Shown in pieces: positions 1 through 64,000 of a stretch of 64,000 nt of DNA. Location: the IMG/VR virus record IMGVR_UViG_3300035703_000046, positions 27,315 through 91,314 of that record. One strand, given 5' to 3'. Origin of the DNA: a virus. The notes under the pieces were generated by a model. The model saw only the letters and a program-made list of their open reading frames with translations, was not told the DNA's origin and did no database searches. Numbering within the stretch: the stretch's first letter is position 1; each line of letters starts with the position of its first letter. The position numbers and the translations under genes are program-made.

Positions 1-439
1 CTTGCTTTTCAATATCTTTCAGTCCTCTTTTTAAAGGGTCATAAATTGTAGTTAAATCCATTGACATTAATAATGAATTGCAGGTAAAATCTCTGCTTAT
101 CATTTCTTTATGTAGAGGAGATAAAGAAATTCCTACAATATTCTCTATGTTGGGAACTATAAAATTGCTACTAAAATCTAGTTTTAATCCTGGAAGCATA
201 ATGGAAGAATGACCATCATCCATTACAATGTGCTTGGCTGGAATATTTTTTAATTTTTCATGTACTTTCTTTGACAATACATGAACAGTTACATCTCCAG
301 TTGTAATATCAACATCATTTAAATGAATATTTTTATTAATTGCCTTGTCTCTGGGCAAGCCTCCGCACAAGTACGGTTGGGATAAGCCGTTCTCTATAGC
401 TGTCTCATTAATTATCTTTAAAAGATAAATTAGCTTCAT
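1..439 (-). CDS. cca: CCA-adding enzyme / poly(A) polymerase family nucleotidyltransferase (N-terminal part; runs off window start)
   Basis: Not in the ORF track. Manual translation from ATG at 439: MKLIYLL..PYLCGGLPRD..NDVDITTG..SRDFTCNSLL..IYDPLKRGLKDI, matching class II nucleotidyltransferase motifs GGxxRD, DxD and RDFTxN. Confidence 0.85.
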   Translation of the reverse strand, partial: MKLIYLLKIINETAIENGLSQPYLCGGLPRDKAINKNIHLNDVDITTGDVTVHVLSKKVHEKLKNIPAKHIVMDDGHSSIMLPGLKLDFSSNFIVPNIENIVGISLSPLHKEMISRDFTCNSLLMSMDLTTIYDPLKRGLKDIEKQ

Positions 440-443
440 TTAA

Positions 444-2096
444 TCATATTGCTGTTGTTGGTTTCGTTGAGACCGGAGCTGCTGGTGCGGCTGGAGAAGT
501 TGGTAAATTAACTGGCTGAGCAAGATCTTCCTCTACTTCAATTACTGGTTTTTCTACCTTTGTTTGTTCATCTAATTTTCTTTGTTGTTTTCTTGCTTTT
601 TCTTTATTTTCCTGATCTTCAAGAGAAGACCTTACGCCTTCTAAATCAACTGCAGAGGGGCTGGTTGAAGTTTCTTTCCCTAACAAATCTAATTCTTGCT
701 CTTTTGGATTTTTAATAGATCCCTTTAATTTGGAAAGAACTTCCTCAATACGTGTTAAGGCGTATTGATTGCTTTCTAAGCTTTTAGATGAGGCTTCTGC
801 TAGACCTGGGAAGAAAGAACTTAGATTTAATTGATCCATCATAAGATCAATAATAGCCAATTGTCTTGGAATCTCTCTAGTTCTAAATAAATTAACCAAT
901 GTATCCAGTCTTTCAATTACATCCGTAATTGTTATTCCGGATAATGCATTTTCTAATAAATCATCTGTTTTTTTATGAACTAAAGTATCTGCACTTTCTT
1001 GAGGTTCATCAACAATTTCAATTTCAGCTTTTGGAACAGCTATAGGCTTTGCAGGCACTGTCCCTGCTGCTGGTACAGGGCTTAATTCTGGAGAAGGAGC
1101 TAGTGCTGGCTCTGGCGCAGGAGCAGCCAAAGGGTCTAAGGCTTGAGCCATAACCACCATATTTTCAGAAATAGGATCGGTTCCTTCCAGCATGTCTACG
1201 ATATCATTGAAGTCAGGATCGAATTCCTCAACTTGTATCGCAAAATTATCATCTGAATTTTCATCATCAATAGCGTTTTGATCACCAAAACCACTTCCAA
1301 GTAATGATTTTGAAACTTCTGCCAAAGGATCTTTTGCAGGTTCTGCGGGAGGACCACCAGGACCAGGGGGAAGGGGAGTAATCCCCGGTGGAGGAGGCAC
1401 CGCATCCATTCCAGGTTCAAGCGGAGGAGGTGGAGGAACTGGATCTTGAGCAATTTTAATTAATTCTCTTGCTGTTTTAGGAAATCCTTTATGAGCTAAT
1501 ATATTAGCTTCTTTTATAATTAAGTCCTCTAAAATTGTTGAACTAGCATGTTTAATTGGAGCAACTTGAACTAATCGTTTTACTCTTTGCAATTCTTCTA
1601 GCCATTTATGAATTCCAACATCTAATCTTTTAGACAACTCTCTTTGGACATCTGGATCTGTTGCTAATTTTTCAGCAGACATTAATCTGCTAATAATAGA
1701 TTTAATTTTTTTATTAATTTTAAATTGAGGATCGTCTTCTTCTGGTAATTTAATATTGGGCTTTAATTCATTTAAAGCAGGTGGCTTGTTAGGTGCGATT
1801 ACGCCAGGTGCAACTGCTAAATAATTTGAATCAACCATGCCAGGTAAAAACTGAGCTGTTTTATATGAATTTTGATTATTGCCTTGGTAATATTTTACCC
1901 AATGATTGAAATCATTCTTTTCCATGCTATCCCAATTTTGTGTTAATTGTTCGCGGGTTTTTGAAATATCATAGCCTTGATTTGCATATAAATACATGGT
2001 TTCTAAAGTTTTAACCCATTTATTTATGTCATAAGACTCAATATAATCAACAGAGTAACCTTGAGGATATGCTGTTTTATTGATTTTATTACTCAT
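444..2096 (-). CDS. Uncharacterised 550-aa protein with Pro-rich/acidic linkers, probable virion/head-associated protein
   Basis: Long ORF with repeated K-x-A motifs (INKTAY, SYKTAQ, IKHAS, IIKEAN, LIKIAQ); function inferred only. Confidence 0.6.
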   Translation of the reverse strand: MSNKINKTAYPQGYSVDYIESYDINKWVKTLETMYLYANQGYDISKTREQLTQNWDSMEKNDFNHWVKYYQGNNQNSYKTAQFLPGMVDSNYLAVAPGVIAPNKPPALNELKPNIKLPEEDDPQFKINKKIKSIISRLMSAEKLATDPDVQRELSKRLDVGIHKWLEELQRVKRLVQVAPIKHASSTILEDLIIKEANILAHKGFPKTARELIKIAQDPVPPPPPLEPGMDAVPPPPGITPLPPGPGGPPAEPAKDPLAEVSKSLLGSGFGDQNAIDDENSDDNFAIQVEEFDPDFNDIVDMLEGTDPISENMVVMAQALDPLAAPAPEPALAPSPELSPVPAAGTVPAKPIAVPKAEIEIVDEPQESADTLVHKKTDDLLENALSGITITDVIERLDTLVNLFRTREIPRQLAIIDLMMDQLNLSSFFPGLAEASSKSLESNQYALTRIEEVLSKLKGSIKNPKEQELDLLGKETSTSPSAVDLEGVRSSLEDQENKEKARKQQRKLDEQTKVEKPVIEVEEDLAQPVNLPTSPAAPAAPVSTKPTTAI

Positions 2097-2802
2097 TAGA
2101 TAATACCTGATATTCTAATTTTTGAATTTCTGCACCAGTAACTTGCTTTACGCCCTCTTCATTATATTGTAATGTTGCTAGTTTTTCATTTAATTTATCT
2201 AAAAAATTAGTTGCAAATGAAGGATCCATCTCTTCCAAGACTTCGTAAATTGCATCCTGTAAAAATGTAGTTCTTTTATCAATATAATCTACAGTATGAT
2301 TGTGTTGAATAATCATATCTGGAGCTAAATTAATTGTTTTATTATATGTTTCTAATAATTTTAGATAATGCTCAAAATATTTAATTAATACGTGATCTCC
2401 CCTAGTAGCATTGGGATTGTCTTGAATAGAATCAAATACTTGTTCCATTCTATCGCGAACAAGCAATTCCATTTTATTAAGTCTATCTTTGATATCTACT
2501 TTTTCATCAAGTAAATTATCAACTCTTTGCTTCCAGGTTTTATTATTTTTTAGTGAGCTTAATGCTTTTTCATCTCCAGTTTGAGCTGCTTGCAATTCAG
2601 AATTTAAATGTTTTTCATAATTTACAAAATCGCTTTTTATAAATTGCTCAAGAATTTTTTGACTTAATCTTAAGTGATTTTCGTCTTTGTCATTAAACAA
2701 TGTTTTAAGCCAAGCAGAAATTTCTTTTGCAGAAATACCACTTAAAATTTTAGAAACTATTTCATTTCTTTTAGGATGATTTAATATTGGAGAAAAGTCC
2801 AT
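2089..2802 (-). CDS. Hypothetical protein, helical, possible N-terminal HTH
   Basis: 237-aa ORF with GAGG SD; overlaps the next gene by 8 nt. Confidence 0.65.
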   Translation of the reverse strand: MDFSPILNHPKRNEIVSKILSGISAKEISAWLKTLFNDKDENHLRLSQKILEQFIKSDFVNYEKHLNSELQAAQTGDEKALSSLKNNKTWKQRVDNLLDEKVDIKDRLNKMELLVRDRMEQVFDSIQDNPNATRGDHVLIKYFEHYLKLLETYNKTINLAPDMIIQHNHTVDYIDKRTTFLQDAIYEVLEEMDPSFATNFLDKLNEKLATLQYNEEGVKQVTGAEIQKLEYQVLSNE

Positions 2803-2815
2803 GTAACCTCAAATT

Positions 2816-2846
2816 AAAAAGCGGGATTCAAAATTGATCCCGCTTT
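2816..2846 (-). terminator. Intrinsic terminator-like hairpin
   Basis: AAAGCGGGAT/ATCCCGCTTT inverted repeat followed by a T-run on the minus strand. Confidence 0.6.
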
Positions 2847-2867
2847 ATAATATATCTATTCAAGTGA

Positions 2868-3638
2868 TTATTTTTTAGAATTAAAGCTCATTGGAACATT
2901 AACATAGGCATTATATGCTGTTTGAGATTGCAAAGAAATATCTCCACCAGGAACTTTATTTCCTTTTAAAGTAGTGAATCCATGTTTATAATCATAAGTT
3001 TTTTTATCTAAAGAGCATTGATAAACATCATCAGAAACTCTGATTAGTTGGTGCCCAGGATGATCAATGCAAGATCTTGTTTTTAAAGGAGCCTCTAAAG
3101 GCTTATATTCTTTTATATTTTTGTCTACTACTTTTGCAATTTCGTCAGCTTTAAAAGAAACTTTAACTTGCTCTGAATTTTCGGATTTGTTATTTAAATT
3201 TTTTTTTATTTCAGAAATTTTTGCTTCGTAAGCTCTTTTTTCTTCTTCTCTTGCTTCTGGAACTGCGAAAGTTAAAAGAACTTGATCAAGGACAGAAGCC
3301 TGTCTGCGAAGAAGGTTATCGCTTGATTTGGAAAACTCTTCTGCTAAAGCGGCAACGGCTTCCAAATCTTTAGGAGTAACTTCTTCTTTTTCTTCTACTT
3401 CGCCCAATTCTTCTTTTTTAGATTTGCAGAATTCTTCAAATTCTTTTCGCTCTTCTTCTCCGAGCTTGTATGAATTAGATTTGCAAATATTATCAATAGC
3501 TGTTGCGCAACCAATAAAACACCCGGCTACAGTTTGTAGCATATCGGGACTTACTTGGTCTGCCAAATCGAGAACTTCATGATCTCGATTTAAAAACATG
3601 CAACGTAACTCTTCAAGTTTTTTTAATAGTTCTAACAT
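2868..3638 (-). CDS. Hypothetical protein with C-terminal C/H metal-binding-like motif (RSCIDHPG..YQCSLD)
   Basis: Track starts at 3650; ATG at 3638 forms a TGATG overlap with the upstream stop and is the likelier start. Confidence 0.65.
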   Translation of the reverse strand: MLELLKKLEELRCMFLNRDHEVLDLADQVSPDMLQTVAGCFIGCATAIDNICKSNSYKLGEEERKEFEEFCKSKKEELGEVEEKEEVTPKDLEAVAALAEEFSKSSDNLLRRQASVLDQVLLTFAVPEAREEEKRAYEAKISEIKKNLNNKSENSEQVKVSFKADEIAKVVDKNIKEYKPLEAPLKTRSCIDHPGHQLIRVSDDVYQCSLDKKTYDYKHGFTTLKGNKVPGGDISLQSQTAYNAYVNVPMSFNSKK

Positions 3639-5257
3639 CAGCAGTTCCAATATACTTTTGAGGTTACAAAGTGAGCTGATTCTGTACCGTCTTCCATTCC
3701 TTTACGGTGAAGCGGGCGGCACTGACCAAATTTATCTTGGTACACTTTGCCTACTGGAAGACCGGTATGGCTGCAAATTAAACTTGAACTATTTGCAGTC
3801 TTTATCGTATGTGAGCATCCAGAAGATGCCTGCTTATGAAGATTAAATTCACCTTTAAGGGCTTGTTTATAAATGGCAAATGCCATGTTGTAGAAGTGAG
3901 CGTCTCCAGCTTCACGTAGAATATGAAGAGCATCTTCTGCTTTTTCAAAGTTCTCTTCTTGTAATGCTGAGGCAAGACTTAAAAATAACTCTTGTGGTTT
4001 TAAATCATAAAGAGGAGAAGCCATTGCCATAGCGGAAAGATCATTTGTTTCATTGATAATTTCAGAAATTCCCTCTGATGAGAATTCTTTAATTGCATCT
4101 TCTGCTACAACAGTTCTTGGCAATAATACGTTTGTTTGAGAGATTTTAACGGGTACTTTAAATCCTCTGCGACCATCAATAGAGGCGGCATAAACGATTC
4201 CATCTTTGTCAGATGAAGCTACTCCTACCTGAGCCTTATATCCAAACGATGCTAGTTTTCTAACAATCATTTCTCTGCCAGTGGCTACCACTTTTTTACC
4301 ATGATATAATTCAGCTTCACCAGCCTTGGAAGATAATCTCTCTCCAAGAGATTTGTACTCTTCTGGGACCTCGAATTGAGGCATAGCAACATCGGAAACT
4401 TCATTTCCTACATTGGGATTGTACAAAAGAACCCCTGGGGCGTCTAAAGAAACGCTATCGCCAGAAGCCGTTTTCATTCTAAATAAAGCTAACTCTACTT
4501 CGGATAATGGCTCGGCGGTTTTAGAAACAAAATTTAATACTTGTTCCGCATTAACCTGCATTAATTTACCTGCGTTTTTAACAAGGTAATCATCTAATAG
4601 AGATGCCGTTAGTTCAACAATTCCTTCTGGAGTAACAAAGGAAGATGGAATTGCAGGCTCACTGTCTACAATCTCTACTGGTAATAGGACTGAAGTTTCG
4701 CCTCGTGGAGTTTCAAAAGAAGCTCTACAAACAAGCCAAGTATCGTTTCCAGCAACCACTTGTGCGAGCTTTGGATTTGCACCAACAGAGCGTAAAGCGT
4801 ATGCGGTATTTCTTTCGGCAGAACTTGCTGCTGTCTTAGAGTAAGTTTTAACTACAGCATTTTTGCCATCGTTGAATAATGAAGATAATGTTTCAACTAA
4901 ATTTGAATCTACATCTTTATGAGCAATAGATAATAAATCTTCACCTTCTCTGAAATCTTTTTTAATTTCTGGAGCTTTTTCCTGAGCGCCAAGCTCTTCT
5001 GCAAAGTAAGAAGCAAACTTGTTATTATTGCTATATAAAGTGTTGTATATTTTCTTTAATTCAAAACGAGAAATCATTGGTTGGGAGCTAGCTTTTTTAT
5101 TTAAAAAGTTGCACATCCCAACGATTGTGGCGTCATATGGAAAAACCTCTGCAAGTTTTTCAGCTTTTTTAGCTAAAACACCAGTGAAGAAGCTTTCTTG
5201 TTCTTTGACTGCTTCTGCCGCTTTTAAAATAACGTTATTTAATTGATTAAAATCCAT
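3638..5257 (-). CDS. Uncharacterised 539-aa protein with internal domain duplication and K-x-A motifs, probable virion protein
   Basis: Long ORF; two PVxI-x7-P segments; SKTAAS, SKTAE, MKTAS, RKLAS, HKQAS, IKTAN. Confidence 0.6.
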   Translation of the reverse strand: MDFNQLNNVILKAAEAVKEQESFFTGVLAKKAEKLAEVFPYDATIVGMCNFLNKKASSQPMISRFELKKIYNTLYSNNNKFASYFAEELGAQEKAPEIKKDFREGEDLLSIAHKDVDSNLVETLSSLFNDGKNAVVKTYSKTAASSAERNTAYALRSVGANPKLAQVVAGNDTWLVCRASFETPRGETSVLLPVEIVDSEPAIPSSFVTPEGIVELTASLLDDYLVKNAGKLMQVNAEQVLNFVSKTAEPLSEVELALFRMKTASGDSVSLDAPGVLLYNPNVGNEVSDVAMPQFEVPEEYKSLGERLSSKAGEAELYHGKKVVATGREMIVRKLASFGYKAQVGVASSDKDGIVYAASIDGRRGFKVPVKISQTNVLLPRTVVAEDAIKEFSSEGISEIINETNDLSAMAMASPLYDLKPQELFLSLASALQEENFEKAEDALHILREAGDAHFYNMAFAIYKQALKGEFNLHKQASSGCSHTIKTANSSSLICSHTGLPVGKVYQDKFGQCRPLHRKGMEDGTESAHFVTSKVYWNC

Positions 5258-5272
5258 TTATGTTCCTAAATT

Positions 5273-5749
5273 TCATGCAAGTTCAGGATACTTTTTGTAT
5301 AATTCTTGACGTTCAGACTCAGATAATTGATTTAAAAGTCCTCTAACTAATCTCGAATTATTAGCTAGTTTATTTGGAAGATATGAAGGAACCAAATTTA
5401 CTTCATCTTCAGGCACTCCTAAATCCTGAGCAGCAAGTCTAATTATAGGCTCATTTTTATAAAAAACATGCAAGTCATTTTGTTTAGAAAGTAAAACTTT
5501 CCAATTGCTTTTGGTAGAAGCAGTCTTTTCTAATTGCTCTTCATCATAAAGGGCAATTATGCATTCGCCTTCAGAGGTCTTATCTACTCGCCACAAACCT
5601 TCAATATCTGAGCCGTCAATAAAGCGAACAATATCAAATGCTACTTTACGGATTTTGTGTTGCACATCGGCTAATTTATAAACTTTTTGCTCAGATTTAT
5701 TAATACTTTTTTCTAAGCTTGAATAATCTATTGAAGATTTGGACATCAT
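5273..5749 (-). CDS. Hypothetical protein with K-x-A motifs
   Basis: 158-aa ORF with AGGAG SD; IRKVAF, LEKTAS. Confidence 0.65.
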   Translation of the reverse strand: MMSKSSIDYSSLEKSINKSEQKVYKLADVQHKIRKVAFDIVRFIDGSDIEGLWRVDKTSEGECIIALYDEEQLEKTASTKSNWKVLLSKQNDLHVFYKNEPIIRLAAQDLGVPEDEVNLVPSYLPNKLANNSRLVRGLLNQLSESERQELYKKYPELA

Positions 5750-5819
5750 TCTCTCCTGATCATATAAAAAAATATAGCTATTATTATGTTTAAGAATTAA
5801 TAGATAATTATTATATATT

Positions 5820-6293
5820 TTAAAAACCCTCTAACTCTTCTTTTATTTCCGCTATTCTAGCTAGAATTTTCTGTATTTTAGGGTCTTTATCTACTAATTT
5901 TTTGATTCTTTTATTAGCTCCGCCATAAGATTTTTTATTTTTCTTTCCATCTTTTTTACCATAATCGGTATTTCCGTGAACGGACTTGGTAACAGAAGAC
6001 TGGTTTACATTTAATATTTTAGCTACATCAATTTGAGTCATTCCTGTAGCCAATAATTTTAAAACTTGTTGCTGTCTTGGAGTTAAATTAGTTTCTACAA
6101 TTCTCCAATACTCTTCTCTTAATTGATCGTTTAATTCTTTTAGCTCTTCTTTATAAATTGCATCATTCATAACTCCCGCAAAGCCTTGAGAGTCTGAAAA
6201 ATCAGATAAAGTATCAGAGTCAAATGGGGTTTCCATAATCACCCATTGATAACTATTGCTTCTATTTGTTGAAAAATCTCTTCGGCGGGACAT
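5820..6293 (-). CDS. Sigma-70 region 4 / LuxR-type HTH DNA-binding protein
   Basis: LTPRQQQVLKLLATGMTQIDVAKILNVNQSSVTK is a typical sigma4/LuxR HTH. Confidence 0.8.
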   Translation of the reverse strand: MSRRRDFSTNRSNSYQWVIMETPFDSDTLSDFSDSQGFAGVMNDAIYKEELKELNDQLREEYWRIVETNLTPRQQQVLKLLATGMTQIDVAKILNVNQSSVTKSVHGNTDYGKKDGKKNKKSYGGANKRIKKLVDKDPKIQKILARIAEIKEELEGF

Positions 6294-6300
6294 ACTTACC

Positions 6301-7098
6301 TTATATGTTAGCTAAAAAATTTAAATTATTATTTGATTTAATATGATCATCTATATCTTTTACATTGCTGGGTAAAGATAATTTAATTATATTAGTTTTA
6401 TCTTTGAATTTATTTTGAAGCTTTCTTATTCCCTCTTGTCCTCGCTCGTCGTTATCCAGCAAAGCATAAATCCTTAATTTCTCTCCGCCGTATTTTTTCA
6501 ATAAATAGTATTGATAATAATGTAAATCCAGCCCGCCCAAAGCCACCGAATTATAAATTCCATGAGATTGAAGTTGAATACAGTCCAATTGACCTTCAAC
6601 TAAAATTACAGATTTATAATTGGCAATTGATTCTTTTGCTTTGTTTAAACCAAATAAAATATGACTTTTGCTAAAAAAAGTATATTTATATTTATCCAAG
6701 CCTTTGGACTTATATTCTTTTTCTGAAAGCAAAGTCCTTCCAATTAGACCCACTATATTATCATACTCGTCTTGAATAGGAAAAATTAAACTATGATTTT
6801 CAAAAAAGCTATTTGTAACAATGGTATTAAAATTATCTTTTAAATTTTTTTGAAAAATTAATTTTACAGATTTTAAATCTTCAATATTAACGTTTAATTG
6901 GCTAATATTATTAGAATTAGGAAAATATCCAAATTTATAATTTTTAATAATTTTATCACTTACTCTACTTTTAATATAAGTAAAAGCATCTTTTCCACTT
7001 TCTGATTTTAAAAGCTCAGAAGAGCTAGCTATTACTTTTTGTAAAGTATTATTTGTTGATAAATAATTATTTATAAAATTATTAGTATTCATTTTCAT
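6301..7098 (-). CDS. dnaG: DnaG-type primase catalytic core (Toprim) lacking the N-terminal zinc-binding domain
   Basis: LIFPI..GLIGR, KYKY, LFGL..AK, VILVEGQLD and LDNDERGQEG motifs; no CHC2 finger. Confidence 0.85.
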   Translation of the reverse strand: MKMNTNNFINNYLSTNNTLQKVIASSSELLKSESGKDAFTYIKSRVSDKIIKNYKFGYFPNSNNISQLNVNIEDLKSVKLIFQKNLKDNFNTIVTNSFFENHSLIFPIQDEYDNIVGLIGRTLLSEKEYKSKGLDKYKYTFFSKSHILFGLNKAKESIANYKSVILVEGQLDCIQLQSHGIYNSVALGGLDLHYYQYYLLKKYGGEKLRIYALLDNDERGQEGIRKLQNKFKDKTNIIKLSLPSNVKDIDDHIKSNNNLNFLANI

Positions 7099-7421
7099 TT
7101 AGACATGTTTGCAATGAACATGTTCTTAAAATGAGAAGTGACCCTGTGCGGCTCTCGACACTCTGGACAACATAATGCATCTTTCACCAAGAGTGGAGTC
7201 ATTTTTTTACGACAATTACCACACTCCAGTGCATACGAAGAAACTGACTTCTTAACAGACCTAAATTTCTTCATTGAAAATAGGCTTTGCTTTACAAAAT
7301 TAGTAACATTTGTCATTTCGCAATCACAGTCACTGCAATAAGCTTGCCTAGTATCCTTATCAACTACTACATCGGTTACTTTTTTACAATCTTTATTTGG
7401 GCATTGTAATAAAAAACTCAT
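7095..7421 (-). CDS. Small double zinc-ribbon protein
   Basis: CPNKDC, CSDC, CGNC and CPEC pairs; ATGA overlap with the primase gene. Confidence 0.7.
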   Translation of the reverse strand: MSFLLQCPNKDCKKVTDVVVDKDTRQAYCSDCDCEMTNVTNFVKQSLFSMKKFRSVKKSVSSYALECGNCRKKMTPLLVKDALCCPECREPHRVTSHFKNMFIANMSK

Positions 7422-8266
7422 TTGACATCTTTCTCTAGAAATTTAATTAGATCACTAATATTTTCAGGATAATTTACAATTATAATTACATTATAATTTC
7501 CTGAATTTGGAAGCTTGTTTTTCACTATAACTACGTCATTGTTCTTTGAAGAAGATTTAATATCAATTTCATGTTTCCCATCAAAAAGATCCACTGATAT
7601 TTTGCCACCACGTAATGCTTCTAATAAAGAAATATGCTTTCTGACATAAATATCATTTCCCTGACGAGAGAAATTTGGGTCATCATCTATTAGAATAACA
7701 AATGAAAATTTATAATTTTTTCCAGAAATTTGTCTATCAAGTACTACCGTAGAGTTGTGTTGTATTCCCGGAACTAGTGTCAAATTCCAGTTTCCGGATT
7801 TTTTATTTTGCTTCGTATTATTGCATACTTTGCAATCAGTTTTATCTTTTGGACACTGAGAGCATGATTCTACCCAATCAACTGAAGTTTTTACCGAACA
7901 ACCCAGGATAGCGTCTTTTAAAGGTATTTTAATAGTTTTAGCTGGTACTTGGTAAAAATTCATTTGGATTTGTCTCTTAAAAAGCTCTTCTACATTAAAA
8001 GTTCTAAAATTAGAATTTCCAAAATTTACCCTGATAGTTTTGTGCTTTCCTGGATTAACGGGATTATTAATTGGTCTATTCCAATTTTTTGGTTCTTTTA
8101 AAAAACTATGTGCTTCAGAAATTTCTTTAGATTTCTTTTCCGCATCAGGAGACTTATTAACGTCTGGGTGGTACTTAGCGGCTAATTTTCTGAATTGCTT
8201 TTTTAAATCTTCTTCAGTAAACCCCTCTTTCAGCTCTAATAATAAAAGGGCTTTTTTGAAATTCAT
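7418..8266 (-). CDS. dnaJ: DnaJ-family co-chaperone
   Basis: J-domain with KYHPD, reduced Zn finger (CSQC..CKVC), C-terminal FSRQGNDIY..ISLLEALRGG. Confidence 0.9.
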   Translation of the reverse strand: MNFKKALLLLELKEGFTEEDLKKQFRKLAAKYHPDVNKSPDAEKKSKEISEAHSFLKEPKNWNRPINNPVNPGKHKTIRVNFGNSNFRTFNVEELFKRQIQMNFYQVPAKTIKIPLKDAILGCSVKTSVDWVESCSQCPKDKTDCKVCNNTKQNKKSGNWNLTLVPGIQHNSTVVLDRQISGKNYKFSFVILIDDDPNFSRQGNDIYVRKHISLLEALRGGKISVDLFDGKHEIDIKSSSKNNDVVIVKNKLPNSGNYNVIIIVNYPENISDLIKFLEKDVK

Positions 8267-8868
8267 GGCAGTTTACTCTTTTTCTTTTTTTTCTTTTTCT
8301 CTTTTTTGATCCCGGATTCTTTTTCTAATGGAAAAGATCCGCCATTATTTATGGTTAAACATGCATATGCCAATGCCACAGCAATCCCGTCTGCAACGTC
8401 ATAATTTTCCACAATAGGCTTGTTGTTTTTATTATAAACCCATGGAAATTGAATATTTAACTTACTAGCTACGGTCTCTGGAATCTTTTCTTTATCTGGA
8501 ACTTCTCCATTTTTAATCGCATGTCTAATAGTTAAGACATTTAAAAGAGTTGGAGGGGCGTTAATTTTATCATAAACCGCAAGCCCTACTGTTCTATTTA
8601 AAGAAGCTAAGCTGGTAGTAGTTTTAGCCGTGCTCTTGCCTTTCATAAATAAAATAATATCTTCTAAGGCAACGTGATCTGGCTTATATTTTTCAATTAT
8701 TTTTTCAATTGCAGATTTTGTAATTGCTAATCTTTCAATTGGATGACCTTTTTTCGGAGGCTTATAATAGCTAGCAATAACTAAATCAAATTTACCATCT
8801 AAGGTAAAATCTAAAACGCAAATTCCAATTGTATTTGTACTGGCGTCTAACCCTAAAACTCTTGGCAT
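8263..8868 (-). CDS. RuvC-like Holliday junction resolvase
   Basis: VLGLDASTNTIG, PDHVALED and DVADGIAVA acidic RNase H-fold motifs. Confidence 0.8.
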   Translation of the reverse strand: MPRVLGLDASTNTIGICVLDFTLDGKFDLVIASYYKPPKKGHPIERLAITKSAIEKIIEKYKPDHVALEDIILFMKGKSTAKTTTSLASLNRTVGLAVYDKINAPPTLLNVLTIRHAIKNGEVPDKEKIPETVASKLNIQFPWVYNKNNKPIVENYDVADGIAVALAYACLTINNGGSFPLEKESGIKKEKKKKKKKSKLP

Positions 8869-8896
8869 ATTGTGAACCTTATTAAGGATAATATAA

Positions 8897-8926
8897 CAAA
8901 AGGGATGCGAAATTAATCACATCCCT
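8897..8926 (-). terminator. Intrinsic terminator downstream of the SSB gene
   Basis: Minus strand AGGGATGTGA-TTAATT-TCGCATCCCT followed by TTTGTT. Confidence 0.65.
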
Positions 8927-8955
8927 CTTATTATTTTCACAATATGATTGTTTAA

Positions 8956-9666
8956 TCAGTCTACTGATGGAAAATCATCATCGCCATCAGCAGATGATTT
9001 TTTAACTGTAGCACCTTCAACTGAAATCTTTTTCATGATACGATCCATCTGCTCTTCCACTTGAGCAGGCGTCGGAATTACAAGATGACGTGTAAGTGTT
9101 TTATCATCCCAGTCAGCCTTAAGAGCCATTTCTTTTTCTGTAAGTGGCTCAGGTGGACCTGATGGAGTTACTGTATAGTAATTGTTTGGGTCCGCATCGG
9201 GATTCTTAACAATATCTACATCGTAACGAAATGGATTTCCCCATTTTTTGTTATCGTTAAGAGTCTTGAGATCTTTGGCAATTGCAGGGGAAGCATCAAG
9301 AAGTTTGATTTTACCAACATCTTTATGATCTGATTTGCCTTCGACATCTTTGACAAGAACTGCCATAAGGAATTTCTGCTTGGGTTTATTGCCCGCTTTG
9401 CAAAGCTGACACGATCCATGAAGCTTAGAGCATTTAACCGTATAGCCCCACTTACTAACTTTTTTAGCATCTACGCCATCACCTTCTGGCTTCCAATTAT
9501 GGAAACTGTAAGGAGCTGGAGACGTGAGAACTCGTACAGTATTTACACCTGCTTCTAGTTTGAAATAATCGCTTTCTTTATTATCGTAATTTTTCTTACC
9601 ATCTTTGGATGGAAATTTAAGATCGTCCCATGCTACAAAACCGTATGATTGATTTTCTTCTGACAT
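8956..9666 (-). CDS. Phage single-stranded DNA-binding protein (T4 gp32-like)
   Basis: YFKL..G.NTVRVL, H..C..C..C zinc ligands, GNPFRYDVDI.K...YTV, acidic tail DGDDDFPSVD; lies near RecA. Confidence 0.75.
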   Translation of the reverse strand: MSEENQSYGFVAWDDLKFPSKDGKKNYDNKESDYFKLEAGVNTVRVLTSPAPYSFHNWKPEGDGVDAKKVSKWGYTVKCSKLHGSCQLCKAGNKPKQKFLMAVLVKDVEGKSDHKDVGKIKLLDASPAIAKDLKTLNDNKKWGNPFRYDVDIVKNPDADPNNYYTVTPSGPPEPLTEKEMALKADWDDKTLTRHLVIPTPAQVEEQMDRIMKKISVEGATVKKSSADGDDDFPSVD

Positions 9667-9687
9667 AATTATCTCCTTTTTATTTGT

Positions 9688-10029
9688 TCACTTAGGTCTA
9701 TATGATAGATTTTGGACTTTAACTACTCGATGCCAAGGTATAAATAAACTGATCATTTCGATCTTTTTTGATTGGGCATGTTGAATTGCTTCTGTCCATG
9801 TTTTTATTTGACCGATTATTTTCTTATCTACTTCAAATCCTTTAAACTCAAGACCAAAATTTCCTTTATCTACCGTATGAGTAAAAAAAGTTCGTTCTTT
9901 GATTTTTGTAAAAGGATCTTCTACCGTTATTAGATGCAAATGCTTGCTAGAATTCGCATCTAATAATTTCTTATCTACTTCACTCAAAGCAGATGCTTTG
10001 ATAAAAGCCGGATCTTGATCACTATTCAT
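9688..10029 (-). CDS. Hypothetical protein
   Basis: 113-aa ORF in operon context. Confidence 0.6.
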   Translation of the reverse strand: MNSDQDPAFIKASALSEVDKKLLDANSSKHLHLITVEDPFTKIKERTFFTHTVDKGNFGLEFKGFEVDKKIIGQIKTWTEAIQHAQSKKIEMISLFIPWHRVVKVQNLSYRPK

Positions 10030-10055
10030 TAATGTAAATCCTTTATTTTAAATAA

Positions 10056-11030
10056 TCAATCGTCTTCTTCTTCAAGAAGATCTCCTTCATCATTTTTCTT
10101 TCCTTTGCCAAATAAGCAAATTCCAGATGCTGATACTTCCAATTCTAATTCTGATACACAATCATCGCCATCGAAAAGATGGTTTTTCTTAACTTTGGCT
10201 CTGCTAACGATTCCATGCTTAACTTTAATGCCAGCCCTAGTCTTTGTCAAGTCAGACTTTCGTGAAAGATTTAAAATTATACTTGAAAGATATTCTAGCT
10301 GAGCACCACCTTTTTCTTTGGTACCTACCGAGCCAATATTAGCATAAACTTGATTGACTACAAGACAGGCAACTGAATGCTCTCCAGTTTCCTTGCTAAA
10401 ATATCTAAACATTGTTTTATTTAGTTTTTTAACAGCCTTTGCAATATCACGAGCATCAACGCCTGGTTGATTTGAGGCTTCTTCTGTTTCCTCGGAGTCC
10501 TCTTTAGAATTCAAAGAAGCGCCTACACTATCCCAAACAATAAGAACTTTAACATTTGGATCTAGCTGTTTGGCTGCGTGAATTGTATTAGCAACGTGCA
10601 TAACTCCATCTTGAATGGAATTCGTCTGAATAACTAGAAGTTCATTTGAATTGCCGCCCATTTTTGAATCATAACGTTTTTGAGAGAATTTACCCTCTGC
10701 ATCCCAAAGAACAACTAAAACTCCTTGAGCTTGAGCGTCTGCCATAAAACACATGGCATGTGTGCTTTTACCAGAATCGGGCTTGCCAGCGATTTGTATA
10801 ATTTTTCCAAATGGAATACCTTTGATTCCAGTAAGTTTTTGCCAATGGTCGCCCTTTGTCCAAAGAACGAAATCAGTGTCTTTTTCTGGTCGAACAATAT
10901 TTGAGCCTGAAGAAATCTGTTTAGCCAGACCTGCATCTGACTTTCCATATATCCCCCGAGCTTTATCAACTAATGCACTAATATCAAATTTTAATTTTGA
11001 AGTAGGTGAGCTGCTTTGTTTTGTTACCAT
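10056..11030 (-). CDS. recA: RecA/UvsX-like recombinase
   Basis: GIPFGKIIQIAGKPDSGKST Walker A, DAE, IVWDSVGA Walker B, VNQ, GG..LEYLSS, KKN. Confidence 0.9.
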   Translation of the reverse strand: MVTKQSSSPTSKLKFDISALVDKARGIYGKSDAGLAKQISSGSNIVRPEKDTDFVLWTKGDHWQKLTGIKGIPFGKIIQIAGKPDSGKSTHAMCFMADAQAQGVLVVLWDAEGKFSQKRYDSKMGGNSNELLVIQTNSIQDGVMHVANTIHAAKQLDPNVKVLIVWDSVGASLNSKEDSEETEEASNQPGVDARDIAKAVKKLNKTMFRYFSKETGEHSVACLVVNQVYANIGSVGTKEKGGAQLEYLSSIILNLSRKSDLTKTRAGIKVKHGIVSRAKVKKNHLFDGDDCVSELELEVSASGICLFGKGKKNDEGDLLEEEDD

Positions 11031-11070
11031 GATTTTTTCTCCTTTTGATGCTTTTTAGCCTGCTGGCGCA

Positions 11071-11484
11071 TCATTGCGTTTTGTTTAGGTTTCTAAAAAA
11101 GATATGAGAATCTTTTAAAGTGTTAAAAATATACTGCCACTTTTTAAACTCTTTATGAGCAACTGCTGAGTTTGATTTGGCTTCTTTTACTTCTTGTTTA
11201 CTATTAATTAGTTCTTTAACCTGAGCTTCAGTAATTTTTTTACTTGGCTCTTTGTTTTCTGCCCTAATATTAGTAGCTACTTCGGCTTCTAAAAAGTCCA
11301 AATCATTTTCTCGTTGTTTTACTTCAAATTCAGCGGCAGATAAAATATCTGCTAACAAAATCTGAGCTTCTAAAGAGGCAGCCGCAACGACATCAGATTT
11401 TACAGTGTCAAATGTGCCAGACTGAACGGCTTGTACTTGATTTAATACAAATTCCACTAAATTTTCAATGCTTCTGTTTTCCAT
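11071..11484 (-). CDS. Helical protein, possible UvsY-like recombination mediator
   Basis: 137-aa coiled coil with KKITEAQVK, directly upstream of recA; assignment is inference. Confidence 0.4.
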   Translation of the reverse strand: MENRSIENLVEFVLNQVQAVQSGTFDTVKSDVVAAASLEAQILLADILSAAEFEVKQRENDLDFLEAEVATNIRAENKEPSKKITEAQVKELINSKQEVKEAKSNSAVAHKEFKKWQYIFNTLKDSHIFFRNLNKTQ

Positions 11485-11493
11485 AAACTTCCT

Positions 11494-11820
11494 TTATTTT
11501 TTTAATTCTGAAATAACTGTTTTCGCCTCATCAATAACTCGACGAGCGTCTTCCATTAAAAGATCGAATTGCTGCGTGCTTTGACGCAAATGCTGATGAA
11601 CCATTATGGATATTAAAAATAAAAATACCTCCATGCTGGCATAAGGCTTGTTTGATGGTTTTAAAAAAATAATTAAACCATCATCATTTGTTTCAAACAA
11701 GCCTTTGAACAAATCTTTTCCCTGAAAAGTAGGGGTATCATATGCTTTACATATTTCTTGGTAAAGTAAAAATTCGGAGTCTGTTAAATCTACTTTTTTA
11801 TTGTCTATAATTCTTAACAT
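11494..11820 (-). CDS. Hypothetical protein
   Basis: 108-aa ORF, translationally coupled. Confidence 0.6.
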   Translation of the reverse strand: MLRIIDNKKVDLTDSEFLLYQEICKAYDTPTFQGKDLFKGLFETNDDGLIIFLKPSNKPYASMEVFLFLISIMVHQHLRQSTQQFDLLMEDARRVIDEAKTVISELKK

Positions 11821-12515
11821 TATCTTTTAAATCCTCCGCCACCAGATAACATATTTTCTTGTCTCTGAAGGCGGTCCATTCTTTCACTTTCTAAAATGTT
11901 ATCAGCAACAGAACTACCAGATTTCATAACCAAAGATTTTAACTCGTTCATTTCCTGGCGACCTAAAGGTCGTCCTGGAACTATGAGTTCTTCATTGCCA
12001 AATTTGGCATTCATTTCTTTTGCAGCCACAAAATCATCTTCTGTTGGACTTGCCATATCATCACCCATTTCTACTTCATCGTCAAGTCCATACATGTTTT
12101 GTTCAAGATTATTATTGATTTGATCAACTAAAGCACTGTAATCTTTTGATAATTTAGCCTTGGTCTGTGGGCTAACACCAGCTCTTTGAAAGAATTCATT
12201 AGTTTTTTCAGGAGATGCAGCTTTGATTTTAGGTTCTTTATTTTTAACTTCACCTGTTGTAGCTCCATAAAATTTTTCAACAGGTGTAACTGTTCCAATT
12301 TTTGATAGCTTATAGTTATCTAAAAGCCATCCAGTTAGACCTACAGGATCGTTAGGCATGCGTAACATTGCCTCTTTTAATTCATTATACAGGTCTTTCA
12401 TTTCGTCATCATAAATTGCTCCGCCACATCCAGGACAAGAATTATTTGCAATAGCGTGTACATATTGAGGCGAAATTTCAGCATTACAATTCATACATTT
12501 CATATTAATCTCCAA
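11820..12515 (-). CDS. Hypothetical protein with N-terminal zinc ribbon
   Basis: CMNC..CPGC at the N-terminus. Confidence 0.65.
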   Translation of the reverse strand: MEINMKCMNCNAEISPQYVHAIANNSCPGCGGAIYDDEMKDLYNELKEAMLRMPNDPVGLTGWLLDNYKLSKIGTVTPVEKFYGATTGEVKNKEPKIKAASPEKTNEFFQRAGVSPQTKAKLSKDYSALVDQINNNLEQNMYGLDDEVEMGDDMASPTEDDFVAAKEMNAKFGNEELIVPGRPLGRQEMNELKSLVMKSGSSVADNILESERMDRLQRQENMLSGGGGFKR

Positions 12516-15500
12516 TTAATCTTCAATTGATTCAGGTGCCTGATACTCCGATAATTCATCTATATCTAAAGGATCATTTTTTTCTGCATCAGGATTTTCT
12601 ACAATTCCATTTTCCTCTAATTCCTCATTAGCTTCTTCTAAAAATTCCATTAGAGTATTTGATTTTTTCTTTTTAGAATTTGCAATCTTTAAAGTTACCT
12701 TTTGAGGCTTCAACTGATCTTTAGATGGCTTTTGAGGAAGACCAGCAATTTTTCTAACTTGTTTTAATATTAAGCTTGGCGTTCCTTCATACCAGTTTAA
12801 AGCACCGGCAAAATTAATAGCTACACCTGGCTCAATAACAAATTTAGATCCCATAGTTTTCTTGATGTCTTTTTTGAACTTCTCCAAATCATCCGAAAAC
12901 AATGTCATTCCAATAGAATTTCCATATGGGTCTCGAATAGACATTTTGCCCATTTCTCTACCAAAATTTTTAGAAGTTTCTTTTTTAATTTTAAAAGTAA
13001 AGAAATTTTCAATAATTCCTTGAAGATATCCATAAGTAGATGGAATTTCTACACCAAAGCTATCATCCTCTTTGTCTGGAAAATCTTTGATTAATTTTGC
13101 AAAATTAACAGCGGACTTGTCAAAAAAGCCTGGGTAAATATCAAAAGAACTTCCAGTCAATCCTTCGCCTAAGAAAAATATTTCAAAAGCATGTTTTTCT
13201 GGAATAGTAAAATCTCCTACCTCTGGGAATGGATAGTTAAATGGCTGAGAAATATCATCTGCCCTGGAAAGATATAAGGACAATTTTTTCCTGTAATCAG
13301 CGGCATAAAGATACATTTGTTTCCTGCTCATACCAAAGCAATCAAAACAGCCAGAGCCAATAAGGGCATAAACGCTATTGATCTTAACTTTTCTAGCACT
13401 AACTTTTCTCATAAAATCTTCAAAAGAAGTATATGGACGATGAGTAATAATTTCTGGAATTGCATCATCACTCATGAATTTCAGTGAGTCAAAACCGGTT
13501 AAAAGAGTATCATCATCAATAATGTTGTAAGTCATTTCTGACTTATTAATATCTGGAGGTAGTACTTTTACACCTGAAGCACGAAGTTCTTGTTTAATTT
13601 TAAGAATGTTATCAGGAGCATTCTTGGCGTTGGAATTAGCTTCGGCAATTAAGTTGGCTGCAAGAAACTCTAATGGATAGTGAGCTTTTAGATATGCTGT
13701 TTTGAATCCTAAGAAAGAATAAAATACAGCGTGGGACAAATTAAAACCATATCCGGAAAATTTAGAAATTACATCATCCCACACTGTAGTAGCAATACCT
13801 GCAGGTATATTGTTAGCCTCAGATCTTTCAATAAAATTTTTTCTTAGTTTAGCTGCTTTTTCTGGATTCTTGCCTTTTTCCTTTGTTAGCTTTCTAAGAG
13901 CATCTGCTTCATTAAGCGTCCATCCTGCAACGTCTTGAGCAAGGAACATAAGAGATTCCTCAAACAAACCAAATCCATAAGTGAATCCAAAGGCTCTTTC
14001 TAATGAACTATGTAGTAGTTCCATTGGCTTTTCACCATTTCTAACTTTGGCAAAGTCATCTCGAATGTCTGCTGTAGCAGGTCGAGCCAAAGCATTGATA
14101 AGAGCCAAATCAAGAATAGATTTGGGCTTGATCTTTCTGCAAAGATCCATTGTTCCACCAGAAGTTCCTAGCTGGAAGACAGCAAATGTATTTCCAGATG
14201 AAATCAAATCATAAGTTTTTTCATCATACATTTCAAAGTCGAAAGGCTCTTTGGGAAGAGGTTTTCCTTGTTTTTTAATCAATTCAAGACAATCATCGAT
14301 AATATCCAAAGTCTCAAGACCAAGAATATCCATCTTGACTAAACCATTGGCTTCGGCTCGCTCTTTTTCATATTCAAGAACGATAAAGCCTTCTTTATCT
14401 ACACGAAGAGGAACGACTTCTTCAAGTTTACGTTTGCCAATAACCAATCCAGCAGCGTGTTTAGAAAATGCTGCAAAAGTATTCCCTAGCTTCTTGGAGT
14501 GCTTGTATAGCTGAGGATGAACCTTTGTATATTCGGCGTATAGCGGCGCATTATCCATAAGCTCGGAAACTTTATGTACTTCATCTGGAATTGCGGCTGC
14601 AATTTCATTTCCTACTTTAACAGCGGATTTGAAATCTCCTCCAAACTTATAAACCCTAGAAATAGCTCTAGCATATGGTTTTGGAGTTAATTCCATATAG
14701 TTGGCGATCTGGGCAACGTATTCATTTCCATATTTTTTATAAATATATTCTAGTACTTTTTCACGATTGCGTTTAGAAAAATCCAAATCGATATCAGGCA
14801 TAGCTGCCTTTTCTCGATTTTGAAATCGTTCAAAGATAAGATTATATTTTAGAGGGTCAGCTTCGTGAATTCTAGCTAAATAAGCAATTAAGCTTCCGCC
14901 TGCACTTCCACGACCATAACCAGTAGAAATATTATTCTTACGACAAAAATCCAAAATATCAGCTACAATAAGCATATAGCTATTGAATTTCTTGCCTGCA
15001 ATAACTTCAAACTCATCTTCAATTCTGGCTTTATAAGCATCTAGATTGGGCATTTTAGCCCGAGATTCTAGATTTGAATACACGAGATATCGAAGATATG
15101 CTTCATCTTCTGGGCATTCTTTTTCAAGATGCTCATGTTTCCAGACAAGAAATTTCTTATAATCAGGCTGATTCTTAACTGGAAAATCAGGAAGCTCTCG
15201 TTTTGATGGATTAGTAAAGGCAGGATCAATCCAGTTAGGAAATTCACATTTTTCAGCAAAATACAAAGTATTATCAGCCCATTCTTCTGCCTTATCTTTA
15301 TAAAGACGAGAGAAAAATGAAACCACTTCATCTCGGGATTTCATATAAAACTCCGAATGAATTGAATCTTCGCTGGTATTGTAATACCTTAATCTATTAT
15401 TTGATTCTACTGGCTGACCAGAACCAATTGCCAGAGCAACATCATGAGTCTCTGCATCTTCTTTGTATAGATAGTGGGCATCTGTAGAAATAATGACTTT

Positions 15501-16127
15501 AACATCAAATTCTTTGCCAATTTTGATTAAGATATTATTGACCAAGGTTTGATCAATATAGTCGTTCATGGAACTGACTTGGCGTTTTAGTGCATGAGGC
15601 TGAATTTCAAACGCAAGATCATCTCCAAAAATTTCTTTTAGTTTTCTTGCCTGTTGTTTAGCGGTTTCAATTTGACGAGTATTAATAAGCTGACCCAAAA
15701 TTCCACCACTACAAGCGGTGGTGCAAATAAGATCGCCAGAATATTTTTCTAGCAAAGACCAATCAATTCTTGGATGAGTTTTTTTAAAAGCAATTACGCT
15801 ATGATTGTTAGCTTCTCGGTGTAATTTTAATAGATTTTTATATCCATTATAGTTCTTGGCACAAAGGATAACATGTCGCCAACGATCATTTTTTGTAGAA
15901 GCGGATAGGTCATCTACAAAATTAAATTCACAACCCATAATTAGCTTGACTCCAGTTTCTTTGCTTGCAGCCAAAGAATCATGAGCAGAGGCTAAAGTAG
16001 CATGATCAGTAACAGCAATTGCTGACTGTCCTAGCTCTTTAGCTCTATAAAAAAGATCCCTAGGTTTAATTAGGGAATCTAGAAGCGAAAATGTTGTATG
16101 GTTGTGAAATGAAACGTAATCTTTCAT
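12516..16127 (-). CDS. dnaE: DNA polymerase III alpha subunit (C-family)
   Basis: PHP HNH..TDH..DAH; GRGSAGGSL; FERF; MPDIDLDF; HAAG; KMDILGL; YGFNLSHA; C-terminal OB fold. Confidence 0.97.
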   Translation of the reverse strand: MKDYVSFHNHTTFSLLDSLIKPRDLFYRAKELGQSAIAVTDHATLASAHDSLAASKETGVKLIMGCEFNFVDDLSASTKNDRWRHVILCAKNYNGYKNLLKLHREANNHSVIAFKKTHPRIDWSLLEKYSGDLICTTACSGGILGQLINTRQIETAKQQARKLKEIFGDDLAFEIQPHALKRQVSSMNDYIDQTLVNNILIKIGKEFDVKVIISTDAHYLYKEDAETHDVALAIGSGQPVESNNRLRYYNTSEDSIHSEFYMKSRDEVVSFFSRLYKDKAEEWADNTLYFAEKCEFPNWIDPAFTNPSKRELPDFPVKNQPDYKKFLVWKHEHLEKECPEDEAYLRYLVYSNLESRAKMPNLDAYKARIEDEFEVIAGKKFNSYMLIVADILDFCRKNNISTGYGRGSAGGSLIAYLARIHEADPLKYNLIFERFQNREKAAMPDIDLDFSKRNREKVLEYIYKKYGNEYVAQIANYMELTPKPYARAISRVYKFGGDFKSAVKVGNEIAAAIPDEVHKVSELMDNAPLYAEYTKVHPQLYKHSKKLGNTFAAFSKHAAGLVIGKRKLEEVVPLRVDKEGFIVLEYEKERAEANGLVKMDILGLETLDIIDDCLELIKKQGKPLPKEPFDFEMYDEKTYDLISSGNTFAVFQLGTSGGTMDLCRKIKPKSILDLALINALARPATADIRDDFAKVRNGEKPMELLHSSLERAFGFTYGFGLFEESLMFLAQDVAGWTLNEADALRKLTKEKGKNPEKAAKLRKNFIERSEANNIPAGIATTVWDDVISKFSGYGFNLSHAVFYSFLGFKTAYLKAHYPLEFLAANLIAEANSNAKNAPDNILKIKQELRASGVKVLPPDINKSEMTYNIIDDDTLLTGFDSLKFMSDDAIPEIITHRPYTSFEDFMRKVSARKVKINSVYALIGSGCFDCFGMSRKQMYLYAADYRKKLSLYLSRADDISQPFNYPFPEVGDFTIPEKHAFEIFFLGEGLTGSSFDIYPGFFDKSAVNFAKLIKDFPDKEDDSFGVEIPSTYGYLQGIIENFFTFKIKKETSKNFGREMGKMSIRDPYGNSIGMTLFSDDLEKFKKDIKKTMGSKFVIEPGVAINFAGALNWYEGTPSLILKQVRKIAGLPQKPSKDQLKPQKVTLKIANSKKKKSNTLMEFLEEANEELEENGIVENPDAEKNDPLDIDELSEYQAPESIED

Positions 16128-16405
16128 TTTAAGATAGCTTCCTCCAATAACTGAGAAAATTCTGGAATCAGATCGCTGCCATTTGCAGAGATTTTTAAGT
16201 TTATTTTATTTGTTCCAAAAGAAGCAGTGGCTACTAGCCCGCCTTTTTGAGCGTAAAAAATACCTGCATTAAAAAAATTATCAGGTATGACGTACCCAGC
16301 TTGTTTGAATACGTCAACCTGATATTTTCTTAATGGCTTGCTAACTTCTAATATTGTAGTTGAACTTCCGCAACAGGACTTTACTACATATTGTCTAACA
16401 GCCAT
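16124..16405 (-). CDS. Hypothetical protein
   Basis: 93-aa ORF with SD; ATGA overlap with dnaE. Confidence 0.6.
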   Translation of the reverse strand: MAVRQYVVKSCCGSSTTILEVSKPLRKYQVDVFKQAGYVIPDNFFNAGIFYAQKGGLVATASFGTNKINLKISANGSDLIPEFSQLLEEAILK

Positions 16406-16418
16406 CTATTTCCTTTAA

Positions 16419-16700
16419 TCACTTACCGCGTTGTTCTAGATTCCAAACTAGGAATTTAATCATAATCTGATGTTCTTTGATTGGAATTGTGTATGTTTCT
16501 TTAAGTTCTTTAACTAGCTGCTTTGCGGCTGCTAGCTTTTCGTCCTTGTCCATGTCTTGTTCAAACTGACTAATCCCTTTCTCTACTTCGATAATTCGTT
16601 CTTTAACTTCATCATCGGACATAGATCCGACTGAATCTTTAATAGATTCGGGCAGTTTGTTTAACCATTTTGTTGGAAAATCATTTTTTTCTTCTGACAT
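16419..16700 (-). CDS. Hypothetical coiled-coil protein
   Basis: 93-aa ORF with AAGGAG SD. Confidence 0.6.
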   Translation of the reverse strand: MSEEKNDFPTKWLNKLPESIKDSVGSMSDDEVKERIIEVEKGISQFEQDMDKDEKLAAAKQLVKELKETYTIPIKEHQIMIKFLVWNLEQRGK

Positions 16701-16714
16701 AATCTCTCCTTAAA

Positions 16715-17956
16715 TCATTCAATAATAGTAGAATTTTTAATTACCCACTCAACTGTAGCCGAATCTCTCATGTTGGCAACAATGCCAAAAATTGATCCGT
16801 CTTCAGTAGCTTTTTTAATAAAATCATCTGGATTTCCTCCTGTACCAGAAACTTTCATGCGAAGAGAATTTAAAAGCTCTCTTTCAGAGAAAGATGCATC
16901 TGGCTCTGCTTCTCGGATCGAATCTAGAATCAAGCTTAGTTTAACAGCTCTCTCGGCTTCTGTAAAGAGGCGAGATTTCGTTTCAGGTGGCATTGTTTTT
17001 AAATCCATGCCTCTATTTCTAGCGACATTTTGAGCTTCCATTTCCACTAACCAACTAGGAACATTGATCTCATTATGCTCAAGTAATCTTACTAAAACTT
17101 GATTGGTAAGATCATTTCTTTCTTTTTGCTGAGACTGGCTCATTACGACTGAGCTTGCATAAGACTCTAGCTTTTCATAGGTAGGAAAGCCAACTTTCTG
17201 AGCAAATGCATCATCTAGTGCGGCTAGGTCGGTTCTCATGCCCATGTGCAAAGTAACGGTAAAATCAACCACTTTATTTTTAAGCGATTCTAGAGGAGTG
17301 TCTTCATCCATTGAAACTTTAAAGTTTTTTGTTTCATCTGGAACCATGCCTAAAAGATTTTCATCTAGTTTTGAGAACTGACCAACGTTATAAACCAAGC
17401 CTTCTTGAGTAAGCTCTGAAACTACCTGTCCCTCAGATTCTACCTTAATGTCTAAGGTGATTTTATCGCCTTGCTGGACAAAATCACCTTCACCGTAAGG
17501 TCGTGACTCTCCATGCTTTACTCGGAGATTTTGGATCATTTTAGCTACTAGCTCTGTGACGGGCTCTGAGGCGGGTTTTGGAATGCTAAACCCTTTATAT
17601 TCTTTTAATTCAACGTCAGGCTTTTTCCAGACCATCATTTCACAATAGAATTGATCTTTATCAAAAGATTGCGATGTAACCTGGGGATAAAACATAGTTT
17701 TAATTTTGTGCTCAAATAGCAAATCATTATAAGCCTCAGAAACTAAATCTTTGGCAGCTAAAGAATCAATTGTTGATTTCATTTGCAACTCAATGGCTTG
17801 AGTTGGGGCTGCTCCGGGTCGAAATCCTTTAACAGGAACTTTTTCTTTTTTAATTCTGTCAACGACTCTTAATCGAGCTGCTTTAACCTTTTCGGGCTCA
17901 GCAACATAATGAACATTTAATTTACATAAATCAACTTCTTGCACTTGAATAGTCAT
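16715..17956 (-). CDS. tig: Trigger factor
   Basis: Ribosome-binding signature GFRPGAAP, FKBP-like middle domain (GDKITLD..LLGM), LDDAFA, C-terminal SurA-like domain. Confidence 0.92.
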   Translation of the reverse strand: MTIQVQEVDLCKLNVHYVAEPEKVKAARLRVVDRIKKEKVPVKGFRPGAAPTQAIELQMKSTIDSLAAKDLVSEAYNDLLFEHKIKTMFYPQVTSQSFDKDQFYCEMMVWKKPDVELKEYKGFSIPKPASEPVTELVAKMIQNLRVKHGESRPYGEGDFVQQGDKITLDIKVESEGQVVSELTQEGLVYNVGQFSKLDENLLGMVPDETKNFKVSMDEDTPLESLKNKVVDFTVTLHMGMRTDLAALDDAFAQKVGFPTYEKLESYASSVVMSQSQQKERNDLTNQVLVRLLEHNEINVPSWLVEMEAQNVARNRGMDLKTMPPETKSRLFTEAERAVKLSLILDSIREAEPDASFSERELLNSLRMKVSGTGGNPDDFIKKATEDGSIFGIVANMRDSATVEWVIKNSTIIE

Positions 17957-17975
17957 ACTAACTTACCTTTCAATA

Positions 17976-18851
17976 TTATTTGTCAAACCAATTCACAGAA
18001 CTGTAATATAGAGTATTATCTTTCTCGACAGGTGTAATTTTTGTTTGTTTGGGAGCGATGGAGCCTAAAAATTTAGCCCCATCGTGACAGTTTTCTAAAT
18101 AATCACAATAATCACACAATCTACTTGGGCTAGGTTTAAATGCGGCTTCAGTTCTAATTAAAGCTGCTTTTTCTAGATAATAATCTTCCACTTCTTTTAC
18201 ATCGTCAAGAGTAAATTCTTTAACAATTTCTTTAAATCCCATTTTTGCCATAATGTAAGATGTTCTAACTTTTTTCAAAGACGGGTCAGTTAAAAACATT
18301 ACGTAGGCATAAGTCTTTAATTGAAAAAAATCATTCTTTAAATAAGAATCATTCTTAGATGTTTTATAGTCAGCAACATGAAGAATCTTATCTTGATCTA
18401 ATTGAATTTTATCAATAAATCCATTTAGTAATATTGTATTATCAATATTTACATTAAACTCTTTTTCTGCTGCTAAGAAGTCAGATAATGTATTATTTTT
18501 TCTTTTTTCTGAAATGTTTTTTAAATAAGTGAAGCAAAGCTCCCAAATTTCTTTATTTTTTTCTTGAGATAGCTTAGATTCATATGCTTTTTTAGCCTTA
18601 GAATAAGAATCTTTCATTATTAGATTTAAGGGCTGATCGGGGTTTTCATTGTATTGTAAATGAAAATATTCTAAAACTGCATGTAAAAATTTTCCAAAAG
18701 AATGAAACTCCCATTCTTTTTTAGGGAGCTTATCTATATAAGAAAATTTAAATTTGGTCTTACAATCTTCAAATGTTTTTAATTTACTAACGCTAAGATT
18801 AAGAATTTCTTTGTTTTTTTCAGGTCTGCTATCAAGCAAAATGCCTTTCAT
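17976..18851 (-). CDS. PD-(D/E)XK RecB/AddB/Cas4-like exonuclease
   Basis: LSVSKLKTFEDC, FGKFLHAVLE, GFIDKI, ADYKTS, QLKTYA, CDYCDYLENC. Confidence 0.85.
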   Translation of the reverse strand: MKGILLDSRPEKNKEILNLSVSKLKTFEDCKTKFKFSYIDKLPKKEWEFHSFGKFLHAVLEYFHLQYNENPDQPLNLIMKDSYSKAKKAYESKLSQEKNKEIWELCFTYLKNISEKRKNNTLSDFLAAEKEFNVNIDNTILLNGFIDKIQLDQDKILHVADYKTSKNDSYLKNDFFQLKTYAYVMFLTDPSLKKVRTSYIMAKMGFKEIVKEFTLDDVKEVEDYYLEKAALIRTEAAFKPSPSRLCDYCDYLENCHDGAKFLGSIAPKQTKITPVEKDNTLYYSSVNWFDK

Positions 18852-19810
18852 ATAATCCTGCTCCTAAAGAAAGGATACCATTTAAATACCAATCCGACTC
18901 CAGAAGTTCGGCTTACTGGAATTACATTTGAATAATTGGTAGATACAGTTGGTAAGAATTTTTCTTTTGAAATAATCCATCGTAACGAAGACGAATCGAA
19001 ATAATAATAAGTTATTGTAGAGTCTTTGGGGTTGAAGTGCTGACGTAATGCAGAGCCGGTGCTTTGTAAAGTTCCTGGATTATAATAATATTGAGCACCA
19101 TTGTTAGCAATTTCAGGATTAATTAAAGTAAATGACCCCCTATTAATCATTGAAATGTCTTGATTTGCCGTATCGGAAAAAGATTGAAAAATTACTTTAG
19201 CTTTTGGATTAAAAAATTTATCATTAACTGAAGTTTGGTCTGGTATTGGATCGGGTAATCGAATAGTAGAATAAGAAACGGTGCCAATTCCTCGACCGAC
19301 ATTTCCTTTTCCATCAGTTTCAGAATAAATAAAATCTAATCTTGTAGCAGTTTGATCTATAGATCCCACCGCATTTCCAGCTGCATCATACCCATCTAAA
19401 ATATTAGGAATTGCAGAGTCATCAATAATAAGACCCGCAGCAGGTCCAAATGTAGGACTAATATCTTGTAACATGTCTCCAAATGGAGAATAGTTAGTCC
19501 CTGTACGATATTGATTGTAATTAGTTACAATAGAAGATCCTGGATCTAACCCAACAAATGAAGACCCATAAGTTTGAGAAAAAATAGCTGAATTTTCTAT
19601 TCCATTGGTGGCAAAGATTTTTACTGTAACTTTACTGAAGTTGGAAGGCAAATTAATTTGATCAATATAAATATTTGAATTTATATCAGGGGCAGAGCCA
19701 TCCAAGGTGTAAAATATACTAGCGGGAACGTTAGTTTCTACAGTAAGAAATGAAGGAATCCCTGCAATTTTTTCTAAATCAGATTCTGTAATAATTAAAC
19801 TTATAGCCAT
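18848..19810 (-). CDS. Beta-rich protein with N-terminal Fn3-associated/chitobiase-C-like domain, probable structural protein
   Basis: IFYTLDGSAP motif typical of that domain. Confidence 0.55.
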   Translation of the reverse strand: MAISLIITESDLEKIAGIPSFLTVETNVPASIFYTLDGSAPDINSNIYIDQINLPSNFSKVTVKIFATNGIENSAIFSQTYGSSFVGLDPGSSIVTNYNQYRTGTNYSPFGDMLQDISPTFGPAAGLIIDDSAIPNILDGYDAAGNAVGSIDQTATRLDFIYSETDGKGNVGRGIGTVSYSTIRLPDPIPDQTSVNDKFFNPKAKVIFQSFSDTANQDISMINRGSFTLINPEIANNGAQYYYNPGTLQSTGSALRQHFNPKDSTITYYYFDSSSLRWIISKEKFLPTVSTNYSNVIPVSRTSGVGLVFKWYPFFRSRII

Positions 19811-20136
19811 TATTTTACCAATAAATTAAGAAACTTTTTAGTATTCATTGTTTTTTTAGGATTAATCATAAATCCATGCCTATATACGGCATGACCTACT
19901 CTTCTTAAAATTTTTCCTAAAGTAAAATAATGTTCTTCTCCAGTAGTCCTATATAAAGAAAAAAAATCTTCCGAAGTTTCAATAAATTCTTTTTCTAAAT
20001 CTGGATTGTCCTGAAGTCTTGTAAGAGAGTTCTTCTTTAAAAAAAGAAACAAGCCATCCTCGCCATCCTTGGCAAGGATGTCTCGGCAAGTTTTAGAAAT
20101 CTCCTCTAAGTTCCTTTTTGTAGCCATGTTTCGCAT
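19810..20136 (-). CDS. Hypothetical protein
   Basis: 108-aa ORF. Confidence 0.55.
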   Translation of the reverse strand: MRNMATKRNLEEISKTCRDILAKDGEDGLFLFLKKNSLTRLQDNPDLEKEFIETSEDFFSLYRTTGEEHYFTLGKILRRVGHAVYRHGFMINPKKTMNTKKFLNLLVK

Positions 20137-20179
20137 AGTGGTCTTGCATAATGGGTTCCTATAGTTATATATCTTATCT

Positions 20180-21106
20180 TTAGTAATTAAAACTGCTATC
20201 AGATTTTAAAAAACTATAATAGTTTCTACCTCTTTGCCACGAATCAAAATAAGAAGAAGGGGGATTAAGAGGATCTAGCCATATTTTTAAATTTTCTAAC
20301 TTAATAGAATTATTAAAATAATCAATTTTTTCAGAGAGTTCTGATAAATTATTTTTTATAGAATTTAATTCTAATCTTTTTAGATTATTTTTTTCTTTAT
20401 GAGCACATATAAATCCGCCAATAAAAGCATCATTTGGAACCGCAGCTGTAATATCAAACTGTAAAATTGGCTTTATGCCAGCATTGCTAAATACTATTAA
20501 GTTTTGATTTTGATTTCTTTTTTTGAAATTTTCAATTAAAAAATTGACGCTATTATTATTAATAATAATATTTTTTAAATCAAACCATTGCAAAGAGGTC
20601 TCAGAGCTATGATTTGAAATATCCCAGTTATCAGGTCTAATTAAAAAATACTCTTCAGCGCCAAGGCTTTTAAGACCAAGTAATTCATTTTGAAATCGCA
20701 AGTCATCGCAAACAAAATTAACGCCAGGACTATTTTGAATTTCTAATAGTGTCTTTTTAACATGAAAATCTGTATCGTGCGCTCGTAAAACATCCGTCCC
20801 AACAAATTGCAACAATTTTCTAGGAGTCTCTATAAAAATTTCTTCTTTAAGAAGATAAGTTACGTCTTCTTTAATATAAGAAGATATTTTTTTATAAAAA
20901 TCAATATTTGTATAAATTTTTAAGCATTTAGTTTCTTTTAAAGTTTGATCGTAAAGATATTTTTTATCTATCAAAAAAACATCAGAAATTAAATTTTTTA
21001 AAAAATCTGCAAAAGATATTTTGACATATTTCTCACTTTCTATGAGAAACCTAGATAAAGTGGATTTCCCACTTCCTTTTCTTCCCGCTAAAGCCAAAAT
21101 AGTCAT
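20180..21106 (-). CDS. Deoxynucleoside monophosphate kinase with C-terminal extension
   Basis: GRKGSGKST, SFADFLK, TPRKLLQFVGTD, DDLRFQNE, HSSE. Confidence 0.88.
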   Translation of the reverse strand: MTILALAGRKGSGKSTLSRFLIESEKYVKISFADFLKNLISDVFLIDKKYLYDQTLKETKCLKIYTNIDFYKKISSYIKEDVTYLLKEEIFIETPRKLLQFVGTDVLRAHDTDFHVKKTLLEIQNSPGVNFVCDDLRFQNELLGLKSLGAEEYFLIRPDNWDISNHSSETSLQWFDLKNIIINNNSVNFLIENFKKRNQNQNLIVFSNAGIKPILQFDITAAVPNDAFIGGFICAHKEKNNLKRLELNSIKNNLSELSEKIDYFNNSIKLENLKIWLDPLNPPSSYFDSWQRGRNYYSFLKSDSSFNY

Positions 21107-23271
21107 ACCGCTATTACCTCTGCCGTTGATCCAAGAGAGCCTTCATTATTAACTACTATAGCATGATTAAACTTTTCTTTTAGTTTATCCTTGTGAGTAA
21201 TTACTAAAACCTTATAAGTCTTCTCTAGCTCTTTAATTATTGAAATAAATGCAGAAGAAGAAGCCTCATCTAAACGCTCATCAATCTCATCAAAACACAA
21301 AAGCTTAAACTTGGGAACCCCATTTTCCACAGTATCTTTGAGACCCATTTTTAACGCCCATCTAATTACAAATTCTTGACCGCCAGAAAGCTCTGAAGAA
21401 TCTAGCTCTAAAGAATTTTCAAAGAATTTAATATCAAAAGTATCTTCTTCTTTGCCCTTTTTATCTTTAGAAATAATAAATTGAACTTCTAGCCCAGGCT
21501 TAATTTTATTAAGCCAAGAATTAGTATTTATCTGAAAAGCATCTAAAATATTATAGATGATTCTATTAGGGACTCCTGTAGGAGAAAATCCTTGTAGAAC
21601 AATTTGATAAGTTTCAATCTCTTCTTCTAAGAGAGATTTTTGAATACTAAAAGAATTATATTTTTCAATATTTTTTTCGTTTGTATCTAATTTGTCTTTT
21701 AGAATAGCTAAATTGTTATTTCCGATTAATATACTATTGTCTATTTTTTCAATAACAATTTTAACATTTTCAAATTCTGATTTTAAAGATTTTAGTTTAG
21801 AAGAAGTGTTTTCATCAGTCTGCTTATCTAATTTTTCAGATAAATTCTTTTGTTTTTCTAAATTTAATTTTAGAGTATTATTCAAAGAATGCAAATCAGA
21901 CTCTATCATTTTGATAAATTCTTCCACAGAGGATTTGCTTTGAATTAAGGACTGCTCTTTTTCTTTAAGAATTTTTTCTTTTTGCTCTAAATCTAATATT
22001 ACTTTAGTTCTTTCATCGTTTTTTAATATTTTATTATTAATATCCATTTTTTTGTTTTGAATATTTTCTAAGACAGAAGAATATTTTTTATTTTCTTCTG
22101 TAATTAAAGATATTTCTTGCAAGACTTTATGATTATGAGATTCTTTATACTCTTCAGTTATGGACTGAAAGCATTCTGGACATACTTCATCTTGCGGTAT
22201 TGGAGATTTTAACTTAGAAAGTTTAGAATTATTATTTAATACTAGGGCTTTAATGTTTGTTTCTTCTTTTGTTAAATCCTGTAATTTTTCTTTAAGCTCT
22301 ACTTTGTCATATGTTGGCAAAGCTAGCGCCTCTTTTAATTTTAGAGAATTATCTTCGCAAGAATTTTTATTTAAAGAAATATCTTTAATAATTTTATTTT
22401 TTTCAATATCTTTTTTGTCTTTGTTGTCATTCAGTGATTTAATTTTTAAATTAATTAAATCATGCTCTGACTCTAATTCTTTAGACTGTTTGAGTAACAA
22501 TTCTGAAGATTTATCTAAAGACGATTCTAAAACATTAATTTCTTGCTGAAAACCATTTAACTGTTCAATTTTAGAAGTTTTTTCTAAAAATTTATCATCT
22601 AAAATTGATTGAGTAATTTTTATTTTTTCTAGTAAAGAATTTTTTTGCTGAATAGGATCTTCAAGTGATTCAATTTTGGCATTTACTACACTTATTTCTT
22701 TATTTTTTTCAGAAATATATTCTTTTGTTTTTTGCTCTAGTTTAGAATAGATAGAAAGTAATAAAGCGTTTTTAATAATTTCTAATCTTTCTTTTGGATT
22801 TTTAGCTGATAGAAATCCGTGCAAATGATCTTTTTGACTAAAAAGATAAATATTATGAAAAGCATTATCATTTAATGATAATAGCTTTGAAATTTCCAAA
22901 TCTATATTTGTATTTGTATTGCTGCTTTTTGAAATCCATTCATCATTAACTTTTTGATAAAGTTCAAGGATAGAACTTCCCTTTGTCCTAGCTCTAAATA
23001 TTTTATATTCAATAGAGTCTGTTTCAAATTCAAATTCAACAGTACATTTTTTCTCTCCTCTTCGGATAACTCTATCTACCGTTGAAACATCATAGGTTCC
23101 AAATAAAGCGTATCGTATCGCCCTAAATATGGTAGATTTGCCCGCAGCGTTGGATAATGACAAGTCTCCATTGTGCTGACCTAAAACTAAAGCAGAATCA
23201 AATTTTGAAAAATCAATTTCCGCTTCTTTATAAGTCATAAAGTTTTTTATATTTAATTTTAATGGATTCAT
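21103..23271 (-). CDS. sbcC: SbcC/Rad50-like (T4 gp46) SMC ATPase
   Basis: NAAGKST Walker A, CPEC zinc hook, LSGGQ signature, LCFDEIDERLD Walker B/D-loop, VITH. Confidence 0.93.
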   Translation of the reverse strand: MNPLKLNIKNFMTYKEAEIDFSKFDSALVLGQHNGDLSLSNAAGKSTIFRAIRYALFGTYDVSTVDRVIRRGEKKCTVEFEFETDSIEYKIFRARTKGSSILELYQKVNDEWISKSSNTNTNIDLEISKLLSLNDNAFHNIYLFSQKDHLHGFLSAKNPKERLEIIKNALLLSIYSKLEQKTKEYISEKNKEISVVNAKIESLEDPIQQKNSLLEKIKITQSILDDKFLEKTSKIEQLNGFQQEINVLESSLDKSSELLLKQSKELESEHDLINLKIKSLNDNKDKKDIEKNKIIKDISLNKNSCEDNSLKLKEALALPTYDKVELKEKLQDLTKEETNIKALVLNNNSKLSKLKSPIPQDEVCPECFQSITEEYKESHNHKVLQEISLITEENKKYSSVLENIQNKKMDINNKILKNDERTKVILDLEQKEKILKEKEQSLIQSKSSVEEFIKMIESDLHSLNNTLKLNLEKQKNLSEKLDKQTDENTSSKLKSLKSEFENVKIVIEKIDNSILIGNNNLAILKDKLDTNEKNIEKYNSFSIQKSLLEEEIETYQIVLQGFSPTGVPNRIIYNILDAFQINTNSWLNKIKPGLEVQFIISKDKKGKEEDTFDIKFFENSLELDSSELSGGQEFVIRWALKMGLKDTVENGVPKFKLLCFDEIDERLDEASSSAFISIIKELEKTYKVLVITHKDKLKEKFNHAIVVNNEGSLGSTAEVIAV

Positions 23272-24443
23272 TTAGATAAAACCTCGTCAATGATATTATT
23301 TGCCATATCTAATATTTTAGGCTGCTTTATTTCGCTGATTTCTCTGGATTCCAACCAATCTTTAAATGCATCTTTGGGTGACATTGAAGCGTTTAAATTA
23401 TTTCTTTTATCCGTAGATACTACAGACTTTGCGCGAGACTCTGTAATTCCAGTCAGATTATGAAGAGAGTATTTTTCTAAAGTTTTACTTATTACTTTGT
23501 TATCTATTTTTTGCTTAGGATCTTCAAATTTAATTTCTAAATTAAGAATTGAGTCATATAAAGTGCGTTTAGACTCTTCGACTTCAAGTATGTTAAGCAA
23601 ATATTGAGTCGGTTCAACTGATTCTGGAATAATAATTTCTATTTTTCTCAAGGGGCGAGTAGGAACGTCCAGCTTAACAATTGAAAAATCTTTATTTGAA
23701 TCGTATAGATAAATGATTTTATCATGATTAGTCTCTCCAAAATCAGAGATGTCTAAAGATCCTACATGACCCACAAAGGGAGACTCGTTCATGACTTGAG
23801 GTTTATGTATATGCCCCATGAACGTTGCCGTAAATTTTTCTGAGAACATCTCTGCTGGACAATGCAACTCATTGTGAAGGTCGTCAATTTCATCTCCAAC
23901 ATACAAAGAGCCATCTAAAGTCAAATGACCAATGCATAAATGAGGAGAAGAAGTTTTCTCTGGAAGAAGATCGTTTAATATTTTAAGCGCATCTTGATTG
24001 CTCTGACAATTAAATGACTTTCTATCTCTAAAAGGAACAAATGTAATAAATCCATCCTCAATTTCCTGAGTAAGAATTTCAGAGTGAACTTTGCAGCCAG
24101 AAAGCTCAACAATATTAACTAAGTTTAATATACTATGGTATTCTGATCCGATTCTTTTAATGTCATGATTGCCTAAAACAATATGGACTTTAATATTATG
24201 AGAATCATAAGATTTTAAATATGAAAAAAATAATTGAATTAAAACATTATCAACATTATAATTTTCAAAAACGTCTCCAGTAAATACTACATGCTTAACA
24301 TCGTATTCAATGGCTTTAGATTGTACCCAATTCAAAAGTCTAAATTTATCTTCGTTCCTAGAATTTAGTTTTCCAGGTCCATAATTTTTGCCTATAGAAG
24401 TGCCTTTATCTAAATGAACGTCACCGATGATTAAAACTTTCAT
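23268..24443 (-). CDS. sbcD: SbcD/Mre11-like (T4 gp47) nuclease
   Basis: GDVH, TGDVF, GNHD, GH, MGHIHKPQ; coupled to sbcC. Confidence 0.93.
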   Translation of the reverse strand: MKVLIIGDVHLDKGTSIGKNYGPGKLNSRNEDKFRLLNWVQSKAIEYDVKHVVFTGDVFENYNVDNVLIQLFFSYLKSYDSHNIKVHIVLGNHDIKRIGSEYHSILNLVNIVELSGCKVHSEILTQEIEDGFITFVPFRDRKSFNCQSNQDALKILNDLLPEKTSSPHLCIGHLTLDGSLYVGDEIDDLHNELHCPAEMFSEKFTATFMGHIHKPQVMNESPFVGHVGSLDISDFGETNHDKIIYLYDSNKDFSIVKLDVPTRPLRKIEIIIPESVEPTQYLLNILEVEESKRTLYDSILNLEIKFEDPKQKIDNKVISKTLEKYSLHNLTGITESRAKSVVSTDKRNNLNASMSPKDAFKDWLESREISEIKQPKILDMANNIIDEVLSK

Positions 24444-25132
24444 GTTTCCTCAAATTCTTCAAATTTTCTTTTGCAGAAATCTAATCTCAATCTCAGGGCT
24501 TCTTCATCTAGACCATTATTTTTGAGTATGTTTTTAACATATAATTCAAAAACTGGAGCCACATTAGAAGCAAATTCAAATGCCTCGTCAGAAAAATTAT
24601 TTTTCTCTAAAAACAAATGATGAATCTTTGAAAATTCATCTAAATAGGGAAATATAATTTCATTATATGACTGCTGGGCTTCTTTTACAAGATCAGTAAT
24701 CTCGACATGACCTTTTTCTATTAGCTCTTTTGCAATGTCTATTGTCTGCTTGCCCTTTAAACATGCCAAAAATTGGCAAACTCCCCCTTTTCTAGAGCAA
24801 CCAAAACAATGAAATGTGTTTGTGGAAATATTAATATAAAAAGAGGGGCTAGAATCTCTATGATCCGGAAATGGACAAGAAATCTTATAAGCCCAATCAG
24901 GCTTATGAGTGGACTGTAAAATAATGTTTTGTTTTTTAACAGCAGTTAAGATATTAACTTTACTGTTAACATAGCTAATTAATTTATAATCCTCTTTGCA
25001 AGAATCTAAATATAATTTTAAGTAAGAAACATCTTCTATTCCAGAGACATCAAAAGGCTGTTCAAAGTTTGAATTATCCCCTGATGCAGGGCTGCTGCTT
25101 TCGGATCTGGGTCTACTTGATAAGATTTGCAT
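24440..25132 (-). CDS. Stand-alone primase-type CHC2 zinc-finger protein
   Basis: CPFPDHRDSSPSFYI...FHCFGCSRKGG, with no Toprim domain. Confidence 0.85.
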   Translation of the reverse strand: MQILSSRPRSESSSPASGDNSNFEQPFDVSGIEDVSYLKLYLDSCKEDYKLISYVNSKVNILTAVKKQNIILQSTHKPDWAYKISCPFPDHRDSSPSFYINISTNTFHCFGCSRKGGVCQFLACLKGKQTIDIAKELIEKGHVEITDLVKEAQQSYNEIIFPYLDEFSKIHHLFLEKNNFSDEAFEFASNVAPVFELYVKNILKNNGLDEEALRLRLDFCKRKFEEFEET

Positions 25133-25206
25133 AATCTAAGATATTCTGAATACTGCAATTTTTCTTCAGATATAAAATTAATTAATTCAGATTTGTTAAT
25201 TGTCAT
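25036..25206 (-). CDS. Small hypothetical protein (56 aa), not in the ORF track
   Basis: MTINKSELINFISEEKLQYSEYLRLCKSYQVDPDPKAAALHQGIIQTLNSLLMSLE; fills the gap and overlaps the CHC2 gene by 97 nt. Confidence 0.5.
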   Translation of the reverse strand: MTINKSELINFISEEKLQYSEYLRLCKSYQVDPDPKAAALHQGIIQTLNSLLMSLE

Positions 25207-25228
25207 TTATTTTCCAAATTAATTAATT

Positions 25229-25702
25229 TTATTCTTTTTTAGAATTTAAATTAATTTCTTTTAACTGATTAATGACATAATCCATCTCGTTTAATCGGTC
25301 TCTTACAATTAAGAGAGATTTAAAAAACAAGGTATCTAGTACTAAAGATCCTGCACCTTCAGACTCATTTGGATCATTATTAACAGCTGTAGCTAAGAAA
25401 AAAAGATCATTGCAAACTTGTTTTTCTACATCTTTTTGAATAACGCTTTTATTCGAAGATAAAGTCCTATCATGCAATAAAGATAAGAATTTTTGACCTA
25501 ATTCTAAAGCCTTTTTATTTCTATCAACCTTATCCGATATGGCGTCTTTGACTTTTTGTTCAAAGTCTTTTTTAGTGTCTGGCTTAGCGTTAAATCTTGA
25601 TTTGGCATTATTAATTTTTAAGCCACTTCTTGGATTAAACCCAGCTTCTTGTGATTGAGGTTCTTCCTGTTCTGTGTCTGGTTCTCCAAAAGCTTTTTTC
25701 AT
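25229..25702 (-). CDS. Hypothetical protein
   Basis: 157-aa ORF with GAGG SD. Confidence 0.65.
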   Translation of the reverse strand: MKKAFGEPDTEQEEPQSQEAGFNPRSGLKINNAKSRFNAKPDTKKDFEQKVKDAISDKVDRNKKALELGQKFLSLLHDRTLSSNKSVIQKDVEKQVCNDLFFLATAVNNDPNESEGAGSLVLDTLFFKSLLIVRDRLNEMDYVINQLKEINLNSKKE

Positions 25703-25759
25703 ATTGCCCTCTTAATTATTAAAATATATGTGCTGATGATCTATATCGAATTAGATGCT

Positions 25760-26137
25760 TTAATATATTTCGAATTCGTCATCATTGAATTCGTCATCAT
25801 AATCATCTAAGCTGTCGTCCTCGTCATCAGCCTCCTCTTCAATAACTTCGGGTTCGGAGATTTCATCTTCTTCCGGGAAATGATTAGGATCTTCAATTGT
25901 TGTAACAAACTTAGAAATATCTACATCCCTTGAGTTAATTAATTTTGACAACATATTAGCTTCATAATTTAAACAGTCAGAGCAAATCAAAGACTGATAA
26001 GAACGTAATGGGGAATCGCAAGCCATACAATATGACTCTCTGACAATCAGATGGTCAAACTCATCATCTTCGTCTGTGTCTGAAAAATCAGTCTCTACTT
26101 TTTCGAAAAGATAATCGTCATTTTTTATTTCGGTCAT
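25760..26137 (-). CDS. Acidic protein with CxxC..CxxC
   Basis: CMAC..CSDC flanked by D/E-rich tracts. Confidence 0.6.
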   Translation of the reverse strand: MTEIKNDDYLFEKVETDFSDTDEDDEFDHLIVRESYCMACDSPLRSYQSLICSDCLNYEANMLSKLINSRDVDISKFVTTIEDPNHFPEEDEISEPEVIEEEADDEDDSLDDYDDEFNDDEFEIY

Positions 26138-26152
26138 TTTTAAGCATTCTCC

Positions 26153-26548
26153 TTATTTTTGGATTAATTTTAAAATATTAGAAGAGGAATTATTTTTATC
26201 TAAAGAGCTTTCAATTTTTTCACTGGAAAGTTTTAATACAAGACCGCAAATTTTATGGTCTATTGCAAATTTTTGATAATTATTATATTTTCTTTCAACC
26301 CAAACTGGTGATAAAGGGCTTTCAAATTTTTGTCTAAATCTAGATAAAAAATTTCTTACAGCATTATAGTCATACAAGGGTTTGTCAAAAAGTTTACAAT
26401 TATCTAGATAATTCATAATTTCTTCATAAGAAAAATGCTTTTTATCAAAAGAAAAGATTTTGTTTTCTATCCCTGGACAGAAAACAAAATCATCATCTTT
26501 ATATCCGTAACAGCCCATGGCAATATGAATTTTATAATTTGAATTCAT
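26153..26548 (-). CDS. Hypothetical protein
   Basis: 131-aa ORF. Confidence 0.6.
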   Translation of the reverse strand: MNSNYKIHIAMGCYGYKDDDFVFCPGIENKIFSFDKKHFSYEEIMNYLDNCKLFDKPLYDYNAVRNFLSRFRQKFESPLSPVWVERKYNNYQKFAIDHKICGLVLKLSSEKIESSLDKNNSSSNILKLIQK

Positions 26549-26562
26549 GGGCTGCTAAATTT

Positions 26563-26892
26563 TCATTTGGTCACTGATTTACGGCTAATAACTAGCATTC
26601 CGTTATTTGTAGTTTCAACGTCAAAAGCATCTACACGAACTTCTCCGCCCAGACCATCACGTCTTACATTTAACTTATCTTCAATGAATGCAATGCTAGC
26701 TCCAGGTGCTCGCAAGCTAAGATGTAGCTTATCTGGAACAACGTCAATACGGGCAACCAATTCTTCAAGCGGCTTTGAAGTTAAGCCAAACATAGTAATT
26801 GGAGTTTTTTTAATTTGATCCCATAGAGTATCTGCTTCTGTGCGAGATGCTGTCTTTACAGATTCCGTTTTTGTTTCGTTTTTACTTGACAT
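26563..26892 (-). CDS. Hypothetical protein with N-terminal SVKTAS motif
   Basis: 109-aa ORF. Confidence 0.6.
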   Translation of the reverse strand: MSSKNETKTESVKTASRTEADTLWDQIKKTPITMFGLTSKPLEELVARIDVVPDKLHLSLRAPGASIAFIEDKLNVRRDGLGGEVRVDAFDVETTNNGMLVISRKSVTK

Positions 26893-27175
26893 AACTTACC
26901 TTTCTTAATTTTTCTTTAATTAAACTTCTTAATGGAGTTATTAAGACATCCCCTTCAACTATATCTTGAGTGCCATTAATTTCAATAATCCAAGAAGGAA
27001 GAAGGGTTACTACATCATCATAGCTACTATCATCTTGATGTGAAATTATTGAAAAATTAATGTTAAAAAATTCTTTTTTTAAAGAAGAAAACTTGTTAAT
27101 AAGTTTTTTGTTTTTTAAATTCTGACAAACTAAAATAATTTCATTTCTTATTTGAGATGACATTTTTAGCTTCAT
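26882..27175 (-). CDS. Hypothetical protein, possible thioredoxin-like fold
   Basis: 97-aa ORF; VTLLPSWII..NG resembles a thioredoxin cis-Pro loop, but there is no CxxC. Confidence 0.45.
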   Translation of the reverse strand: MKLKMSSQIRNEIILVCQNLKNKKLINKFSSLKKEFFNINFSIISHQDDSSYDDVVTLLPSWIIEINGTQDIVEGDVLITPLRSLIKEKLRKVSYVK

Positions 27176-27326
27176 CTTTTAAAGATTCATCTGCTGCGGC
27201 AATTTCATCTAATGAAACTAGATTCTTATCTATAAGGATCTTTTCAAGAGCCGCTACCCTCATAGCCATTTCAATAATTAAATTTTTAAATAAAACTAAA
27301 GATTCTTCTTTGCTTAATTCTGACAT
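27141..27326 (-). CDS. Small hypothetical protein
   Basis: 61-aa ORF with AAGGA SD. Confidence 0.55.
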   Translation of the reverse strand: MSELSKEESLVLFKNLIIEMAMRVAALEKILIDKNLVSLDEIAAADESLKDEAKNVISNKK

Positions 27327-27328
27327 AA

Positions 27329-27781
27329 TTATCCTTTTAAAATATCCGGTAGCACTACGCCATTTAAATGATCTATTTCATGTTGAATGCATACTGCTGG
27401 AAGCCCAGTTGCTATAAATTTTTTAGGAGAACCAAGAAAATTTTCAACTTTTATTTCTTGATACCTTTTAGTTCTTCCAGACATCCCAGGAAATGACAGG
27501 CACCCCTCTCCATCAAATATGGAGAGATCATATTTCTCAATAATATTTGGATTTACTAAATCTGCGTAAAAATAATTAGATCCTACTTTGATTCTAATTA
27601 TTGCCATTTTTTTAGCAATTCCAATTTGAGGACAAGCTAGCCCTATTCCTGGGAAGCCATTCTTTTCAGTTAATTTAAGAGCGCTTTCTAATAGATTTCG
27701 TAAATCATCGATTTCACTGGGTAGAACAGGCTCTGAATTTAAACCTAAATTTCGTACCTGTTCTTCATCCGTGAGAATCAT
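27329..27781 (-). CDS. def: Peptide deformylase
   Basis: GIGLACPQIG, EGCLS and QHEIDHLNG motifs. Confidence 0.96.
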   Translation of the reverse strand: MILTDEEQVRNLGLNSEPVLPSEIDDLRNLLESALKLTEKNGFPGIGLACPQIGIAKKMAIIRIKVGSNYFYADLVNPNIIEKYDLSIFDGEGCLSFPGMSGRTKRYQEIKVENFLGSPKKFIATGLPAVCIQHEIDHLNGVVLPDILKG

Positions 27782-28341
27782 GACTTCATCAAATTAAGAG
27801 TTAGCTCTTTGCCTTCCCAGGAAATTTCTCCATCAATTTTAAAAGAATTCTCTGGGAGATAACTCAAAAATTGTTCAAGCGTCTTGGTTCCGACTTCTTG
27901 ATGAGTAATTGCCCTTCCGGCAAAGAGTATTGCAACTTTCACTCTAAGATTATCTTGTAGAAATTTATTAGCTTGTTTTGCTTTAATTTCTAGATCGTGA
28001 TTTCCGGTTGTAGGCTTAAATTTAACTTCTTTAATTTTGATGGCAGATTCTCGCTGCTTACGATCTGCTTCTTTTTTCTTTTTAGAAGTTTCATATTTAA
28101 ACTTACTAAAATCCATAATTTTGCAAGTAGGAGGTCGATCTTTTGATGGTGGACTTAGCTGAACCAGATCAAGCCCTTGTTCTTGAGCGAGTTTTAGAGC
28201 ATCTTTTGTAATTAAAAGACCCAAATTTTGGTCATCTGAATTAATGCAGATGACTTTTGGAACACGAATATTAAAATTAATAAACCAACGGTCACGGTCA
28301 CGGTCACGGTCACGGTCAATGTTTGATTTCATAAAGTGAAT
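27778..28341 (-). CDS. infC: Translation initiation factor IF3 (probable ATT start at 28341; in-frame ATG at 28332)
   Basis: INFNIRVPKV, GLDLV, PPTCKIMDFSKFKYE, KEVKF, HDLEIK; TAGGAG SD 6 nt before an in-frame ATT. Confidence 0.95.
   Translation of the reverse strand: MHFMKSNIDRDRDRDRDRWFINFNIRVPKVICINSDDQNLGLLITKDALKLAQEQGLDLVQLSPPSKDRPPTCKIMDFSKFKYETSKKKKEADRKQRESAIKIKEVKFKPTTGNHDLEIKAKQANKFLQDNLRVKVAILFAGRAITHQEVGTKTLEQFLSYLPENSFKIDGEISWEGKELTLNLMKS
28288..28317. repeat. Perfect hexamer microsatellite (ACGGTC)x5 encoding (DR)5 in the IF3 N-terminus
   Basis: Read directly from the sequence. Confidence 0.95.
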
Positions 28342-28350
28342 GATATACTC

Positions 28351-28698
28351 CTATGCTAGGCTTTCTTTATTTGATTTAAATTTCTGCTGATCTTTAACGT
28401 AATCCTGTAATACAGGATGTGTAGAGTATAACTCTTCCAGACCCTGCTGTAAAGCCTCGACGACTTTCAAGTCTTGAATAAAATGATCCCCAAATCTGGC
28501 GTCCAAATATAATTGATCTTTTAGGGCTACATAAGTGGCTTCTGCCATCATGCAAGAATCTTGAAAGGATAGAGATTTTATCGCAAATTTATTGACAATA
28601 AAATAGCTATCCCCTTTCTTCAAAAGAAATTTATCCGATGAGCTATCGGTTTTCTTCTTCGCCAAAGATTTGGATGATTTCGACCCTTTTTTCTTCAT
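28351..28698 (-). CDS. Hypothetical protein (start uncertain)
   Basis: 115-aa ORF whose TAG stop forms part of the infC SD. Confidence 0.55.
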   Translation of the reverse strand: MKKKGSKSSKSLAKKKTDSSSDKFLLKKGDSYFIVNKFAIKSLSFQDSCMMAEATYVALKDQLYLDARFGDHFIQDLKVVEALQQGLEELYSTHPVLQDYVKDQQKFKSNKESLA

Positions 28699-28780
28699 CG
28701 GATTTCTTTTCTTTTTTAAACTTAATCGGACCTATTTCTTCCTCCAAATACAGATATTCTACCTTATATTTTTCAGTCAT
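28643..28780 (-). CDS. Small hypothetical protein (45 aa), not in the ORF track
   Basis: AGGAGGAG SD then ATG: MTEKYKVEYLYLEEEIGPIKFKKEKKSDEEKRVEIIQIFGEEENR. Confidence 0.6.
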   Translation of the reverse strand: MTEKYKVEYLYLEEEIGPIKFKKEKKSDEEKRVEIIQIFGEEENR

Positions 28781-28828
28781 AGCTCCTCCTAATATTTTAA
28801 TCTTTCACATATATGCCATTTAATTATA

Positions 28829-29854
28829 TCAAAGTCCGACTTGGACACTTGCAGACACAGAAACATTGGCATTTACATCTATAGCTACACTTGGTCCTAC
28901 AAATAAGTTGTCCAATAAAGGCAATGGCTCCCCTACATTATAATTAATAGGAGATATAACAACAGCAGGAGATAATTCTTGAGTATGTGCTCCTAAGCCA
29001 ACATTTAAAAAGCTAAACGTTGATTGCTTTTTATTGGGACCATAAGATAATAAAGATACCCCTACAGATGGAACTACCTCGGCTCTCAACTCAGGAGTCA
29101 CATTAACTCCAATTCCCGTGCCTAAATATAGCTTAGGATTAAACCAAAACTCAGATTCAGAAACTTGCTGTAAAGTTTTAGATTCTTGAATAGAAATTGG
29201 ATATTTTTTACCCTTTACTTCTACTTCGAACTTATTGTGAACTATATAATTTCCTTCTTCGTCCTGGCTAAGCGCAGTAGTGGAATGATAATTTCTTGGA
29301 AAAATTTGTAAACTCCAAGGTTTTTCTTCCCAGGCTTTAAAAGAAGTAGAGCCAAATGGCACTGATAGATTTGAAAAGGGCTCGTTTATTTCTAAAAACT
29401 GCTCGCTTTTTAAATAGTTAAACTTATCAGGATTAATGCAAACACCTTGAACACATGGTACATTTTCTGGCGGTTGAGGACCTGGACGAGGCTTAGTTGA
29501 TGTTGAGGGAATATTTGAAGCATAAAATCCAGGAGTAGAAATTAAAATTTTATTAATAGCAAATAGCTTTGCATTTAAATCTTCAAGATCTTTTTTTATT
29601 GCAGGTATATTTAAATCTTCAAGTGATTGATCTAAATATTCAGAAGTAACATATAAAGATTGACTGCGGACAATTGAATCTTCCAACTCTTTCATTTGAA
29701 GAGACGATGCTGCAATCTTCTTTTGCATTTCTAATGAAGATTCTTTTAAGCTCACTAAAGAGCTAATTAACCAACCACATAAAATTAACAATGCAATTAC
29801 TGCAAATATTAAAATATATTTTGTATTGTTATCTTTTTGCTGTTCCATATTCAC
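28829..29854 (-). CDS. Membrane-anchored protein (N-terminal TM, coiled coil, Pro-rich linker, beta-rich C-terminus); spanin-like candidate
   Basis: YILIFAVIALLILCGWLI TM helix; amphipathic beta pattern ending VSVSASVQVGL. Confidence 0.55.
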   Translation of the reverse strand: MNMEQQKDNNTKYILIFAVIALLILCGWLISSLVSLKESSLEMQKKIAASSLQMKELEDSIVRSQSLYVTSEYLDQSLEDLNIPAIKKDLEDLNAKLFAINKILISTPGFYASNIPSTSTKPRPGPQPPENVPCVQGVCINPDKFNYLKSEQFLEINEPFSNLSVPFGSTSFKAWEEKPWSLQIFPRNYHSTTALSQDEEGNYIVHNKFEVEVKGKKYPISIQESKTLQQVSESEFWFNPKLYLGTGIGVNVTPELRAEVVPSVGVSLLSYGPNKKQSTFSFLNVGLGAHTQELSPAVVISPINYNVGEPLPLLDNLFVGPSVAIDVNANVSVSASVQVGL

Positions 29855-29876
29855 CTAACTAAATATATATCTTGTT

Positions 29877-29913
29877 AAAAAAATAGCTTGCGCAGAAAAC
29901 TACGCAAGCTATT
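29877..29913 (-). terminator. Intrinsic terminator-like hairpin
   Basis: Minus strand AATAGCTTGCGTAG-TTTT-CTGCGCAAGCTATT followed by a T-run. Confidence 0.7.
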
Positions 29914-29931
29914 ATTGATGCAATAATATTA

Positions 29932-30489
29932 TTATTTTCCAGTTGAACCAAAACCGCCAGATCGAGAAGAATTTCGTCTTGTATGCATGAATTTTAATTC
30001 ATTTTTAGTAACTGAGTTAACTATCATATCTTCTCTTCTAACTGGAATAATCTGAGCAATTCGCTCTCCAAAACTAAATGACAAAGACGTTTTAATCAAC
30101 AAAGTAGAATCCGGTAAATATTGAACTGCAAACTTAAGATTATCTGGATATGACTGATCAATTGTTCCATATAATGGATGGCAATGACGTTTAGCGAAGA
30201 CAGAGGACCTTGGAACTAATTGTAACCACCAGCCTTCTGGGCAAAACACATTAAATCCTAAATTGATTAATTTATATTGGCTTGGACTAATAGACATTCC
30301 ATTTGGCTCGGCACATCTAACATCCCAACCAGTATCATCACTATTTGCTTTAGATGGTAAAAACATCTCAGGAGTTATCGGAGCTTCGCTACTGTGTAGC
30401 TTGTTATGTTTTTCACATAAATCTGTTAAATTTTCATCTAATGCAAAATAAAATTCTGGAATTTTTACTGACATATTCTTACCTTTCAA
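29932..30489 (-). CDS. dut: Trimeric dUTPase
   Basis: TGWDV, PRSS, GTIDQSY, ERIAQI, RSGGFGSTGK; the true start may be the second Met (MSVK). Confidence 0.92.
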   Translation of the reverse strand: MKGKNMSVKIPEFYFALDENLTDLCEKHNKLHSSEAPITPEMFLPSKANSDDTGWDVRCAEPNGMSISPSQYKLINLGFNVFCPEGWWLQLVPRSSVFAKRHCHPLYGTIDQSYPDNLKFAVQYLPDSTLLIKTSLSFSFGERIAQIIPVRREDMIVNSVTKNELKFMHTRRNSSRSGGFGSTGK

Positions 30490-30996
30490 TTATCTGTTTC
30501 TTCCTAAATAAAATTTCCAATCATCGTGTACTACCTGCAAACTCTCATATTCATTTATGATAAATCTTTGAGGAGGAGCTGGCTTATTTAATAATTTCAT
30601 TCCAACTTGATCTAAAGTTTTAGATCCCTTTTTACTGTTACATGGCTTGCAGCATGTAACACAATTATCAAAAGAATTGACGCCACCTAAAGCCCTCGGA
30701 ATAACATGATCAATGCTTAATTGAGTAGCAGTGCCAGTAAATCCGCAATATTGACAAATAAAATAATCTCTTTTTAATATTGCTTTTCTATTAAACTTTG
30801 CAATCTTTGGCATCCACCTATTTCGATAAACTAACCTTACTACAGCAGGGTTGTTAAAGAAAGAGTTTATAGTTGAAGAAGATTCTTCCCAACTAGATAA
30901 TACTTCTACTTTTCCCAACCAAAGCATTTTTAAAACTTTGCGTTCCGATATAAAAGATATTGGCTCATAAGAATGACTTAATAACAAAGCATTCAT
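30490..30996 (-). CDS. HNH endonuclease (McrA-like)
   Basis: RDYFICQYCG, IDHVIPRALGG, NCVTCCKPCNSKKG. Confidence 0.92.
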   Translation of the reverse strand: MNALLLSHSYEPISFISERKVLKMLWLGKVEVLSSWEESSSTINSFFNNPAVVRLVYRNRWMPKIAKFNRKAILKRDYFICQYCGFTGTATQLSIDHVIPRALGGVNSFDNCVTCCKPCNSKKGSKTLDQVGMKLLNKPAPPQRFIINEYESLQVVHDDWKFYLGRNR

Positions 30997-31000
30997 AAAA

Positions 31001-31672
31001 TTATGACCCTATAATCCTGCTAATAGAGTCCCTGATATCTTCGCCAGAGCATACTTCATTTCCTATGCATGTCCACCCTGGTCTAGTTCTTCTGGCAAAG
31101 ATTTCAATTTTTTTCATGTCTTCACCTGGGAACATAATATCTAATTGATCTTGTAAATTTTCAGGTTTCTTAGAATGACGCTCATTTTGATGAAAATGAA
31201 CGGTTCTTTGAGATTTATTTTTTAAATGTTTATAAATTTTACCCTTTGTACCAATTAAAGCTACTTCATGACAATTTCTCCACAGTCTACCCATTCCAAA
31301 ACCTAGCATCTCTTGGTAATTAAAAGTATCAAAAATTTGATCAATAGAAGATTTATTATCTAAATTTATATTTTTTAACTTGCTCTTGATAGATTTGAAC
31401 GGATCTTTGACTGTTTTATTCCAAACAATCATTTGTTTATGTTGGAATCCCCATGACTTCAATAAGTCTAAACCCTCTTGCAATAAAGAAGAAGGCGTCC
31501 AAGAAACAATTAGAGCATCATTATCTGATATTTCTGAAATTTTTAACTTTTTTAATTCTTCAAAGTTCAATACGGAATATTGGGAAGATGCTCCTCTAGC
31601 TACTTCAGACATATTCAATTCATCTGAAAAGCTCCAAGGACAGTCTATACAAATTATATTAAACTTATTCAT
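31001..31672 (-). CDS. MT-A70 family adenine methyltransferase (DCPW variant)
   Basis: IDCPW, WGF, GMG..WRNCHE, HSKKPE, IEIFAR..RPGWTCIGNE. Confidence 0.88.
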   Translation of the reverse strand: MNKFNIICIDCPWSFSDELNMSEVARGASSQYSVLNFEELKKLKISEISDNDALIVSWTPSSLLQEGLDLLKSWGFQHKQMIVWNKTVKDPFKSIKSKLKNINLDNKSSIDQIFDTFNYQEMLGFGMGRLWRNCHEVALIGTKGKIYKHLKNKSQRTVHFHQNERHSKKPENLQDQLDIMFPGEDMKKIEIFARRTRPGWTCIGNEVCSGEDIRDSISRIIGS

Positions 31673-32027
31673 TTAGTTCTTTTAAGATGAGGTTTATTTT
31701 TTCAATTGCTAAATCTATTCTGGCTTCTTGAATTTTATTTTCTAATTTTGAAATTTTATCTAGAAATAATTCTTTATTTTTTCTCTCTTTAGAGCATTGA
31801 TTTAGATGTTCAGTTATCGATTCTTTTCTTACATATAATTCTTGCAAAGATTCTATTGGCAATTTATTAAGAGAAGCATCTGAAATTTTTTCATTTAAAA
31901 TTAAATTAACATTTTCATTAGAAATTTTTATTTCTAGTTCCAGTTTCTTTTTCTCATCCATTAACTTTTTAATATTCTTCTTTTTTGTTAGAATTTCTTT
32001 GGATGATTTTGTTTTTATTTTTGCCAT
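31665..32027 (-). CDS. Hypothetical coiled-coil protein
   Basis: 120-aa K/E-rich ORF. Confidence 0.55.
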   Translation of the reverse strand: MAKIKTKSSKEILTKKKNIKKLMDEKKKLELEIKISNENVNLILNEKISDASLNKLPIESLQELYVRKESITEHLNQCSKERKNKELFLDKISKLENKIQEARIDLAIEKINLILKELNE

Positions 32028-32032
32028 AATAA

Positions 32033-32596
32033 TCAGCCTAGCGGCTCCAATTCTAATACTGATTTTTCATCAGTTACATTTATAGGAAAATAATGATCTA
32101 TTTGAGGCTTTTGAGTAGATGCTGGCTTTAAAATATGAACAAAATAATCTCCTGGGGATAAATCTATCTTCCAACGACCATTTTGATCGGTTCGATTTTC
32201 TCCAACTAAAGCCCCTCCCTGAAGACCTTTGTGATCGTAAATTTTCACAGAAGCAAGAACCACATTATTCTGTTTGGAATTTTTGCTTTTAGGGTATTTT
32301 ACCACCTGGCTAACTCGAACTTTATCAGGTTTTGATGATGCTGCAGAATTGTCAACCTGAGGAAATTCAGACTGCTTTTTCTCCTTAGCTGAGATAATGG
32401 TTGGCTCAGGGGGAATGCTTACTGGCTGATTATTTGGCGGATAGCTAGGGCGCAAAGCCATAGATGTATTATTTTTTAACTGATCCAACCTAGAAATAAT
32501 AATTTTATAATTATTATCTACATTGGCGATGTGTAATAATAATTTATCAATTTTATCTTCTAAATCTAATAAAATATCTGTGGCTTTGCGTTCCAT
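32033..32596 (-). CDS. Hypothetical protein: N-terminal coiled coil plus C-terminal prealbumin/carboxypeptidase-regulatory-like beta domain
   Basis: ASVKIY..RTDQNGRWKIDLSPGDYFV pattern. Confidence 0.55.
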   Translation of the reverse strand: MERKATDILLDLEDKIDKLLLHIANVDNNYKIIISRLDQLKNNTSMALRPSYPPNNQPVSIPPEPTIISAKEKKQSEFPQVDNSAASSKPDKVRVSQVVKYPKSKNSKQNNVVLASVKIYDHKGLQGGALVGENRTDQNGRWKIDLSPGDYFVHILKPASTQKPQIDHYFPINVTDEKSVLELEPLG

Positions 32597-32597
32597 A

Positions 32598-33233
32598 TTA
32601 GCTTATATTAATTGAAATAGATATTGGAAGTCTTTTAATAACTAAAATTTTATCAGGATTTAAATTATTTTGAAAAATTAAATCTGCTAATTTAGCTTTT
32701 ATACTTTCTTCATCTGTAGATGAAAAAAGTACTTGATTTTCAGCTATAATAACAATTTCATTCGAAGATAGCTGATCTAAAGAAGTTGGAGGCTCATATT
32801 CTTTTGATTTTTGAGCTGATTCGGAAAAATTATCTTTATTTTTACTAGGATTTGAATTTTCAAAATTAATTTGTTTTTTTGCAGCTTCTTCATAGAGAAT
32901 TTCTAGCTCTTCCGAAGTTAGGTCTTCTCTTATCAAATTATCATCATATACAGGTCTTTCTGATAGCGGCTCATCATAAAATTTTGTTTGCTTGTTCCAG
33001 CCAATATCTTGTTGTCCTACGGAAGGAACTGTGACTTTAGGTGATAGTTGAAGCTCTTTTATTACCTGATTTCTTAAAGTTGCTTGATGCTCAGGTAGGT
33101 CAGTTGCCGCTTCAATTCCTTTAAGCTTTCCTTCTGCCATAAGGCGCTGCCATTCAGGCACATATGGTTCTTGAACCATTTGCGCCCGAACAGCACGAGC
33201 TGGATTCTTAATAAGAAATTCTTTTTTATTCAT
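32598..33233 (-). CDS. Hypothetical protein
   Basis: 211-aa ORF coupled to rpsU. Confidence 0.6.
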   Translation of the reverse strand: MNKKEFLIKNPARAVRAQMVQEPYVPEWQRLMAEGKLKGIEAATDLPEHQATLRNQVIKELQLSPKVTVPSVGQQDIGWNKQTKFYDEPLSERPVYDDNLIREDLTSEELEILYEEAAKKQINFENSNPSKNKDNFSESAQKSKEYEPPTSLDQLSSNEIVIIAENQVLFSSTDEESIKAKLADLIFQNNLNPDKILVIKRLPISISINIS

Positions 33234-33559
33234 TGGCGGTCGTCTGAAGAAGACTTTTTCTTTCTTTCTTCCATCTTCTTATTCTTGCGAGCTTCTTTTC
33301 TGGCTTGGATTTTATCCCATTCTCCACTAAGAATTTGCTGTTCTCGCAATTTAGTTAACATTGCTTTTTGAATAGCTTCTCGCTTTTTTCTTCGCTTTTT
33401 ATCAGAAGGTTTTTCGTATCTCTGTTTTTCTTTATATTCTGAAATAATTTTTTCTTTTTGAATTAAAGACTTAAATTTTCTAAAAGCATCTTCAAAGTCA
33501 TTATCATGAACTTTAACTTCCAACCCTCTAAACTGAAGTAAATCTCCAGGTATTGCCAT
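33230..33559 (-). CDS. rpsU: Ribosomal protein bS21 with C-terminal extension
   Basis: VKVHDNDFEDAFRKFK..EYKEKQRYEKPSDKKRRKKREA. Confidence 0.92.
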   Translation of the reverse strand: MAIPGDLLQFRGLEVKVHDNDFEDAFRKFKSLIQKEKIISEYKEKQRYEKPSDKKRRKKREAIQKAMLTKLREQQILSGEWDKIQARKEARKNKKMEERKKKSSSDDRQ

Positions 33560-33570
33560 GTGGTTTACCC

Positions 33571-35535
33571 TTAACCTTTCTTGAACTTTAATAAATTGTT
33601 ATAAAAATTAATTTGTTTTTCTGTGGGAGATAATTTGCCATCACACTCTTTTCTAGAGCAGACCAAGGTCCAATTTTCTTGAGAGTGATAGGCTCGAAGA
33701 TAACCATTACATTTAGGACAGTTTTGAAAAGCAGTAAATCGATCTTCACTAGCAACTATATCATCATTCTTTTTAGAATAAGTTGATTTATAACTACATT
33801 TTGGAAACGATTTACAATAAACATAATGCGTAGAACCAAAAATATATTCATTGTTTTTGCTATTGCATTTAGGACATGAATTAATCGCATTTTTATTTAC
33901 ATTTTTTTCAACCTTAGATAATTCTTCGGAAAAATCTTTGTAAAAATTACTCAAAAAATCAACATATTCCATGGATCCAGCTTCTATCTTGTCCAAAGAT
34001 TGCTCCATGCTGGCAGTATAATCATAATTCATAAAGCTAAATTTAGAATTTAAATGATTAAAAACTTCTTCGCCAAGAGAGGTTGGTGCCAAGGTTTTAC
34101 CTTTGCTCTCTACGTATTGTCTTTCTTGTATTTTTGAAACTATTGCAGAATAAGTACTAGGTCTTCCAATTCCTCTTCTTTTAAGTTCTTCTAACAAAGT
34201 TTTTTCAGAGAATCTTGAAGGTGGCTTTGTTTGTTTTTCAGAAAGCTTTTCATTATTGATATTGGGAGATTCTCCAACTTCAAGATTAGGCAATATGCTA
34301 TCCGAGGATTTGTCATCGGAATCCTTGAATAAGGATAGCCATCCCTCAAAGTTTAAAATTCTACCGTGAGATTTAAACTCTGATCCGTTTTTTGATTTAA
34401 AAGTGATTGTTGTTGCGTCGTATATTGCTGGTTTTAGCTGAGATGCTAAAAATCTTTTCCAAATTAAATCGTATAATTTCTCTTCATCTTGAGGCAGTCC
34501 TGAACTATCAGGCAAATTATTTATATCAGTGGGTCGAACTGCTTCGTGTGCATCTTGAGCTTCAGCAGAGGCTCCATATAAATTAGGTTTAGATGGAAGA
34601 GCATAATGTTGAGCAGATAAATAATCTCTCGCTTGAGAGATAGCATCATCAGATACCCTAAAAGAATCAGTTCTCATGTAGGTAATTATACCCTTTTCGT
34701 ACAAAGATTGGGCTAATTTCATTGTTTTGGCACTGCCAAATCCCAAAATTGATGAAGAAGATCCCATTAAAGCAGCGGTATCAAATGGAGGAAAGGGATT
34801 TTGCTTTTTTTGAGATTTATCTAAATTAGATACTTTAATTCCTGATTTTAAGGATTCTAATACTTTTTTACCTTTTTCTGCATCAGTAATTTTATCTGAA
34901 TATTTGATTTCAAAATTAATTTTATCTTTTGAGCCATTTGCCGTTACCGTATAATAAGTTTCCGGTTTAAAAGATTCAATTTCTTTCTCTTTTTCTACAA
35001 TCAACTTTAATGCAACAGATTGAGTTCTTCCAGCTGACAAAGAAGTCTTAGACTCTTCTGCCTTTCTTAAATATCCTGAAACTCCAAAACCAACTATACG
35101 GTCAATGATTCTACGAGCTTGTTGGGCATTATAAAGCTGTTCATCAAGTCCTCTAGAAGATTTAATTGATTCAAGAATAGCTTTTTTAGTATATTCTTTA
35201 AATAAGACTCTTTTAATTGGTTTGTTGAATTTTTTTAATTCCTCAGATAAATGCCAAGAAATTGCTTCGCCCTCTCTATCAGGATCGGAAGCGAGCAATA
35301 TTAACTCAGCTTCTTTTGCAGCTTTATTAATATTTTCCATTTGATTTCTTTTATCTTGCAATAAAGAATAATAAGTTTTAAAATTATTTTTAATATCTAC
35401 GCCCCAGGTGGCTTTGGTTGTATCTAAATCAAACATATGACCAAAGCTAGAAAGTATTTTATATTCTTTACCTAAGTATTTTGATAAAGTTTTTGCTTTT
35501 GTTGGAGATTCTACGATAAGTAGTACGCTAGACAT
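33571..35535 (-). CDS. topA: DNA topoisomerase I (type IA)
   Basis: IVESPTKAK, ASDPDREGEAI, SAGRTQS, ITYMRTDS, QDAHEAVRPT, GIGRPSTY, C-terminal Zn ribbons. Confidence 0.97.
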   Translation of the reverse strand: MSSVLLIVESPTKAKTLSKYLGKEYKILSSFGHMFDLDTTKATWGVDIKNNFKTYYSLLQDKRNQMENINKAAKEAELILLASDPDREGEAISWHLSEELKKFNKPIKRVLFKEYTKKAILESIKSSRGLDEQLYNAQQARRIIDRIVGFGVSGYLRKAEESKTSLSAGRTQSVALKLIVEKEKEIESFKPETYYTVTANGSKDKINFEIKYSDKITDAEKGKKVLESLKSGIKVSNLDKSQKKQNPFPPFDTAALMGSSSSILGFGSAKTMKLAQSLYEKGIITYMRTDSFRVSDDAISQARDYLSAQHYALPSKPNLYGASAEAQDAHEAVRPTDINNLPDSSGLPQDEEKLYDLIWKRFLASQLKPAIYDATTITFKSKNGSEFKSHGRILNFEGWLSLFKDSDDKSSDSILPNLEVGESPNINNEKLSEKQTKPPSRFSEKTLLEELKRRGIGRPSTYSAIVSKIQERQYVESKGKTLAPTSLGEEVFNHLNSKFSFMNYDYTASMEQSLDKIEAGSMEYVDFLSNFYKDFSEELSKVEKNVNKNAINSCPKCNSKNNEYIFGSTHYVYCKSFPKCSYKSTYSKKNDDIVASEDRFTAFQNCPKCNGYLRAYHSQENWTLVCSRKECDGKLSPTEKQINFYNNLLKFKKG

Positions 35536-35561
35536 ATGAATTTTTTCCTATATTATTAGAT

Positions 35562-35987
35562 ATGGATGGAATATTAATTAAATATTTCAAACCAACCATC
35601 GACAAACTTGCTTACAGCAAGGAGTTGAATTCTTATCTATTAAATTTACTTGTTACTATTGATAAGTTAGAAAACTTGTCTAAAAACAGTTTAACATTAA
35701 AATATATTGAAGCTCAAAGCAATTATAATTTTAATTTGTATCAATCTTTAGGAGACTGGATATTGTTCTGCCAGGTTAATATGCCAGAGCATTTAAAAAA
35801 TGCAGAAGAAAAATATTACAACGCATTAGCTCAAAACTCCTACTATCATTGTTACATTATGCTAAAACGTCAATGGAAACTATTTGAGGAATTAGCGGAT
35901 ATGTATCCAAATATCGTCAAAGATCTCCGAATTTCAGTGAAAAGGTCTGCTTTTCACGATGCTATTGGCAGTAGAAAATTTTACTAA
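35562..35987 (+). CDS. Conserved-looking hypothetical protein of bacterial type
   Basis: LGDWILF..YY..AQNSY..LFEELAD pattern; divergent from topA. Confidence 0.6.
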   Translation: MDGILIKYFKPTIDKLAYSKELNSYLLNLLVTIDKLENLSKNSLTLKYIEAQSNYNFNLYQSLGDWILFCQVNMPEHLKNAEEKYYNALAQNSYYHCYIMLKRQWKLFEELADMYPNIVKDLRISVKRSAFHDAIGSRKFY

Positions 35988-36773
35988 TTTTGATTTGTCA
36001 TTTTCGGCAACAAAAGCTTCTCTGGAATTTGCTTCAAGTATAAGCAATCTTCTGGGGCTGCCAGCATCTAACATCATAAATTTATCATGAAATAATGGAA
36101 TTGGTCCGTTATGTCCAGAAATTATTGTTTTTTGCCAGGGCAATGACTGATTATTTGCAATTGAATATTTGACAAATTCAAAAAGCTTCCTATCCCAATA
36201 AATAACTTCCGGGGCATGTTTTTCCCATGGAATTTTAGGATTGCCGCCGCCATGAATAAAACAAAAACGATCCGTTTCATAAAAATCTAAGCAATTCATC
36301 ATAAAATCTAAGTGAGATTCTGGAATTAAATTAAATTTTTTTGCAGCAAAAGAGTTTATACTAGATGACATCAAATCAGGTGGCACCTGACCATTTTGCT
36401 TAGCAATATTTAAATATCCAGCTAAAGTCAAATTTCCTCCATTGGCAAGCCACATTTTCCATTGGGCAGCATACTCAACGGGCAAATAATTTGGATATTT
36501 TTCCAACCCCATAAGCAACATATACTCATGATTGCCTTTTAAACAAATAACTTGATCTGGATATTCTTTCTTAAGATCAATTAAAGTTTGAATTACTAGT
36601 GGAGAATCCAAATGACGATCTATATAATCTCCTAAAAATATTAGCATGTCTTTTTTACCACCTTGATTCCTTAATGGTAAAATTCTAACTAAAAATTTTT
36701 CTAAAAGATCTACTGCTCCGTGAATATCAGGAATTACATAAATGCAATTTTGGGAAGGTCTCCACTTGCTCAT
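35934..36773 (-). CDS. PPP-family Ser/Thr metallophosphoesterase
   Basis: DIHG, GDYIDR, GNHE, W..NGG..T, HGG, WDR, SGH. Confidence 0.9.
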   Translation of the reverse strand: MSKWRPSQNCIYVIPDIHGAVDLLEKFLVRILPLRNQGGKKDMLIFLGDYIDRHLDSPLVIQTLIDLKKEYPDQVICLKGNHEYMLLMGLEKYPNYLPVEYAAQWKMWLANGGNLTLAGYLNIAKQNGQVPPDLMSSSINSFAAKKFNLIPESHLDFMMNCLDFYETDRFCFIHGGGNPKIPWEKHAPEVIYWDRKLFEFVKYSIANNQSLPWQKTIISGHNGPIPLFHDKFMMLDAGSPRRLLILEANSREAFVAENDKSKLVKFSTANSIVKSRPFH

Positions 36774-37208
36774 TCATATTCCTATCGATTTCATAGTTTG
36801 CTGCAAAGATTTTAGTTCAGTCCCGAGCAGAGATGATACTTCAATTTTACTGCTATTATAATCAAAGCATAAAACTTCTTCTGAAGAAAGAAATACCGCA
36901 GAAGACTCTTCCCTAAGAACATTTTTTAATGTTTTATGATTGTTTTTAATATGATTAATTACGCCATCTAAAGATGATAGATTGTATTGATTATCTGGTA
37001 GATAAATAGAAAATTTATGAAGTGTTTTACCATTAAAAATGGCAAATTGCATCATTTGAGCGGAAAGAGAATTAAATAGAGAAGTGGAGCTTAAATCATC
37101 CATTTTTGAATGACCTGGCATAAACCAAGGAGGAGCTTCAGATTTATAATTTGAAGCCATATTTTTCATGGAAGAGGCAAGTATTTCATTTAAGTCAAAA
37201 TTTTTCAT
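36774..37208 (-). CDS. Hypothetical protein
   Basis: 144-aa ORF. Confidence 0.55.
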   Translation of the reverse strand: MKNFDLNEILASSMKNMASNYKSEAPPWFMPGHSKMDDLSSTSLFNSLSAQMMQFAIFNGKTLHKFSIYLPDNQYNLSSLDGVINHIKNNHKTLKNVLREESSAVFLSSEEVLCFDYNSSKIEVSSLLGTELKSLQQTMKSIGI

Positions 37209-38617
37209 GATTTTATCTTTCTTTTTTCTTTATTAATAATAAAATACACTTTATCAACTACAGCCCTGCGAATTCTTTGCAAGAAAACTAAAGAGTGCAT
37301 TTCATAATGAGATGCTATTCTAAAATGTTTTACTTGTACCGGAGTTCCCGCAGATAAATTAGTTTTAATTTCATTGAACGTATAATGTTCAACTGAGTCT
37401 AATATATCTTCTCCGTGAGATGAGACAGAGATTAATTTACCAATAAAACATGGTCCATAATCTTTGATTTGCTTGCCTCCAATATAATTTTCTAACGTTT
37501 CATTAGGAATGATTCCATTGTCTTTTACTATCGAAGAGTAAGTTGATATACCTAAAAATAAAGACAATTTAGGATCGCAAGGATCCGTAATTTCATATGA
37601 ATTTTTTCCCTTAACGATATTAAATGGCAAGTAGTTCAACATCAAATCTGCATATTCTTGAAATATTTGACATTGTAAAGGATACTTTGAAACATTTTTT
37701 TGATGACCAAGATACATAGTCATTTCATAGGGCAATTTATCTAGAAGATTGATAAATGCCTGATACATTAGTTCTTTTTGAACTATTGTTGCCGTTGTAG
37801 CCGTATTGTGAAGTGATTTTTGCTGCTGAATTAAGGTGTCTTTGATTAGAAAGAATTGCTGCTCAAGATCTTGGCTTAAGATAAATTCTTCCTGCTCGGT
37901 AATGGAAGAACTTGATAAAAATTTTTCTAAAGAAGAATCATTATCTGATGAGATTTTATCATTTAATGATTTTATATCCCTAGAAGTAAGCGCAACAGGA
38001 TGAGACCCTGGACAATATTCTGATTTAAAACCTATAAATCCGCATGTATAAGGACATGGAAAAATACCATTATCAAAAGCAGAATCAGGAATCCATTTTT
38101 TACAATCTGGACACCTGACACCTTTTTTAGAATGATTGCTAAAAATTTTTCTTAGTTCAATTTTATTTGAAGATTGTTGTGAATTTGCAGATGTAAAATT
38201 ATCACAAACTTCACTACATCGTTTACAATGATACAGTCCATTTTTAACAGACAAAAATTCTTTATGTTTATCCGTCTTACACAGCGGACAAACTGGCTTA
38301 TTTACCAACTCATTAGTAGAATTTTCAATTAATTTTTCTGATTTTAAATTAGATAATGTTTTAATTAAGTAATGATGTAAATTTATATTATTTTGCCAAT
38401 GCTTTTTCTTAAAAAGAAAAGTGGTAACTGCCTGGCTAATTGATTGTTTTGCATTTGCTTCAAATGCACTTTGAGCTAAGCGATCACTTTGTTTGGCTGC
38501 AATAGAAAAATTTCTAATTACAGGGAGATATTTAATGTGTAATTCTGGCAAAATCCAGGAAAGGTCAGATTCCGATAGGCTTGGGGCTTGTTGACTGATA
38601 GTTTGAATGATATCCAT
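37205..38617 (-). CDS. Uncharacterised 470-aa protein with four Cys pairs; weak sigma-factor-like segment
   Basis: CPLC, CKRC, CPDC, CPYTC; KSLNDKISSDNDSSLEKFL. Confidence 0.6.
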   Translation of the reverse strand: MDIIQTISQQAPSLSESDLSWILPELHIKYLPVIRNFSIAAKQSDRLAQSAFEANAKQSISQAVTTFLFKKKHWQNNINLHHYLIKTLSNLKSEKLIENSTNELVNKPVCPLCKTDKHKEFLSVKNGLYHCKRCSEVCDNFTSANSQQSSNKIELRKIFSNHSKKGVRCPDCKKWIPDSAFDNGIFPCPYTCGFIGFKSEYCPGSHPVALTSRDIKSLNDKISSDNDSSLEKFLSSSSITEQEEFILSQDLEQQFFLIKDTLIQQQKSLHNTATTATIVQKELMYQAFINLLDKLPYEMTMYLGHQKNVSKYPLQCQIFQEYADLMLNYLPFNIVKGKNSYEITDPCDPKLSLFLGISTYSSIVKDNGIIPNETLENYIGGKQIKDYGPCFIGKLISVSSHGEDILDSVEHYTFNEIKTNLSAGTPVQVKHFRIASHYEMHSLVFLQRIRRAVVDKVYFIINKEKRKIKS

Positions 38618-38620
38618 AAA

Positions 38621-39022
38621 TCATATTTTTCCTTTTTTGTTAAGGATTAAATCGTATTTTTTAGCAATGCTTTTAATAGAATATTCTAGCTTTATAGGAT
38701 CGCCAATCCTTATTGGAAAGTGATTTAGCAACCCTCTTGGGAATTCAACTATTAGATCGGATTCTTGATTGCAGCAAATCTGCTCTAAAGAAAATGGAAC
38801 TCCAGGCAAGCGATCTACTATAAGACCGTCGCACGCAAAGATCAAGTCCAATGCCATGGGAGTATTTTTCATCCAAAAAGATCTAACAGATTTGTTACTT
38901 GGAAAAGCCATAATAGTAGGAGTTATGCAATGCATAAGACCTACCTCTTGTTCTTCTGGGCTTATAGCAAATTTGGCAGGAAATTTTAAATCATTAATAA
39001 TGACAAAATCATTCTGGCGCAT
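38621..39022 (-). CDS. DUF192 family protein
   Basis: A.SPEEQEVGLM, SFWMKNTPMALDLIF, IVEFPRG..IRIGD. Confidence 0.88.
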   Translation of the reverse strand: MRQNDFVIINDLKFPAKFAISPEEQEVGLMHCITPTIMAFPSNKSVRSFWMKNTPMALDLIFACDGLIVDRLPGVPFSLEQICCNQESDLIVEFPRGLLNHFPIRIGDPIKLEYSIKSIAKKYDLILNKKGKI

Positions 39023-40748
39023 TTTCTTCCGCAGTAGTAATTGGATTTGGGTTTGGATTTACAAATTTTAGACTTTCTAATGTATTTTTCAGACCTCTTA
39101 ACTCTGATAGATCTGAATATTTAATATCTATTTTATGTTGATTTTTTACCCTGTCCTCTCTGCGCAAGAATGAAGAGTAAATATCTCCTAATTTAAACAT
39201 ATTATTCATTAATTTAATTAATAATTTATTTAAATTTTCAGACAAAGTTAAGATGTTGACGGGCGAGCTGTTTGGATCTTCTAGTGCATTTAATAAGCTA
39301 GAAATTTCTTTTCTAAGCTCTTTGGACATCTCATAAGTGTCTAATTGAACGATATCAAAGCTATCCGGCACTTTGATAGGGTCTAAATTAGCTCCTATAT
39401 ATTGAGACCGGAGCCAGTTTTGAAAAGAAGCTTCTTTAATAAGAGAATAATCGGAAAAATGAGATAAGACACTGAGAAATCCAGCTTTTTCATCAGGAAA
39501 AATTTCTATTAATTTTTGAATTAATTCTGCGAAAGAAGAATCATTAGGAATATCTTTAAAACTTCCAATAGGGGTTTTTCCTGTTCCTAATTCTCCAAAG
39601 CCTTGACCTTCAATATAAGGCTTATTTACTTTAATAAAATTAACAATTTTTCTTATTTCTTTATATAATTCTTTAAATCGGTCATTTTCTAATGCTATTT
39701 CATTAGCAGTCATGCGCTTTGTCATTGGAGCTAAAAATTTCTTATGATACTGCTCATAACTTTTAATATACGTATCCAATTGACTTAAATAAACACCATC
39801 TCCAGAATAAAGATTTGGAGAATTTAGTATGCCTGCTACCGTAATTTTAGCAGAAATAAAATCTCCAAGAATTTTATTAATTTGCTTGTCATTAAGCACT
39901 TCTTTAACAAGCTCTGATAAATTTTTTCTACCTTTGTCCTCTTCGGCATCATCTTCTCCGCCTAAATCGCCCTCCTCAATTGGCTTACCTTCTTCGCTCT
40001 CATCCCCATCTTCATCTTTGGGCTTTGGCGCTTGAGGTAATTCATTCTTTTTCCTAAGAGATTCGAGTTCTTGATATAATTTTTTATTTTGCTTTCTAAG
40101 ATCTGATAATTCTTGTTGAAATTTACGAGAATTTTCTTCGCTTATTTTTAATTCTTCAGGTAAAAAATCGCTTAGTTTTTTAGCACTTTCAACATAAGCG
40201 GCTAAATATTTTTTTACAATTGTATTTAAAGTTGTAAAAGAATTAGGTATTTTAACTCTTCCTAAAGTTAATAATTGTGATTCAAATTCTTTTAATTTAT
40301 CTAAAATGTCTACCAAAGAATACATCATATTAACGATGTATTTTTTCTGTGGACCCTTTAATTTGAATCTAGATAAAAATCTAGACCCCCACCAAGAAGC
40401 ATAGCTAATAAGCTCTGCCATTTTTATAATCTCTAATTCCGTATTGGAAGAGGCTTTTTTATCTATGCTTAAAGCATATGATTCTTGTTCTTTAGTAATA
40501 TTTTTAGCTTCTTCAATTAACTTAGAGGCACTGTTTGCCAACTCGCTAATAAAAGTACCTATTTGGGAAGGTGGAATTTGATCAATATCCATCGGAGGGA
40601 TCCCGTGCTTGGTATCGCCGGTCCCATTTATGCCTTTTTTCAAAGCAATGACATCTCCAATAAATTTCTTGGTTTCTTCGTTCCATTGCTTTTTCTTAAC
40701 CCGTAATGCTAAACGCTTAGGGTTTTTTGTCTTGGCTAATTTATCCAT
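39009..40748 (-). CDS. Uncharacterised 579-aa helical protein with K-x-A motifs, probable virion protein
   Basis: MDKLAK, IDKKASS, IIKMAELISYASW, LIKEASF. Confidence 0.6.
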   Translation of the reverse strand: MDKLAKTKNPKRLALRVKKKQWNEETKKFIGDVIALKKGINGTGDTKHGIPPMDIDQIPPSQIGTFISELANSASKLIEEAKNITKEQESYALSIDKKASSNTELEIIKMAELISYASWWGSRFLSRFKLKGPQKKYIVNMMYSLVDILDKLKEFESQLLTLGRVKIPNSFTTLNTIVKKYLAAYVESAKKLSDFLPEELKISEENSRKFQQELSDLRKQNKKLYQELESLRKKNELPQAPKPKDEDGDESEEGKPIEEGDLGGEDDAEEDKGRKNLSELVKEVLNDKQINKILGDFISAKITVAGILNSPNLYSGDGVYLSQLDTYIKSYEQYHKKFLAPMTKRMTANEIALENDRFKELYKEIRKIVNFIKVNKPYIEGQGFGELGTGKTPIGSFKDIPNDSSFAELIQKLIEIFPDEKAGFLSVLSHFSDYSLIKEASFQNWLRSQYIGANLDPIKVPDSFDIVQLDTYEMSKELRKEISSLLNALEDPNSSPVNILTLSENLNKLLIKLMNNMFKLGDIYSSFLRREDRVKNQHKIDIKYSDLSELRGLKNTLESLKFVNPNPNPITTAEENAPE

Positions 40749-40767
40749 GTCATTATGACAAAATATT

Positions 40768-41361
40768 CTATTTTTTTAATGGAGGTATTTTTTTTGTTGG
40801 CTCAATTACTTGATCAATTAATCCATATTTTAAAGCCTCTTCGGCTGTAAAATATCTATCTTTTTTAAAATCTCTTTTAACCTTAGATAAGGTTTGTTTA
40901 GTATGGCGGGCAATAATCTCCATTAATGACTGATTTAATTGCTTTATTCTTTTACTTTCATCTTCGATTTCTTCTTGAGTTCCTGATAGTTCAGATGTTT
41001 GAACTCCATGAATCATAATTTTAGAATGAGGATAGGCATACCTTTTACCACGAGATCCTGCTGCTAAAATATAACCCGCACTAGAATAAGATTCCCCAAT
41101 ACAAATAGTAGATACCGGAGAAGAAATCCATTGAATTGTATCATAAATAGTCAATAGACCGCTATCAATATCTCCGCCTTGAGAATTGATATAAACAGTA
41201 ATTTCTTCTTGCTTTACGGCGTTTAACCATAAAAGCTGCGCTGCTAAATTGGCAGCAGATTGAACATGAATATCGCCCAATAAAAATACTGAGCGATTTT
41301 CAAATAAATTTTTATATATTTCAGCGTCTAGCCTATGCGGTCCTAACTGTTCATCATCCAT
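40768..41361 (-). CDS. clpP: ATP-dependent Clp protease proteolytic subunit
   Basis: YINSQGG, IYDTIQ, catalytic S (GESYSS), H (MIHG), D (KKDRY), AEEALKYGLID. Confidence 0.95.
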   Translation of the reverse strand: MDDEQLGPHRLDAEIYKNLFENRSVFLLGDIHVQSAANLAAQLLWLNAVKQEEITVYINSQGGDIDSGLLTIYDTIQWISSPVSTICIGESYSSAGYILAAGSRGKRYAYPHSKIMIHGVQTSELSGTQEEIEDESKRIKQLNQSLMEIIARHTKQTLSKVKRDFKKDRYFTAEEALKYGLIDQVIEPTKKIPPLKK

Positions 41362-41386
41362 GATAGACCCTTGCTTTTAAATATAT

Positions 41387-41749
41387 TCAAATTAATCCGC
41401 GTTTTTTATTTAATTCCATCTGCTCTGCACATGAAATACAAAAAGAACAGTCCGGAATTGCTTTCAATCTAGCTTCTGAAATTTCTTCTTCACATTCTTC
41501 GCAGTGACCAAATGTGCCTTGAGCAATTTTCATTAAAGAATTTTCAATTTTAATTAGAGATATCTTGTCTCTAGATGAGAGAGAATCCGATAAAGCTTTC
41601 ATTTGACCTAATGAAACAATATCTGCTTCATCCCCGCCTACATCAGCCTCGTCAGATGCTCGTGATAAAGAATTTTTTAAAATTTTAGCATGTTCAATTA
41701 AAAATAATTCTTTAAATTTTACTAATTTATCTTTTGAAAGACCCATCAT
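41387..41749 (-). CDS. dksA: DksA/TraR C4 zinc-finger protein
   Basis: Coiled-coil tip GDEAD; GTFGHCEECEEEISEARLKAIP..FCISC. Confidence 0.9.
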   Translation of the reverse strand: MMGLSKDKLVKFKELFLIEHAKILKNSLSRASDEADVGGDEADIVSLGQMKALSDSLSSRDKISLIKIENSLMKIAQGTFGHCEECEEEISEARLKAIPDCSFCISCAEQMELNKKRGLI

Positions 41750-41786
41750 TTTCCTATTACCTTAAGTTTTGATTAATATTTGTTTA

Positions 41787-42260
41787 TTACATGGCGTGAA
41801 AGATAATTAAATCTTTCTTAATTGGAGAGGTGGAAGGCAAAGCTTTATTTATATTGGAATCAACCCTCTCAGAGGCAATAAATAAAACCTCATCATTTTT
41901 TCCAACAATATTAAACACTGATCCCTTCCAACCGCTATAAGTTCCAAATCCTAAAAATGAAGAAATATTAGTGGTATTTGGATTAATTGTATTTTTAAAT
42001 TTATTTATTTTAATATTTTTATCTTCTTTACCTAAAGATTTAACGTCATAGCAAGGACCTATAATTTCCTCAGGATCAATCCCGTGAAGATCGCGGTAGG
42101 CTTTTGAAGCTTTATCAGCAGTAAAAGATTTAATTTCATCTTCAGAGGCTGAATTTGGAGAATAAATTTTTTCTACTATAAGCTTATCTTTACAAGATAT
42201 ACATACCCAAAAAATAGAACGCTTTCCCGAAGACGATCCTTCTTTTCTTCCTCTTGGCAT
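41787..42260 (-). CDS. Hypothetical protein
   Basis: 157-aa ORF; N-terminal PRGRK resembles an AT-hook. Confidence 0.55.
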   Translation of the reverse strand: MPRGRKEGSSSGKRSIFWVCISCKDKLIVEKIYSPNSASEDEIKSFTADKASKAYRDLHGIDPEEIIGPCYDVKSLGKEDKNIKINKFKNTINPNTTNISSFLGFGTYSGWKGSVFNIVGKNDEVLFIASERVDSNINKALPSTSPIKKDLIIFHAM

Positions 42261-42264
42261 ATTA

Positions 42265-42624
42265 TTATTCCTTTTGCAATAGTTTAATTTTTTCTTTTAA
42301 TTTTAAATCGGGCATAAACTTTACCATTATTTTTCCTTCAGAATTTAAATGGTCTAGTTCCACAATATGTAAAGTTCCAAATCCGTTTAAATGAAACTCT
42401 TTATCGTAAATTAGTTTTTCTAATAAAAATTCATCTATAATTTTATAGACATCATGCAACATTCTTTGATCTAAAGTTTTGCCCATCCTTGCCCAAACTT
42501 TGTCCATGATTTTCTCAGGCTGAATAGTATATTCTTTTCTCAATAAAGAATATCTAGATTTTTTTGTTTTCTTTCTTAGCTTTTGAAACTTATGGTGCTG
42601 AGTTTTTGTTCTTTTTCTAACCAT
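42265..42624 (-). CDS. HU/IHF-like DNA-binding protein with basic N-terminal extension
   Basis: EFHLNGFGTLHI...VKFMPDLKLKEKI. Confidence 0.7.
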   Translation of the reverse strand: MVRKRTKTQHHKFQKLRKKTKKSRYSLLRKEYTIQPEKIMDKVWARMGKTLDQRMLHDVYKIIDEFLLEKLIYDKEFHLNGFGTLHIVELDHLNSEGKIMVKFMPDLKLKEKIKLLQKE

Positions 42625-43055
42625 AAATCTCCTTTAAAGATTTTTCTATCAGACTCAGATCGTGATAAAATTCTATTATCAATTAGCCACTTTAAAGAAG
42701 TAAGTACAAATCTAGAATTTTCTAGATCAGAAACTGATTCAATAATAAATTTAACCGATAAATTTTGATTATCTTCAATAAGGTCAACAATAGAGTCACA
42801 TATGCTTTTTATATTTTCTGGCAAAGTTGAATAAGAGCTAACCGATTCAACTTCAGGCTCAGAAGAAACTTGAAAATCACCAGTTATCTGCTTTAGCAGG
42901 CTGTTTAAAGCCTTCTCTTCTCGTTTAAGATCCTCGATGCCTTGAAGATGATGTTCAATTTCTTTAATTCTGCACTTTGCAGCTTCGGAAATATCTGCAA
43001 TTGATGATTTCCCAGAATCAACACAATTATTTATAAATTTAGTTATATAATCCAT
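42576..43055 (-). CDS. Hypothetical protein, possible C-terminal winged helix
   Basis: 159-aa ORF. Confidence 0.55.
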   Translation of the reverse strand: MDYITKFINNCVDSGKSSIADISEAAKCRIKEIEHHLQGIEDLKREEKALNSLLKQITGDFQVSSEPEVESVSSYSTLPENIKSICDSIVDLIEDNQNLSVKFIIESVSDLENSRFVLTSLKWLIDNRILSRSESDRKIFKGDLWLEKEQKLSTISFKS

Positions 43056-43060
43056 ATTTT

Positions 43061-43483
43061 TTAAATAAAATTACAAGCAATGTCAAATAGTTCTTGATTT
43101 GATTTTGCTGGTTTCCATCCAAAGCCCAAGCTAATCATTTTTTCAAATGAAGAAATTAAATTACCCAATAATTCTAATGGAACTTTTTTACCATTTTTAT
43201 CTAGGATTTCATATTCATTATCAATGAATTTAAAAATAAAAATAATATTATTATTTTCAAGTAAAAGAACGGAAAAATTATTATTTCCTTCAGATAAATC
43301 CAAATATAAAGAATTTATTTTAAAATCATTAGAAATGAATGACCATTCAGCACTATAAACTTCATGATGAATTACATTTTTTTGATCGTATTCAACTGGC
43401 AAAGTTCCAGTTTGAAAAGAGGAAGTTTTACACATTTTAAATAAATCAAAAAAATATTCACAAATTCCTTCTATTAATTTCAT
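43061..43483 (-). CDS. Hypothetical protein
   Basis: 140-aa ORF. Confidence 0.55.
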   Translation of the reverse strand: MKLIEGICEYFFDLFKMCKTSSFQTGTLPVEYDQKNVIHHEVYSAEWSFISNDFKINSLYLDLSEGNNNFSVLLLENNNIIFIFKFIDNEYEILDKNGKKVPLELLGNLISSFEKMISLGFGWKPAKSNQELFDIACNFI

Positions 43484-43773
43484 TTTTTACTCAAACTTGA
43501 AAAGGTTGAAGAAAATACAGAGAGAAGACTTTTATGATCCATGTTTGTTGGCTTTGGAAGTTTTCTCAGTTCTTCATTAATGAATCCATCATAATCAAAA
43601 ACATCTCCTTTGTTTTTTCTTAAAGCAATTTCTTGCATACATTTAATTGCCATTTGCCTATTAACTCCTAAAAATTTATAGGCAACAATATGGGCACATA
43701 ATGTTTCAGAAGAAATATTAGAATCTATTTTTAGATCTTGTTCTTCGCTCATAGAACTTCCTGAATTTAGCAT
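43480..43773 (-). CDS. Hypothetical protein (start may be the second Met)
   Basis: 97-aa ORF. Confidence 0.55.
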   Translation of the reverse strand: MLNSGSSMSEEQDLKIDSNISSETLCAHIVAYKFLGVNRQMAIKCMQEIALRKNKGDVFDYDGFINEELRKLPKPTNMDHKSLLSVFSSTFSSLSKK

Positions 43774-44023
43774 GCGTTCTACAATAAAACGTCAAGCTAG
43801 ACTTGTCAATGCCAATGTTTCCAAAGCTAAACAATAGCTCTTTGTCCCCGGACATTGTGTTAATAAACTCTTCAAATGTCATTTCTAATATCTCTTTAGA
43901 GACTTCATACTCATTATTAGTTTGAGCAGATACTCTGTAGACTAATTCTTTAGAAGAGTCTGCCGAAACAATTCTATGATAATCTTTTAAATAAGAAAAG
44001 ATGTTAGGTAGTAGATTGCTCAT
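43718..44023 (-). CDS. Hypothetical protein
   Basis: 101-aa ORF. Confidence 0.5.
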   Translation of the reverse strand: MSNLLPNIFSYLKDYHRIVSADSSKELVYRVSAQTNNEYEVSKEILEMTFEEFINTMSGDKELLFSFGNIGIDKSSLTFYCRTHAKFRKFYERRTRSKNRF

Positions 44024-44750
44024 TGTTATAAGCCCTTCCTATAGCTTGATATACATCCTCTCTTCCATTTTGACCAAATAAAACAGAAGTTAATTTTCCA
44101 GAAGTAAATACACCAGTGTCTATATTGCAAGAATAATTGTAAAACATCGGACCTTTTAAATTGTTGTCATGCCCCGATACAATATATCCAAATCGACCGT
44201 CGTAAAATTTATGCCAAACAGAAACGTTTTTATCAGAAGAAACATAAGATGTTTTACCATCAATTTCTTGCTTTTTTAACATAACTTTTTCCTTTGTTTC
44301 ATTTGACAAATTTCTAATATAACAAAGATTTAAATTATGAGTTAAATCTTTCCAAGTCATTTTAGGCTCTACTCCCGCATGAATAGCAGTGTATCTGCTT
44401 GAATTTGGGTATACAAAAGAAAGAGACAATGGCTGCTGCTCCACCCAATGCAATATTGGGGGCATATTACCATTTTTTCTATATTTTTTTATATTTTTTA
44501 ATTCATGATTGCCTTTAATAAAAAAGGCGTTCCCCTGATCGGATAAATCTTTAATCTTATGTAAGATAGCTAGCCCTTCATTAATTCCATAACCTTTATC
44601 TAAGACATCACCACATACAACTAATTTTAATTTATCTGAAATTTTGAACTTATTAATAATAGTATTAAACTGGTCGGAATGCTCATGAATATCACTAACA
44701 AAAAGTAATTTTGTGTCTGAGTTTATTTTTATATTTAAAGTTATATCCAT
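44004..44750 (-). CDS. Metallophosphoesterase resembling PrpE / the bacterial Pnkp phosphatase domain
   Basis: SDIH, GDVLDKG, GNHE, HAG, W..Y.G..IVSGH, NIDTG...GKLT. Confidence 0.82.
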   Translation of the reverse strand: MDITLNIKINSDTKLLFVSDIHEHSDQFNTIINKFKISDKLKLVVCGDVLDKGYGINEGLAILHKIKDLSDQGNAFFIKGNHELKNIKKYRKNGNMPPILHWVEQQPLSLSFVYPNSSRYTAIHAGVEPKMTWKDLTHNLNLCYIRNLSNETKEKVMLKKQEIDGKTSYVSSDKNVSVWHKFYDGRFGYIVSGHDNNLKGPMFYNYSCNIDTGVFTSGKLTSVLFGQNGREDVYQAIGRAYNNEQSTT

Positions 44751-44766
44751 AATTAAGCATCCTGAT

Positions 44767-45216
44767 ATGAATCACGAAAAATTATTATCTTGGTATTTGG
44801 GTCATCTCAGGTTTCTATATCTAATGTATCAGAATTGTCACTGGCAATGCTCTGGTCTTTCTTTCTATCAACATCATTTACTCTTTCAAAGATTATATGA
44901 AGGAGTATTGGGAGATATTGATGTTGCAGCTGAAAAAATAATAGGAGTTTTTGATTCAAAAATTATTGAATTAGACTCTCAAATTAAAATTATGAAAATG
45001 CTAGGAGAGAAATTTGCAATTGACTCTTCTGCTCCTATTACATGTTTTAAAACTGCAATAGATGCCGAAAAAGGATTTCAAAAAATTGCAGCAGCTCTTA
45101 GAAAAGAGCTAGAATCAAACAACGACCTAACCTTGGGAGTTGATGACATGCTTGCAGCACAGTCTAGTTCATCTGAAGAAAGACTATATTTACTCAAATC
45201 ATCATTGCCAGAGTGA
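44767..45216 (+). CDS. Dps/ferritin-like protein
   Basis: HWQCSG.SFYQHHLLFQRLYE..IDVAAEK matches the Dps ferroxidase pattern; ATG at 44767 preferred over the track start at 44713. Confidence 0.8.
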   Translation: MNHEKLLSWYLGHLRFLYLMYQNCHWQCSGLSFYQHHLLFQRLYEGVLGDIDVAAEKIIGVFDSKIIELDSQIKIMKMLGEKFAIDSSAPITCFKTAIDAEKGFQKIAAALRKELESNNDLTLGVDDMLAAQSSSSEERLYLLKSSLPE

Positions 45217-45259
45217 AAAAAAAGAAGGTGACCATGGGTCATAAAACCCATGGTCACCT
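45217..45259 (-). terminator. Strong intrinsic terminator (14-bp stem)
   Basis: AGGTGACCATGGGT/ACCCATGGTCACCT with a 6-nt loop, followed by TCTTTTTTT on the minus strand. Confidence 0.8.
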
Positions 45260-45324
45260 GAGAGTAAGAAGAACCAAATATTCCACGTTGCGGTTCACCT
45301 CCTAAAGTGGTGGATAATACTTGG
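45254..45324 (-). other. Structured element with sequestered perfect SD and 10-codon minigene (candidate sRNA/leader)
   Basis: AGGAGGTGA (45303-45295); GTG at 45286 gives MEYLVLLTLR*; enclosed by CCAAGTATT/AATATTTGG and TCCAC/GTGGA pairings. Confidence 0.4.
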
Positions 45325-45355
45325 CATCGATCTCGTCAATTCAAGAAATTTTGAC

Positions 45356-45589
45356 TCAATCGTCTTCTTGTCGAGCAACAAAGTGATCTGTTACAGATCT
45401 TTGTAACTCGAAAAAAATATTTATATTTTCTGCACTAGATATTAAAGATAAATAGTACAAAACTTCTCCATATTCCTTATTATTCAAGGAAGAGATTGCT
45501 TTAATTGCAGCCTCTTCTGAAGATATTTTTTCTTCAGAAGAGACTTTTTCAGCATAGTGCCATAAATCTTCAAATCTGGTAAATTTCAT
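45356..45589 (-). CDS. Small protein, weak MazG-like pattern
   Basis: EYGEVLYYLSLIS..ENINI resembles the MazG ExGD/E helix. Confidence 0.45.
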   Translation of the reverse strand: MKFTRFEDLWHYAEKVSSEEKISSEEAAIKAISSLNNKEYGEVLYYLSLISSAENINIFFELQRSVTDHFVARQEDD

Positions 45590-46089
45590 GTTGTTACAGA
45601 AGCAGTATCCAATGATAGAGTTTCTACATTTTCTAGCTCAGCAGATGCAATAACTTTTGAATCTGCCGCTGGTACAACTCTTCTTTTTCTAACAGGTCGA
45701 TCAATCTTACTTGATTGATCGATTCTTCCCACAATTTGAAGCTCTTCCTTGCCTTCCTTTGATAGGAACGCAAGGAAGCTAACATCAGAGCAATCAATAT
45801 TAAAATTAGCTTTTAATTTTGCAACATAAAATCTATTACCATAAGAATCTTGTCTTTTATCTAGACGAACTTTAATTCTATCATCTTTTCTATAAAATGT
45901 AGAATAGTGACCGGTATCATTATCTAAATTGGCAATCTGCAATTCTTCATTACCATCTTCAGATGTAAAGATCAAAAATGCGGCTCCTCTTTTTAAATTT
46001 AGAGTCAATGGTCCAGACTTCTTGCTTAAATAATAAATCTGTTGATCTTTATCTTCGCGAGGGTCCAATTCAATTTTAAAATTTGACAT
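45586..46089 (-). CDS. Hypothetical protein made of two tandem homologous domains
   Basis: FLIFTSEDGNEELQI versus FLAFLSKEGKEELQI. Confidence 0.65.
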   Translation of the reverse strand: MSNFKIELDPREDKDQQIYYLSKKSGPLTLNLKRGAAFLIFTSEDGNEELQIANLDNDTGHYSTFYRKDDRIKVRLDKRQDSYGNRFYVAKLKANFNIDCSDVSFLAFLSKEGKEELQIVGRIDQSSKIDRPVRKRRVVPAADSKVIASAELENVETLSLDTASVTT

Positions 46090-46167
46090 ATTAATTTCTC
46101 CAATTTTATAAATAATTTTATAATTTAAAAACCATTTTAGGTTTTTAATGACTATATCTGACTGTTT

Positions 46168-46968
46168 TCATTCTTCAGATATTCTGATGATATCTTTTCC
46201 ATTCAATAAAATATTGAATAAAAAGTCTTTATTGTCCGCTAAGTATGGAATTTCCAAGTTAACGGACCACTTGTTTCTTGCAAAAGTTTCATTAGCGCCA
46301 TCTATGAGCATAGGCGTTCTATATGCGGCAATTCCATTATAAAAATAAGATGGATAATATTCGTGAAAATTAATCCCAGCATATTTTAATAATAATTCTT
46401 GTTTTTCTTCAACAGTTTTGCCTTGAATTAAATCAAAAGCTTTCTTTTGACCTACTTTTTTAGTAATTTCATGAATAGCAGCTAATCTCAAAGCTGATTT
46501 GTAACATTCTTGCTGTCGATAAATTATATAATTAGATGCTTCAGAAAGATTAGGAACAGCCCAGACATGAGATTTAAATATAGGATCTCCAGATAATTCT
46601 GACTCCAAATCCAAAGCAAAAGCAAGCTTGTAAAAGCCAAGGGTAAAAATAGAAGCCGCAGAAGATGCAATTTGTTGAATTTTATTATTCAACCAGGGCT
46701 CAGTCTCAAATGATTGATCGTTTCTGATAATAATAGAAACCTCATCGGCAAAACTAAATCCAAAAATAGAGCCTTGAATTTCTGTAATCGTATACAGCAA
46801 AGCATCAGACATAACTTTGCTTAAATGACTAGAATAAGGCTTGGGAAGATTTTTAGTTATTTTAGAAAAATTTCTACCATCAATATGGATAATTAAAGGC
46901 AATCTTTTCATGATTTCAAAATCATAAGAAGATTTATATGATTCTTGTCTTTCCCACAAAGGTTGCAT
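46168..46968 (-). CDS. thg1: tRNA(His) guanylyltransferase / Thg1-like 3'-5' polymerase
   Basis: IHIDGRNFSKIT, FADEVS, W.NNKIQ, SAAS, F..HV..VP, YIIYRQ. Confidence 0.9.
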   Translation of the reverse strand: MQPLWERQESYKSSYDFEIMKRLPLIIHIDGRNFSKITKNLPKPYSSHLSKVMSDALLYTITEIQGSIFGFSFADEVSIIIRNDQSFETEPWLNNKIQQIASSAASIFTLGFYKLAFALDLESELSGDPIFKSHVWAVPNLSEASNYIIYRQQECYKSALRLAAIHEITKKVGQKKAFDLIQGKTVEEKQELLLKYAGINFHEYYPSYFYNGIAAYRTPMLIDGANETFARNKWSVNLEIPYLADNKDFLFNILLNGKDIIRISEE

Positions 46969-46970
46969 AA

Positions 46971-47258
46971 TTAATCAATTATAAATTCTTCATTAACATC
47001 GAAGAATTTTTCTTTAAGTAAAGATCTGTCTAAATCATAATATAGCGCATGTGACTCGCTTATTGTCCATCCAATCATACCAGGATCAATTAAAACCATA
47101 TATAGAGGAGCTGATTCTTTATGAAGAAAATATTTTGCAATAATTTTAAAACTTTTAATTTCAAAATTATCCTCAAAAGAATTTCTAACAATTCTTTTCC
47201 TGCCATCAATCTCTGAAACTTTGACGTTAACAAAGCTTCCAATTTTGTAATTATTCAT
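46971..47258 (-). CDS. Hypothetical protein
   Basis: 95-aa ORF. Confidence 0.55.
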   Translation of the reverse strand: MNNYKIGSFVNVKVSEIDGRKRIVRNSFEDNFEIKSFKIIAKYFLHKESAPLYMVLIDPGMIGWTISESHALYYDLDRSLLKEKFFDVNEEFIID

Positions 47259-47707
47259 TTTTCTTCAACTTTAGAACGCCAATTTCCTTTGGCTTTAATA
47301 ACAATTCTATCAGAATGTTGAATATATAATTCATCAAAAACTTTGCTAAGCCAATGTTTAAAATAAGAAAGATTTGCCTTACTCCAAGCTGAGACATGAA
47401 GCGCAGGTATGTCATTCAACATAGTTATGCTTCCAAAATCTACCTCTACCCAAGCATTGTGATTATCAATTATAACATAAACAACGTGACGACATTCACT
47501 CTTAGTAGTAAGATCTTTTTGAGGAGTAACAATATTTAATTCTTTTTGATGAAGAATTATTCTTGAAGCTTGATTCCTATCATCCCAAGATAAAAATTTA
47601 ATCTCTTTTTTGCCATCTATGACTAGATCTTTTTTATCTTTCTTGGGCTTTTCTTTAAAATCTGAAAAGATACCCTTTTTAATATTTTTAAGAATGCTAT
47701 CTTTCAT
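47255..47707 (-). CDS. Hypothetical protein
   Basis: 150-aa ORF. Confidence 0.55.
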   Translation of the reverse strand: MKDSILKNIKKGIFSDFKEKPKKDKKDLVIDGKKEIKFLSWDDRNQASRIILHQKELNIVTPQKDLTTKSECRHVVYVIIDNHNAWVEVDFGSITMLNDIPALHVSAWSKANLSYFKHWLSKVFDELYIQHSDRIVIKAKGNWRSKVEEK

Positions 47708-47710
47708 TTT

Positions 47711-48082
47711 TCAAGCCAAGCAATCTTCATTTTTCAATTTTTCAATAAAGGCATCATACATATCTAGGCACTTATCAAAAATAAATCTATCGGCAGGATT
47801 GTCAGAAGCAGAAGGAATTTTATCTATTTCACCTTCCTTAAACCAATCGCCTGCGATTACATTGCAATCTTCATCAAACGTAAGCACAAAACAATCTTTC
47901 TGCATTTCTTCTGGCATATAGAACGCTTCTAAATCATAAGCATAACTGACAGAATCTACTTTGCCAGGTTTTTGAACAGTAGAAATAATAACAGATGTTA
48001 AAATTTGATTCTTTCTACGATTCATCATGTGGCGAACCGGGGTGCGTACAAAATCTTCTGTAAATTTAGGAGTATAAGTCAT
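47711..48082 (-). CDS. Hypothetical protein
   Basis: 123-aa ORF with GAGG SD. Confidence 0.6.
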   Translation of the reverse strand: MTYTPKFTEDFVRTPVRHMMNRRKNQILTSVIISTVQKPGKVDSVSYAYDLEAFYMPEEMQKDCFVLTFDEDCNVIAGDWFKEGEIDKIPSASDNPADRFIFDKCLDMYDAFIEKLKNEDCLA

Positions 48083-49053
48083 GAATTACCTCGTTGAACT
48101 TTTTCATTGCTAACATATTGGCGCATACAAGATTCTAAATTAATATCTGAAAATATAAATCCTTCATTTTCAATCTTTGAACAATCTAAAATGCAATTTG
48201 ATCTTGTTGCAGTTGTCAAAGAGCCCAACCCAGATAAACTCAAAGATTCAAACTGATGCCCTGAATTATGTTTTGCATATTCTTTAACTATATTATATGC
48301 AGTCAAGGGTTTCTTGTGAGCTAGATTATAAATTCCAACTCTATTATTGTCAATTGCCCATTTGCAAGCCCTTAACACATCCACAGTAAAAGTCATAGAA
48401 TTAGGCTCTTGAATGATTTTTTTGTATCCCAAGAGTTTAGTAATTAAATTTCTAGGATTTGGCATTGGAGAAATAGGCATTCTTATCCTAAAGACAGTTA
48501 CATTATCGTATCCAGATAGCGCCAAATCTGCAGCATATTTAACTTTTGAATAAAAGGATTTAGGATTTGAATAGTCCGTTTCTTTCCATCCTGGCTCATA
48601 CATGCATCCAATACTGCTAGGCGATGCGCCATAATTTATACAACCACTTCCGATATGGACTAAATGAATAAATTTTTTGCTGCAAATTTGAGCAAGTAGC
48701 GTTGGAAAAGTCAAATTGGCTTCTACTGTTTCATCTTGATGAGTTTCGCACCAGTCAACATTAGGTTTGCCAGTTTTACCAACGCAATTAATAATTACAT
48801 TGGGCTGATATCTATTGATAAGTTCGTTAATAGAATCATAATTAACAGGAATTTTATCAAAATGTTGAGCTACTTTATCGTCTGTAGATGAAAGTAAAGG
48901 AACTTGAATTAATGAATCAATGTATTCAGGAGGCGATGAGTCGCTTGCCTTAACCAAGGAATCAGGATCAAAATTATATAAATATGGAGAATAACTTCTA
49001 GAAAATTCAGAAGCTATAAAACCATTGCCCAATATAAGTATTTTTTTATTCAT
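48079..49053 (-). CDS. NDP-sugar epimerase/reductase (RmlD-like, NRS/ER-type rhamnose synthesis)
   Basis: ILGNGFIA, NCVGKTGKPNVDWCETH, GSGCI, YSKVK, RIRMPIS, RSNC.LD. Confidence 0.85.
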   Translation of the reverse strand: MNKKILILGNGFIASEFSRSYSPYLYNFDPDSLVKASDSSPPEYIDSLIQVPLLSSTDDKVAQHFDKIPVNYDSINELINRYQPNVIINCVGKTGKPNVDWCETHQDETVEANLTFPTLLAQICSKKFIHLVHIGSGCINYGASPSSIGCMYEPGWKETDYSNPKSFYSKVKYAADLALSGYDNVTVFRIRMPISPMPNPRNLITKLLGYKKIIQEPNSMTFTVDVLRACKWAIDNNRVGIYNLAHKKPLTAYNIVKEYAKHNSGHQFESLSLSGLGSLTTATRSNCILDCSKIENEGFIFSDINLESCMRQYVSNEKVQRGNS

Positions 49054-49056
49054 CTT

Positions 49057-50505
49057 TTACTTCTTTGGATATTTGACGTAAAACAAATTTTCTTTAGATC
49101 TAGTTATTGCAACATACTTTAAATTCTTCTCTTCTTGAGAAGACTCATTGTATGTGTTAATAAACATATAGACATTCTTAGATTCTAAACCCTTCATTTG
49201 ATGAGTCGATCCTAGGGTTACAATAGAGCTGGGATCTTTAGAGGTAAATAAAGAGATAATATTAGATTTAACTTGGTCTACAGTATCGCAGCCTTCCATT
49301 AAAGCTTCAATACATTCGGCTTTATCAAGAACGTGGCTAGGATCTTTGCCTGACTCTAGCAACCTCGACATTTCTTTATTCTTCCATTTTGTCACATGAG
49401 CTTGAAGCTTATCGATTTTTTTAGCTTTAGAGGATTTGACCAAAGAACTTAAATTTTCTCCAATATCTCTGCCAAGAATTGCACATGGCGTCCTGGATTT
49501 AATAAGTTTCAAAGCCGTTCGGACAAGCGGGGCATTGGTTCTAGAAATAATATAAGAACCCAATGAAACATTGGCTAGTAGCTGCTCATACTCTCTCCAT
49601 GCAACTGTGCCGTCCGATGCCCCTGGAGCCATCTCTAGGGCAGGAACAAGACGCTGCGCCTCTGTAACCACGCTGCGAGGACAGCGATAGGTGATCGGCA
49701 GCGGGAGCGCAGTTGCATTGAGTCTTTCCTTGAACTTGATAAACGCATTGGCGTCCGCATTTCTAAATAGATAGATTGCTTGATTTACATCACCAAAAAC
49801 AATGCAACGACCATTTTTATTATTTTTAGACTTTCTCTTACCTGAGTCAGCTTGCTTAATAAGCTTAAATACAAATTGAATTTGAGCAGGATTCAAGTCC
49901 TGGGCTTCATCCACAAAAACATTATCATACTGTTCCAGGGGAACATTTAACTTAATAGGAAAATAAATCATATCATCAAAATCAATAGATTTTGTTTGTT
50001 TAAGACTAGCGGCTAGTCCAAACATAATATGATTGATAAAAACATCGCGTGCCACATCGTCTGGAGGATCAATATCAAAACGATCTAGCAAGGAATCAAT
50101 TTCCTCAAAAGAATCAACTAATGAAGACTTGCAAAGAGATACTGCCTTACAAAGAAGATAAATTAGCTCATTCTTCTCTCTGCCATCTCCTAGAATCTTT
50201 TTATAAATCAAAGTCATTTTATCAGCTACTACGACTGATTTATATACTTTAGAAATATGCTTAAGACCAATGGAGTGCAAAGTTCCAGTGGTAATATGAT
50301 CAGGGACTCTAGATCTTAATTCGTCTGCAATCTTCTTATTGAAGGCAACGAAAATATTTTTCTCACTAGTAGAAATGTATTTTAGCGATTCAATGGCTGT
50401 AGAGGTTTTTCCACTCCCTGCCAAAGCTTCTACGATGAGATTATCTGAATTATTCTTAACAAAATTAAAAATATCTTGTTGGTATTTTGACCAATTCCTA
50501 ACCAT
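49057..50505 (-). CDS. UvrD/Rep-like SF1 helicase
   Basis: EALAGSGKTS, AFNK, VDEAQD, GD..QAIY.FR, YRCP, RTN, H..KGLE, YVAITR. Confidence 0.93.
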   Translation of the reverse strand: MVRNWSKYQQDIFNFVKNNSDNLIVEALAGSGKTSTAIESLKYISTSEKNIFVAFNKKIADELRSRVPDHITTGTLHSIGLKHISKVYKSVVVADKMTLIYKKILGDGREKNELIYLLCKAVSLCKSSLVDSFEEIDSLLDRFDIDPPDDVARDVFINHIMFGLAASLKQTKSIDFDDMIYFPIKLNVPLEQYDNVFVDEAQDLNPAQIQFVFKLIKQADSGKRKSKNNKNGRCIVFGDVNQAIYLFRNADANAFIKFKERLNATALPLPITYRCPRSVVTEAQRLVPALEMAPGASDGTVAWREYEQLLANVSLGSYIISRTNAPLVRTALKLIKSRTPCAILGRDIGENLSSLVKSSKAKKIDKLQAHVTKWKNKEMSRLLESGKDPSHVLDKAECIEALMEGCDTVDQVKSNIISLFTSKDPSSIVTLGSTHQMKGLESKNVYMFINTYNESSQEEKNLKYVAITRSKENLFYVKYPKK

Positions 50506-50537
50506 AAATTCCTTAATGAAAAAGAAGTTCGCTATTA

Positions 50538-50565
50538 AGCATAGCTCTGTCAGCTACCCCGTCAA
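50538..50565 (-). promoter_or_regulatory. Sigma70-type promoter for the helicase gene
   Basis: TTGACG-N16-TATGCT; the -35 overlaps the TGA of the upstream HAD gene. Confidence 0.6.
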
Positions 50566-51311
50566 GCCTTGAGTAATTCTAAAATAATTTCCCTGGTGAA
50601 GTCTGGATCGTTGGTGCTAATGCACTCTACGCCGGTAGAAACTACTGGATAGTCATTGCCCCCAGGAAATATAGCATCGCCCACGAACAGCATCTCGTCA
50701 ATCTGAAATTTTAAATATTCTTTTATTTTATAAATTCCATAAGCTTTATCGATGCCTTGTTTCGTGACATCAATAGATGTGGAACCTCCCGAACGAATTT
50801 CAAATTCAGGCAGTTCATTTTGCAAAATTTCAATCATTTGCAAACGTTTAACATGAGTTGGATCCCATTTTTTCTTTAAATCAGCAGGTGCTAATTGACC
50901 CAAGGCAGAAAAAGTAATTTGAGTATCTCGGTCCTCAATAATTTCTCCATGAAGAAACTTGCTGGGAACAACAAACCCAATTTTATCAAAAGTTAATTTA
51001 AAAGCATTTAAAATTTTATCTTTTTCTTCTTTAGATAATTTTTCAGAATATATTTCTTTCCATTCTTTATTATGAAATCTATAAAATGAAGTAGCACAAG
51101 TTGGAAACAAATATAATTTATAAAGCAAATCTTCTGGAACAGATAAATTATTTAAAAATTGTTTTTCAAATTGAGGAAAAGCTCCTCCAGAGATTATTGC
51201 AACAGAATACATTTGCAGTAATTTCTTTAAAACATTCGACATTGATTGTGACATTGGAGATTTAGACTCTGCTAAGGTGCCATCTAAATCAAAAACAATT
51301 AATTTTTTCAT
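50562..51311 (-). CDS. HAD-IIB hydrolase, phosphomannomutase (PMM)-like
   Basis: FDLDGTL, ISGG, EDRDTQITFSALG, GGSTSIDV..GIDK, GD.IFPGGNDYPV. Confidence 0.88.
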   Translation of the reverse strand: MKKLIVFDLDGTLAESKSPMSQSMSNVLKKLLQMYSVAIISGGAFPQFEKQFLNNLSVPEDLLYKLYLFPTCATSFYRFHNKEWKEIYSEKLSKEEKDKILNAFKLTFDKIGFVVPSKFLHGEIIEDRDTQITFSALGQLAPADLKKKWDPTHVKRLQMIEILQNELPEFEIRSGGSTSIDVTKQGIDKAYGIYKIKEYLKFQIDEMLFVGDAIFPGGNDYPVVSTGVECISTNDPDFTREIILELLKA

Positions 51312-51359
51312 AATGTTAAGTTATATAAGGTTTAATTATATAGCTAATTATTATAGGAT

Positions 51360-51914
51360 TTGACTATGCGCATATATTTTACAGGCTGTCACGCCTCAGG
51401 AAAATCAACCCTTGCTAGATTAGTTTCCAAAGAATATAATCTTCCATTTTTGAGTGAAGTTGCTAGAGCCGTTTTAGCTGAAAAAGAAATTTCTCTAGAA
51501 ACTTTAAGAGTTAACCTGGATGCTATTGACAATTATCAAACCGAAGTTTTTAATCGCCAAATCCAAGAAGAGAAAAAATACGAATCTTTTGTCTCAGATC
51601 GAAGCTTTGATAACTTAGCTTATATGGCTCAGCACGGAACCCAGTTACATAAACTGATTAATGATGACTCTTGTAAGAATTACATAGAATCATTAAGAAA
51701 AAAAGATGTTATCTTTTTCTTGGTCAAGCCTAGCAAAGCCACCATGAAAAATGATGGAATTCGTGAATCAGTTAATTGGGATCAGATGATCGCCATTGAC
51801 GCTAATGTTAAATTCATGTTTGAACTTTTTAACTTGAACTACATTCAAATTAACGCCGAATCAATGCAAGAACGAGTTAAATTGATTAGAAGCGTTTTGG
51901 CTTATGCAAAATAA
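51360..51914 (+). CDS. P-loop kinase (NadR/AAA_28-like)
   Basis: FTGCHASGKSTL, EVAR, SDRS.D.LAY, DGIR; ATG at 51366 is the likelier start. Confidence 0.8.
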   Translation: MTMRIYFTGCHASGKSTLARLVSKEYNLPFLSEVARAVLAEKEISLETLRVNLDAIDNYQTEVFNRQIQEEKKYESFVSDRSFDNLAYMAQHGTQLHKLINDDSCKNYIESLRKKDVIFFLVKPSKATMKNDGIRESVNWDQMIAIDANVKFMFELFNLNYIQINAESMQERVKLIRSVLAYAK

Positions 51915-52332
51915 AGTTATAAACTGCCATTCTTTTTAATGATGGTAATTTTTTAATTGTTGATTTAATTGTGTCAAAAGTATTTGAAGGAATAGAATCA
52001 ATTGGAAACCAGTCACAATCAGAGGACTCTGAATTTAATCTTGGTTTCCAAGATTTTTTATCTTCTAAACGAACAGAACAAACATAAATAATAATTTCTT
52101 TATCGTCTTCCTTGAAAGACTCCCTACTCAATTCGCGTCTCGATGGAAGCTCACCTACTTCTTCATTTGCTTCTCTTAAAGCTGCCTGTGAAAAAGACTC
52201 GTCTTTTTCTACGTGTCCACCTGGAATACACCATATTCCAGGACTGCTAACAGCCCTAGACCTTTTAATTAAAAAAACAGTATTATCTTCTGGACAATAG
52301 AGAAGAGTATTAGATACAATAGAGTGTTTCAT
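51886..52332 (-). CDS. NUDIX hydrolase
   Basis: Nudix box GGHVEKDESFSQAALREANEEVG. Confidence 0.92.
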   Translation of the reverse strand: MKHSIVSNTLLYCPEDNTVFLIKRSRAVSSPGIWCIPGGHVEKDESFSQAALREANEEVGELPSRRELSRESFKEDDKEIIIYVCSVRLEDKKSWKPRLNSESSDCDWFPIDSIPSNTFDTIKSTIKKLPSLKRMAVYNFILHKPKRF

Positions 52333-52352
52333 CCTATGAAAATGTGATATTA

Positions 52353-52823
52353 TTATCTTTTATTCAGAAGATTTTCTTTTTCTTCATGCATTAACTTGAG
52401 CTGACTTTGCAAAGAAACAATTTTTTCTTCAATAGTTTGTAAATATTTTTTATTATATTCTTCAAGCTCTTGGTGATAGTGCTCTAATGATTTTTTATAA
52501 TTCATTTGAGCATGTTCATATTGAGAATCGTTTATTTTTAAATAAATACAAAGATTATCAACAGATAACCCTCTATTGTTTGACCATTCAAACCGCAAAG
52601 AGATTTTTTCATCTGCTGCCATTTTAGATAACCAAGCAAAAAACTCTTCGGCATGTTTAAAATTAACAAGGTCTGAATCATAATCAGATCTGCTAACATA
52701 CTCATGCTCTTCAATAAATTTCTCAAGCAACTCGGATAATTCTGTATGGAACTCATCATTTTTTGATGGAGGTATTGGTTCTGATGGTTTTTTAACCATA
52801 TTTAAGGGCATTAACCTAATCAT
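52353..52823 (-). CDS. Hypothetical protein
   Basis: 156-aa ORF. Confidence 0.55.
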   Translation of the reverse strand: MIRLMPLNMVKKPSEPIPPSKNDEFHTELSELLEKFIEEHEYVSRSDYDSDLVNFKHAEEFFAWLSKMAADEKISLRFEWSNNRGLSVDNLCIYLKINDSQYEHAQMNYKKSLEHYHQELEEYNKKYLQTIEEKIVSLQSQLKLMHEEKENLLNKR

Positions 52824-53533
52824 GTTCCAGGTTGCCTTAAAACAGAAACTACACCTTCATGAGATGCTAGATCGGCAAACTCAGGATCTGACAATACATC
52901 TCTTAAATTCATTTTCTTACAGTCTATCAAACAATCTTGTTTCACTAATACGCAAATTTGAGAATAATCCGTATGATTTTTATCATGAGCTAGTGCCGAA
53001 GGCTGAATAACATACACTTCAGGAATTTTAGAGTCACAAGCATATCCTTTAATTCCTTTAAAAGATCCTGTCTTACTTTTGAAGTGCCAACCATAATTCA
53101 TAGCTTTAGATGAATTTTTCAGTTTATTACCAATACACCAATGTTTACCAACAGTGGCAATAATTTTGCCTTTGGTATCTTTACCCTTAAGTAAATTATC
53201 TATTTTCTCAGATTGCTCAATCATCGCCTGAGTACTACTAGTAATTTGTCTAGGTAGTGGCTCCAATTTAATATCAGCCTGATCAAATCTGAGATCGGCA
53301 AGCTTAGGAGTGAGAAGCATACAATCCAACATGTCAGCAATTTGTTGCTGCATGTCAGCGGATACATTTACCCTGATGCCTTCTACCTTGATAGCGTCAC
53401 CGCAAACATAAAACGTAGCATCATGCTTGCCATTGGAAGTTCTGATTGGCAACCATTCTACGTCATATTGTTTAATTTTTATTGAGTCTAAAATATATTT
53501 ATTTCTAGAAGATAAATCTACAGGAAAAGCCAT
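52820..53533 (-). CDS. Conserved-looking hypothetical, possible enzyme (GKHW, NYGWH, IQP..H..H.DYSQ)
   Basis: ATG at 53533 with AAGGAG SD preferred over the track start at 53572. Confidence 0.65.
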   Translation of the reverse strand: MAFPVDLSSRNKYILDSIKIKQYDVEWLPIRTSNGKHDATFYVCGDAIKVEGIRVNVSADMQQQIADMLDCMLLTPKLADLRFDQADIKLEPLPRQITSSTQAMIEQSEKIDNLLKGKDTKGKIIATVGKHWCIGNKLKNSSKAMNYGWHFKSKTGSFKGIKGYACDSKIPEVYVIQPSALAHDKNHTDYSQICVLVKQDCLIDCKKMNLRDVLSDPEFADLASHEGVVSVLRQPGT

Positions 53534-53543
53534 ATTAACTCCT

Positions 53544-53924
53544 TCAATCCCACCAAATTCTATACATTCCAATCATATCACTCATATTTGGTTGATATTT
53601 AAGAACGTCTTTTGTTATTTGATCATATTCATCACAACTTAAATCTTTTTGAGCTTGCTCATCAACTGGTACATCTAAATACAGACAAACGCTTCCTTCT
53701 CTTGCAAGCCAAATTTTTGAATCTTGAGGCAAGATAGATATTAATTCAGGTTTAAAAAAATTATATCCACCTTCAACTGCAAGCGACATAATTTCTTCAG
53801 CTTCTTTTACAGTTACAGGTCTAGAAGCTAGAAAATCTAGCTGTCGGCTTTCTTTGCTCAGACCGTTACAATCAGAATAAGCATTAATTGTTTCTTTTTT
53901 TACGATTTGATAATTGTTGTTCAC
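53544..53924 (-). CDS. Hypothetical protein
   Basis: 126-aa ORF with AREGSVCLY and C-terminal RIWWD. Confidence 0.6.
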   Translation of the reverse strand: MNNNYQIVKKETINAYSDCNGLSKESRQLDFLASRPVTVKEAEEIMSLAVEGGYNFFKPELISILPQDSKIWLAREGSVCLYLDVPVDEQAQKDLSCDEYDQITKDVLKYQPNMSDMIGMYRIWWD

Positions 53925-54003
53925 TTAATTTCCCCGAATAAATTGGCATAATATCAAGCGTAAGAGTAAGTTGAGGCAACCAAACTCTTAACAAGGCTTA
54001 TCC

Positions 54004-54750
54004 ATGAAAAAATTTCAAGGCGAAGTTTCTAGCGAATCGCTAGTTGACATACTTCAATTTTATATACTAAATCAATCTTGCGTACATGTTACTATATCTC
54101 ACAAAACATCTTTGGGCGAAATATGGATAAACAACGGCAAGATTGCTCATGCTACTACTGCTAAAAATTTTGGCTTAGATGCTTTCTATGAAATGCTTGG
54201 CTGGCAAGATGGAACATTTAAAATTAATTTAAACGATCTCCCAGATGTAGAATCCATTGATAAATCTTGGACCGAATTAATTCTGGAATATTACGTTCTG
54301 GTAGATGAAAACAAGGCTCCTAAATTTGAAGAGGAGTCTCCTGCAATTCAAGCTCCTCAACCTTTCAAGAGAACTAATTCAGCTTCTTTCAAAAGCATCA
54401 AAGATAAAATCAAAACCATCATGGATTTAGATGGCGTACTTGCGGCTTCCATCGTAGATATTACAACTGGAATGTCAATTGTTCAAGATTCTAAATCAAA
54501 TGTTGACGTAGAATCTTATTGCGCATACATGGTAGAAGTAGTTAAATCACATAAAAAATTCTTAGATAAACTCAATATTCAAGACAAAATTGAAGATATT
54601 GTTATTAATTTAAATAACAATTATCATATTGTTACTTTTGTTCTAAAACAAGATAACTTATTTATCTACGTTGTACTAGACAAAGAAAACAGCAATTTAG
54701 GAATGACTAGAATTGTTCTAGCCAAAATAGAAGAGGAATTAGATCTTTGA
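54004..54750 (+). CDS. DUF4388 (PATAN) domain fused to a Roadblock/LC7 (MglB-like) domain
   Basis: FQGEV....LVDILQ..GEIWINNGKIAHA....GLDAFYEMLGWQDGTF; C-terminal LDGVLAASIVDITTGM..IEDIVI..YHI..LFIYVVLD..NLGMTR. Confidence 0.85.
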   Translation: MKKFQGEVSSESLVDILQFYILNQSCVHVTISHKTSLGEIWINNGKIAHATTAKNFGLDAFYEMLGWQDGTFKINLNDLPDVESIDKSWTELILEYYVLVDENKAPKFEEESPAIQAPQPFKRTNSASFKSIKDKIKTIMDLDGVLAASIVDITTGMSIVQDSKSNVDVESYCAYMVEVVKSHKKFLDKLNIQDKIEDIVINLNNNYHIVTFVLKQDNLFIYVVLDKENSNLGMTRIVLAKIEEELDL

Positions 54751-54822
54751 GCCGTTTACGGGAGTTGCACCCGTGACCTCCTCATTACCAATGAGGTGCT
54801 CTGCTAACTGAGCTAAAACGAC
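54750..54822 (-). tRNA. trnT: tRNA-Thr(GGT), atypical, no encoded CCA
   Basis: Cloverleaf GTCGTTT-TA-GCTC AGTTAGCA GAGC-A-CCTCA TTGGTAA TGAGG-AGGTC-ACGGG TGCAACT CCCGT-AAACGGC-T, followed by CAA. Confidence 0.88.
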
Positions 54823-54834
54823 AAATGAGCAACG

Positions 54835-54871
54835 CTTGCAGAAAGTAACGTTAAATATTACTTTCTGCAAG
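54835..54871. repeat. 14-bp perfect inverted repeat just upstream of the tRNA
   Basis: CTTGCAGAAAGTAA-N9-TTACTTTCTGCAAG; no U-tract on either side. Confidence 0.8.
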
Positions 54872-54972
54872 AACTATATCAGATTAATATTTGTTTGCCC
54901 GATTTTATTTAATTTACGGACAAAAAATTTTCTTTTGTAAATTATATTCCATATTATTAGTTGTTTACAAAA

Positions 54973-55341
54973 TTATTTTGTAATAATATTAGAGGCGGCT
55001 TCTCGAACAGCTTTTGATTTATCATTTTTAGATATGTTAAATAACTTAAATTTAACAACAGAATCAAGATGATTAGTCAAACCGTAAATAGCTCCTTCTC
55101 GAACTACAGCATCCTCATGGCTTAATAAGGGAAAGAGAACTTTCTTAACTAAATTAATATCAGTGCATTTACCCATATATTCAGCTGCAAAAGTAAGATC
55201 TTCAGCGGGCAAAGATTCTTCTTCAATAATTTTTGCTAAAGACTCCGGATAAGAATCTGCAAGAAACTCAAACATATCCTCGCATGGCTTTTTCCATTTA
55301 GCAATTTTTTTACTTATTGATTTATCTAATGATTTAAACAT
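54973..55341 (-). CDS. HEAT-repeat protein
   Basis: LLSHEDAVVREGAIYGL..DKSKAVREAA. Confidence 0.8.
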   Translation of the reverse strand: MFKSLDKSISKKIAKWKKPCEDMFEFLADSYPESLAKIIEEESLPAEDLTFAAEYMGKCTDINLVKKVLFPLLSHEDAVVREGAIYGLTNHLDSVVKFKLFNISKNDKSKAVREAASNIITK

Positions 55342-55348
55342 ATTAACC

Positions 55349-55780
55349 TTACTGCTTAGAACATTTCTCTATGTTATTTGCCCTGTCTCTCATGTATCCG
55401 TAATTTTCTAGATACTGATCTCCCCATCTTAAAAAATGAGATTTAGCAATAGAAATATAACAAGTATTTGCTAATTGCTTAGCTGCCCAACAATCAACTT
55501 TTTTTTCATCAGAACCTTCAACATAATGACCGTATTCATGAACATAGTAAAAAACTGAAATCCCCGGATCATATTCCTCTAACTGTTTAGCAACTTTAGA
55601 GCACCAATAAATACCATTAGGTTTGGCAACTGCCAGATCTCCCTGGGTTTGACGACAATCTTCTTTCACTTTAATTTTGGATAAATTTTTGGGAGGGGTC
55701 CAAGAACCACAAGGAAGATTTGGAGTAAATTCATTTGAAAGCAATATACTAAAAATCAATAACATTGAATTCATTGTCAT
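55349..55780 (-). CDS. Small exported zincin-like protein (paralog 2)
   Basis: Hydrophobic N-terminus; YVHEYGHY..E..DCWAAK; six Cys. Confidence 0.7.
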   Translation of the reverse strand: MTMNSMLLIFSILLSNEFTPNLPCGSWTPPKNLSKIKVKEDCRQTQGDLAVAKPNGIYWCSKVAKQLEEYDPGISVFYYVHEYGHYVEGSDEKKVDCWAAKQLANTCYISIAKSHFLRWGDQYLENYGYMRDRANNIEKCSKQ

Positions 55781-56235
55781 TTAATGCTGCAATTATAAAT
55801 AAGTTTTGCCCGGTCTCTCATATAACCATATCCAGGTCTATACTCATCCCCATGCTTCATAAGATGGCTAATTATAATTGGAATATAACATGTATTACTT
55901 AATTCCTTTGCCGCCCAACAATCAGTAGCCATTTCATCTGTCCCATGAATATAATGACCATATTCATGCACATAGGCAAAATGTGTGACCCCAGGCGTTT
56001 CTTTTTCTAGCCTTGCAGCTACTTCGGAGCACCAGTAAATCCCATTGGTCATAGCTACTGCAACATCTCCCTCAGTGACTTTACAATCCTCATAAATAGG
56101 AATATTTTTCAAATTTCCATATGGAACCCACGGGTCACAAGAAAGACCTTCAGCATTAACGCTAGTGGTAAGCGTCAAACTAGAAAATGCAATAAAAGAA
56201 ATTAGAGATAATAGTGTTTTCACAGCTTTGACCAA
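55777..56235 (-). CDS. Small exported zincin-like protein (paralog 1)
   Basis: Signal peptide ending VNA; YVHEYGHY..E..DCWAAK; YGYMRDRA shared with the neighbour. Confidence 0.7.
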   Translation of the reverse strand: MVKAVKTLLSLISFIAFSSLTLTTSVNAEGLSCDPWVPYGNLKNIPIYEDCKVTEGDVAVAMTNGIYWCSEVAARLEKETPGVTHFAYVHEYGHYIHGTDEMATDCWAAKELSNTCYIPIIISHLMKHGDEYRPGYGYMRDRAKLIYNCSIK

Positions 56236-56254
56236 CGCTCTTCTTACATCAGAG

Positions 56255-56283
56255 ATGTTAGCTCAGGGGAGTTTTCTTGTCAA
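56255..56283 (-). promoter_or_regulatory. Sigma70-type promoter for the zincin pair
   Basis: TTGACA-N17-TAACAT. Confidence 0.65.
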
Positions 56284-56296
56284 GAGAAAAAATAAT

Positions 56297-57184
56297 TTAA
56301 ATTAGAGGCAAGCAATGAGGAGAAAAATAAATTCTTTCTCTTGATGAGTTTTCTTTCCCTCTAGAATCTCCTAAATTAGACATTCCATTAGATTTCCACG
56401 AATAAACTTGCCAGTCTGAAGGAAAATCAAATGAGCCTTCGTACCCACATACGATTACTCTCATTTTAGGATCGTTTCCATGTTGGACAGCCCACTCGCA
56501 CACTTCTTTAAATACATTATTTTCTTGAAGGTAAACTTTATCTCTGTTCTTAAAATCATAAGGAGGATCTAAAAAAACACCGGTAATATCTTCCTTTGCT
56601 AAGGATTTATTCTTGTAAGTAATAGATGGAGTAATGATTCTCTTCCAGTCTCCGCAAGCAATTCTAACTTTTCTAGTTCTTTGTTGAAGGTCTTTAAATA
56701 AATCAGTAATAGATTTAGAAAGATGTATACCGCTGCCAGCACCCGCCAACAATGGGAGTGCATTCAATCCTTTACTCTGAAGCCAATTACTACCTATAGA
56801 GGCGCAAATTCCCCAAATCCACCATCCTGCAATTTTTAAATCATAAAAATCAGGATCTAAAGTAATTTTGTTCGAAAAATCGGTAGTAGATTGAGATACT
56901 AGCCATTTATGACGGGCGTGCAAATCAGCTTCAGTAACTGGATAGTCTGCAAATTTGGCTACTCCATCTGGATCTGAGGAAACTGCCCTCCAAAAATTAA
57001 CAATAAAATGATCTATGTCATTAATTGTCTCCATTTTGGGAATGTTAGGATTTGCTAATAAAACAGCTAAAGATCCGGCAAATGGCTCGATATAATTATC
57101 AATATTACCAAATCCTTTCCAGATAATATTTGCAACTCTAGATTTTCCTCCAAAATATTTATATGGAGGTTTTAATTGGTTCAT
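56297..57184 (-). CDS. DNA adenine methyltransferase (Dam/D12 class)
   Basis: YFGGKS, YIEPFAGS, ETIND, NFW, FLDPPY. Confidence 0.9.
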   Translation of the reverse strand: MNQLKPPYKYFGGKSRVANIIWKGFGNIDNYIEPFAGSLAVLLANPNIPKMETINDIDHFIVNFWRAVSSDPDGVAKFADYPVTEADLHARHKWLVSQSTTDFSNKITLDPDFYDLKIAGWWIWGICASIGSNWLQSKGLNALPLLAGAGSGIHLSKSITDLFKDLQQRTRKVRIACGDWKRIITPSITYKNKSLAKEDITGVFLDPPYDFKNRDKVYLQENNVFKEVCEWAVQHGNDPKMRVIVCGYEGSFDFPSDWQVYSWKSNGMSNLGDSRGKENSSRERIYFSPHCLPLI

Positions 57185-57267
57185 AGTTTACTCATTTAGT
57201 TTTAAAATTCATGTTTCAATATATTGACATTAAAATATAACTCTGACAGAACAAAAGTGGCAATCTT

Positions 57268-59637
57268 ATGAAAAATATAAATAAAATATTAAAAGTTAGC
57301 GAAGAACTATATAAAAAATCATTATGGTCTTATTTCTTTTATAAGAAAGCTGCTAGAGTTGTAGAATACGTGCCATCATCTTCGGGTGGTCAATCTATGG
57401 GTTATTATTCAGGCGGTTATGACGAAGATGAAGAGTCTCTTCAAAAATATTCATATTATGAAAATAATCCACAATCTATTTTAGATAATGGAGCAAAAGA
57501 ATTATTAAAAGACTTATCTCCAAGTGAATTTAAAAATAAATTAAATGAACTAGTTAATAGTTTTAAAACTTGTGCAAATCTTTTTGAACAAGAAGATAGA
57601 AAAGATAAACTTTCTAGCATAGACACAGGAAAGATTAGGAAAGAAAGCAATAAATTTTTTGAAAATTATGAAAAAGTTATTGCTGATAACTATCATACAA
57701 ACGCCCTTATTCAAGGCTGGAAAGAAAATGTAGATGCGGGCGAAGCTGGTAGGGTTATTAAAGATATGTATGAGTTTGTTGAAATAAAATCTCGCTCATA
57801 TGTATCTACTCTTTTCTCCGATCTTATTGAAGAATATGAAGAGTCAATTTCTTCTGGAGAAGACCCTGGCGAAATCGAAGACAGTATTGGAGAAATATTT
57901 GAATCAAAATCAGAAGAGCAAGAGGCTCAGGCAGAACAAAAAACAGAAGGCTTATTAAATAGAAGAAGAGAATCTTCAAAAGAAAGCAAGAAAAAATATT
58001 TAAAAAAAATAAAAGAATATAGACCTTTAACTTCAGATGAAAAATCTAAGCTTCAATCCATGATGGAGGAAATTCAAAAAAATCCTCAAGCCAAACTTAA
58101 CATTATTAAAAGATATAAAGATGAGGCAGAAGCCAAAAATCAACTCTTTATAATGAAAGATTATCATCAATCTTATCTTAATCTTTTAGCACAACAGCGA
58201 GCTTCAAAAAAGAATAGAATTGAAAAATTAAAGAGAGAAGCTTTAGAAGGAAATGAAGCCTCTATTCAAGAATTAGCGGAATTTAAAAGAAAACACTTAG
58301 AATCTAACAAAGATTATTTTAACTGGGAAAAATTATTTAAAGATCTTGGAGATTATATTTTAAATAATTTAGGTATAAATCTTAAAGATGTTTTAGATTC
58401 TTTGGGTGGCATTTCCGGAAAATATAGCATAGATAAACAAATTGAAGGCTTAAAAAATATAAAAAATATTTTAGAAAGTATTCCAAAAGAAAGTGCTGGC
58501 GATGAACGCATTAAAACATTTGAATTAGTTATTAATTTAATTGAAGACATTCAGTTAAGACAAATTCTTAGAAAACAAATCTTAAGCAAAGAAGTAGAAG
58601 AAAGAAGAAGTCATTTAAATATTTCAGAAGAAGAAAAAGGAGCACCCAGAAAATATCCAGGAATGAGATTACCAGGATACGTTCAAGGACTAGAACATGA
58701 TTTGAGCAAGTCCAGATTTGATGTAAAAGAATCTGTAGAAGGCGCGTTAATTAAATTAATTTCTGAAAAAATTACAGATCCTTCTTTTATTTCTACCAGA
58801 GAAAAAGTCAGTTTACTAGAAGGTAAAAAATTAACAGCCATAGAGAAAAAACAAAAAAATATTTTAATTAAATTAATGGAAGAAAATATTAGACAAAATC
58901 CAGAATTTATAAAATATAAAAAATTAATAGAAAATATTACAAAACCAATACAAATTAAGAAAATAGAAGAAAATTTAAAAAATGCAAATTTGCTTTTTAA
59001 AGAATCTATTAAAGCCTTAAAAGATGAAATTAATAAAGATATATTATTAAATAATGAAGAAAAAATAAATGAAATATGTAAAACTTTAAAAATTGATATT
59101 AATTTTAGTTTAAATAAGAAAAAAGAAGAAATTAATAGACAAATTAATTTATTAGAAGGTTTTATCGATCAAGAGTCTGCGGTAGAGACAACCTTATTAC
59201 TTAATCTTAAAAAATTAAAGGAAGAATTAAAAAATAAAATTAAAGAAGAAGCTAAATCTTATGATCCTATAAAAGATATTGCACGATCAACTATAGCATA
59301 TAAAAATTATGCAAAATTTGTAATAAAAATTAAATCAATATATAGTTTAGAAGAAAAAATTGAAGAATCTAAAAATTTAGATCAAAAAGAAAAAAATAAA
59401 ATTGAAGAAATTATAGATATGGGCTCTAAAATATTAAAAATATATGGGTCAATGAAATATTTTCAAAGCGCAGAAAGCTCAAGTAGAAAAACTCAATTTT
59501 ATAAAATGAATACGACAATTGATATATTGTTAAAATATTTAAGAGGATTTTTAGATGATCAAATTGTTATTCTGTCACCTGAAGAAATAGAAGCATCATT
59601 TTCTGCTATGGGATACGAAAAAGCTAAAAAAAGATAA
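57268..59637 (+). CDS. Large K/E-rich coiled-coil protein, possible virion/internal protein
   Basis: 789-aa ORF; N-terminal INKILKVS..FYKKAAR. Confidence 0.6.
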   Translation: MKNINKILKVSEELYKKSLWSYFFYKKAARVVEYVPSSSGGQSMGYYSGGYDEDEESLQKYSYYENNPQSILDNGAKELLKDLSPSEFKNKLNELVNSFKTCANLFEQEDRKDKLSSIDTGKIRKESNKFFENYEKVIADNYHTNALIQGWKENVDAGEAGRVIKDMYEFVEIKSRSYVSTLFSDLIEEYEESISSGEDPGEIEDSIGEIFESKSEEQEAQAEQKTEGLLNRRRESSKESKKKYLKKIKEYRPLTSDEKSKLQSMMEEIQKNPQAKLNIIKRYKDEAEAKNQLFIMKDYHQSYLNLLAQQRASKKNRIEKLKREALEGNEASIQELAEFKRKHLESNKDYFNWEKLFKDLGDYILNNLGINLKDVLDSLGGISGKYSIDKQIEGLKNIKNILESIPKESAGDERIKTFELVINLIEDIQLRQILRKQILSKEVEERRSHLNISEEEKGAPRKYPGMRLPGYVQGLEHDLSKSRFDVKESVEGALIKLISEKITDPSFISTREKVSLLEGKKLTAIEKKQKNILIKLMEENIRQNPEFIKYKKLIENITKPIQIKKIEENLKNANLLFKESIKALKDEINKDILLNNEEKINEICKTLKIDINFSLNKKKEEINRQINLLEGFIDQESAVETTLLLNLKKLKEELKNKIKEEAKSYDPIKDIARSTIAYKNYAKFVIKIKSIYSLEEKIEESKNLDQKEKNKIEEIIDMGSKILKIYGSMKYFQSAESSSRKTQFYKMNTTIDILLKYLRGFLDDQIVILSPEEIEASFSAMGYEKAKKR

Positions 59638-59647
59638 TTAGGATTAT

Positions 59648-59836
59648 ATGAAAAATAAAAAAATAGTAAAAAAATCATTTAAAACTGAATTTCAATTTCA
59701 GCAAGAAATGTTTTCTCAAGAAGAACAAGATATGATTAATAAAATGCTACAAGAATTAGCATCTGAAATAGCTGAAGAGCTAACTGAAGAAATGTTCGCA
59801 GATCTTACAGATGAAGAGAAAAAACTTTTAGAATAA
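59648..59836 (+). CDS. Small acidic hypothetical protein
   Basis: 62-aa ORF with AGGA SD. Confidence 0.55.
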   Translation: MKNKKIVKKSFKTEFQFQQEMFSQEEQDMINKMLQELASEIAEELTEEMFADLTDEEKKLLE

Positions 59837-59859
59837 AATAATTATTAATTTAAAAAAAT

Positions 59860-59895
59860 GAAAAGTCGGATCTTAATATTAAGATCCGACTTTTC
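59860..59895. terminator. Perfect 36-bp palindrome between convergent genes, probable bidirectional terminator
   Basis: GAAAAGTCGGATCTTAATATTAAGATCCGACTTTTC equals its own reverse complement and is flanked by A/T runs. Confidence 0.75.
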
Positions 59896-59920
59896 TTTTA
59901 AAAGAATTATTTTTTAAACT

Positions 59921-60793
59921 TCAATCACAATCGCAGTCGTCAGAATCTCCATATTCGCAATCTTCGCAATCTTCGCAATCGTGTTCTGACCACTCCTCAT
60001 ATTCTTCTGTATCCATGTCTCCAGAACCATAAAATCCATAATCATGAGAATAACAAGGCTCTTTGAATTCATAATCGCACACTCCAAGAACCTTATATTC
60101 GCAAACACGCATCTTTTGATTATTATAGTCTCTTGGCACGGCTACCACATCCTTAGGATTTACTTCCACGTAAAGCAGCTTATCTGTAGCGCTATTGCTA
60201 CTCCCAAAGTGATTACAAGCATAATCAAAGGCAGCTACATGCAAACCATTTGAACAAGTACGCTCAGAATCTTCGTCAACTTCATTGCGAGCCATGGAAA
60301 CTGTAACACCTACAGAATTATCGAAGGTTCCCGAATGAATGTCTTTAAAGTCTTCCTTTACACGCTTATAAGCAATAAAATTACCATTATCAGAAAGTGT
60401 AAACTGATTTGCGTTTAGAAATACAAAAAGCTCTTTAACTGAACGATAAGATGGATTTTGCTGAAGCTTCTTGGCAAAAGCAACCCATGGCTGGTAAGGC
60501 AGTTTCTTGTAATAGAAATCAAGAATATGCTTACCAAGATCAACTGGTACTTGCCACCAAGAATCATTATCAAGCTTAACAAACAGGGAGCCATTTCGCT
60601 CTTCCATCTCACCTTCAGTGATAACTTTTACAGTAGTCTTGCGGTCAAGGGCGTCAACCACTTTTTCCCAGTTATCTTCTTTAATGGCATCGATAACAAA
60701 TTCAAATGATGGATGTTCTCGCAAAACGGTATATGGCATACCATTTCGAACTAGGGTTACAGAATTATTTGTAATTGTATACGGCATCTTCAT
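59921..60793 (-). CDS. rIIB: rIIB-like protein
   Basis: NPSYRSVKELF.FL, G.FIAYKRV, GTFDNSVG..VSM.RNEVD..CS.GLH, V.P.DVVAVP.DYN..KMRVCEYKV. Confidence 0.9.
   Translation of the reverse strand: MKMPYTITNNSVTLVRNGMPYTVLREHPSFEFVIDAIKEDNWEKVVDALDRKTTVKVITEGEMEERNGSLFVKLDNDSWWQVPVDLGKHILDFYYKKLPYQPWVAFAKKLQQNPSYRSVKELFVFLNANQFTLSDNGNFIAYKRVKEDFKDIHSGTFDNSVGVTVSMARNEVDEDSERTCSNGLHVAAFDYACNHFGSSNSATDKLLYVEVNPKDVVAVPRDYNNQKMRVCEYKVLGVCDYEFKEPCYSHDYGFYGSGDMDTEEYEEWSEHDCEDCEDCEYGDSDDCDCD
59954..59980. repeat. (TTCGCAATC)x3 encoding (DCE)3 in the rIIB tail
   Basis: Read directly from the sequence. Confidence 0.9.
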
Positions 60794-60830
60794 AAAAAAA
60801 ACTCCTTAATTATTTTCTCAGGTTAATAGA

Positions 60831-60859
60831 ATTATAATGCTAGAAAATTAACCCGTCAA
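60831..60859 (-). promoter_or_regulatory. Sigma70 consensus promoter for rIIB
   Basis: TTGACG-N17-TATAAT; the -35 overlaps the rIIA TGA stop. Confidence 0.75.
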
Positions 60860-63036
60860 GCGCACATACTTACACCCACGCATGAGTGCGAGGAATTGTT
60901 AAACTTGTCCATCATTTCTACATAAGAATTTACTTTTTCAAAGTCAGAAGAATCAGTATTATAATAAGAAATTGGGAAAAACTTAATCATAGGATACTGG
61001 CGAATAAGGTTTTCAAAAAACTTATCGTAATCATATTCAAATGATTTAATCAAAGATGTAGAATCATAATATGAATAGTCATTCAGATGCTTTGCCAAGA
61101 TTGACATTGAAGAATGATTCCAAACAGCAGAGTATTTGCTTTGTGCGGCTTTACACTTCCTTAGATAAGTTCCAATAAGATTATCGCTAGCTAGATGCTT
61201 TGAGAAAATTTCCAATAGACGAGAGAACTTACTGTTAGAAATTTTTTCATAAACAGCCATGGACTCCAAATAATCTTGCAGAGAATTTAGACCGAAATGA
61301 GCTTTATACTCATCAAACTTTTGATTAACTGCAACATTGAGATGAGTCCAATTACTTGGAACCTTGTCCGTTTTTGATGAGGCAACTCCATAAATCTTTA
61401 CGCCGAGAGCGTTTTGAAGATCTCGAAGATAAGACATGGTTTGAGAACTTACATTGATCGGCTTGTTAGCTTTTAGATCGTAGAAGAAATATACAATATC
61501 TTCAGAAGGAGATACTTCTACCAATGAACGACCATGATCTGCCCGTGATGAAGAATGATCAAATTTATAAACAAAAAGATTCTTCTTATCAGAAAGAGAC
61601 TTACGATTCGTGTAACGGATTGCTTTGTCCGGTGTGATTTCTGAAACTTTTGCATAGCAGATCTCCTGTGCAAACCAAAGATATTTATGCTCTGCAATTG
61701 ATTCCTTGCTATCTCCGATAGTCATAATAACTACATGATTAAGACCACTGGAATCAGAAAGCAATTTGATTGCGTATTTTTTAAGATCAGAAGAAGCTAA
61801 ATCGTTAAACACAATAGTAGCATCTCCACGGCTTAGAATATTTGCAAAGTCTGCGTCAGCGCTTGGATTCTTATAATTTACTGTCTTGGTCTTAATATCT
61901 TTAAATCCATTTGCCAGCGTAACCTTAGAATACCAAGTTAGCCTTGCCTCAGACCCAAACATCGAAATCTTTGGATTGCGATAAACGGGATTTGAATCAT
62001 AATTTACTGCATCAATAATTTTGGATAGCTCAGGAACAGCATCCAAAGCAGTATTGTACTTGATAAAAGCATCTCGATAAGTTAGCTCATTTGCAATCTG
62101 CTCAGAAATTCTAGAATTGATCTCGTCAATGATCGAATCAAGCTTGTCTCGAATTGCCTTGATAGTCCGGGCGTCATAATGCAAAGAATCACGAGAAGCT
62201 GCCAGGCTAAGATCGGAATTATTGAAATGAATTCGAACACACGAATAGCTAAAGAAATTCCTAGCAGGGTGGGAATCAAAATGATTATGAATGTCAATGG
62301 CATAAGGAATACCGCCCATAATAGCATGGGTGCCACGGAAATCATAATCTGTATTACGAGCCAGGTGCCAATCATTACCAGAAAAGACAGTCTTTTCATT
62401 GGAGTACGTGATACTGCACTCTTCTCCGCCCTTAAAGACAGTGGGTCGAACCTTCCAAAACTCCGTCACAAAACGAAGCTTCTCAAGAAAACGCTCTGGA
62501 TCATACTTCTTTACAGGAATAATAATAGTTGTTCCATTAGGCTGATCGGTATCTGCTTCATAAAGGCAGGAAATCTTGCCTCGGCGAGACTCATCAATGT
62601 AAGAAGTATAGGTACGAATTTTACCATCAACAACCGAAGTGATAGTAAAAGAATCGGAATAGGCAAATGCGCTCTTGCTTCCGATACCAAAATAACCTAC
62701 CTGGTCATCAGAATCTCGCTTAGTAGAAGAGGCGTAATTGCAAAAAATCTTTTCAATACGCTCAGGGGAAAGACCGGGACCAAAATCCTGAACCTTAAAG
62801 TACATATCATCATAGGACGGAAGATGTACAATAACCGGAATATCAGACTTTCCAACTTCAACATGGGCATCCCGAGCATTGGTAACATACTCACGAACCA
62901 CGGCAAGAATAGGATCCTTGTAGAGCTTGTTCCGGAGAATCTCCAAAACAAGACCCACGTCACCAATGCCATACTGATGATCCTTAAGAGAACCATCAGT
63001 ATGCGTCTGAACCTTCTGAACAATCAACTTCGACAT
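60856..63036 (-). CDS. rIIA: rIIA-like protein with N-terminal GHKL ATPase domain
   Basis: LYKDPILAVVREYVTNARDAH, DFGPGL, STKR, GYFGIGSKS.FAY, SRDSLHY; upstream of rIIB. Confidence 0.9.
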   Translation of the reverse strand: MSKLIVQKVQTHTDGSLKDHQYGIGDVGLVLEILRNKLYKDPILAVVREYVTNARDAHVEVGKSDIPVIVHLPSYDDMYFKVQDFGPGLSPERIEKIFCNYASSTKRDSDDQVGYFGIGSKSAFAYSDSFTITSVVDGKIRTYTSYIDESRRGKISCLYEADTDQPNGTTIIIPVKKYDPERFLEKLRFVTEFWKVRPTVFKGGEECSITYSNEKTVFSGNDWHLARNTDYDFRGTHAIMGGIPYAIDIHNHFDSHPARNFFSYSCVRIHFNNSDLSLAASRDSLHYDARTIKAIRDKLDSIIDEINSRISEQIANELTYRDAFIKYNTALDAVPELSKIIDAVNYDSNPVYRNPKISMFGSEARLTWYSKVTLANGFKDIKTKTVNYKNPSADADFANILSRGDATIVFNDLASSDLKKYAIKLLSDSSGLNHVVIMTIGDSKESIAEHKYLWFAQEICYAKVSEITPDKAIRYTNRKSLSDKKNLFVYKFDHSSSRADHGRSLVEVSPSEDIVYFFYDLKANKPINVSSQTMSYLRDLQNALGVKIYGVASSKTDKVPSNWTHLNVAVNQKFDEYKAHFGLNSLQDYLESMAVYEKISNSKFSRLLEIFSKHLASDNLIGTYLRKCKAAQSKYSAVWNHSSMSILAKHLNDYSYYDSTSLIKSFEYDYDKFFENLIRQYPMIKFFPISYYNTDSSDFEKVNSYVEMMDKFNNSSHSCVGVSMCA

Positions 63037-63086
63037 ATCACTCTCTTTACGTCAATACATCTGATGACCGCCATCAGATGCACTCC

Positions 63087-63114
63087 AACATAACCCGCCA
63101 AGTTTGCATGTCAA
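63087..63114 (-). promoter_or_regulatory. Sigma70-type promoter for rIIA
   Basis: TTGACA-N16-TATGTT followed by a leader inverted repeat. Confidence 0.65.
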
Positions 63115-63145
63115 GCGCAGCTACGTTGGAGCTTTAATCAATCGA

Positions 63146-64000
63146 TCAAATTTCGTATGGAGATTCGGAGAAGATAATATTTTTAATAGAATTACACCCA
63201 GCGGATTTTAAATCATGAACAATAAATTCTTTTAAAGAATTTTCATTTTTAAATTCAAAAACTTCTCCATCTTTAATTAGTGAAAAAATATTTAATTTTC
63301 TAAATATATCTATTTTAGAAATAATTAAATCAGTAACATCATTAATTTTTAATGAATAAATTAATTTATCCATATCAAGCCAATTTACTTGGCGCTTTCT
63401 TCCCGTAGTAGACCCATATTCGGAACCAGCTTCTGCAATTAAATCAAATCTAGGATCTTTGCCTTGAAATTCTTTTTTTCCTACATAAGTAGAATAAATT
63501 TTAATTGCACCGTAAATTCTACTTATAGAACTAATAGGAACTCCATTCAAAGGAACCGCTGCCAAAGAACAGTGAGTACTAGTTACATAAGGATACTCGC
63601 CAAAGTTAACATCTAAATAAAATCCCTGAGCACCTTCGCCTAAAATAGATACTTCTTTTTTATTTTGAATAATTTGAGGAAAATCTACAACAAAAGGCTT
63701 TAACTCGCTAACATTTTGTACCTGAACGCTAGTTCGAGCGTATTTATCACGAGAGGCTGGTCCAACGCCTCTTTTAGTAGATCCAATTGTTGTATCTTTA
63801 GAATCTTCGGCAATGTGATTATCAGTAATGATACAAGTGTTTACATCAATTTTAACTAAAGACTTAATATCAATCTTTTTAAGATCGTCATGCTTATTGA
63901 ACTGAGATTGAAGAACTTCAATTTCATTAAAAAACGTTTCGGGATGAATCAAACAGTTCCTACCAATAACAGAAGGGACATTAAAAAATATTCCAGCCGG
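63146..64000 (-). CDS. purA: Adenylosuccinate synthetase, short form (5' end outside window)
   Basis: Frame open to the window end (PAGIFFNVPSVIG..); IGSTKRGVGPA, EGAQG, YPYVTS, EYGSTTGRKR, SKID. Confidence 0.92.
   Translation of the reverse strand, partial: PAGIFFNVPSVIGRNCLIHPETFFNEIEVLQSQFNKHDDLKKIDIKSLVKIDVNTCIITDNHIAEDSKDTTIGSTKRGVGPASRDKYARTSVQVQNVSELKPFVVDFPQIIQNKKEVSILGEGAQGFYLDVNFGEYPYVTSTHCSLAAVPLNGVPISSISRIYGAIKIYSTYVGKKEFQGKDPRFDLIAEAGSEYGSTTGRKRQVNWLDMDKLIYSLKINDVTDLIISKIDIFRKLNIFSLIKDGEVFEFKNENSLKEFIVHDLKSAGCNSIKNIIFSESPYEI

What the first reader, a model, noticed from the sequence alone, without database searches (positions are those of the whole stretch)
45217..45339. Structured intergenic RNA with a sequestered perfect Shine-Dalgarno, a 10-codon minigene and a strong terminator; the other strand mimics the 16S 3' end
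Seen on the minus strand: TTGACG (45339-45334) and TATTAT (45319-45314, spacing only 14), then CCAAGTATT-ATCCAC-CACTT TAGG AGGTG-AACCGCAAC-GTGGA-ATATTTGG. This can fold as nested stems burying AGGAGGTGA (the best SD I noticed in the window) and the GTG of MEYLVLLTLR*, whose stop lies in the 5' arm of a 14-bp terminator. No long gene follows this SD. The plus strand reads TGCGGTT-CACCTCCT, similar to the 16S 3' tail (TGCGGTTGGATCACCTCCT). Inference: in a phage encoding bS21 and IF3, this may be a 30S decoy, an anti-SD sRNA silencing strong-SD host mRNAs, or a type-I-toxin-like or attenuator micropeptide.
Basis: partly seen in the sequence, partly recalled or inferred. Interest (0 to 1): 0.7.

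Follow-up and report, generated by a model that had tools for sequence, protein, structure and literature searches.

The report
Orphaned ribosome-binding hairpin of a lost gene
This folded RNA with a very strong ribosome-binding site is the start region of a small secreted zinc-protease-like gene that related giant phages still have; this phage lost the gene but has kept the hairpin almost unchanged, so the RNA probably has a job of its own.

Summary
On the minus strand, 45367-45216 folds into a 5-bp mini-hairpin, a long irregular hairpin and a 15-bp intrinsic terminator. The long hairpin carries AGGAGGTGA.

In two related phage lineages (L002/L001 and L014), the same leader, SD and an ATG start a 186-194-aa gene for a signal-peptide HExxH zincin-like protein. 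In the window's clade (window/L011, L012, L013) the gene body is replaced by a terminator and ATG has become ACG.

The roughly 100-nt leader is still about 90% identical, although four-fold sites in the flanking genes are near saturation and a control spacer cannot be aligned. The stems show compensatory changes. G·U pairs favour the minus strand.

Not supported:
- The 10-codon minigene is not conserved (8 to more than 40 codons).
- The TATTAT -10 box is not conserved.
- The plus-strand "16S mimic" is the SD complement plus one 7-mer.

Best reading: an orphaned translation-initiation hairpin kept as a functional RNA at the 3' end of the upstream operon. It probably works through 30S or factor docking on its invariant loop. 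No transcript data were informative.

The scan has noted comparable orphan extended-SD RNAs on other giant lake phages. Those notes are unchecked and not sequence-similar to this element.

The parts
45266..45367 (-). Conserved non-coding element. It begins in the last three sense codons (plus stop) of the 77-aa gene and runs through the U-rich tract. It occurs once per genome.
   Evidence: Mean column identity is 91% over 5 distinct sequences. Covariance model R1 finds one copy each in G000, G001 and G002. Four-fold sites in flanking genes are 0.33-0.65 identical, and a control spacer cannot be aligned.
45335..45355 (-). Mini-hairpin GUCAA-N11-UUGAC.
   Evidence: The 5 pairs are invariant in all 5 sequences, so there is no covariation evidence either way.
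45266..45334 (-). Long irregular hairpin. AAGAUCGAUG pairs with the UUCUUCUU tract. Inside that are a 9-bp outer stem (45324-45316 with 45282-45274) and the inner CCAC/GUGG stem (45313-45310 with 45286-45283). The apical loop carries the SD.
   Evidence: Of 20 pairs, 94% of cells are paired, against 38-48% when partners are slid. Three pairs show double compensatory changes (47-91, 50-88, 51-87). G.U pairs favour the minus strand.
45295..45303 (-). Extended Shine-Dalgarno sequence AGGAGGTGA, invariant in all relatives.
   Evidence: -16.1 kcal/mol; 0 of 83 ORF starts reach -10. It is the only non-coding copy in G000 and G001.
45286..45288 (-). ACG at the position of the ATG start codon of the HExxH gene in L002/L001 and L014. 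It is ACG in all gene-less genomes whose sequence covers this position (window, L012, L013; L011 ends upstream of it).
   Evidence: Alignments; translations.
45254..45286 (-). It is in a different frame from the ancestral ATG and is not conserved in length.
   Evidence: Relatives give 27, more than 40, 13 and 8 codons (sequences).
45216..45259 (-). Intrinsic terminator: 15-bp stem, 4-nt loop and a U-run. It replaces the body of the lost gene. The last T overlaps the stop codon of the convergent plus-strand gene.
   Evidence: The terminators in L012 and L013 are homologous, with compensatory changes in both arms.
45356..45589 (-). Upstream 77-aa ORF of unknown function, the last gene of the minus-strand run Thg1-like / 167-aa / 77-aa.
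   Evidence: It is largely deleted in L014 while the element is kept.
44713..45216 (+). Convergent ferritin/DUF5856-like gene, which ends at the terminator's U-run.

Best explanation
The 'SD plus minigene' is the orphaned translation-initiation region of a lost gene. It comprises the leader, an extended SD and the first ~9 codons of a gene for a small secreted HExxH (zincin-like) protein.

Shown:
- Two related phage lineages still start that gene here with ATG.
- In the window's clade the gene body was replaced once by an intrinsic terminator, and ATG became ACG.
- The ~100-nt leader has since stayed under purifying selection as a minus-strand RNA structure. It has invariant loops and flanks and compensating stems.
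- The hairpin displays the extended SD in its apical loop and locks the start position in the stem.

Inferred:
- In gene-bearing phages it gates translation of the HExxH gene on read-through transcripts from the upstream operon.
- In this phage it is a non-coding 3'-terminal domain of the Thg1-like / 167-aa / 77-aa operon mRNA, ending at the terminator.
- Its retained activity is sequence-specific docking of a partner on the invariant loop. That partner is most likely a 30S subunit binding through the 9-nt SD, otherwise a protein.
- The downstream consequence is not established. It could be local control of termination and read-through, or titration of the partner.
For: Origin:
- L002/L001 and L014 have the same leader followed by ATG and a 186/194-aa ORF.
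- The protein family is real. It has 84 homologues with invariant Cys34, Cys58, HExxH and Glu173, a model with pLDDT 89.8, and only weak zincin matches.
- Close homologues share the N-terminus MW[NS]xW[FL]F, which is encoded by the hairpin's 3' arm.
- The window, L012 and L013 share ACG, a second T>C change and homologous terminators. L011, near-identical to the window, is gene-less where its sequence is available but ends before these positions.

Selection:
- The element is 82-97% identical outside the stem middle, against 0.33-0.65 at four-fold sites.
- The Thg1/167-aa spacer cannot be aligned in the same genomes.

Structure and strand:
- 95% of cells are paired, against 38-48% for slid controls. 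There are 3 doubly compensated pairs, and G.U pairs are valid only on the minus strand.
- The U-run terminator works only on the minus strand.

SD display:
- The SD is 0.36-0.75 unpaired. The GUG/UGG is 0.01-0.05 unpaired in four of the five sequences and 0.38 in L012.
- SD strength is unique.
- There is no conserved promoter, so read-through from the operon is the simplest source of the RNA.
Against: - There is no usable transcript evidence. Only assembled contigs were available, and the one true metatranscriptome had contigs in the flanking genes only.
- Only 5 distinct sequences are available, so covariation rests on 3 pairs.
- The polarity of gene loss versus gain is inferred, not rooted. 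The gene-bearing lineages L002 and L014 are about equidistant from the gene-less clade.
- The function in the gene-less state is not demonstrated.
- A GUG start remains 8 nt behind the SD, so translation into the terminator (the attenuator rival) is not excluded.
- Conservation could in principle act on DNA, as a protein-binding site, rather than on RNA.
Confidence: 0.55

Rival explanations
1. Ribosome-mediated attenuator. When the long hairpin is open, a ribosome starts at the buried GUG (45286) and runs into or through the terminator, which prevents hairpin formation. Transcription would then read on, antisense through the ferritin-like gene, towards the phosphatase operon. The element would couple read-through to translation-initiation capacity.
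For: - The SD, GUG and a 5-6-nt linker to the terminator are kept in all three gene-less genomes.
- In the window the GUG-frame stop lies in the terminator's 5' arm. In L012 and L013 the frame runs through the terminator.
- The GUG is locked in the stem, so initiation would be conditional.
Against: - All three frames are open across the short linker, so the open frame carries no information.
- No alternative antiterminator fold was found.
- The better ATG start was lost.
- The next same-strand gene is about 470 nt away, behind a convergent gene.
- There are no expression data.
Confidence: 0.13
2. Independent trans-acting small RNA that works as a 30S decoy or sponge. A transcript of about 100 nt with its own start displays an extended SD and ties up 30S subunits, possibly those lacking bS21. 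This would parallel the extended SD of rpsU in Bacteroidia.
For: - The architecture is sRNA-like: hairpin, U-rich linker, terminator and U tail. There is a sub-threshold Rfam match to the sRNA71 architecture (27.6 bits).
- The SD is stronger than -13 kcal/mol, and the phage encodes bS21 and IF3.
- PMC9976891 shows that extended SDs bind bS21-free Flavobacterium ribosomes tightly.
- Earlier scan notes report similar orphan SD RNAs in other giant lake phages. These are leads only.
Against: - There is no conserved -10 box. The phage's sigma-70-like promoters use 16-17-nt spacers.
- A Bacteroidota host is not indicated here. Phage genes are SD-enriched (40% against 10% in mock windows), the nearest cellular relatives of the IF3 are Omnitrophota and Planctomycetota, and the best bS21 matches are E. 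coli-like.
- A GUG start is present, so the RNA is not start-less.
- A single-copy RNA would need very high expression to titrate ribosomes.
Confidence: 0.15
3. Operator for a sequence-specific RNA-binding or DNA-binding protein, such as a translational repressor like the T4 gp43/RegA or MS2 coat systems. The protein once regulated the HExxH gene, and the site is kept as a binding site or decoy. Alternatively it is a DNA-level site using the GTCAA/TTGAC and GATCGATC-like dyads.
For: - Loop and flanks are invariant well beyond the SD (CCUAU..., GAAYCGCAAYG, AAGAUCGAUG).
- Hairpin operators that include the TIR are known in T4-type phages (PMC3014915).
Against: - No candidate binding protein was identified.
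- The element occurs once per genome, so there is no regulon.
- G.U pairs and stem covariation argue for RNA rather than duplex DNA.
Confidence: 0.1
4. Plus-strand RNA that mimics the 16S 3' end (an anti-SD sRNA silencing strong-SD mRNAs), or a type-I-toxin-like micropeptide.
For: The plus strand reads TGCGGTT-CACCTCCT, and the plus-strand fold is also stable (z = -4.6).
Against: - CACCTCCT is forced by the SD, and the 7-mer is only 6/7 in L002 and L014.
- The plus strand has no U-run terminator and no promoter.
- Three G.U pairs in the window become A.C on the plus strand.
- In gene-bearing relatives this strand is antisense to a whole gene.
- The minigene length varies from 8 to more than 40 codons, and the peptide is conserved only where the RNA stem dictates it.
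Confidence: 0.03

Closest known systems
Inhibitory TIR hairpins of T4 genes e, soc, 49 and I-TevI (review PMC3014915)
   Same: A phage intercistronic hairpin contains the SD and start codon of an accessory gene, so read-through transcripts from upstream are poorly translated.
   Different: - No promoter could be found inside the 5' arm.
- The SD is displayed in the loop rather than buried.
- In this genome the gene is gone while the hairpin stays conserved.
STAB-SD / SD-like mRNA stabilisers of Bacillus (cry3A; B. subtilis hbs, PMC5737220; review PMC7509114)
   Same: A strong SD-like sequence that serves no gene and is thought to act by binding a 30S subunit.
   Different: STAB-SD sits in the 5' UTR and blocks 5'-3' decay of the downstream cistron. 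This element sits at the 3' end of an operon, just before a terminator. The host and its RNases are unknown.
Extended SD of rpsU (bS21 autoregulation) in Bacteroidia (PMC9976891, PMC7797042)
   Same: Exceptionally strong SD-ASD pairing (stronger than -13 kcal/mol) in a system where bS21 is in play. The phage encodes bS21.
   Different: - Here the SD belonged to a zincin-like gene, not to rpsU.
- The phage's other genes use ordinary SDs.
- The phage IF3 and bS21 do not point to a Bacteroidota host.
Leader-peptide / ribosome-mediated transcription attenuators (e.g. pyrBI-type coupling; from general knowledge)
   Same: A short translatable frame runs into an intrinsic terminator.
   Different: No alternative antiterminator structure, no conserved peptide and no adjacent regulated sense gene.
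Rfam RF03534, Staphylococcus sRNA71
   Same: Same layout: a hairpin with a large loop, a linker containing UACUC, a GC-rich terminator and a U tail.
   Different: The score is 27.6 bits against a gathering score of 50 (E = 0.02), so this is a resemblance in architecture only.

Membership tests
T4-type TIR-sequestering hairpin | The SD and/or start codon of a real gene lies inside an RNA helix | tested here: inconclusive
   This is met in relatives L002 and L014, where the start is buried, the SD sits in the loop and a 186/194-aa gene follows. It is not met in the window, which has no gene and ACG in place of ATG.
T4-type TIR-sequestering hairpin | A promoter inside or next to the 5' arm gives transcripts that cannot form the hairpin | tested here: not met
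   The -35-like TTGACR is conserved, but the -10 candidates (TATTAT at 14 nt; TATCCA/TACCAC/TTCCAC/TGCCAC at 17 nt) are poor or not conserved. No ATATAGT-type motif is present.
STAB-SD mRNA stabiliser | SD-like sequence that initiates no conserved ORF | tested here: met
   ORFs behind the SD vary from 8 to more than 40 codons, and the ancestral ATG is lost.
STAB-SD mRNA stabiliser | Located in the 5' UTR of the stabilised cistron | tested here: not met
   The element lies after the last gene of the operon, 5-6 nt before the terminator.
STAB-SD mRNA stabiliser | 30S binding protects the mRNA from 5'-3' exonuclease | not testable with these tools
   Needs half-life measurements and 30S binding assays in the unknown host.
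Rfam RF03534 sRNA71 | Covariance-model score at or above the gathering threshold (50 bits) | tested here: not met
   27.6 bits, E = 0.02. No family reached its gathering score over the whole window except tRNA.
Type I toxin mRNA | Conserved small hydrophobic ORF | tested here: not met
   Peptide length and sequence are not conserved beyond what the RNA stem encodes.
Leader-peptide transcription attenuator | A short ORF overlaps or invades the terminator | tested here: inconclusive
   This is true in the window, L012 and L013. However, all three frames are open across the 5-6-nt linker, so it carries no information.
Leader-peptide transcription attenuator | Mutually exclusive antiterminator structure and a regulated downstream sense gene | tested here: not met
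   The MFE and centroid folds show only the long hairpin plus the terminator. The next minus-strand gene starts at 44750, behind the convergent ferritin-like gene.
rpsU-type extended SD (Bacteroidia bS21 autoregulation) | SD-ASD pairing stronger than about -13 kcal/mol | tested here: met
   -16.1 kcal/mol with a generic 16S tail using RNAduplex. This is a different method from the one in the paper.
rpsU-type extended SD (Bacteroidia bS21 autoregulation) | Bacteroidota host or phage in which other genes lack SDs | tested here: not met
   40% of ORF starts have an SD at or below -6 kcal/mol, against 10% in mock windows. The phage IF3 is nearest to Omnitrophota and Planctomycetota. The bS21 is nearest to E. 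coli-type chains. The host remains unresolved.
Intrinsic (Rho-independent) terminator | GC-rich stem followed directly by a U-run, with structure conserved and sequence free to vary | tested here: met
   15 pairs, 8 of them G-C, a 4-nt loop and TCTTTTTTTT. Arms in L012 and L013 compensate.
Zincin metallopeptidase (the lost gene, in relatives) | HExxH motif plus a third ligand on a zincin fold | tested here: inconclusive
   HExxH and Glu173 are invariant in 48 sequences. Pfam hits are all below cut-off (SprT-like, DUF5700, M91). The best PDB fold matches are zincins (NleC, PPEP-1, selecase, Wss1), but E > 0.02 and TM is 0.45 or lower.

The most novel reading that the evidence does not exclude
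After losing its gene, a translation-initiation region was exapted into a stand-alone ribosome-docking RNA. In this reading the phage, which also encodes bS21 and IF3, keeps an extended-SD hairpin to capture 30S subunits. It could either sense free initiation capacity at its terminator or compete with host mRNAs. This would be one instance of a wider, undescribed class of orphan super-SD RNAs in giant freshwater phages.
Probability: 0.2. Interest if true: 0.75.

Novelty: new variant of a known kind. Interest (0 to 1): 0.45.

Why it matters
SD-containing hairpins at phage gene starts are textbook. One that survives the loss of its gene under strong purifying selection is unusual: its start codon is mutated while its loop stays invariant.

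If the retained activity is 30S docking, this locus shows how a coding-gene leader can become a non-coding ribosome-binding RNA in a phage that already tampers with initiation through bS21 and IF3.

The locus also offers a natural experiment. Gene-bearing and gene-less relatives carry the same leader, which makes the question directly testable.

If the retained activity is only local, acting on the transcript 3' end, the finding is a well-documented but ordinary regulatory relic.

Tried and rejected
**Searches that found nothing useful**
- Rfam at gathering thresholds found only tRNA-Thr. At E-value thresholds it gave only a sub-threshold sRNA71 match.
- BLASTN against the phage GenBank collection found no match.
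- Three pattern scans of IMG/VR returned only the L001/L002 contigs plus chance hits: L006 and L007, L017-L020, and 79 loci that all scored nothing with model R1.
- Protein-based locus searches with the 77-aa, 167-aa, Thg1-like and ferritin-like proteins added only L011-L016.

**Expression data**
- Only Logan contigs were available.
- The real metatranscriptome X20 had contigs at 44978-45158 and 45911-46074 only.
- X15 (probably DNA) has a contig at 45208-45394.
- Nothing can be said about transcription of the element, and absence is not shown.

**Ideas tested and dropped**
- Repeated promoter or PeSL-like cassette: rejected, because the element occurs once per genome.
- Trans targets: complementary 10-12-mers in the window are no more frequent than for shuffled queries. 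A full duplex scan timed out.
- Bacteroidota host, on the analogy of PMC9723584: not supported for this phage.
- Second AGGAGGTGA in G001: it lies inside a ClpP-like coding sequence.
- HExxH gene relocated elsewhere in the 91-kb record: not found, but the record is only 21% complete.

Full report
**Setting**

The window is part of a 91-kb fragment of a giant phage (CheckV completeness 21%, GC 32%). The finding lies in the 139-nt gap between two convergent genes. One is the last gene of a minus-strand run: Thg1-like (46168-46968), a 167-aa ORF, then a 77-aa ORF (45356-45589). The other is a plus-strand ferritin/DUF5856-like gene ending at 45216.

**The observation**

- The 136-nt stretch folds at -48 kcal/mol against -29 +/- 3.3 for shuffles (z = -5.8).
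- The second hairpin is a canonical intrinsic terminator: 15 pairs, a 4-nt loop and TCTTTTTTTT.
- AGGAGGTGA pairs with a generic 16S tail at -16.1 kcal/mol. None of 83 ORF starts in the window reaches -10.
- It is the only non-coding copy in this record and in a related 301-kb record. The second copy there lies inside a ClpP-like coding sequence.
- "Sequestered SD" needs correcting. The SD is about half unpaired here and mostly loop-exposed in relatives. The start position is what is locked in a stem.

**What it is derived from**

Five distinct relatives were found.

- IMG/VR contigs L001 and L002 are identical in this region; one contig is 301 kb.
- Metagenome contigs L011 (near-identical to the window), L012, L013 and L014 came.
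- In L002 and L014 the same leader, the same SD and an ATG open a 186-aa or 194-aa ORF.
- In the window, L012 and L013 the homologous position reads ACG. Homology ends after the U-rich tract, about 9 codons in, and a terminator follows instead of the gene. L011 is gene-less where it overlaps but its contig ends before the ACG.
- The three terminators are homologous to one another, with compensatory changes in both arms. This indicates a single old replacement event.

The lost gene belongs to a real family.

- It has 84 homologues of about 200 aa with N-terminal signal-like segments.
- Cys34, Cys58, HExxH and Glu173 are invariant.
- Pfam hits (SprT-like, DUF5700, M91) are all below cut-off.
- The model is confident (pLDDT 89.8), but its best PDB neighbours are zincin proteases at non-significant scores.
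- The closest homologues share MW[NS]xW[FL]F, the residues encoded by the hairpin's 3' arm.
- Distant homologues in other huge phages (L192, L193) have ordinary signal peptides and ordinary leaders.

Its length is 10, 27, more than 40, 13 and 8 codons in the five sequences. It is therefore not a conserved peptide.

**It is not a decaying relic**

- Flanking proteins are 59-89% identical between lineages (96% between L012 and L013). Their four-fold degenerate sites are 0.33-0.65 identical in the 167-aa gene, which is close to saturation for this composition, and 0.31-0.75 in the shorter 77-aa gene.
- The Thg1/167-aa spacer of the same genomes cannot be aligned apart from its SD and start.
- In contrast, the ~100-nt element has 91% mean column identity.
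- Outside ten hypervariable stem columns it is 82-97% identical in every pair. This includes pairs within the gene-less clade. P ranges from 4.5e-4 to 1e-12, even against a neutral identity of 0.65.
- Conservation starts inside the last codons of the 77-aa gene. It persists in L014, where that gene is largely deleted.
- Model R1 finds exactly one copy per genome, so this is not a repeated promoter or cassette joint.

**Structure and strand**

The variable columns are the two sides of the outer stem.

- Three pairs change on both sides: A-U/G-C, A-U/C-G and U-A/C-G.
- The AAGAUCGAUG stretch upstream pairs with the UUCUUCUU tract downstream, giving a helix of about 69 nt.
- Of the 25 pairs in the full model (20 in this helix plus the 5 of the mini-hairpin), 95% of cells are paired, against 38-48% when partners are slid.
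- G.U pairs (43-95 in four of five sequences; 34-102 and 48-90 in the window) would be A.C on the plus strand.
- Only the minus strand has the U-run.
- The apical loop and the 5' flank are invariant. The loop is CC(C)UAU-AGGAGGUGA-AYCGCAAYG.
- All gene-less genomes whose sequence covers the loop (window, L012, L013) share the same two U>C changes, one of which is the start codon.

With five sequences this is supportive, not conclusive.

**Promoter, plus strand and Rfam**

- The phage has clear sigma-70-like promoters elsewhere (TTGAC[AG], 16-17 nt, TAnnnT) in spacers 50506-50561, 56053-56296, 60794-60855 and 63037-63145.
- At the element only the -35-like hexamer is conserved, and it is also the 3' arm of the mini-hairpin.
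The 17-nt alternatives lack the -7 T.
- The plus-strand resemblance to the 16S 3' end is the SD complement plus TGCGGTT, which reads TGCGATT in L002 and L014. My rough estimate for a 6-of-7 match at any of 7 offsets is about 1%.
- The Rfam match to sRNA71 reflects shared layout only (27.6 bits against a gathering score of 50).

**Host context**

Freshwater bS21-encoding huge phages have been assigned to Bacteroidetes hosts (PMC9723584). In Flavobacterium only rpsU carries an extended SD, which bS21-free ribosomes translate (PMC9976891). That paper even speculates about a phage protease acting on host bS21. The parallel is tempting, but this phage does not fit it well.

- Its genes are SD-enriched: 40% reach -6 kcal/mol or stronger, against 10% in mock windows.
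- Its IF3 is nearest to Omnitrophota and Planctomycetota (35-47% identity). That scan is biased by its peptide patterns.
- Its bS21 (window 33230-33559) matches E. coli-type chains best.
- The host is unresolved.

**Mechanism**

Shown:
- The origin as a gene's initiation region.
- The single replacement by a terminator.
- Purifying selection on sequence and structure.
- Minus-strand polarity.
- An SD displayed in the loop with the start position locked in the stem.

Inferred:
- The RNA is made by read-through from the upstream operon.
- In gene-bearing phages it gates translation, as in T4 genes e, soc, 49 and I-TevI (PMC3014915).
- In this phage it is a non-coding 3' domain whose invariant loop still docks its partner, most simply a 30S subunit.

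I cannot decide between three outcomes: a purely local effect, a ribosome running from the residual GUG into the terminator, or titration of a trans-acting factor. No transcript data were informative. `look-up of encoding contigs` was closed, which blocked a larger comparative set.

**Earlier scan notes**

Several unchecked notes describe orphan extended-SD RNAs in other giant lake phages, mostly read as rpsU mimics. They share no sequence words with this element. I treat them as a sign that the phenomenon may recur, not as support. What this locus adds is a documented origin from a coding-gene leader, in a phage context that does not look Bacteroidota-like.

**Verdict**

The element is a new variant of a known kind, a TIR hairpin turned orphan but conserved RNA. 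Interest is moderate.

Noticed in passing
window 50506-50561, 56053-56296, 60794-60855, 63037-63145 (minus strand): Four spacers carry clear sigma-70-like promoters (TTGAC[AG], 16-17 nt, TAnnnT; one is TTGACG-17-TATAAT). The phage therefore appears to use host-type promoters for part of its genes.
   Followed up: partly
window, e.g. 46159, 54881, 33763, 26966, 45189 (minus strand): The motif ATATAGT[TC] is strand-biased: 13 copies on the gene-rich minus strand against 4 on the plus strand. It sits upstream of the 167-aa gene, upstream of tRNA-Thr, and 30 nt after the terminator described here. It is a candidate phage-specific (middle or late) promoter.
   Followed up: partly
whole window: About 40% of ORF starts have an SD at or below -6 kcal/mol, against 10% in mock windows, but none reaches -10. 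Gene SDs are uniformly moderate (GGAG/AAGGAG), which makes the 9-nt SD of the element stand out.
   Followed up: yes
window 27778-28332 (-): The nearest cellular relatives of the phage IF3 in a pattern-based scan of GTDB genomes are Omnitrophota and Planctomycetota MAGs (35-47% identity). None are Bacteroidota. This is a hint about host or gene donor that differs from published bS21-phage host calls.
   Followed up: partly
L014:2565-2632: In this relative the 77-aa gene is reduced to a 16-codon remnant, yet the conserved element begins at the same GAAGACGRTTGAGTC. The element's 5' boundary is therefore independent of that gene.
   Followed up: partly
L002:3478-4038 (-), L014:2697-3281 (+), L192:1405-2049, L193:1300-1878: This is an uncharacterised family of ~200-aa signal-peptide HExxH proteins with two invariant Cys, found in huge phages (84 homologues). 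The AlphaFold model is confident (pLDDT 89.8), but there is no significant PDB neighbour and no Pfam family.
   Followed up: partly
window 45512-45542: A perfect 12-bp inverted repeat with a 7-nt loop lies inside the 77-aa coding sequence (encoding SSEEKISSEE). The scan flagged it as terminator-like on the plus strand.
   Followed up: no
window 45586-46089 (-): The conserved 167-aa protein shows an internal duplication (...FLIFTSEDGNEELQIANLD... / ...FLAFLSKEGKEELQIVGRID...) followed by a basic tail. It has no Pfam match.
   Followed up: no
L002:3478-3492: In gene-bearing relatives the HExxH gene and the convergent ferritin-like gene overlap by 15 nt at their 3' ends, with no terminator between them. 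The strong terminator exists only in the gene-less clade.
   Followed up: partly
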